NCBI GenBank assembly: GCA_964016885.1
Contig: OZ024750.1
Span: 5,394,001 to 5,458,000, forward strand
Origin: Eledone cirrhosa
Lineage: Eukaryota
DNA length: 64,000 nucleotides
Reading direction: 5' to 3'
Shown: in pieces, positions 1 to 64,000 of the stretch
Position numbering within the stretch: the first letter of the stretch is position 1
Layout: every line of letters begins with the position of its first letter
Program-made: the position numbers and the translations under genes
The notes under the pieces: model-generated
The model's database searches: none
The model's input: the letters and a program-made list of their open reading frames with translations, nothing else
Told to the model about the DNA's origin: nothing

Positions 1-116
1 TATATATATATATATATGATATATATATATCATATATATATATATATTATATATATATATATATGAATGATATATATATATATGATATATATATATATGA
101 TATATATATATATATA

Positions 117-204
<88 letters not shown>

Positions 205-470
205 ATATATATATGATATATATATATATATGATATATATAATATATATGATATATATAATATATATGATATATATAATATATATGATATATATGATATA
301 TATATATATATGATATATATAATATATATGATATATATAATATATATGATATATATAATATATATGATATATATAATATATATATATATAATATATATGA
401 TATATATAATATATATGATATATATAATATATATGATATATATAATATATATGATATATATATATATATC

Positions 471-523
<53 letters not shown>

Positions 524-615
524 ATATATCATATATATATATATATGATATATATATATATATCATATATATATATAATATATATATATATCATATATAT
601 ATCATATATATATAT
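1..615. repeat. (TA)n-rich microsatellite
   Basis: Directly visible. Similar long tracts lie at 20550-21010 and 26930-27498. Confidence 0.95.
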
Positions 616-907
616 AGGCTAACATTGTTACACACCAAAATAATTGAGTTACACACACACACTGACCCCTAAACATGTCACACACACTGACCCCTAAACA
701 TGTCACACACACTGACTCCTAAACATGTCATACACACAGAGGCACAGTTGTCTTTATTTCTATAATTATTTAATTTCTTCACCAAGTAAAGTGAAAACCA
801 TTTATTATAATATATATTGTTGCAATACACTGTAAATAACTCGTACTTTGTCATAGTAAGACTGCTAAATCAACTCACTATCCTTTTGAATATAAAAAAA
901 AAACCTT

Positions 908-943
<36 letters not shown>

Positions 944-2059
944 GTTGTAACATAATTTCCTGCCGTTTTTTATTAAGAAGTTTTAATAACAACGGCAGGA
1001 ATGTATGTTTCAGCCCAATATATATATATATTATATATATTAAAATATACAAACTTGTATCACACATTTCTTTGAGTTATATAAAAAAAAAATCACAAAA
1101 CAAAAACAAGATAACCTAAAACTCTGAATATATAATACATTCATCATTTTCTTTCTTTAACAAACCTGTAAACTGTTGGCATTCCAAGACTTTTTAAGCA
1201 TTTATAACAATATTACAGTGGAATAATGAAAGAAAGTACTAGACTATAAGAAACAGAATACATTGTAAAGGCAAGCAAAAAAAAAAAAAGTGTTGTAAGG
1301 TTACATGCATAAATAGAAAATAGAGAACTGTTTCTTTGTCACCAAATTTATGGTAACAAGTTCAAACAATAAGTTTACATATTAGAGATATTGCACAAAT
1401 ACGAAATACAATGTTTTTATTTTTTATTTTTTTAAAAATAATTTTTAAAATTTTTTTTTCTTATTATTTTTTCCAAAATGACTACATGGGGGTGGGGGTG
1501 GGAGGGAGAAAAAAAAAACAGAAATGAATAAAAAAAAAAAATTTAATAACAAAAACATGTTGCTGAGTTTGTTTGTTTATTTAATTACTAATTATTATTT
1601 AAATTTAATCTAATTCTACTGTCAAAGAGTTGGACTGAAGCTTATGTTACTACAATAATATCATTTTTTTTTTGTAAGTGGATAAGGAAATGATTTTTAC
1701 ATTATTAATAATTTTTCTGTTTTTTTTTTTCACCAATTCTTCAGTTAGATTTCTGCAAGAAATCCTCTCCTTCATGACAAAATTATTATTATTTTTTTTT
1801 AAATTTTCAAATATATTTTTTTTATTAAATAAGAAATCCTTTTTGATTTCTTTTCCATTTTATTTTCATGCCCACCCAGCCTCGCATTGTTGCTACCAAA
1901 AAATATCAAAATACACTCTCTCCATGTTAACCATCATTAATATCTCTACTTGCTTTAACATCACAAATTTCTCAATGAAATCATATTCTTTTGGAGCTTC
2001 CTTTACTCTATTTAACTTGGCTTCTTTGCATCAACTTTCTTATTTTCATCCAAAAAAGC

Positions 2060-2099
<40 letters not shown>

Positions 2100-2100
<1 letters not shown>

Positions 2101-2329
2101 CGGTTTCTTATATAGGCACAAGGCCAGCAATTTTGGAGGAGGGGAAAGTCGATTAAAATCGACCCCAGTGGTATTTTATCAGACTGGTACTTTATTTTAT
2201 CGATCCTGTAAGGATGAAAGGCAAAGTTAACCTCAGTGGGATTTGAACTCAGATCATAAAGGGCTGTAACTCTATGCTGCAAAGCATGGTGTCCGACCGT
2301 CTACCAATACTGCCAATCCATCGCCCTTG
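2100..2329 (-). mobile_element. SINE family A
   Basis: Full-length reverse copy with (aat)n tail. Confidence 0.8.
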
Positions 2330-2510
2330 ATAATAATAATAAAAACAACAACAATAATGATAATATTAAAGTTCTTTCTAATACCAAGTCATGTACAATG
2401 GTATATTAATAATATGCTTTTATGTTTTTATAGTTTCAAATCTAATAAATATTTATTTTCTATTTTTATTTAATATATTTAAATCCAATTATATATACAC
2501 ATATATTAAA

Positions 2511-2558
<48 letters not shown>

Positions 2559-3867
2559 CATGTGGGTATATACGCATATTTATGTGTGAATATAAATGTA
2601 TATATAAAGTAATGCATTGTTATGGAGCAGGATATGATAAAAGCCAAAAAAAACAACAAAACAAAACAGACATTTAGACAAAAACAAAAAGAAAAGGAAA
2701 AGGGTTGATTGATTTAGCAATAGAAGTGCATATATATATATATATATATATAATATATATATATGTGAGTCCCACGTTCAATTGGGGATAACCACAGTAA
2801 GTAAGGTACTCAATACATTAGTAGAATGTAAACATCAAATTTGAATATAGCAATGGCTTCTACAGGACTGATAATTTCTCTCAGTTCTAGTCCATTTCTA
2901 TATTAAATTTTATATATATATATATATTTGCTCTAGAGTTCTTATATATTTGATATATATTTATCCTTATCGAGCTCTCTTTAGTCTTCATATTTATTAT
3001 TATTACTATGTATATATATATATATATAGCTTTCTTTTGATGAAGTAAATTACAGTTTACATTTACATGCTTAACATGAGTTCACCTTAAGAAACTTCAG
3101 AAGGACAAAATTAAATTCGAAATGAAAATGCTCAGATAAGTAATAACATTTTTTTTTTGCTGGTGACATATCTAAAACATCATTGGAAGAACAACAAAGT
3201 AATAACAACAAAGAAATAATAACAAAAACTACTGCAATATATATTGGGTGATTAAAAAAAAATTTGAACAAATTATTTAAATGAACAGACAATGGTGTGG
3301 TAGAGCGCCAAACATTGCCAAAATTGTTTATGTTGTTTATGTTATAACAATTTGTTTTAATGTTTGTTTTAAAAAAAAACAACATTTAATTGTTATTATT
3401 TTTTTTTTAATTATTTTTTTTTTAAAGATTAGTAATATGTACAATTGAATACTAACTACAGTTGCAGTTTATATACATTGATTAAATGATACAGAAGTTC
3501 GGTTTCATTAACTGGATGGAAATTGTAAAAGGAACAAAAACATGATAAAATTATTATCAAGCATAAATGTTGAGTCATTATTCTGGGGATTGGAAATAAT
3601 TTCCCCAAAGGAAGGAAAGAATAAACATTTTTTTTCATATTTATAGCATTTGTTATTGAAGCATTATAACTACTAACACATGGACCATATTGGATTGGTG
3701 GAAAAAAATATATATATAATATATACGTTTGTATACACAATTTGTTTGGTGCTTATAATATATGTGATAATTATTATAATGTGTATATATATATGTATGT
3801 ATGTAATGTATGTATGTATGTATATATATATATATTTATATATATATATATATGTATGTATGTATGC

Positions 3868-3928
<61 letters not shown>

Positions 3929-4847
3929 CAAAATGAAAAAAAAAAATGAAAGACCTGTACAATTTTTCTTCTTTTTTTATGGACATGACTTACAACCAGT
4001 ATTTATGTTTTACACTTAATACTCTTTATTGTAAGAGCAAGTTTATTAAACACTTTGGTTGTACACTCAAAGTCTTTCAACCCGTATGACAAAGAAGCCC
4101 TCATTTCAGCAACAAGGAATTATAGGGATTCAATTTTAAATCCTTTTCTCATATTTTTTTTTTTAAATTAAATTTTTTGTCTTTGAATTTCTATAGCTTT
4201 TGACAGTTGATTTTTGACTATTGAAAACTGATTATCTGAAGAGAAAAATAAAATAATAAGCACAACCCATTACATTGTTTTCAATGAAAAATAATAAATG
4301 GTATATGAATAAAAATTTTGAAAAAAAAAAACAAAACAAAAAAAAAACACGAAAATTAAATAAAATTTAAAAGTAGTTTAAATTACAATTCTCTCTGGAC
4401 ATGGAAAGGAAATCGTTAAGAAAGAAAAAAAAAGTTTTTTCTTAATTATAGTAAAACAAAATACAAACAGATTTTGTTAAAAATATTGACGTGTTAAACA
4501 GAATTTGGAGCATTGACTGTTGGCAATAATTAGATTAAATGCTCAATTAGTTCAAAAGCAACGACAATGTATATATATAGAATTGTCATTGATCGTGTTT
4601 TGTCTGTCTGCCTGATATACCCTCACTTTGTTTGAGTAAAAAATTGTCTTTTCAACCAAATGCACATATTAGCCATATGTTACACTAGTGTGCAAGTTAG
4701 TTTGAGATTAATGTGTAAAGTTATAGTTAGCAATTATTATTTTGTATATATTACTATTATTATTGTTATTATTTATTTCAGATTTAATATGTTTTTTTTC
4801 TATAAAATTACAAGGAGAGAGATGTAAAAATAAAAATAAAAGGATGA

Positions 4848-4882
<35 letters not shown>

Positions 4883-5360
4883 AGGATATTGATGGTTTGC
4901 ATAAAGATTATTTAAATTCATCTAGAATTTGAGAGAATTTAAAGAAAATACCAAGTACTATTTCAGAATGAAAAATCCTAAAGTTTACTATTGATTAAAT
5001 GCTAAGACAAAGTGAAATAGAAGGAAAACATTGTAAGAACTATTAAAGACTTGAAAAATGTTCATTTGTTAACTCATGAAAGAATCTTTAAATGACAATG
5101 TTTCTAACAGCAGTGAAAATATATAATTTAGAATAATGAATACATTGATATCAAAAGTTATAGATCACCTACAATAGATGTGTTAGTTTTATTGAATATT
5201 CAATATCAACACAAAAAGAAAGGAACTAATATCTACAAATTAGATATCCACAATGTGAATAAAGTACCGGAGATGGAATATACAATAGTTTCTTTGATAA
5301 AATATTTTCGTGAAAAAAATTTCATTTCTTACAGCCCCCCTCCCATACACAGGTGTGTAA

Positions 5361-5588
5361 TTAATCCTTTTGATACCAACCTGTCCCAAACTTATTTTGT
5401 TTCTATGTAACAAAACCACCCATGTTTAAGGGTTCCTATTTAAATTAAAAATTTTCAACATAATTTGATATTAAAAAAAAACTTTTGTTAGTTTATATTA
5501 CAAACACTATTTTAATAATGAAATAATTAATAATTTTAGTAAATCCTTCCAAATTCTTCATTAAAAATATGGTAATGAAAGGGTTTAA
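5361..5588 (+). mobile_element. Degenerate TTAA-flanked MITE family 3 (related sequence at ~15740 and ~39780-40235)
   Basis: ttaatccttttgatacca...tggtaatgaaagggtttaa termini. Confidence 0.45.
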
Positions 5589-8042
5589 GAATCTCCCTAT
5601 TAAATATTGTTTTCTAAAATGACTCGGTAGAATTTTAAAGTTTTATTAACAATAAGGTTTTATAGTACTCACTAAACACAATTTATATGATAAATATTGA
5701 TCGTGTTTGACTAGATAGAATGTGTCTAAATGTTAAAAGAGAGGATGGAATGGAAATAGTGACATTTATACTTTTTCATATACATCCAAGAGGAAATTTA
5801 CAGATGCTAAGCTGGCCAGTCTATCAACTATTTGTCAAATCAGATCTTATCCTAAATGCAGGATACTCTAACAGTCTGATAAATAAAAGATGGAGAATAA
5901 TAGACTAAATCTAGAAAATGCTAAAGAAATGAATGAGTACTCACTTTAAAGACTCTTAGAATTATATAAGAATCATACATTCCTGAGAAATGAACAATAA
6001 GAGAATTAAGACATATTGTACCCCAGAATTGAAATCAAACATAGAGAAAGTTTGTTTGTTTTGTTCTTATATTTTTGTAAAATTTTGTTATCCACTGAAA
6101 AGAAAATCAGCCAGTACAACAAAAATAGACTTTGGTTTGGACAGAAAATGGTTGAAAAGTGTTGGAAAATTTGGCCAGGAATTTAGACAAAAGGGTTTCA
6201 GATTTAATACCAATCTTATAGGTATGAATCAATGAAGAATATTTTAAACTATCACAGAATGTTATTTTGCATTTGGAAAAATAAAAATAAAACAGAAACA
6301 AAAATAATTATCTTAAATGATAAAAAATTGAAAGAAAGTGGTAAAATCTATAAAGAGAGGCACACACTGAGAAATAGTAATCTGACAATGTTTTCTTAAT
6401 AAGAAGTAGATAAATTCTCTTCTTTGTCTGCCTGACCCCAGGACCCTTGGTCTGACTATAGTGAGGGAATAGTAATAAGTTAAGTCAGGGGCCAATAAGT
6501 TTTACTTGAGAAGTTAACAAAGACAAATAAAAAGGAAAACAGCTTCTACTGAATATCAGAGACACCTGACTGTGATAGAAATAGCAATCTCTTATGTTAA
6601 CACAAAGTCACACAGGGAGAAAGACACAGTTGATTAAATTGACCCAGTACTTAACTAGTACTTAACTTGATAACTAGAAGATACAGTTGATTAAATTGAT
6701 CTAGTACTTAACTTGATAACTAGAAGATACAGTTGATTAAATTGATCTAGTACTTAATTTAATGGCCAAAGGTTAGATGTATTCCGACTTGGACTCTATT
6801 GAATGGCATTTTCTATTTATCTGTTCTATGAGAGCCTACTCAAGGATAAACAAGAGCAACTACAACAATAAATAGCTGTTTACTGCAACAGACATTCAAA
6901 TCTCACTTCTGGCTCCATCAATGTAAACTACAGAACACAGAAGTTAGGGATTTCTTTAGCCAAGAACATAATACAATGCCAGGAGAGGAATTTATGATTC
7001 TTTTCTAATACCTAACCATTTAGTCATATGTCAAAATAGAAATAATTTTGAGATAACTAATACTAACACTTGAGACAGTAAAGAAATTATTACACATAAA
7101 AATTATAAGCTGCTATAAAAATACTCCATAGGTGAAAAGGATTTTAAAATATAGCAAATCTTCAATCAATCTTCAATTGAGGGAGGTTAAGAACGGTAGT
7201 TATCCACCAATTATAGTCAATACCTCAAATAGGGGCCAATATTCATGATATGTTAGGCATGTGTAACAAACAGCCCCCAACAAAATGACCTTATTTAGAA
7301 TTTATCATAAATGTTCATAACAGTCAGAGGTCATCTAGTAGCCAATATTATATGTATGGATCTGTAACTCCTGTTGGAGTCATAGGGGCGCTATAGTGAC
7401 ATATAACATATCTTGGTCACTTTAAACTTGGTGGAGCCCAACTACTCTTCAGGTCTGAGCACAGCCAATTTCTTCTAGAGAAGGAGAGAAAGATTGATAG
7501 AAAGAGATATAGAGGAAGAATCGACCCAGTATTGGACTGGTACTTTATTTATCGACCCTGGGAGGATGAAAGGCAAAGCTGACCTCCATGAGTTTTGAAC
7601 TCAGAGTGCAGAGAGCTAGAACAAATGTAGCAAAACATTCTATCTGAAGTTCCAACAAATCTGTCAATTTGTCACTTTAGTAGCCATTACTACTACCATA
7701 TAAGGTTGAGTTAGAGTCCAGTATCTAGGTTGACACAACAAAAGTGGAGATATCAGATATTAGCCTATACTAACAGAATATCAAGAGACCTTACATCTGG
7801 CCATATTAGTTTTAGTCATATATTTCAATTCATATTTCAAAATATCTTTTCTAAATCTACTTCATATTTTTAGTAATACATTATAAACATAACATTTATT
7901 TTTAAAACAATGCTCAAGTAACTCAGCCAACCTCTTTTTATAGACAATCTGTCCACAACAAATTAACATACCATACTTGAAGACACGTATTTCACCTGAA
8001 AGATTATTCAATTTGTGTATCCACTACTATATATACCTACAT

Positions 8043-8099
<57 letters not shown>

Positions 8100-8273
8100 T
8101 ATATATATATATGTCTTTATATGTATTTTGGGTTCAATCGGGGGTAACCACAGTAAGTAAGGTACTCAATACATAGAAGAGTATAAATTTCTATATTAAA
8201 CATTTATACTCTGCTATGTATGAGGACTACAACTGTTTCCTTCGAATGAAGCAGTTCTAGTCCTGTAGAAGCC

Positions 8274-8316
<43 letters not shown>

Positions 8317-8987
8317 CTTATGAGAAAATTTATGTCCAATATCCTTAATTACCTTGATTTTTTAGGGTCAGTTACTAAAAACAAAAAACAAATAAGAATT
8401 GGATGTATAAAAATATGAAAATAAACTCTTTTCAGTTGAAATAATTCTAAACCAAACAGAATTTTAGAAAACAAATTACTTGAATTAACCACAAGAAGAA
8501 TATAATTCTCAGAACAATCAAGATATCTATTGGGATTGAATAATAAAGATAAAACTCAAATTTCAACAACAACAACAAAGAAAAAGAAGAAATATATTAT
8601 AAATTACATTCAATAATGATTGATATATAAAAATGAATAACTATTTTTGACAAGGGAAAGGAACATACCCAGAGATGAGGACACTTAGGAATAAAAGATA
8701 TTTTAAAATAATAAATATCACTACATTTCAGACACAAGTTTACATACATATAAGTCCTGACTATATATATATATATATATATATATCAATCGACTTTCGT
8801 CAAATTGGACCGAGGAATGTTTCCGTCGGTCTTTCCAGTTGCTAGTACTTTCTATCGGTCGCAACTCCAGGTAGAAGGAGCAATGTGAAATAAAGTGTCT
8901 TGCTCAAGGACATAACGCATCACCCGGTCCAGGAATTGAACTCACAACCTCAAGATTGTGAATCCAATTCTCTAACCAATCAGTCAG

Positions 8988-9034
<47 letters not shown>

Positions 9035-9738
9035 TGTTTATACTTTAGGCACAAGGCCAGCAATTACCCAGTGCATTACTGGTACTTTATTTTATCGACC
9101 CCGTAAGGATAATAATAATAATAATGAGCAGGAAGAAGTATCAATGAAACATTATTAAGTTTATTCACACGTGAAGCGTGTTTTGCGACCGATCAACTCA
9201 AGGTACGATCGGTAGTGATTGGGCTTGGTAGCTCATCAGAATTATGGATTTTCACTTCACTCCTTCTTCTTGTCAAGAATTATTATTATTATTATTACTA
9301 CTACTAACACTCTGCTTCTTAAGGATACTGATGACTGTGAAATACCAAACGTAGAATCCCACATCGGTAGTCGGACTTGAATATTAGCATTGAGTGCTCC
9401 AACAGTAACTAAATCCTACACACCAATACAGTATATATATATATATATATATATATAATGTGTTGTTTCCTTGAGCAAGACACTTTATTTCACATTGCTC
9501 CAGTTTACTCAGCTGTATAAATGAGATGATAGGGACTGGGGTCCATATCATTCCACTGCAAAGTGGTCGTGGAGGTGCCATGGCAAAAAGCACCCAGCCC
9601 TCACTGTAAATGAGGTTGGTGTTAGGAAGGGCATCCAGCTGTAGAAATCAAGCCAGAATCAGTTCCCATCCCACCCTTGCAAGCAGGGAAAAGCGGATGT
9701 AAAATGAAATGATGATGATGAAATGATGATATATATAT

Positions 9739-9815
<77 letters not shown>

Positions 9816-10254
9816 AAAGATAACAAGGATGATTGGTTCCGCCTTCATTACATTTATTGGTTGGTGACGCCTTGAGTTGATCAGTGGCGTCACCAACCAA
9901 TAAATGTAATGAATCGTAACCAATCGTCCTTGTTATCTTTTCACTATAATTGTTTCTACGTTAGGCACAAGGCCAGCAATTACCCAGTACATTACTGGTA
10001 CTTTATTTTATCGACCCCGTAAGGATGAAAGGCAAAGTTAACCTCGGCGGGATTTGAACTCAGAATGGCAAGGGCCATAACTCCATGCATCAAAGCATCT
10101 TTTCACTATAATACACTCTGTCTAGCTCTACACCTCGACACAGAAGTGAACCTAAACATTGAGTGCTCACCTGGGTTAACCTACAGTAACTCCACGTTAC
10201 ACACCCTGGATATATATATATATATATATATCCATGGAGTGCAACTTGGAGTTA

Positions 10255-10292
<38 letters not shown>

Positions 10293-10351
10293 ATCCTCAT
10301 CATCATTGTTTAACATCTATCTTCCACGATGATGATGATGATATGTATATG

Positions 10352-10453
<102 letters not shown>

Positions 10454-11559
10454 CAGGTATAAAACTAATAAAACATCCAATTCAGCAGATATATGAAGAC
10501 TTAACTGCTTAGAATTAATTTAAGTAAGAACATAAATTATTTTACACTGTATTAATACAACCCATTTACTAAATGACTAATTTCAGCTATATGTTTGATA
10601 ACAGTTTTGCATTTAAATGTATAAATGATTGCATGGGTTAACATGAATTTAATATTTGTGCAATGGAGAACCAAATTATACATGGTTATTTTGGATGACT
10701 GAAAAAAAAAATCTCAATATTCGTTAAATTCAGTCAGTATTTAAAATTTAGATTTTAATAAGAAGAAATATGAGAACTGGATGATATTATTCAGAAATAA
10801 TGTGAAAAAAAAAAAATATTTGGGTGTTTTTTTTAAATTTAATTTTTATGTAAAAAATAACTTTTAGTTAGAAAGAAATGAAAAATTTCAGTGGGCATTA
10901 TTAATGAGAAACTGAATGTTTCTAGACTATGTAACAAAGCAGAAGACCAACAGTATTTAGTCATCTGTTTTGTGGAACAACAATGGTAACAAGATAGTTT
11001 AATTATATAAAATAGCAACAACTTTGAAGGTAGACTTTTAAAAAAAGAACATGAAATATAAAATAAAAAGAAAGGAATGTTTATATTAACATAAGAATAA
11101 TGGTATATTTTAATGTTAGTCAGATTATTAACAGTAGCAATAAAAATAGATAGCAGTAATAGATGGAGCTTCTGTGAAATAGTTTTAACTATTATAATAT
11201 AGTCTTATTATTTCAGTTTCTGATTCGAGGAGAACAGACTGATGAATTACAAAGAGTCTTATTTTATAGTTTTTTTGTTATATTTTTCAAATATCTTTAT
11301 CTTATAAACTTGATATTTGTCAATGTATTATCAATAACTGGTGGATAATGGATTTTTCTAGGCAGTTATTAAAATTAATATACGAAAATCGAAGAGTTAT
11401 TTACACAAAAGAAATCTATTTTTTCTTCATAAGTATTTGTTGCATAAGTATAATTTTTACTTTCCTCTGTAAATAGTTTTGTTAGATTTAGGAAACTTTT
11501 TTTGATAAGTGACAAATATGAACTAAATCCTTTAGTAGTTTTAAGTAGTATTAAAAGCA

Positions 11560-11614
<55 letters not shown>

Positions 11615-12703
11615 AGCATGAGAGAGAGATGTTAATCAGTGATGATGATGATATACATCATCACAAGCAAAATAAATGTTTAAAAAAAATCCTTAAATTA
11701 TTCTAATACCTATAGAAGTCTTACAAGAAATGCAATTTTCTCTTTATTTAACTGTTATCAGTACAAAATAGCTTAGTGCCATTAGGTTCCAAGGTGGACA
11801 TGTTCACAAATTAAGGAATAAAACAATTAAAAAATAGATTATTTTTCATTCTTTTCTGATAAGGTTCTTGAAGTCCAACTTTCAGCAGATAGGGATGAGA
11901 GGACTCTCCAGTTGTGTTAAGGGCACAACAACCTCTCTAGTGTTGGTGACATGATAAAACACACCCAGTACACTCTGTAAAGTGGTTGTTGGTAGGACAG
12001 GTAGCCAGCTGTAGAGACTTGAAAAAACAAAGGATCAAGGGAACTCTTTAGTTGTGTCAAAGACATGACAACCTCCCTAGTGCTGTTACCACAATAGGAT
12101 GCACCTGGCACACTCTTTAGAGTGTGGGAACATATGCAAATTAGATGTGGCCCTTGGCCTATCTGAAAGGTCAGTGGGTCTAATTTAGTACTGACTTGGT
12201 CCAGATTGACCAGTCCAACCCTTGCTATCAGGGAAAATGGACGTTAAATGATGTTGATGATCATGATAATGGCAAACTCCTATAATTTCAAGTTGGTTTG
12301 AATTTCTTCTAATAATATATTATTAATGTACAAGGTAGTTCTTATTTTTGAGGTTTATCAAGGACATTTACAGATTGATAAATTATTACTATAACTAAAG
12401 TGCAGTATGACCAAGACATAGGTTCCAAGTGGCCACCCAATCAAACTTTATATTTCCCAGATTCATTACAGCTTAACTTTTATTTACATAAGAATATATA
12501 TTCCAATATTATAAAAAGTAAGTTCAACACTAAAGTTATCAATGAAAGTAATTGTTGAGTTATAAATGAAAAATACTCCATTTCCTATGAATTTATTTAA
12601 CTCCTGTAAGGATTTAGCAGAAAATATCTACAAAACATGTTTGTTAATTCAGATGTATATATTATCTTTACTAGGGGACAAATCGTTGTAAAAATTTGCT
12701 GTA

Positions 12704-12932
12704 TTAACCCTTTAACATTTACATTACTCTATATTTACTATTCTATTTTTGTGGTAAAGGCTTTTTCTAATATAATTATCTCACATAATATCAAATCTAT
12801 GAGATTTTGATGTTATTTATTTTGTGAACAATAACTTAACATCAGTATGAGTGGCCAGTTACAGCCAGTTTGAATAGAAAGAGGTGAGAGAATTCTGGCT
12901 GGATACAGCCAGTTTAAATGCTAAAGGGTTAA
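12704..12932 (+). mobile_element. piggyBac-type MITE family 1, nested in a family 2 MITE
   Basis: TTAA CCCTTTAACATTTA...TAAATGCTAAAGGG TTAA. Confidence 0.8.
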
Positions 12933-13251
12933 AGTAAAGATTTCACTTTTTAATGTCTTAGTGCTGTTGTGTAATATTTCAAAAATGTTATGCTAGGTGG
13001 TTTCATGTGGTAGAACATGTTAAGAGTTAAGTCAAAATATAAATATTGCTTTACTCAATAATAGGCTTATCTCAGGTCGACTAAGGTAAAAAAATATAAA
13101 GAGATTTAATAAGCATTCATAGATTGATGGTGCCTTCCCTAAAACTAACCCCAAACTATAGTGAGTGTGTAGGAGGAATACCTACTATCAGTGTAGTTGA
13201 ATGTCAAGCAGAAAATTAATGAATCTTGCCTTAAGGAACATTCAAAGTTGA

Positions 13252-13330
<79 letters not shown>

Positions 13331-13457
13331 AAAGTTCTATTTAAATTGTTGGGATACAACAAGTAAATATTTTTATAACTGATATAAAGCACTCGACAAG
13401 TATTTGGAGTTGATATACGATATTAACAAATGGAAACTATATTTATAAAACCATATT

Positions 13458-13522
13458 TATTTCATTATACATATTTCAAGGATACCAAGTTAAATTATGG
13501 TATGCCTTCATCAGACAAAATA
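13458..13522 (-). ncRNA. Type I hammerhead ribozyme motif (mirror copy)
   Basis: Reverse complement of 13662-13726 in the left arm of the palindrome. Confidence 0.63.
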
Positions 13523-13661
13523 CAATATATACCAGTTTTATAAATAAACATTGACGTACCCTTTCAAAACGCGACCGTTACTTTTGGAAATGTCTTCCAA
13601 AAGTAACGGTCACATTTTGAAAGGGTACGTCAATGTTTATTTATAAAACTGGTATATATTG

Positions 13662-13726
13662 TATTTTGTCTGATGAAGGCATACCATAATTTAACTTGGT
13701 ATCCTTGAAATATGTATAATGAAATA
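13662..13726 (+). ncRNA. Type I hammerhead ribozyme motif
   Basis: UAUUUUGU-CUGAUGA-AGGCAUACCA(loop)UGGUAUCCUU-GAAA-UAUGUA-UA^AUGAAAUA. The core is intact, stem II has 9 of 10 pairs, stem III is near-palindromic and the cleavage triplet is AUA. Confidence 0.65.
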
Positions 13727-13758
13727 AATATGGTTTTATAAATATAATTTCCATATCG

Positions 13759-13792
<34 letters not shown>

Positions 13793-14050
13793 TATAAATA
13801 CACTCATAAATTTTGGCAATGAAGTTCTAGAAAAATAAAATGATATTCTATTCCTATTATACAGCAATATTAGTATTACATCATATTATACTATCAAAGA
13901 AATTCTTACATTAAAATATTTCTACTAAATTTAAAATAACAGAAACATAGAAATAATTCTGTTTGATTCTTGTAATGTAAACATGGAAAAGTAGATGTAA
14001 AAATGAACAAAAAATTGTAATTTAGGCGATAGCAAATTAGAAAAAAATTA

Positions 14051-14846
14051 TTAACCCTTTAGCATTTACATTACTCTATATATACTATTGTATTTTGACA
14101 GTAAAGGTTTTATCTCACATAACATTTACATTACTCTATATATACTACTGTATTTTCACAGTAAAGGTTTTATCTCCCATAATATCTCACATAATATTTA
14201 CATTACTCTATATATATGATGACACATGACCGTGACCTCTGGCGTCACGCAGTAATACAGAGTACCCGACCTCCCATGGGTACAAGCTGAAGCATATAGA
14301 CAATATGCCCCCACCGCAAGGTGGTCGTGGAGGTGCCACGGCAAAAAAGCACCCAGCCCACGTGTAGGCGCCACGAAAAAGCACCCAGCACTCACTGTAA
14401 ATGAGGTTGGTGTTAGGAAGGGCATCCAGCTGTAGAAATCAAGCCAAATCAGTTCCTGTATGAGCAAGGCATGGTCAGCCGACCAGACACTGCCCACAAC
14501 AGGACAACCCGTCTAACCCATGCTAGCGTGGAAGAACGGACGTAAAACGGTGATGATGATGATGATGATGATGATGATACTACTGTATTTTCACAGTAAA
14601 GGTTTTATCTCCCATAATATCTCACATAACATTTACATTACTCTATATATACTATTGTATTTTCACAGTAAAGGTTTTATCTCCCATAATATTTCACATA
14701 ACATTTACTTTACTCTATATATACTATTGTATTTTCACAGTAAAGGCTTTATCTCACATAATATTGAATCTATGTGATTTTGAAAACAATACCTTAACAT
14801 CAGTATAAGGGGCCAGTTATGGCCTGTTTAAATGCTAAAGGGTTAA
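14051..14846 (+). mobile_element. piggyBac-type MITE family 1 with internal tandem duplications and a nested SINE (~14218-14578)
   Basis: Both TIRs and TTAA are present. The internal segment catttacattactctatatatact...tctcacataa is repeated about 5 times. The nested SINE ends in a (gat)n tail. Confidence 0.75.
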
Positions 14847-17800
14847 GCAAAATAAATAAAGGAAATGGAGCTATAAAAAGTTTTTTTTTTATTGATTTAT
14901 ATATAACTTTTATTTATTTTCTCCTTTTTTTTATTTTTGTCACAAATCATAACTATTCAAGTATATAGAGCCAATCAGTCGTAGAAAAATTAGTATTTAA
15001 AAAGTATATATATAACCTGAAAGTCCAGTTAAGCTAGTATTTGAAACTCAGTATTAGAGTGCATTGGCTGGCACCAGTGTGTTAAAATATGTTAATTATT
15101 GCATAGAACATAAATCTTTTATTTCAATTTTGTTTCCATATTTTTAGTGGTGGTGGTGGTGGAGGTGGTGGTGGTGGAGGTGGTGGTGGTGGTAATAACT
15201 AAACAGGTAATCAGCTGTAAGGATACATAGAGCTTTATGTTTAGTTAGCCAGGAAATACTGGAACCTTAAGCTCAAGTAAGACCCTCATTAACATAATGT
15301 TCAGTGTATATGAGATGATTCATCTACTTCATAAACACACACACACATGCATGCACACATACATATATCCTAGATCACATTAAAAAATCCCCAATCAATT
15401 GGTTCATTCATCAATCACTAGCTCACAGACATACTGATTTTTCTCTCTCCTTCTTCTATCACAATACCAAAAGCCTCTGTTGTACTGAATTTGCTAGTAG
15501 CATACCCTCTCTATCTATGTTCACCAGTCTCTTCTCTTCTTGTCGACTACACAGAATACTTTGTCAAATCCTTCCACCCAAATCTAGAATTCAGTCCCCT
15601 GTCAAATATTAGCTTACAGATGTTCAAGCTAAACAACATCAACTGTATTAATCTCACCAGTAAGGGAGGGTCTGAAAAAGTCATCAAGCATTGTTCTTGG
15701 TCCCCTGACAAACTCACATACAAAAGGTTTATGAAGATTTAATTCTTTTGATACTAAAAACCCTGAAACTGGTCTTGGTTTTAAAGTACTTATATTTATC
15801 TAAAACCCTTCTCCTTTGTCCACTTATTCCTGGAGGGTCATGGGGTTAGAGTCCTCAGGCATGACTTATAGCAGGTCCTGTCAGAAGCAACCATCTCTAA
15901 TTGACCTGACTGGATCCCCAAGTGAGACTAGCCAAGCTCATGGATGTTATCCAACCGTCTTGTTCAGGGTCTACTCCTGGGTCTCCTACCGGTTGGTTTT
16001 GCCTGTAAAATCTTTCCAGGAGTTCTTTCCTGAGACACTCTAACCACATACCCATAATATCAGAGCTGTAATCTCTCAAAGCGGCTCTTACTTTGTTAAG
16101 TTATGTTTCAAACACCAGTTTAATAACAAAAAGGTTAAAATAGATGAAAGATAAATCCTCCCTGGATAGGATACCAGTTATGTTTATACAGGTAAATATT
16201 ACAAAAAAAAAGATCTCTATAAAATAACTACATGACAGGGGGAATGCGGAATTGTGTCCTGTTCAGGGACATGAAATCATGGCCCATGAAAGGATAGTTC
16301 CATATATAACATCTTTGGTTACTATACTATGTAGCTAGACAATTGCAACAGATATGTCATCATTCTAATTTTGTTTCATCCCACAATCAATACCTAAATG
16401 TAATAGGTTTTTAACTTTCTTTGTACAGTGCATTATAACATCCAAATTTAGCATAGTGGAATGGGTTAAATATACATATTATTATAAAAATACATATTAT
16501 TTTCCCTTTTTTGGGGAGATTTTACCAAAATATGTTACAATTTTAGTCCATTTCTTATTTTATTCATTTTAACAACTTTTTAAATATAATCTAATGAAAT
16601 AAAATAATGTGTATAAGGCAAGATAAACCTATTGTAGAAAGAGAATACTGAACCTACATAAGTTATTGTTAGAGCTATATATTCTCTCAATTATATATCA
16701 CAAGTCTTTGCTGAGAGAACTGCTATGTCAAAAGGCATTGGACTATCAAATGGATAGCTGATGTTTCATATCTCGTTGGGGTTTCCCTGTATCTGCAGCC
16801 AATACACTGTGTTGGGCCAAACTACCTGGTTTTAAATAGGTACTATGAGCAGGTATAGTTCACTGAAGAAGCATTGTATAAGAAACATGTTTCATGAACT
16901 TATAATTCCAGTTCTTTAATTGGTCTGTGCAATGATTGAAGCCTTCACAGCACAACCATTTTAAACTAATTCTATTAGCACTTCACCAAAGTATATTTGA
17001 TATGAATGAGTTCCTATATAGAGACTGCCTTCTTGACTGGTTTTACTTTAATTAGGCATAAAATCCTAAAAGTATGTAAGTGGTCTTACTAATTTAGAGG
17101 GAATATATAGAGAAAACAAAGACACTTAAACTAGGAATAGATTCTAAGACTTCAGATTAAGTTTACCCATATGTTAGTTTAAAACAACACCATGTACACA
17201 TCCTAAATGTTTCAGAAATAATGTGAGTGTGCGTATATATGAGTATGTATGCATACTAACAATTATGCAAATAGTTAATTAGCTAACATGCATATATTAT
17301 TTGATTGAATAGCTAATAATATGTGAGCATACATGCAATCAGATGTGCATATATATATATAAATGTATTCATGGATGAACGCACAAGCAAGTGTGGATTA
17401 TCTACTATTTTACAGATATTTTTCTATATTTAAATGATTTTGAAAATTTGGACATTTGCAAATCTTTTTCAGCTGGATGGTCTCAATGAAATATGAGGAG
17501 GTAGACTGAGATAAGTAGAGAATTCTAGCTTGCATCAGGACACAACATAATGGCTATCATAGATATTGAACTCATGACAATATAACCTTAATCCAACCAA
17601 TGTATTACCTTATAGGTTCTGTTCCTTTTAATTTTAAGAATCTAGAGCATTTTAGGGTTCTTACATATTAGAAATGTCTTTATATCAACAAAATGTGCAT
17701 ATGTCTGTATTTACAGTAAATGTGGTTTTTCACATTCATTTCATAATTAATTAAACATTTTAATTATTCCTCTAGAAAACTAAATTATGCACAGGACACA

Positions 17801-18869
17801 CACTACCATCTTCCTGATGTACACCAGAGGCCAATAAAGCAGATAAGACCAGAATTATAGACACCACAGAGATTAGATATAAGTATCTCATACCTTAAAA
17901 ATTAGTGAGAAGCACCAGAACAGGTTTTGAATGAAAGAGTTATTGGGAATTGATTAGAAGAAATATATGACTTTAAACTTAAAGATTAAAAAAAAGCCTC
18001 TCCAAAATATATATTAAATATACTTCAAATGTTCATGATCATTCACAGAAGTGTGTAAGACTGATCATATATTTTTTCTGAGAGTTTCTCTCAAGAATGT
18101 GCAAAGACTATCTTGAAGTACACAGAAGTAGAAAAAAAAAACAACAAAAAAAAAACAAAACAAAAAAAAAAAAAAAAACACACAAAAAAAAAAACACAAA
18201 AAAAAACAAAAAAAACAAACAAACAAACAAATGAGAGACAGCACTGGGAGTTACGTTAAATTTTCAGGGAAATATTCCAAGTTTTTGTCTGAATTTAAAA
18301 GCAGACTATATTACTAACCATGTGTAAATATAATCAATTTAACAATCAAGAATATTTTTTAACAAAAACTTTTCACAGCCTATATTTTCCCCACTAAAAG
18401 AAAACAAAACAAAAATGTGTTTTTTGTCTTGTTTTTACATTTCTCAAAAAATATTGTAGAAAAAAGTACAGTATCTTCATAATATTTTGTGGGTGTGAAT
18501 AGATATGGTAATTTATTATTTTGGAAATTATTTCAAAGTATGAATAATTAATTTGAAAATAATAACAATTTTTAATTTCCTTTTTTTTGAACACCAATGT
18601 TTAGTTTTAACAACAAATTATGACTGCGTTTATCATTATAATAATAATAATAACTAATATAATTTTGTAGCGAATAGGAATGTTGTTTTAAATATGATTT
18701 GAAGTTATCATTCTTTTTCATTTTACTTAGAAAAAACTTCCATTCTGAAATGTAATGTCTCTTCATATATTTCCATATAGTAAAAATATTACAACAAATC
18801 GTGAAATTCAATTGAATTGTAAATCTGATGCATGCATATGGGTGAAAATGTATGTGTATGTATGCATGT

Positions 18870-18912
<43 letters not shown>

Positions 18913-18915
<3 letters not shown>

Positions 18916-19035
18916 GGTGGCACAAAAGTTGCAATACATAGGAAATTTTTAAGTTTCCATATTTATTTATTTTGAATAAATTGTTTCTTATAAAACATAA
19001 TTATTTTTTTTATGTATCGCAACTTTTGGTCCACC

Positions 19036-19038
<3 letters not shown>
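18913..19038. mobile_element. Tc1/mariner-type MITE in (TA)n
   Basis: TIR CAGGGTGGCACAAAAGTTGCAATACATA / TATGTATCGCAACTTTTGGTCCACCCTG, flanked by TA. Confidence 0.75.
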
Positions 19039-19112
<74 letters not shown>

Positions 19113-20030
19113 AGAAGCTTAGTTGATGCAGAAATATAGAAATAAATAATTCAGCATATATGTAAATAGGTGTCTAAAAAGTAGAAAACTTAGTGCTCCT
19201 GTTTGAAGAGATGAATCCAGAATAACTACACACATAAATGGATTCAAATTAAACAGGTTAGAAATATAAATAAAACAAACATGATAGAACCAGAACCGTA
19301 AGAAATCTTCGGGCTGAAACCTCTTTTTATAAGTCTGAAATAATCTAAACTAATACCAGAAAATAAGAAGAGAAAACAAAGAATCTATAAAACTATGTAG
19401 AAATAATCCTAGAAAGGATATACAATGAATCAACAAATTTTTCAGTAAACTCCATTGATTTCTGATCTCAGTTATGAACATAGATTTTGCTCTGAAATCA
19501 TAAATTACCATAAACGGCTTGGTTTATCTCATAATTATTTACAATAATCAAGACCAAGAAAACAGTGAGGAAACTGGGAATATTTCGATTCTTCCTAAGA
19601 TAATAACTTTAAAAAAAAAACTATAATTATTAATGTCTTTATTTTTTGTTCACAATGTTGAAGAATAAATTCAAAAGAATGGAAAGATTAAAAAAAAAAT
19701 GAGGAGGGATTTCAATAGCTATGCCCTTTGTAGACAGTAAGTTCAAGGAACTAAAGATACCAAAGAGAACAAGAGAAAATATGATTGGTACATTGTCAGG
19801 GGTAATTTGAGAGCTCCTAGCTCACTGATTGTTACTCAATGATAAAAACTGGCATCATTCCTATACAAAAATTATCTTACCCCAATAGACTTATTATCAA
19901 AATATAAGTTTCAACCTCAAGTGAACTTGGACTAAAAGTTGCTAATCTAAGATAGCATAAAGTATCTAGTCTAACACATATCTCAAACAATGAGGTGGCT
20001 TATATCATAATAGAGAAAACATGTCTTTCT

Positions 20031-20282
20031 TTAACTCTTAACATCCTGTAATGATTTAGCAGAAAATATCTAAAAATGGGTTTAGTAATTCAAATATCTA
20101 AAAACAGGTTTGGTAATTTAAATGTTTATAGTATTTTTATTATTGGACAGATCGTTGTGAAAATGTGTACTATTAAAGTAAATATTTTAATTCTTTTAAT
20201 ATGATACAGTCAGAGTGTTTTTATACTTTTCAAGAATGTCTTGCTAATGTGGTTTCATGTGGAACAGGATGTTAAAAGTTAA
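20031..20282 (+). mobile_element. TTAA-flanked MITE family 2 (other copies 12597-13030 and 30171-30384)
   Basis: TIR TTAACTCTTAACATC...GATGTTAAAAGTTAA; three similar copies in the window. Confidence 0.65.
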
Positions 20283-21582
20283 GGAAGGAAAAAACATAAA
20301 TAATCCCAATGAACTTTTCTTCATAAGTTATATTTGAAGATATCAGAGGTGAAGGAATTTTTGTCATAGATTGGAAACCATTTGCAGGTTCTTCTCAGAG
20401 TTTTACTCATAAAATACACAGAATGCATGCTTTACAATGTGTAAATTCATTCCGGAAATGATTAAAAGTTAATATGAAAATAGAAGTATCCATTAAATAG
20501 ATGAAATTAATCTTTATAATGTAAGTGTGTGTGTAAATATTATATAAGCTTATATATATACATACATACATCTATACATATATGTATATATACATTATAT
20601 ATATATATATACATATATCTATACATATATGTATATATATATTATATATACATATACATTATATATATATACATATATCTATACATATATGTATATATAC
20701 ATTATATATATACATATATATACCTATACATATATATACATTATATATATACATATATATACCTATACATATATATACATTATATATATATATACATATA
20801 CATATATATACATATATATACACATATATATACATACATATATATATATACATACATATACATACGTATATATATACATATATATACATACATATATATA
20901 TATACATACATTTATATACATACATACATATACATATGTATATATATATATACATACATATACATACATATATATATACATATATATACATACATATATA
21001 TATATATATAAAAATGAAGTGTCTGCATGAGTGTAAGTAAATGTGACTATGTACAATAAGTCGTATATTCTTTAGACGAAAATATCTATTTAAGAATGTC
21101 TGTCCTAACTTGGATGTAATTTAGTCACTTCTGTAATATAAAATGATAAAATATATTGATCTAGATATACCTTAATTAGATTTGAGAGAATAATACATAC
21201 ATCACATATATATATATAATATATATATATATAATATATATATATATAATATATATATATATAAGGAAAAAAGATATATAGAGATGATATCTATATATAT
21301 ATATATTATATATATATAGATATATATATTATATATTATATATATATATATATATATCCGTTATTCTTAATCCAATGTTAGAATGATTCATGGATGATAA
21401 ATATTAAATATGAGAATTGTAGGCAAAATGTCAAATGGGAAAACAAATCACATTTTGGGTTTCGAAGGTTAGGTAGAAGCTTTTACCAAATACCACACAA
21501 AGACTGCCTACATTTACCAAACAATACATAAAGACACCCTACTTTCCAACCACAACACATATACACACTATAACTATATAAT

Positions 21583-21765
21583 TATTTCTACTTTTGGCAC
21601 AAGGCCAGCAATTATCCCAGTGTATTACTGGTACTTTATTTTATCGACCCCGTAAGGATGAAAGACAAAGTTAACCTCGACAGGATTTGAACTCAGACCA
21701 TAAAGGGCCGTAACTCTATGCTGCAAAGCATGGCGTCCGACCCTCTACCGATACTGCCAATCCAC
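21583..21765 (-). mobile_element. SINE family A
   Basis: Similarity to 48420-48600. Confidence 0.8.
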
Positions 21766-24700
21766 ATAACACATTAAACATATAAAACATTACAATCCAA
21801 AGTTAGAAATACAGATTGTGGAACATTTGAATAACTGCATCATTTAAACATTCAGTACTTCAGAATGGAAAAAATGTACAATTTAAACACACACGTATAC
21901 ACACACAGAAGCAAGATATGCTAACCTTATTTAGAGAGATTAACACACATTTGTATAGTACAGAGATAGATAGATTTACTTAATGCATATCTCAATATAA
22001 TTCATGCAAGAATTTAGTGAGCAACTGATACCTAAAGTTATAAGGTTTCACCTCCATTAACACATTTTTCAGATTATTTCAGAGCATGCTCATGGAATGT
22101 GAAATCAAACTAATATCTTCAAGCTAAATTTGTGTATACACACACGCATACTCATACAAACACACACAATTTATTACACTACTGCCAGAATAGCATATTG
22201 GTTATAATTATTTCACTCTGTAATTTGCAATTATATATATATATATTTACATATATATATATATACACACAAACACATATGCCACCCCCACTTATGCATA
22301 GCCATACATATGCACACGTTAAAAAAAAAAAATATATATATATATATACATTCATACATACAGAGAGACAGACACTCAAGTTCATTAACAGAATCTATTT
22401 TATATGTCCAGAAACATTAGGTATATCTGCAACCCAAAACAATATATGAATTCAACATTAACCGGGAAGCATTCATATTTAGACACAATTTATGCAAGAA
22501 GACCATTGACAGTGAAAAAGATACTGTTGTACCATGCTTGATTTGCAAGTTCTTATTATTCTGGTCCTTTGCCAAAAGATATTGAAATATGTACTTATGC
22601 ATACCATCTTCAAGAATGGAAGCCTTTACTGATAAGAGGAAATTATAATAAATGATTCACTCTATAATATCTTGAATACATTTCTCTTTTGAGTGAGCAT
22701 TAGTAAAGGTGTTTAAAACCAGAGTCAGTGGAGAGATCACCTCCTGCAAGACACTTCAACCTTTTCTTGACATTGATTTAAGCTTGCTTGTCTCAATATT
22801 TTCTCTTCAGACATGTATCTATCTGTAACTGATTTCTTAGATCATTTCATTTATATATACTAGTTCACATGATACATCATAAGAAGCATGATATATCAAC
22901 TAAACTGATCTTACCAATTTATCAAGATAACCCAGTTCAAGAAAACCTAATTAGAAATTAAGTACTGACTTTCCTACTTAGACAAACAACCAAATATATA
23001 TATATATTTCCACTTCTTAGGATTTTGTATTAGAAGTTAAAATAATTAAAATCTTTCTCAAGCTTAAAATCTCATCAGACTGGAACTTATTCCAGTTTCA
23101 TGTCTTAATGAGCAACAGAAAGTATAAGACTGGGCTGGACGTTAGTTCAATGCAAAATTAACCCCCAGCTCCTGCTGTTGGTACTTTTTTTCAGCTGTGT
23201 AGACTGGAGCAAAGTGAAATGAAGTGTCTTGCTTAAGGACTCAAGGTGTCATATATAACAGTGGGATTGTATAAACAATATTAAACTAATAAAACAGAGA
23301 AGATTGATACAAATCTAAATTTCCATATTTGAATACTCTAGTAACTACTAAATTTATACTATAACACAACCTAATGAATTTCCTTTCTTAGTTAATTTAA
23401 AAACTTACATTAAAACATTTTAAACTTAAACAACCAAAAGTTTAATCCATAACATATCTGAGAGGTGGAGAAGATCTATGATACTGAAGAGTATGATCTG
23501 TTTTGGGGCATATGGTGAAGAGATTTGTTAAATGAATGGTACTCCTCCACTCCATCTTAAGAAAATACAACTAAATAAGAAACTGGAAGGTTATATTTAA
23601 TTAAAACATCTTCATTTGATTGTTCTGTTATCAAAAATACCAACAACATCAATAAAACATAGATACAATTCAAATAGTTTATCAAACATTTTTTTGAATA
23701 CCATCAGAAAAGAATTAAGAAATGTCCTTTAAAATATCCAGAAAGTAAAATACAGATTCTATTCCTTCAAATATATAAACATGGTCAAAATCTTCAAACT
23801 GACTATGCTCTAAAGCTGAAGGATCTGAGATCTGAGATCTGAGATCACTGTTGGAAACATAAATGAATACAGCAGATGTCTTCCAGAGAAGGAAAGAGAA
23901 TGAGAGAATGGAAGTGAGAAAGAGATATAGAGGAAGAATCAACCCCAGTACTTGACTGGTACTTTAAGTGGATGAAAGGCAAAGTTGACTTTGGCGAGAT
24001 TTGAACTGAGAGAGCAGAGAGCCTAAATACCCCAAAGCAATCTACCCAATGTTCTAACAAATCTGCCAGTTCACTGCCCTTGTATACAACACATTAATTA
24101 TGAAATACAGTGATCTCTTTTTTCTTGATTTAAAGTAGGTTTGAAAACTTCCTGATGGCATAGTTCAATATAGTAATAACAACTTCTCTACTGAATTCTA
24201 AAAAAATGATATTTTCTGTAGATAACATTCTCAATTCTAGTCTTTTCTGCAGTCATTCAATTTATGTCCTTAAAAATAATATACAGCTGAATAAGAACTA
24301 GTTTACAATTATATAGTTTGGCAATGTCAACTAAATTTATATGATAAATTACATCAGATTAAAAGTTGAGAGACAATAAATAGGAACTATTGGAAAACCA
24401 CCGACTTTTCGAATCAAAGAATATTTATTTAATAATCAATCTACATTGTAAATAACTATATTAAATATTGTTGTTCACTATATAAAGAACTGGACACAAA
24501 ATATACATCATATCAACTTATAAAATCCCCCAAGATTAAAATGCATAAGAATCTGCCCTCGCAAAATCTGAACACACAAAAATATCTAAGACAATCATCT
24601 CAATGGAGTAAGAATACAAGACATTAATTTTAATAGGGCCAGAATACTACATTCAAAGATATTTAAGAATAAACAAATTCTAACTCATTTAAATTACATT

Positions 24701-26374
24701 CCCCCAAATATTGCAAACATTTAAAAAATTCTTTGTTCAAACAGATAAAGAAAACCAATTTTAACCCCATGTCAAAAAGGTGGCACTATTATGTTAGCCT
24801 TGGTCAGAGTTTACAGTTGACTAAAATTTGTTTTTAGCAGTGTTTGTATGTAAAAATGTATAACACTTGTTGCTAACATTTGTTGCTTAAATATAGTGCA
24901 GTTAAGGCATTATGGTATTACTGACAATAGTTACATGGAAATGGAGCTATGGGAAACTAAACTGTAGTAATAATATAAATTTTAAAGAACAAAATAAAAA
25001 TAGAATTGGATAACTGATCTCACTCTATAAATTACTGATTTCCTAGTGTTTAACCACTGTGTTGAGACACAGAAGTATATTGAGTAAGTATGGGCTGCAG
25101 TTGTGCCAAGAGTTTCCGAGGAAAGTTAGAAAATGTTAAGATATTTAAAAAACTTGAATGTATTTAATGCACTGTGTTGGTGCATGTGTATTCCTTCACA
25201 CCAAAAATGTAATGCATGCATCCATCTCTGTTTTAAAACAATTTCGATACTTGTTTTTTTTTTTTTTTATATATATATAAGAAAACTTAAAAAAAAAAAG
25301 CTGATGGAGTGCCATACCAGTTTTAACGCCATATTCTGTGTGCCATGGAAGCTGCTGCTTTAATGAGGGCAACAGTTCAAGGAAGAAGAGGAGACTTAAT
25401 ATATTTACTTGATAAACTCACCATATACAGTTACCATCTGTTTCATTTAGCTATCATTATTATAGAATTATATAATTTATTGTGGCCAATAAATGAAATC
25501 ATTATTATAGAATAAAAGAGGCTCTTGTGGCTAATATAGAAATAATTATTATAGGATAAAAGTTGCATCAAATTCTGTTAAATCCAGCTTTTTTGCCTTT
25601 ATCAATGAGCAGCAGTGGTTTTTAGTTGGCAATCAAATAAGTTAATCTCATTTTAAAGCCATGTCAATAATAGGCAACCAGAAGTACAATACTTAGTGCA
25701 GGGTCTTATTTTTAACAATGTACATATATATATTATTTGTAAGTCACAAAATTAACTCTTAATTTAGTGGTTTCTTTCTCTTAGTTATTTGTTCTTGTTT
25801 CAATTATAATTTTTTACAAATATTCAATCACAACTCGTTTATTAATACACACATACATACACACACACAGAAAAAGGCAGGAGGAGTGAATTAGTATTAA
25901 ATCCAAATTGTTTTATACTTATGACTAAACAACATGGACAAGCTGGGTAGGATTGCTGAATAGGAAAGAGTTTAAAATATAAATATTTATGGGTTGTTAG
26001 GGGAAGATTAACTAGAATATAAGATAGATGAAAGGAATGATAAAGTATTCTTAAATTTGTGAAAGTAAAACTTCCAACTAATACAAATAAAAGAAGAAAG
26101 TTTAGCATAACAGCTCAGCAGAAAGAGGCACTTTCTTAAACTTAGAAATATCATAAATAATTGTATAGACACTTTAAAAATCTATGGATTGCATCTATGT
26201 GAAATTGGTAGAATTAGCAGAAAAATGTTCAGTTATTTACAATTTATAAATAGGCAATAAAATAAAGTTACAGTTTCTTCTACCAAAGTTCATCTAATTT
26301 TTTTTTAAGGCTTCCAATATTATTGAATATTAATAATAATGCTTCAACTGTTAAAATTAAAATGGCAGCTCCAT

Positions 26375-26590
26375 TTAACCCTTTAGCATTTACATTACTC
26401 TATATATACTATTGTATTTTCGTGGTAAAGGCTTTATCTCACATAATATCGAATCTATGAGATTTTGATATTATTTATTTTGACAACAATACCTTAATAT
26501 CAGTATGCGTGGCCGGTTATGGCCAGTTTGAATAGAAAGAGGTGAGGGAATTCTGGCCGGAGACTGCCGGTTTAAATGCTAAAGGCTTAA
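26375..26590 (+). mobile_element. piggyBac-type MITE family 1 (representative intact copy)
   Basis: TTAA target sites, TIR CCCTTTAGCATTTA...TAAATGCTAAAGG and no ORF. Confidence 0.8.
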
Positions 26591-26928
26591 AGCTGCAAAA
26601 GGAGGAGAGAAATGAAAGATTTCATTCAGAACTTCAAAAGAAAACAATAAACAATACAGTATAACAAACCATTACGGCATTCAAGATTCTCTTTTTTTCT
26701 TTTTGCAAATTCGTAGACACATTCATTAAATTTAGTTTTTCAAATCCATGTAGATTATGTAAAATAAATCCATTTTTATAATGCATATAATTAAATTTAA
26801 TTTGATCATATCAAATGTAAGAATCTTGTTCGAAATATTCCGAAACAAAAGGCAAACAGAGAGGAAGATGCACAGTTTTTTTTTCAACAACTATAAAAAT
26901 GAATATTGAATATTTCTAGAAGAAATCT

Positions 26929-26985
<57 letters not shown>

Positions 26986-27295
26986 TATATATATATACAC
27001 TATATATATATATATACTATATACATATATACTATATATATATATACTATATACATATATACTATATACATATATACTATATATATACTATATATATATA
27101 TACTATATATATACTATATATATATACTATATATATACACTATATATATACACTATATATATATATACTATATATATATATGTGTGTGTGTATATATGTA
27201 TATATTTATGTATGTATATATACATATGTATATATATGTATATATATATATGTATATATTTATGTATGTATATATACATATGTATATATATGTAG

Positions 27296-27341
<46 letters not shown>

Positions 27342-27354
27342 GTATGTTATATTC

Positions 27355-27416
<62 letters not shown>

Positions 27417-27702
27417 ATATATATATATACACACACATACATATATATATATACCTATATATATATTTATATTTATACATATATATATATATTTATATTT
27501 TGTTTCTGAATTTGTTTAGCAAGATTCTTTATCTGAAATTGTGTGTTGAAACCGATATTGTTATACTTTGGGAGGGTCATGTTGCCAGTAAGAAACAGAC
27601 GCACCAGTTGCTTTCACTTCAATTTATTATAATAAATTTATAATAAATTTATAAATTTCTGGTTGGTTGGTTGGTTCCACAACCAGATAGTTGTTTATAT
27701 AT

Positions 27703-27747
27703 AGTCATAGTTCTTTCGTCACACACTCTGTGACCTCTTCAGTGACC
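27703..27747 (-). ncRNA. Type I hammerhead ribozyme motif (mirror copy in left palindrome arm)
   Basis: Reverse complement of 27858-27902 with one change in stem I (GGUCA, giving a G-U pair). Confidence 0.72.
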
Positions 27748-27857
27748 GGGGATTCCTTTCTTTGTTTCTGTGCCTCTCCTTTGTTCTGTCCTACGCCATT
27801 TTGTTTCTGTGTAGGACAGAACAAAGGAGAGGCACAGAAACAAAGAAAGGAATCCCC

Positions 27858-27902
27858 AGTCACTGAAGAGGTCACAGAGTGTGTGACGAAAGAACTATGA
27901 CT
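27858..27902 (+). ncRNA. Type I hammerhead ribozyme motif
   Basis: AGUCA-CUGAAGA-G-GUCACA(GAGUG)UGUGAC-GAAA-G(AA)C-UA^UGACU. Stem I is AGUCA/UGACU, the core is intact, stem II has 6 bp plus one extra G, stem III is minimal and the cleavage triplet is CUA. Confidence 0.75.
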
Positions 27903-28078
27903 CTATATAAACAACTATCTGGTTGTGGAACCAACCAACCAACCAGAAATTTATAAATTTATTATAAATTTATTATAATAAATTGAAGTGAAAGCAACTG
28001 GTGCGTGTGTTTCTTACTGGCAACATGACCCTCCCAAAGTATAACAATATATATTTATATATATGTATGTATATATAC

Positions 28079-28153
<75 letters not shown>

Positions 28154-29051
28154 TACATATATATATATGTATATACATATATATGTGTGTGTGTGTTTAA
28201 TATGACCTTTAATTTTCTATTTTAGATAAATACAATCTCTATGAAGGCTGTTATGTGATTTTCAATAAATTTTAACATGCTATATGAATGCAATTCGTTA
28301 GGATACAAAAATTAATACAAAATAGTTAACTGCACTTTTAGTATTAAAGTTCAATGCTACAAAGAACCATTTCCAAACTAAATGGTAATCTCCCCACCCC
28401 ACCAAAAACAGGTTAAAAAATGCTAACACTATGCTTGTAAACATAAAAAAAGAACAAGAATTCCTGTTAAAAGAGTTATGTTGCCTTATAAGCAGACACT
28501 GCCCAGATAAGGGAAAACAAAAGAGCCATCTGTATTGAAATTAACAGAAATACACCTTATATATAAACATTAATACATTTCACATATCAAACAATTCAAC
28601 TCACCAATTCTTAAGAAATAAAGAGAAAATGATGGAGTTAATAAAACAAATCAAAATGAAGAGAAGACAATGAGGAATGAGATTAGTCATTGAAAAGGTC
28701 ACATAATGTGTGATGAAAGAACTTTGACTATTAAATAACTATCTTATTAATAAACTCACTGAGGAATGGATTAGTTACTTCACTGGTGTGTGTATGTGTA
28801 TGTGTTGGTTTATGACCCTCCCAAAGTACAATAATATCTGTTTCAACAAATTATTTCACATCAAGAATCTAGCAATACAAATACAAAAACGAAGTATATG
28901 GGAATCATTCCGTCATTACGCTAACAGAAGTCTGATGAGCTTTTTATTCCAGAGTCAGGCCCAATTGATAGAAATCGAATCTGACCAAATGTAATGAAAA
29001 TTTGACACCTCGCCCATGCTTAAAATAACAATAATAATAATAATAATAATA

Positions 29052-29240
29052 ATTGTTTCTTCTTTTGGCACAAGGCCAGCAATTATCCCAGTTAATTACT
29101 GGTACTTTATTTTATCGACCCTGTAAGGATGAAAGGCAAAGTTAACCTTGGCGGGATTTGAACTCAGATCATAAAGGGCCGTAACTCTATGCTGCAAAAC
29201 ATGGCATCCGACCTACCATTACTGCCAATCCACTGCCCTA
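29052..29240 (-). mobile_element. SINE family A
   Basis: Similarity to 48420-48600; (aat)n on both sides. Confidence 0.8.
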
Positions 29241-31207
29241 ATAATAATAATAATAATATAAAGTAAGAAAAATTTAAATATCATATAGCCCCATCTCTCA
29301 CTAAAAGGAGTTTTCTTGTCATCAAAATGAGTTGCTTTCAATTTTTCTAACATTGGCCTACACAAATTCTGTACACTACTGTTACTACAACAACTATATA
29401 TGTGTTATTCGAGAAATGCAATGTAGCACAATTCTCTAAGTTTCTATTTATCTTCTATTTCTAATTCTATTTTCTGATGAAGGATTAGTGTCCAAAACGT
29501 TAAGACTCTCTTCCTGATATTTTGAGCATTAAACTAATATATTTCTTCAATGTACTGTGTCGTTTGCTTTGTTATTTCTATCTACTTTTTGACACACATG
29601 CACACACACACACATACACATACACACACACATATATACACACATATATATATACACACACATATATATATATACACACACATTCTTATAATCACAAGGA
29701 TGAACTCTGTAAGAATTCATGTTAAAGCCCAACTAGTTAATTATAAGAAAAAAGGGAAATTCTTAACCATGAAATAGTTAAAGAGCTAATAGAATGTTTT
29801 ACTAGTTTTAGCAGAAAGCCAGATACTTTTTGGAGAAAAGAAAGTTGTCCCAGTACTTAACTGGTACTTTATTTTATCCACCTCGGCATGATGAACGGCA
29901 AAGTTGACCTTGGTGGGATTTGAACTCAAATAGCTGGAACAAACAGTGTTGAATATTTATCCAACATTCTACAGACTCTGCCAACCCATTGAAAACCAGT
30001 TCAGATCAAATGAAATACTTCTGCAGTGGGAAGAAGAATCTACTTTGTTAAGAAAAAATAAATGTTTGCTTTCAAACATAAGTAAAACCTCACAAAGAAA
30101 AGATTAACAAAAGAGATATGCTTACAATTGAAGAGAGAGAGAGAGAGATTTACACTAACCAAATTATATGTAACTCTTAATATACTGTCATAGTTTAGTA
30201 GAAAATATCTAAAAATGGATTTTTTAATTCAAATAATTTTACTACTGGACAGATCGGTGTGAACATTTGTAGTAAACTAAAGTAAAGACTTTGATTTTTA
30301 ATGTGATACAGCCAGTGATGTTTTGTACTTTTCAAGAATGTCTTGTTACTGCGATTTTATGTGGTGTATGATATTAAGAGATAATATTAACAGCATTTAT
30401 GAGAGATTCATGGTATGGTGTTTTTGATGTAAAAGAAAAACTGGTGAGTGACTTTGATTTTAGAAATTAAATTTGTTTAAAAAGTTGAAGTTAGATAAAT
30501 ATGTAGATATTAAATATTTAGTTATGTAACAAGTTAGGGTATATTTTTCAGAATTTTTCTGTTTTTCTTTGACACTTTTTAACTTATACTTTTCATAGTA
30601 TTTCAGCTATTGTATTTGTGTATGGAATATGTGTTTGGTTATAAATTTAGTAAAATTATTTATCATTACATATGAGGCAGACAGAGATATAATAATAATA
30701 ATAATAACAATAATAATAATGATAATAAAATAATGAACAGTAATCATAATGATGATGAATTTTTTTATATTGGCACAAATCCACAAATTTGTAGAGGAGG
30801 AGTTTAGTCGGTTGAATTACCGGCTAATATAGGATTGATATCATATTAACATCAAAAGGATAAAAGGCAAAGCTGGCCCCAGGAAGGGAGGTAATTTTCA
30901 CTTAGAACATAGATTGAAACTAAATAACAAAAGGTATTTAGTCTAGTCATCTACCATTTCCAACAACAATACCAACAACAACAACAATTTCTTACATTGG
31001 AATAGGAGCAAACATTTCAAGAGGTAGGGTATATAGTAGTTAAATCAAACTTGTATATGACATCCATAAACTTGTTTTTTTTAAACCTCAATGATATAAG
31101 TTGACCTAGTATTTCAGCTAAACAAAAAGAGGGATGGATGGAAATAAATACAGCTAGGTATTTAGTTTAGTGCTTTTACCTTTCTTTCACTCTATCTTAA
31201 TAATCTA

Positions 31208-31410
31208 ACATTGGCACAAAGTCAGCAATTTTGGGGAAAAGGCAAATATTGGCCCCAGTACTTGACTGCTACTTTATTTTATCAACCCTAGAAGGATAAA
31301 AAGCAAAACTAACCATAGTAGGATTTGAACTTAAAATGAAAAGGGCCATAACTAAATACCATAAAACATTTTGTCTGATGCTCTAATGATTCTGCCAATC
31401 CACTGCCTTA
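31208..31410 (-). mobile_element. Older diverged SINE family A copy (more at ~7520-7680, 23935-24080, 29845-29990, 30770-30960)
   Basis: Degenerate match to the family body. Confidence 0.6.
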
Positions 31411-32934
31411 ATAATATTAATAATAAGGGGGTGAATGTAACCTAACCTTCACATGGTTCACTCTTGTTAAAGAGAGTAAGAACTCCCTGAATTGATATGC
31501 CAGAGGGGCAGGAGGAGGTCCACAGCCCTGGCTGGTAACCCACCTAAGTTAAGGAAACATGTAGTAGTAGAAGTAGTAGTAGAAGTATGAGTGTATATTT
31601 TTGGCATAAAACCCCCCACCAAAAAAAAAAAAGCCCGCAAGGGTTTGCCCAAAGTGGAATGTGTCTATCTTCAGCTCTTCCAGCCTTACCCATCACACAA
31701 CAACTTTCACCATAGCCAACAGACAGAGGAAAAAAAAAACCCATCCTGCCCTTCTTGGCCAAAAGAAGATGGTGAGGCAATCTTTACAATGGAGTCAGAC
31801 GATAATAATTTCTATAATTGGCAGGAAGGTAGCTTCAACTCTATTTTTTGTTACTATCAAAATCAACAACATTAGTGGCTACAACTGTAAATAAATGTCT
31901 CTTTTTTTCTACAAAATGTTTGAGTATATATGGCCGTGTGCATATGTGAGTGCATGTATCTATATTTCTAGGTATGTATCTATATCGGTGCAGCATACAT
32001 ATATGTGTATGTAATCTCAATTGAGAATTTATAAGCACATAATTCATACACACTCACTTATACATTGTCTTTATGTCTGTCTCTCTCTCACTCTTCTTCT
32101 CTTCTTCTCTTCCATATTCTCGCTCTCTTCTTCTCTTCCATACTCTCGCTCTCTTCTTCTCTTCCATACTCTCACTCTCTTCTTCTCTTCCATACTCTCG
32201 CTCTCTTCTTCTCTTCCATACTCTCATTCTCTTTTCCCCATTCTTACTCCTACTCTTTCTTTCACTCTCTCTCTCTCTATTTGTCTGAAGAATTCCTACA
32301 GGTAAAACAATAACTAAACAAAAAAACCCCCCAAAAAACTTCAAATATTCGAAACTCTATGCAATGTTTCCATAAATGATGGCTGTGTTTGATTTATTTT
32401 GTGAACCAAGTGCAAATTGCAAGGTATTGTAACATAGTATAATGTTATCTCTACCACAGTTGCAATATCACTGCACATTAACTCATACACATCTCACCAT
32501 TGCTGCAACCAACACAGTATTCTCTCTATTATTATCTTCATCGTTTCAGACTGGCATGGTTTCCATGTCTGGAGGCCCTTCCTAACATCAACTGCCTCAC
32601 ACAGTATATTTGGTACATTTTTTGTGGTACTACCACTACCATCTTACAAAGTGTACTGGTTTTTTTTTTTTTTTTTTTTTTTGGACTGGGTGTATTTTTT
32701 GTACTACTAGCAGTACCACTTTATAGACTACCCTCCCCCTCCCCTAAAAAAAAATTACTATTATTATTTATATCAAAGTTTAGCCTTATGTTAAGTCCTG
32801 ATTGACTAGATTATGATTTTTAGGCATTCCTTATTTGAGTGGTGGACAAAATGCTTTGTGGTTTTTATTATTAGTTCTTTACTCTCCGAGTTCAAATCTT
32901 GCCAGGGTAAAAAAAAAAAAAAATAATAATGAAA

Positions 32935-33225
32935 ATTATTGTGTACAGTGCTCAGGTGTACTACAACTCATCAAAGATGCATGTATAGTACATAGAATAA
33001 TGTACAAATGTCAGGAAAGTGAAACACTGTATGAGTTATGATATACACACAGACACATGCCTGCATGTGTGTGGAGGGCGAATATCAGATGTAGTGTTGG
33101 CAAATTTTAGGAAGCATGGAAGTTTTGAAGGATGCAGTGTCCTGATAGCTAACAACTGATGTAGGTAGTTTGTTCTATGCTTCAGCAACTGTGAGAGTGA
33201 AAAAATGTTTCTGAAAGTCATGGGA
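32935..33225 (-). mobile_element. CR1-like LINE 3' remnant (tail also at ~37780-37895)
   Basis: Same sequence family as 52652-52990, uninverted. Confidence 0.6.
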
Positions 33226-33591
33226 TCTGGTGTTGGTAAAATAAAGACCCAGTTAAGTAGCAAGGTTGATTTAATCAATTGTCTTGTGCCATTAAAATAT
33301 ATTGATCTTGTGTCTAAATTAGAAACCATTATACTTATTAATTCCATCCCCAGCTAAAAAAAAAAAAAAGAACTTTAATTATTTAGCGGCGATGTATTTG
33401 TTTTGCAAGGGTTTTCATATAAAATCATGTGTTGAAGCAGATATAGTTATATTGTAGGACAACATGATCCTCCCCAAATATAATAATACTATTATACTAT
33501 TGTTGTTTAGCCCTAGGACATACTGATTGACCAAACCATGATCTAAAGGCATTCCATTCCTGACTATTCTATACATGTGTCCTTGTTTTAT

Positions 33592-34152
33592 TTAACCCTT
33601 TAGTATTTACATTACTCTATATTTACTTTTGTATTTTCACGGTAAAGGCTTTATCTTACATACTTATCTCACATAATATCGAATCTATGAGATTTTGATA
33701 TTATTTATTTTGAGAGCTGTAACTGACCACTCATACTGATGTCCAGGTATTGTTCTCAAAATAAATAATTGTTTCTACTTTTGGCACAAGGCCAGCAATT
33801 ACCGAGTGTATTACTGGTACTTTATTTTATGGACCCCGTAAGGATGAAAGGCAAAATTAACCTCGGTGGGATTTGAACTCAGATCATAAAGGGACATAGA
33901 GTTACGTCCCTTTATGATCTGAGTTCAAATCCCACCGAGGTTAACTTTGCCTTTCATCCTTACGGGGTCCATAAAATAAAGTACCAGTAATGCATTGTGT
34001 AATTGCTGGCCTTGTGCCAAAAGTAGAAACAATTATTTATTTTGAGAACAATACCTGGACATCAGTATGAGTGGTCAGTTACAGCCGGTTTGGACAGAAA
34101 GAGGTGAGAGAATTCTGGCCGGATATGGCCGTTTTAAATGCTAAAGAGTTAA
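33592..34152 (+). mobile_element. piggyBac-type MITE family 1 containing a fold-back SINE pair
   Basis: TIRs and TTAA are present; there is an internal palindrome at 33716-34085. Confidence 0.75.
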
Positions 34153-34824
34153 AGATAGTAGGATGCAATTTGAGGAAGAGTTGGCTGTTCTTTCTAGCAT
34201 GTCGAATGAAATGACCATATTGAGGCATCATTGTTGCTTTGTATTACTACAAGTGGTAGCAATAGTAGTTACTACTACTATTAGTAATTCTACTATTACT
34301 AACGCCAACATTACCAAAGCGGCTGCTTCTGCTAATGTTTCCTGGACATTATTCTTCATGTGTTTGATAATCACGTCTGGAGACATTCTCAACGTGTGAT
34401 AGTTTCTTCAGCCGGATGTTTGTTAATTAAAATTTTTACTTACACTGAAACTGAACCAGTAATTATAGTTTGTTTGTGAATCAGAATTCTCTAACACCCT
34501 ATTTATATACATTGTGTATGTGTGGGTGTATCTCTCTCTCTTTATATATACACACATACATATATATATATATTTATACACACACATACATATATATATA
34601 TATACACATATGTACACACACACACACACACATATATGTGTGTGTGTATATATATATACAAGTATATATGTGTGTGTGTATATATATATATACAAGTATA
34701 TATATGTGTGTGTATATATATATATATATATGTATACATTATATATACTCACACATAAATCCATTTTCCTTTTCTATTTATATCTTTTTTTTCTAATTTT
34801 AACTATTTCTATTTGTCTGGTTAT

Positions 34825-35132
34825 CTATCTACCTACCTACAAACCCACCTATCTACCTACCTATCTACCTACCTACCTACCTAGCTACTTACATACCTAC
34901 AAACCCACCTACCTACCAACCTACCTACCTACAAACCCACCTATCTACCTACCTACCTACCTACCTACCTACCTACCTACCTACAAACCTACCTATCTAT
35001 CTACCTACCTACCACCTACCTATCTACCTACAAACCTACCTACCTATCTACCTACTGCGTAAACCTACCTACCTACCTATCTACAAACCTACCTATCTAT
35101 CTACCTACCTACAAACCTATCTATCTACCTAT
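34825..35132. repeat. (CTAC)n / (CTAT)n tetranucleotide microsatellite
   Basis: Directly visible. Confidence 0.9.
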
Positions 35133-35791
35133 CTCATTTTTTTCGGGGGTATGTGTTACCCATATAAACTGTCTCCCCCTATTGGGGAAAATCGACTAAT
35201 TTTTAAATTGCATTTGTGATAATATTTTACACGTTTTTATTGTATGTAAACTTCCCCCTTTGTATTTGTCCCCTTCTTTTGTGCCCCTGTGGCCAATAAA
35301 GAAACATATCTATCTATCTATTTACTTACCAACCACCAGGTCACATGGGGTGGGTGACAGGTAGCATGGGTCTACTCCAAGTTCTAGTTTCTTTTATCTA
35401 GTCCTCAATGCTCTTTTCTTTTGTTTGTCTACCTCTCAGTATGTAGACAGGTGCTGGAACTGAGGGGACTACAAGCCAGGGTGGTGCTCGATGTATGGTT
35501 AATAAAACTTGTGAAACTCAAGTTAAAATGGCTGCGTTCACTATTGGGATTTTACCTTTTTACTACTACTACTACTACTACTACCACTGCTAGATATAAT
35601 GTTTCAACCCGATGTAAATAATAATAATAATAATAATAATAATGATAATAATAAAGGCATGCTTACTGGGAACAGCAAGGACCCTTCGGTACGCCCTGAA
35701 TATCTGAGGCTGCAGGTAGCAGCTTCATTCTTCATTAGGGCAAATTTTCCGGTTAAATAACAACAATGATTGAGATATCAAAGTAGTAGTA

Positions 35792-35823
<32 letters not shown>

Positions 35824-36507
35824 CGTTTCTACTTTTGGCACAAGGCCAGCAATTACCCCAGTGTATTACTGGTACTTTAATATTAATAATCATAATAATC
35901 AGTTGTTGTTGGTAAAGTTGTTTATTTTTTTGCTATGTTTTTTTTTTGGTATGTTGTTGCTAATAGTTATATGGTATTTAAAAAAAAGAAAAAGAAAAAA
36001 AAGAAAGAAAAAAAAGAAAGAAAAAAAAACAGGATTGTTTCAGTAAACATTCTAGTTTACATTCTTACTGAAATTGTATGTTATGGATTAGTGAAGAATT
36101 TGAGGAAATAGGAAGGTAGATGATGTAGATGATGATGTTATCTGAATAAATGACTATATTCAGAAGATCCAGAAAAAAAAAACGAAAAAAAAAAACAAAA
36201 AACAAAAAAACAAAAAACAAAAAAAAAAAACAAAAAACAAACAAAAACAAACAAAAACAAAACAAAAACAAACAAAAAATATTACTATTAGTATTAATGT
36301 TTTCTTTTTTTTTTACTATTAATAACAATAATGATAATAATAATAATAATAATAATAACAATAACTATTATGAATTATTATTTTTTTTTTAAAATGGTTT
36401 TAAAAAATATAAATAAAAAGGACGTAATATGATGAAAGAGAAAAGATTTTGGTCAGAACAGAAATGGGCTTCTGGTCTGATAAAGTCGAATTCTAGTTGC
36501 CTGTTGC

Positions 36508-52411
<15,904 letters not shown>

Positions 52412-52454
52412 CTGCAATAAAAAAAAAAAGATGGAATTATAATAAACGAAATAG

Positions 52455-52617
52455 ACCAGCAATTATCCCAGTGCATTACAGGTACTTTATTTTATCGACC
52501 CCGTAAGGATGAAAGGCAAAGTTAACCTTGGCAGGATTTCAACTCAGATCATAAAGAAATGTAACTCTATGCTGCAAAGCATGGCGTCCGACCCTCTACT
52601 GATACTGCCAATCCACC
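52455..52617 (-). mobile_element. SINE family A, ~45 bp from the exon A acceptor
   Basis: Similarity to 48420-48600. Confidence 0.8.
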
Positions 52618-52651
52618 AATATATTTATTATAATATAATAATAATGAAAAT

Positions 52652-52990
52652 GATTGTGTACAGTGCTCAAGTGCACTACAACTCATCAAAGGTGCATGTA
52701 TAGTACATAGAATAATGTACAAATATCAGGAAAATAAACAGTGTATGAGGTATTATATGCACACAGACACACACATGACTTTCGGAAACATTTTTTCATG
52801 CTCAGAGTTGCTGAAGCATGGAACAAACCACCCCTATCAGTTGTTAGCTGTCGGGACACTGTATCCTTCAAAACTTCCATGCTTCCCGAAATTCACCAAC
52901 ACTACACCTGACATTCCTCCTCCATACACACGCATGCATGTGTGTGTATATTATGACTCATACACTGTGTGTATATCATGACTCATACAC
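52652..52990. mobile_element. CR1-like LINE 3' remnant with internal inversion
   Basis: Plus strand ~52790-52911 translates FFMLRVAEAWNKPPLSVVSCRDTVSFKTSMLPEIHQHYT*, resembling the WN.LP..VV...FK C-terminus of CR1 ORF2. The tail is in the opposite orientation. Confidence 0.6.
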
Positions 52991-52996
52991 TGTTGA

Positions 52997-53175
52997 CGGT
53001 AGAGGGTCGGACGCCATGCTTTGACGCATAGTTACAGCCCTTGCCATTCTGAATTCAAATCCCGCCAAGGTTAACTTTGTCTTTCATCCTTACGGGGTCG
53101 ATAAAATGCAGTACCAGTAATGCACTGGGATAATTGCTGGCCTTGTGCCAAAAGTAGAAACAATTATTATTATTA
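52997..53175 (+). mobile_element. SINE family A
   Basis: Similarity to 48420-48600; (att)n tail. Confidence 0.8.
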
Positions 53176-54689
53176 TAAGAAATAACAGTTACACAAATAA
53201 TTATTCATACAACTACTGAAAAGCAACAACAAAGATATATTAAAAACTAAGAGAATATTAGTAACTAAGGGCCTTGGATGTGGGATATAAGACTGCAAAC
53301 AATTTAACTGATATTGTCTTATACTTCTTTTAGATAAAATATACGACACCGTTTGTCCTTAATTAATCATTATGCTTCTTTTATCATGTCTTTTGTTTTA
53401 ATGCTGGTATGAGTTGGATGGTCAGTTATAGTTTACAGCCAATTGTCTCAGTTTGAGGTGGAGTAGGCTGAAGTTGGACTTGAAATATAGTTAAAAATAG
53501 ACATAGCTCAAACTTCATAATTGAGTGAAAGAAAGATGTTGGATTTTATAACTACATTAAGCCATGACAATTTATACATTATTGTTCGGTGAATAAGAAA
53601 TTAGGGTAATTAAATTCCAGGGAAATAACTCTTGATAAACAAAGAGAAAGCAGCTAGATGATGGAATAATGAAAAGAGTGGTGTTCAAACATTGCTGCCC
53701 TCTTTAGCATGGAGGACTCCAGGTGCTAGCCATCTCACGGTCCCAGTGGACAGAATGGAGAGAGAGCGCTGTTCCAGAGGATGGTGAAAGAGACACGTTA
53801 AAATAGCCATTCCAACTCGCTAGGGCTCCCTCATGTAGGTTGCCAACACAACCCTGATATCATATTGTTAACACACACACATATTAACACACACCACACA
53901 CATTAAGACATACACCACACACCACATACATGAAGAAACACGCCATACACACATGAATTAAATAAGGAAATAAAAAATATATTTCATAGTTAATGACAAC
54001 AAAATATGAATAATGATTAAAACACATTTTTCACCGGATCGAGCATTATAATATATAAGTGTAAATAATAATGGTTTCTTATATAGGCACAAGGCCAGCA
54101 ATCTTGGGGAAGGGGAAAGTCGATTAAAGTGTAAAAAATAAAAATGAGTTAAAATAAGTAAAAAAATGAATCCGGGAGTTAAAAAATAATTATAAATGAA
54201 AAAGTAAAAAAAATATGAATATGGGTGTTAACCCCCCCCCCCCTAACCAGCAAAAAAAAAAAAACAACAAACAAACAAAAAAAAAAGCAACAAAAAAAAA
54301 AAAGCAAATGAGAATTTTACAGTAAAAACAAATTAAGCATTCCTCAAACATACATTAATAAAAAACATTATATTCACGAATTTCCAGGAGAAATAGAACA
54401 TATTTTTGTTTCATATTGTGTAATATTTGCTCTAATAACTTGTGAAACTATCAGAGTTGTGTGGACTACGGTAAATTTATATTCTACAGTCATCAGCTTT
54501 GTGATGTGTGAATATCAAAGAGAAACCGAAAGTGATAAAACTTCAGCTATTTTCAAAGAAAGTAGGAGACCATAATTGTCAGTATCGCAAACTTTCATTA
54601 AACAAAACTAAACTTGTGACAGGATCAAACATTATATGTCACTAAAGTAAAAATATAATATGTATTTCTTGCTAGATATATACACACAT

Positions 54690-55190
54690 GTTTATATATG
54701 AACAATATGTGTGCAGACATGTATATACACTCACATATGTATGCACACACACAAACACATACACATATATACGTACACACACACCCATGTATAAACACAC
54801 ATACATATGTATGCACACACACACACACATATAAGTACGTACACACACGCCAACACATACACCAGCTCCACACCAACACATCAATACACACAAACCACAT
54901 ATCAACACCCACCCACCAACCCATACACATCAACACACACACACACTCACATCAACACACAATCACACCAACACACACATCAACACACTTCAACACACAC
55001 ACATCAACACACACCAACACACACACTTACATCAACACACACCAACACACAGACACACACACACAGACACACACACACCAACAAACACACACCCACACAC
55101 ACACACCAACACACACACATCAACACACACCAACACACATCAACACACACACACCAACACACACACACACACATCAACACACACCAACAT
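54690..55190. repeat. CA-rich low-complexity tract
   Basis: Directly visible. Confidence 0.9.
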
Positions 55191-55428
55191 ACTTCCGTGA
55201 GTGAAACAGCTGATATTTAGTAGACTTTCACTCACTTTAGATTAGGTTTCACTTTAGATTTTTGTTGGCAGGATTTACATGCATGTGTGTACACCCACCC
55301 ACACACACAGTGTTTCTCCCTCTTAAAGTTATATATCTAGCTGTCGGGAATGGTCAGAGCTCAGCCACCGGGTACTGAATCTTTTCATATATATATATAT
55401 ATATATGTATATACACTCACATATGTAT

Positions 55429-55464
<36 letters not shown>

Positions 55465-55650
55465 CATATATGTAAAGTGGATGTGTAAAAGACATGGCAA
55501 AAAGCACTCAGCCCACACTGTCAATGTGGTTGGTGTTAGGAAGGGCATCCAGCCGTAGAAATCCATCCAGAAACACTCCCATATGAGCGAGACATGGGAC
55601 CCGTCTAACCCATGCTAGCATGGAAGATGGACGTTAATCGATGATGATGA

Positions 55651-55685
<35 letters not shown>

Positions 55686-56562
55686 CACCCCCGTCCCACT
55701 ACCCCCAACCCATCCACACCACCCCCTTAAATGTGAAGTTATGTTGGTACCACAACATCCAGTCCGAAACAAATGAGGTCGTGTAGGTGTCACGACAAAA
55801 AAAACAAAAAAACACACAGTCCACGCTGTAATGTGGCCGTGTAGGTAACACGGTAAAAACCTCCCTGTACACACTGTAAACGTGGTTGGTGTTGGGCAGG
55901 GCACCCAGCCGTAGAAAACCCGCCAGACGTGTAGGTGTCACGACAAAAAAACACACAGTCCACGCTGTAATGTGGCCGTGTAGGTAACACTGTAAAAACC
56001 TCCCAGTCCACACTGTAAACGTGGTTGGTGTTAGGAAGGGCATCCAGCCGTAGAAAACCCGCCAGACAGTCCTATACGAGCAGGACAACCAATCTTGCCT
56101 CAAGTGGGAAAACTCCCATGGAAGATGGACGTTAAACGATGATGATGATATATATATATTAACTAGTCTGTGTATAATTATAATATTATGATCCAGCATT
56201 AAAAGAATGCTTATAGCCTACATCAGACCCCAAAATGTCACCCAGGTTGGACCACCTCCCTCTAGCCATGCTACTGTTGCCTCATACTCTAATGTCCAGT
56301 TTTATCTATCTACAGAATATATTAAACACATTAAAGTGAAAACATTCTCTGTGTATCATCATCACCGTTTTACGTCCGTTCTTCCGTCTAACCCATGCTA
56401 GCGTGGAAGAACGGACGTAAAACGGTGATGATGATACACAGAGAATGTTTTCACTTTAATCATCAGACATAAATATAATCCCAAACCTGAAACAGTTTTA
56501 TTAATTTGATAGTAAGCTAAGTTCATTAAGATATTGAAATTGTTGTTATTATTTACCACAAA

Positions 56563-56995
56563 AGGGGTGGGTGGTTTGGTAGAATCAGTAGTGTTGGACA
56601 CCAAGCTGTAGCATAGAGTTACAGCCTTTTACGTTCTGAGTACAAATCCTGCCAAAGTTAGCTTTGCCTTTCATACTTACGGGGTTGATAAAATAAAGTA
56701 CCATTAATGCAGTAGGGTCAATTTAATCGATTTTCCCTTCTCCCAAAATTGCTGGCCTTGTGCTTATAGTAGAACTCCTTATTTACCACAAAAAGGGCAG
56801 TGGATTGGCAGTATTGGTTGAGCATTGGACAATATGCTTTGTGACATATAGTTACACCCCTTTATGTTCTGAGTTCAAACCATGCTGAGGTTAACTTTGT
56901 CTTTCATCCTTATGAGATCGATAAAATAAAGTACCAGTAATGCACTGAGGTCGATTTAATCAACTTTCCCCCTCCCACAAAATTGTTGGCCTTGT
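56563..56995 (+). mobile_element. Two tandem SINE family A copies
   Basis: Head-to-tail copies, each preceded by ttatttaccacaaaa. Confidence 0.75.
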
Positions 56996-57320
56996 AAATG
57001 AACTGAGAAAAAAACTAGGTATGAGAGGAATCAGATGTCGTGTGCTGGAGAGAAGATTGTACTGGTATAGTGATGGATGTGAATAATGGTTATTGAATAA
57101 AGAGCTGCCAAGAGATCCCAGTGGAGGGAAGTTGCAGTAGAGTGAAACCAAGAAAGATATGGACAGAGGTTATGAGAGTTAATCCCAAATAGCTAGAGCT
57201 CACAAAGGAAATGACAAAGGACTGTAAGGAGTGGGAGGGATGCTGGACTGTTGTGCAAGAAAAGACCTGTCCAAACCATGCAAGCATTGAAAAAAATCAC
57301 GTAAAACACTGATGATGAGG
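56996..57320 (+). mobile_element. RTE-like LINE 3' remnant
   Basis: Degenerate translation NELRKKLGMRGIRC...ERRL.WY...VEGSC.R..PRK.W resembles the RTE ORF C-terminus, followed by a (gat)n-like tail. Confidence 0.55.
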
Positions 57321-57487
57321 ATTATGATTTCTCTTTTGTGCACTTATCTTTGTGTTTTCCCCCACAGATATTTTAGCCAAATATAAACTACATCAATCTC
57401 ACCAGTATAGGAAGGTCTGAAGAGGTCATGACAATTACATCCTTATTCAATCCACAACTTCAAACCTACGAATTCGTTTCAAACAAG

Positions 57488-57908
57488 TCACAACTACAAA
57501 GCTATGAACTCTCTTCCACCAGTTCACAACTACAAAGCTATGAACTCTCTTCCACCAGTTCACAACTACAAAGCTATGAACTCTCTTCCACCAGTTCACA
57601 ACTACAAAGCTATGAACTCTCTTCCACCAGTTCACAACTACAAAGCTATGAACTCTCTTCCACCAGTTCACAACTACAAAGCTATGAACTCTCTTCCACC
57701 AGTTCACAACTACAAAGCTATGAACTCTCTTCCACCAGTTCACAACTACAAAGCTATGAACTCTCTTCCACCAGTTCACAACTACAAAGCTATGAACTCT
57801 CTTCCACCAGTTCACAACTACAAAGCTATGAACTCTCTTCCACCAGTTCACAACTACAAAGCTATGAACTCTCTTCCAACAGTTCACAACTACAAAGCTA
57901 TGAACTCT
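57488..57908. repeat. 33-bp minisatellite (tcacaactacaaagctatgaactctcttccaccagt-type) x~13
   Basis: Directly visible, with near-identical units. Confidence 0.95.
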
Positions 57909-58100
57909 TATTTATTATCTTATAAATACATTAAAAAGAAACCTTTTGCTTTATAATACAATTGAGATCCCCGCTACTTGAGGAACTCTATAAACTATAT
58001 AAGTATATATAGACTACACAGATTAAATGAAAAAACAAGCTTCTATAACTAGCAAGCTCTTGATGGTCTATATAAGTCTATAATAGACAATTTATACTGA

Positions 58101-58521
58101 TTAACACTTTAGCATTTAAACCAGCCAGAATTCTCTCACCTATTTCTGTTCAAACTGGCTGAAACCGGCCACTCCTAGTGATGTTAAGGTATTGTTCTCA
58201 AAATAAATAATATCAAAATCTCATAAATTCAATATTATGTGGGATAATTATGTGAGATAAAACCTTTACAGTGAAAATATAATTGTTTCTACTTATGGCA
58301 CAAGGCCAGCAATTATCCCAGTGTATTACTGGTACTTTATTTTATCGACCTCGTAAGGATGAAAGGCAAAGTTAACCTCGGCGGGATTTGAACTCAGACC
58401 GTAAAGGGACGTAACTGTGCTGCAAAGCATGGCGTCTGACCCTCTACCGATACTGCCAATTCACCACCTTACAGTGAAAATATAATAGTAAATGTAGGGT
58501 AATATAAATGCTAAAGTGTTA
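58101..58521 (-). mobile_element. piggyBac-type MITE family 1 interrupted by a SINE
   Basis: TIRs are present. The SINE at 58284-58468 is flanked by an 18-bp duplication, ttacagtgaaaatataat. Confidence 0.75.
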
Positions 58522-58655
58522 CCAGAGACCCTATAGAGCTTGTCTTGTTAAGACTGTGTGTTACCTAAGCTACTGGTCTATTGTACTTCTGACCTAGTTG
58601 TATTCAACATCAATTATTCTCTACATCATTTCACAGCAAGACTAAATATATAAAC

Positions 58656-61062
58656 TATTATTTATTTACACTGTTGCTATTAGCACTACTACATAGAGTA
58701 TATATATTATTTATTTACACTGTTGCTATTAGCACTACTACATAGAGTATATATATTATTTATTTACACTGTTGCTATTAGCACTACTACATAGAGTATA
58801 TATATTATTTATTTACACTGTTGCTATTAGCACTACTACATAGAGTATATATATTATTTATTTACACTGTTGCTATTAGCACTACTACATAGAGTATATA
58901 TATTATTTATTTACACTGTTGCTATTAGCACTACTACATAGAGTATATATATTATTTATTTACACTGTTGCTATTAGCACTACTACATAGAGTATATATA
59001 TTATTTATTTACACTGTTGCTATTAGCATTACTACATAGAGTATATATATTATTTATTTACACTGTTGCTATTAGCACTACTACATAGAATATATATATT
59101 ATTTATTTACACTGTTGCTATTAGCACTACTACATAGAGTATATATATTATTTATTTACACTGTTGCTATTAGCACTACTACATAGAGTATATATATTAT
59201 TTATTTACACTGTTGCTATTAGCACTACTACATAGAATATATATATTATTTATTTACACTGTTGCTATTAGCACTACTACATAGAGTATATATATTATTT
59301 ATTTACACTGTTGCTATTAGCACTACTACATAGAGTATATATATTATTTATTTACACTGTTGCTATTAGCACTACTACATAGAGTATATATATTATTTAT
59401 TTACACTGTTGCTATTAGCACTACTACATAGAGTATATATATTATTTATTTACACTGTTGCTATTAGCACTACTACATAGAGTATATATATTATTTATTT
59501 ACACTGTTGCTATTAGCACTACTACATAGAGTATATATATTATTTATTTACACTGTTGCTATTAGCACTACTACATAGAGTATATATATTATTTATTTAC
59601 ACTGTTGCTATTAGCACTACTACATAGAGTATATATATTATTTATTTACACTGTTGCTATTAGCACTACTACATAGAATATATATATTATTTATTTACAC
59701 TGTTGCTATTAGCACTACTACATAGAGTATATATATTATTTATTTACACTGTTGCTATTAGCACTACTACATAGAGTATATATATTATTTATTTACACTG
59801 TTGCTATTAGCACTACTACATAGAGTATATATATTATTTATTTACACTGTTGCTATTAGCACTACTACATAGAGTATATATATTATTTATTTACACTGTT
59901 GCTATTAGCACTACTACATAGAGTATATATATTATTTATTTACACTGTTGCTATTAGCACTACTACATAGAATATATATATTATTTATTTACACTGTTGC
60001 TATTAGCACTACTACATAGAGTATATATATTATTTATTTACACTGTTGCTATTAGCACTACTACATAGAATATATATATTATTTATTTACACTGTTGCTA
60101 TTAGCACTACTACATAGAGTATATATATTATTTATTTACACTGTTGCTATTAGCACTACTACATAGAATATATATATTATTTATTTACACTGTTGCTATT
60201 AGCACTACTACATAGAGTATATATATTATTTATTTATACTGTTGCTATTAGCACTACTACATAGAGTATATATATTATTTATTTACACTGTTGCTATTAG
60301 CACTACTACATAGAGTATATATATTATTTATTTACACTGTTGCTATTAGCACTACTACATAGAGTATATATATTATTTATTTACACTGTTGCTATTAGCA
60401 CTACTACATAGAGTATATATATTATTTATTTACACTGTTGCTATTAGCACTACTACATAGAATATATATATTATTTATTTACACTGTTGCTATTAGCACT
60501 ACTACATAGAGTATATATATTATTTATTTACACTGTTGCTATTAGCACTACTACATAGAATATATATATTATTTATTTACACTGTTGCTATTAGCACTAC
60601 TACATAGAGTATATATATTATTTATTTACACTGTTGCTATTAGCACTACTACATAGAATATATATATTATTTATTTACACTGTTGCTATTAGCACTACTA
60701 CATAGAATATATATATTATTTATTTACACTGTTGCTATTAGCACTACTACATAGAGTATATATATTATTTATTTACACTGTTGCTATTAGCACTACTACA
60801 TAGAGTATATATATTATTTATTTACACTGTTGCTATTAGCACTACTACATAGAGTATATATATTATTTATTTACACTGTTGCTATTAGCACTACTACATA
60901 GAGTATATATATTATTTATTTACACTGTTGCTATTAGCACTACTACATAGAGTATATATATTATTTATTTACACTGTTGCTATTAGCACTACTACATAGA
61001 GTATATATATTATTTATTTACACTGTTGCTATTAGCACTACTACATAGAGTATATATATTAT
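58656..61062. repeat. 49-bp minisatellite (tattatttatttacactgttgctattagcactactacatagagtatata) x~49
   Basis: Directly visible and highly homogeneous. Confidence 0.95.
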
Positions 61063-61397
61063 TCCAAATTTGCTCAGTTCTTAAGACTGGTGATATTTCA
61101 TCTCCCAATCAATGTACTTTCTGCTGAATGTTTGTAGTTCCCAACAAAGCAGATTTATGATTAGTTGTTGTTATTGTTGTTATTATTATTATACGTCGGG
61201 TGGTTCAGGATTAGTGGGGTACCTGAGTCCCCTCTGGGTGTTACCCCCCCCATCCTATTGGAGAACTCTGTTATTTGCATTTTTATTGTTATTGTTATTT
61301 ATATTATTTACACATTATATCTGTAAAAACCTCCACTGTCCCTGTCTATTGTATTGTCCCCCATATGTAGACCTTGTGGCCAATAAAGAAATAATAG

Positions 61398-61735
61398 GGT
61401 GGTGGATTGGCAATATCAGTAGAGCATCAGACACCATGCTTTGTAGTATAGAATTATGGCCCTTTACGTTCTGTGTTCAAATTCCGCTGAGGTTAACTTT
61501 GCCTTTCATCCTTAAAGGGATCAATAAAATAAAGTACCAGTAATGCACTGGGGTAATTGCTGGCCTTGTGCCAAAAGTAGAAACAATTATTATTATTAAT
61601 CCTGGCAACGTTAGCTTTATCTTTCATCCTTACAGGTTCGGTAAAATAAAGTACCAGTAATGTACTGGTTGTGATTTAATCGACTTTCCCCTTTCCCCAT
61701 AATTGTTGGCCTTGTGCCTAAATCAGAAACCATTA
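61398..61735 (+). mobile_element. SINE family A plus a truncated second copy
   Basis: Similarity to 48420-48600. Confidence 0.75.
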
Positions 61736-64000
61736 TTTATCTATTTATTTATTATTTATTTATATTGTTGCTATTGACACTATTAGAAAAATGTCAATTA
61801 ATTCACTTCCACACCATTCTTTAACTGCAGTTAGACTTTGTAGAGAAATTACAAGAATGGAATTTTCTCTGACAGCAATACAAAGACTCTATTGTGAGAG
61901 AAGAGAATCCAACATCTCAACTAAACACATAATATACAACACAATAGTTAATGAAGACATGACCTTCGATTATATTAACATTGATGAGATTTAACTATGC
62001 TTGGGTCTCAAATAATCCTCTACCCTCGCTTCTTTCATATTCTTTCTAACCCCCACCCTGCTGTTAAACCAGTAGTAAACTAGTTAGACCCTAATTCAAC
62101 AGAATACTCAATATTTGGGATAGGAGAGTAAGACTATATCAGAAAGAGTTGGGGGTCCAATGGGTGAGCTCTTGAAATGGCAAGAGCTCAGCCAACTCTT
62201 TCTAATATATATATATCATCATCATCATCATCATCACCGTTTTACGTCTGTTCCTCCATGCTAGCATGGGTTAGACGGGTTGTCCTGTTGTGGGCAGTGT
62301 CCGGTCGGCTGGCCATGTGTTGCTCATACAGGAACTGATTCTGGCTTGATTTCTACAGCTGGATGCCCTTCCTAACACCAACCTCATTTACAGTGAGTGG
62401 TGGGTGCTTTTTTCCATGGCGCCTACATGTCAACGTTACAGTGTGGGTTGGGTGCTTTTTTATCGTGGCACCTCCACGACCATGTTGCAGACCATGTTGT
62501 TGTCTATATGCTTCAGCTTTGGCTTGTACCTGTGGGGGGGGGGGGGTCTTCTGTATTACTGTGTGACACCAGAGGTCACGGTCGTGTGTCATTGGTTAAG
62601 GTCAGCTATATATATAACGAAGGAAGTGTGGTAAGGAACCACCAGGTGGACCATAATGCACCAGAGTACTCGATACTTAGGGTAGTAGAGTGGGTAATAG
62701 GAAAAGAGTCAGGTCCCTGACGGCTGAGCTCTGGCCGTTTCGACAGAGTTCAGGTCTAGCTGTCGAAACGGCCGGAGCTCAGCCGTTGGGGTCCTGACTC
62801 TTTTCCTATATATATATATATATACATATATATACATACACATAATATGGTATATAGTCAATCCATTGGTAATCGGGAGGTGTATATTAGCATATGGTAA
62901 TAAAATATCCCACAGTTTCATCAATAAAAATTAAAACAAAGGAATTAATTTTATGCTGTAAGAAAGAAAGAGAGTAGAGCTCAGTTTTTAGGTCATTCAC
63001 AAAGAACAAACGGAAATGGCAAAAATAAAAGTGAATGGTGGTGGGATGGTGGGATGGTTAATTTCAGGAAAAATGTGTTTACAATGAAATCCTCGTAGTG
63101 AAATGAATAACAGAAGTGATTTGAGCGGAGTAGTGTATTACAGTCACAACAGAGATTTTCAGCAAAGACAGATAAGGTGCGAGAGTGTAAGATGCATGTC
63201 TGTGTTCTAGAGCCAAGGGAAATAAGGTGTGAGTATATGTTATGTATGTGTGTGTGTGTGTGTGTGTGTAAGAGAGTATGTGTATGTGTTCAGGTGAACA
63301 TGTGCTGGTGTGTATATTCTTCTGTGTAGATGGTGTGAATAAGGTCTAATAGTATGTGTATGTGATGGATGGGTAATGTGTGTGTTTGTGTGCTATGGAT
63401 GGGTGATGTGTGTGTGTTGAGACAGAGGAGGTTGTGAAATGGACATGAAGGCATTAATCAGAGTATTTCAGAGAGAGACAGTGTTAGTAAGAGAAACCCC
63501 TTGGGTGAGATGTGTTTAGACAGAAGATTAGTTGTTATTCACAAAGCAAGCAGGAGAGAAGTGGGTGAGAGAAGATCTTTAGTGTAAAATAAACATCACA
63601 GTTTAATAGTGTTTGATTATACTACAATGTTGTTTTACATGGTATTTTACATGATATATAACACCACCACAGTATAATAGGGTAACTATATATACACATC
63701 ATATTAGATTCATATGTATTGAAACAGTCATGCAAATAAATGTCCCCATGTATATGTATATATATACACAGTATATGCATATTATATATATATATATATA
63801 TATATACAGTATATGCCTATTAACCTTATCAGATTAAAATGGCAGCTATTTAAGACAAACAAACAAAACCACCCAGTATAAAGTATGAGGGGTTTCTTTA
63901 CATAATCCCAACACTAGAAATTAGTGTCGTGTCAGGAAAAATCTAAAATGATGATGATGATGATGATTGAGATGATGATGATGATGATTACGAGATGATA

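What the first reader, a model, noticed from the sequence alone, without database searches (positions are those of the whole stretch)
13328..13760. Second, unrelated TA-embedded palindrome with paired hammerheads; sibling copy at 48908-49290 shows a structure-consistent substitution
Seen: 160-bp arms around a 5-nt spacer, each with CUGAUGA-stem II-GAAA-UAUGUA-UA. The 49.2 kb copy is not palindromic but keeps the core, with stem II G-C in place of G-U and two extra pairs. Stem III (AUAUGUAU) is near-palindromic, as expected for hammerheads that cleave as dimers. Inference: an independent family uses the same architecture as the 27.5 kb element, so 'hammerhead + inversion + (TA)n target' is a recurring system rather than a one-off.
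Basis: partly seen in the sequence, partly recalled or inferred. Interest (0 to 1): 0.72.

Follow-up and report, generated by a model that had tools for sequence, protein, structure and literature searches.

The report
Back-to-back stumps of Penelope-like retrotransposon
This DNA palindrome is two short back-to-back copies of the ribozyme-bearing end of a very abundant Penelope-like jumping gene, an insertion form already described for this class; its copies nearly always pair one long with one short end, which likely means that each cut strand of the target DNA starts its own copy at its own fixed spot on the element's RNA.

Summary
In detail: 160-bp arms (157/160 matched), a type I hammerhead motif in each arm, and a sibling at 49 kb with the stated stem II changes. 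The element is a 5'-truncated, inverted insertion of an autonomous Penelope-like element (PLE) of the Hydra clade. Its terminus follows a 742-aa RT + GIY-YIG ORF in 15 of 16 long genomic loci, and the family's hammerhead pattern occurs 4,733 times. Hammerheads in pseudo-LTRs, inverted 5' copies, a tail on one end and (TA)n targets are all published PLE traits. Corrections: the two ribozymes lie on opposite strands, so they cannot dimerise in cis; the 5-nt 'spacer' is the element's own sequence; the sibling is also an inverted insertion. Added here: 47 of 49 typed two-armed insertions carry one short and one long end, 85 nt apart and both at TATA words; some arms share no sequence, which excludes fold-back self-priming; 38 of 145 arms stop near one 5' spot and none at the ribozyme cut. 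Best model: twin priming on uncut sense RNA (inferred). This scan found the same architecture before in other windows of this genome. New member of a known kind; modest interest.

The parts
13253..13327 (.). (TA)n tract, left flank of the insertion
13328..13589 (-). Long arm: PLE pseudo-LTR end from position +1 to the long (L) end, q1-q262
13328..13412 (-). 85-nt tail between the short (S) and long (L) ends; in full-length copies it is the stretch between the upstream pLTR and the ORF start (ATG at q311)
13458..13522 (-). Type I hammerhead motif of the long arm; predicted cut after the A at 13466
13590..13594 (+). 'Spacer': element positions -4..0, the 5' end of the short arm, inside the 5'-end hotspot (-15..+2)
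13590..13758 (+). Short arm: pLTR end from -4 to the short (S) end, with an 8-nt deletion just before the end
13662..13726 (+). Type I hammerhead motif of the short arm (core 13670-13676, GAAA 13707-13710; predicted cut after A13718)
13759..13782 (.). (TA)n tract, right flank
48909..48975 (-). Sibling insertion, long-end arm: tail piece q196-q262 only
48980..49287 (+). Sibling insertion, short-end arm, about q-137 to the S end; another subfamily (about 91% identical)
49183..49247 (+). Sibling hammerhead motif with G-C for G.U and two extra stem II pairs

Best explanation
The palindrome is a 5'-truncated, two-armed insertion of a Hydra-clade Penelope-like retrotransposon in a (TA)n tract, likely made when each of the two cut target strands primed its own cDNA at one of two fixed internal sites of the element's sense RNA. 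Shown: the terminus is the pseudo-LTR of an element with a 742-aa RT + C-terminal GIY-YIG ORF; copies end at two sites (S, L) 85 nt apart, both in TATA words; two-armed insertions pair S with L; arms of one insertion come from the same subfamily. Inferred: the endonuclease cuts both strands of (TA)n; the free 3' ends pair with the UAUA at S and at L; the two cDNAs run toward the RNA 5' end, often to a spot about 90 nt upstream of the ribozyme core that would be the transcription start; their far ends are joined directly, with a few bases of overlap or filler. The hammerhead is a passenger of the pseudo-LTR here: it is predicted to need a second sense copy (stem III 8-mer self-pairing) and the copied RNAs were, as far as the sample shows, not cut by it.
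For: Same-strand terminus downstream of the ORF in 15 of 16 long loci, and a direct upstream pLTR in 9 of 16. 107 scored RT matches at 89-100% identity. Census of the first 80 loci on contig C1 (its 100 listed matches fall into 81 loci; the last was not fetched): 145 arms, 139 typed S or L, 131 of those 139 followed by TA-like letters; 54 outward-facing pairs: 47 S+L, 1 S+S, 1 L+L (on reading, an S arm abutting an older L piece), 5 with an untyped end; about half S+L would be expected if ends were independent (hand arithmetic). In the long loci 9 of 9 insertions with both ends visible are S+L (read by eye). In 6 of 51 S+L pairs, and in the window's 49-kb copy, the L arm lies wholly in the tail, so neither arm can be a fold-back copy of the other. 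Arms of one insertion differ by 0-6% against a median of 4-16% to other arms; the partner is nearest or tied in 19 of 31 pairs. 38 of 145 arms begin at -15..+2 and 0 of 145 at the ribozyme cut q123-127. Stem II: 8 of 9 pairs change on both sides; stem III innermost pair, impossible in a monomer, is a standard pair in 21 of 22 sequences; stem III costs +2.9 kcal/mol as a monomer hairpin. PMC11167929 shows in vitro that a PLE protein cuts and extends both strands, starts at two internal RNA sites that bound the tail, and uses uncut RNA.
Against: All mechanism is read from genomic fossils; no RNA or enzyme data. The census loci were chosen by the 5' half of the hammerhead, so at least one arm had to reach past the cut site; this weakens the 'none at the cut' count (60 loci anchored on S or L ends, partly the same loci, gave one arm at q124, which is an arm broken by a nested insertion, and one at q128). 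Some '+2' 5' ends are alignment stops at a reference mismatch. Arm similarity could also come from gene conversion after insertion or from two RNAs of one source locus; in 12 of 31 pairs another arm was closer than the partner. Upstream pLTRs of partial tandems start at scattered positions (11 rows, -1246 to +243), so templates longer than the proposed start exist. An untemplated cap G at -13 is not supported: 7 of 16 have G, but 4 of those 7 are explained by the other arm. Covariation sequences are related and were found with a pattern that fixes parts of stems I and III.
Confidence: 0.72

Rival explanations
1. Same element, but the inversion arises by fold-back self-priming (one cDNA or an antisense template folds and copies itself), as proposed for rotifer Penelope palindromes.
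For: PMC3846280 (passages) reads palindromic junctions as self-priming; arms of one insertion are near-identical; 10 of 51 pairs end within 10 nt of each other.
Against: A fold-back arm must lie within the first arm. The S arm reaches further 5' than the L arm in 32 of 51 pairs while lacking the tail, and in 6 pairs plus the 49-kb copy the arms share no sequence.
Confidence: 0.08
2. Two separate RNA molecules (or an RNA dimer held by stem III) from one source are copied, one onto each target end.
For: Arms overlap over kilobases in some insertions (L031), which on one RNA needs strand displacement; stem III is self-complementary; a PLE protein dimer is predicted in PMC11167929.
Against: Does not by itself explain why one end always uses S and the other L; arms were never clearly of two subfamilies, though two pairs differ by 5.5-6% without a clear pattern.
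Confidence: 0.15
3. A non-autonomous retrozyme or a separate 'hammerhead + inversion' system that replicates through ribozyme-cut circles.
For: Type I hammerhead with palindromic stem III; retrozymes are described as PLE derivatives (bioRxiv 2026.07.22.740005, part 1 read).
Against: No head-to-tail arrays of short monomers in the 80 census loci; the terminus is continuous with an RT-EN ORF; no arm starts at the cut site.
Confidence: 0.04
4. A DNA-transposon TIR/MITE derivative or an assembly artefact.
For: Long inverted repeat in TA; no short-read contig spans the centre.
Against: Arms face outward with unequal fixed ends and variable inner ends; linked to an RT ORF; conserved, covarying ribozyme.
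Confidence: 0.01

Closest known systems
Hydra clade of C-terminal EN+ Penelope-like elements (Craig et al. 2021, PMC8557442; passages, section 11 and supplement search hits read), including Hydra-1_Obim of Octopus bimaculoides
   Same: Single ORF, C-terminal GIY-YIG, DKT, RW(R/K), CxCX5C linker, CxxC and CxH near the end, canonical hammerhead in the pLTR, (TA)n target, partial tandems, inverted 5' copy, tail on one end.
   Different: Unit about 4.0-4.3 kb (long AT-rich 3' UTR) against generally <3 kb; tail 85 nt against 30-40; thousands of copies; hammerhead sequence unlike the one listed for Hydra-1_oBim; RWR instead of RWK.
Poseidon PAc of Anolis (Frangieh et al. 2024, PMC11167929; parts 1-2 of 4 read)
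   Same: Two internal start sites bounding the tail, both target strands used, AT-rich target, hammerhead in the pLTR not needed for insertion.
   Different: [quoted passage not shown]
PLE minimal/dimeric type I hammerheads (Cervera and de la Pena 2014, PMC4209133; parts 1-2 of 4 read)
   Same: In pLTRs, long stem II, short palindromic stem III, dual motifs 100-700 bp apart on opposite strands.
   Different: Here 10.1-11.1 is mostly A-U or G.U rather than G-C, stem II carries a conserved C.Y mismatch at its fourth position, and stem III is an 8-mer.
LINE-1 twin priming (recalled; only search listings seen)
   Same: Both target ends prime cDNAs that are joined into an inversion.
   Different: L1 uses poly(A) plus a variable internal site; here two fixed internal sites, and arms often overlap.

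Membership tests
EN+ Penelope-like element | Single ORF with RT and GIY-YIG endonuclease | tested here: met
   742-aa ORF with YRDD and VVY..YVG motifs in L076, L077, L082. Pfam gave no RT or GIY-YIG match for this protein; GIY-YIG matched only a related family's ORF weakly.
EN+ Penelope-like element | Pseudo-LTRs from partial tandems | tested here: met
   Direct upstream pLTR in 9 of 16 long loci, scattered starts
EN+ Penelope-like element | Inverted 5'-truncated copy and a tail on one end | tested here: met
   54 two-armed insertions in 80 loci, 47 S+L
EN+ Penelope-like element | Type I hammerhead in the pLTR | tested here: met
Hydra clade | C-terminal EN; DKT for DKG; RWK motif | tested here: met
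   KSDKT and IRWRAF (R for K) in P0002, against section 11
Hydra clade | CxCX5C linker; CxxC and CxH around the conserved E and N; CCHH absent | tested here: met
   CNCRNKSNC, CDLC, CRH, one His only in the EN helix region, read by eye
Hydra clade | (TA)n insertion preference | tested here: met
   131 of 139 typed ends run into TA-like letters
Hydra clade | Generally shorter than 3 kb (a tendency, not a rule) | tested here: not met
   pLTR-to-pLTR 4,297 nt in L076, about 3.95-4.2 kb in L082, L080
Hydra clade | Phylogenetic placement with named Hydra RTs | not tested
   No tree built; motif-by-motif likeness to Hydra-1_Obim judged by eye from the supplement excerpt
Active hammerhead ribozyme | Self-cleavage, monomer or dimer | not testable with these tools
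   Core intact and stems covary; predicted MFE is not the hammerhead fold
Non-LTR retrozyme | Head-to-tail arrays of short non-coding monomers | tested here: not met
   None in 80 census loci; terminus belongs to a coding element
Naiad clade | N-terminal EN, no canonical hammerhead | tested here: not met
   EN is C-terminal and the hammerhead is present
DNA transposon / MITE | Equal TIRs at the element ends, no RT | tested here: not met
   Unequal fixed ends, variable inner junction, RT-linked

The most novel reading that the evidence does not exclude
Hydra-clade PLEs integrate by obligatory asymmetric twin priming: on one uncut sense RNA the protein presents two fixed UAUA sites 85 nt apart, each base-pairs with one end of a cut (TA)n target, one site per strand, so microsatellite targeting and the one-sided tail are the same event; the stubby palindromes are paired run-off cDNAs that map the RNA start, and the ~67,000 hammerheads of this superfamily act, if at all, outside the copying step.
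Probability: 0.45. Interest if true: 0.5.

Novelty: new member of a known kind. Interest (0 to 1): 0.27.

Why it matters
As an object it is ordinary: one of thousands of stumps of a PLE family. Its value is as evidence on an open point named in PMC8557442 and PMC11167929, how PLEs make inverted repeats and one-sided tails and why they favour microsatellites. The strict long+short pairing, the non-overlapping arms and the TATA words at both start sites give sharp, cheap in vitro predictions, and intact 742-aa ORFs exist in the genome for such a test. The scan has already reported the same architecture for other families of this genome, so this adds a replicate with counts rather than a new idea.

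Tried and rejected
Rfam scan of the window: no hammerhead family among 140 matches at E<=1, only hairpin-driven miRNA noise. Pfam: no RT or EN match for the family protein. My first guess of the Naiad clade (recalled) was wrong and dropped. RNA: no RNA holder listed; four runs of unrecorded kind, as contigs, were laid and none spans the centre. Empty-site search among 1.26 Mb of fetched loci for 41 S+L insertions gave no clean empty site, so whether the TA tracts pre-exist or grow during insertion is open. Cap-G signature at -13: inconclusive. A hairpin in the tail (ACUC...GAGU): sequence word GAGTGC is invariant in 9 lineages but pair counts show no covariation and RNAalifold predicts nothing (one search used a mis-numbered structure and is void). 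A-to-G editing between arms: no such bias in the 5 pairs viewed. Searches (orientation bug; empty reference) were faulty scripts, redone. Literature searches listed no paper stating an S+L pairing rule or twin priming for PLEs, but the library lacks most subscription papers, and Arkhipova 2006, Evgen'ev and Arkhipova 2005 and Lunse et al. 2017 (recalled) were not read; supplements of PMC11167929, PMC4209133, PMC3846280 and the bioRxiv preprint were not seen and may bear on novelty. No structure prediction was run: it would not change the reading.

Full report
Observation. The inverted repeat is there: arms 13430-13589 and 13595-13754, 157 of 160 matched, between (TA)37 and (TA)12. A motif scan finds three type I hammerheads in the window, at +13670, -13514 and +49191. 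The sibling's stem II has G-C for G.U and two more pairs, as stated. Rfam does not detect them, but a looser scan gives 37 distinct motifs in 583 kb of loci against 0-1 hits per shuffled set.

What it belongs to. The window lies in a 3.0-Gb genome; the nearest named protein relative is from an octopod (39%), so a cephalopod host is likely but was not determined. The arm has 801 first-look candidates; a family hammerhead pattern has 4,733 matches and a loose one 66,996, controls 0. Walking upstream from copies leads through a long AT-rich UTR to an RT ORF. A protein search returns 107 scored copies at 89-100%. In 15 of 16 long loci the finding's terminus follows the ORF on the same strand, and in 9 of 16 it also precedes it, so it is a pseudo-LTR. 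The 742-aa protein has RWR, DKT, YRDD, CxCX5C, a C-terminal GIY-YIG-type motif, CxxC and CxH, matching the Hydra clade description, which also lists hammerheads and (TA)n targets (PMC8557442 section 11; an octopus member is in its supplement). The unit is longer than typical (4.0-4.3 kb) and no tree was built.

Anatomy of the insertion. Copies end at two sites, q177 (short) and q262 (long), both inside TATA words; in full-length copies the sequence runs on through both to the ATG at q311. The window's left arm is q1-262, its right arm q-4 to the short end; the 'spacer' is element sequence. The sibling is a tail-only long arm (q196-262) joined to a short arm from about q-137.

Census. I fetched 80 of the 81 loci formed by the first 100 listed matches. 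They hold 145 arms: 75 short, 64 long, 6 untyped; 54 outward-facing pairs, of which 47 short+long, 1 short+short, 1 long+long (on reading, a short arm next to an older long piece) and 5 with an untyped end; 37 arms are single. Of about 14 TATA/ATAT clusters near the terminus two take nearly all ends; two arms end at a third (q152-155). After re-typing four loci by eye, the short arm reaches further 5' in 32 of 51 pairs, the long in 9, tie in 10; in 6 the arms do not overlap. Arms of one insertion differ by 0-6%, against medians of 4-16%; the partner is nearest or tied in 19 of 31. 38 of 145 arms begin at -15..+2 and none at q123-127, with the caveat that loci were picked by the ribozyme's 5' half; 60 end-anchored loci, partly the same, added no clean case.

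The ribozyme. Across 22 representatives of related families 95.5% of cells pair; 8 of 9 stem II pairs change on both sides; stem III reads as a self-complementary 8-mer, its innermost pair standard in 21 of 22. The sequences are related and partly fixed by the search pattern, so this is support, not a significance test. Monomer stem III is unfavourable (+2.9 kcal/mol) and the palindromic read-through RNA folds into one hairpin that buries the core. Dimer-type hammerheads in PLE repeats, and opposite-strand pairs 100-700 bp apart, are described in PMC4209133.

Mechanism. Shown: membership, two fixed ends, their pairing, same-source arms, the 5' pile-up. Inferred: both strands of (TA)n are cut, each primes at its own UAUA site on uncut sense RNA, the cDNAs run off near a start at about -13 or stop earlier, and are joined end to end. 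This follows the in vitro behaviour of PAc (two internal starts, both strands extended, uncut RNA used; PMC11167929) but differs in that the start sites match the target. Fold-back self-priming (PMC3846280) cannot give arms that share no sequence. One RNA against two is not settled. Against the model or unresolved: no cap signature, upstream pLTRs longer than the proposed start, no RNA data, no empty site.

The 27.5-kb element.

Verdict. Real, explained, and a new family member of a known class. Earlier notes of this scan reached the same reading for other families in this genome, including twin priming and a 5' hotspot; I saw them after forming the PLE reading and took the 5'-hotspot, cap-G and editing checks from them. 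None matched this sequence or place. Interest 0.27.

Noticed in passing
window 27485-28050: Palindrome of another PLE family: own hammerhead, two ends 70 nt apart; terminus follows an RT-EN ORF with DKS and a CX4CXXC linker in L281-L283, L285-L290.
   Followed up: partly
G000 genome-wide: 66,996 matches to one loose hammerhead pattern, several related lineages with a conserved C.Y mismatch at the fourth stem II position; close pairs in the listing face outward.
   Followed up: partly
window 13328-13425 (-) and L004, L008, L022, L102, L114, L117, L147, L156: The word GAGTGC is invariant just inside the tail in 9 lineages, with ACT(C/T) 15-25 nt before it: a candidate protein-binding element beside the short start site; no covariation found.
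   Followed up: partly
window 33716-34085: 370-bp palindrome built from a high-copy ~140-nt repeat and its flank, not TA-flanked, no hammerhead by my scan.
   Followed up: no
window 62697-62809 and 49311-49370: Short TA-adjacent palindrome and a single arm of another repeat family (also in L002, L025, L044) that contains a GAAA-bearing hairpin; possibly stubs cut inside a ribozyme stem.
   Followed up: no
window 906-1053, 9808-9948, 56330-56460: Three more short palindromes, two beside (TA)n.
   Followed up: no
window about 42800-45900: Tandem array of a 36-bp unit, about 85 copies at 94-98% identity.
   Followed up: no
L031 (G000:C5:17574000-17583999) 473-4381: A 3.9-kb palindrome of the finding's family with 2-kb arms; L034 holds a doubly inverted copy.
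   Followed up: partly
L153 400-1100: A short arm abuts an older long-end piece at a place where the family has only a short TATA word but the locus shows (TA)9; hints that TA tracts may grow at insertion.
   Followed up: partly
L035 177-3077 (-) and L290 4509-6159: ORFs of further Hydra-type families (about 45% identity in L290) sit beside copies of these families.
   Followed up: no
L036 4316-6465 (-): Helitron-like Rep/helicase ORFs near a family copy, named from recalled motifs only.
   Followed up: no
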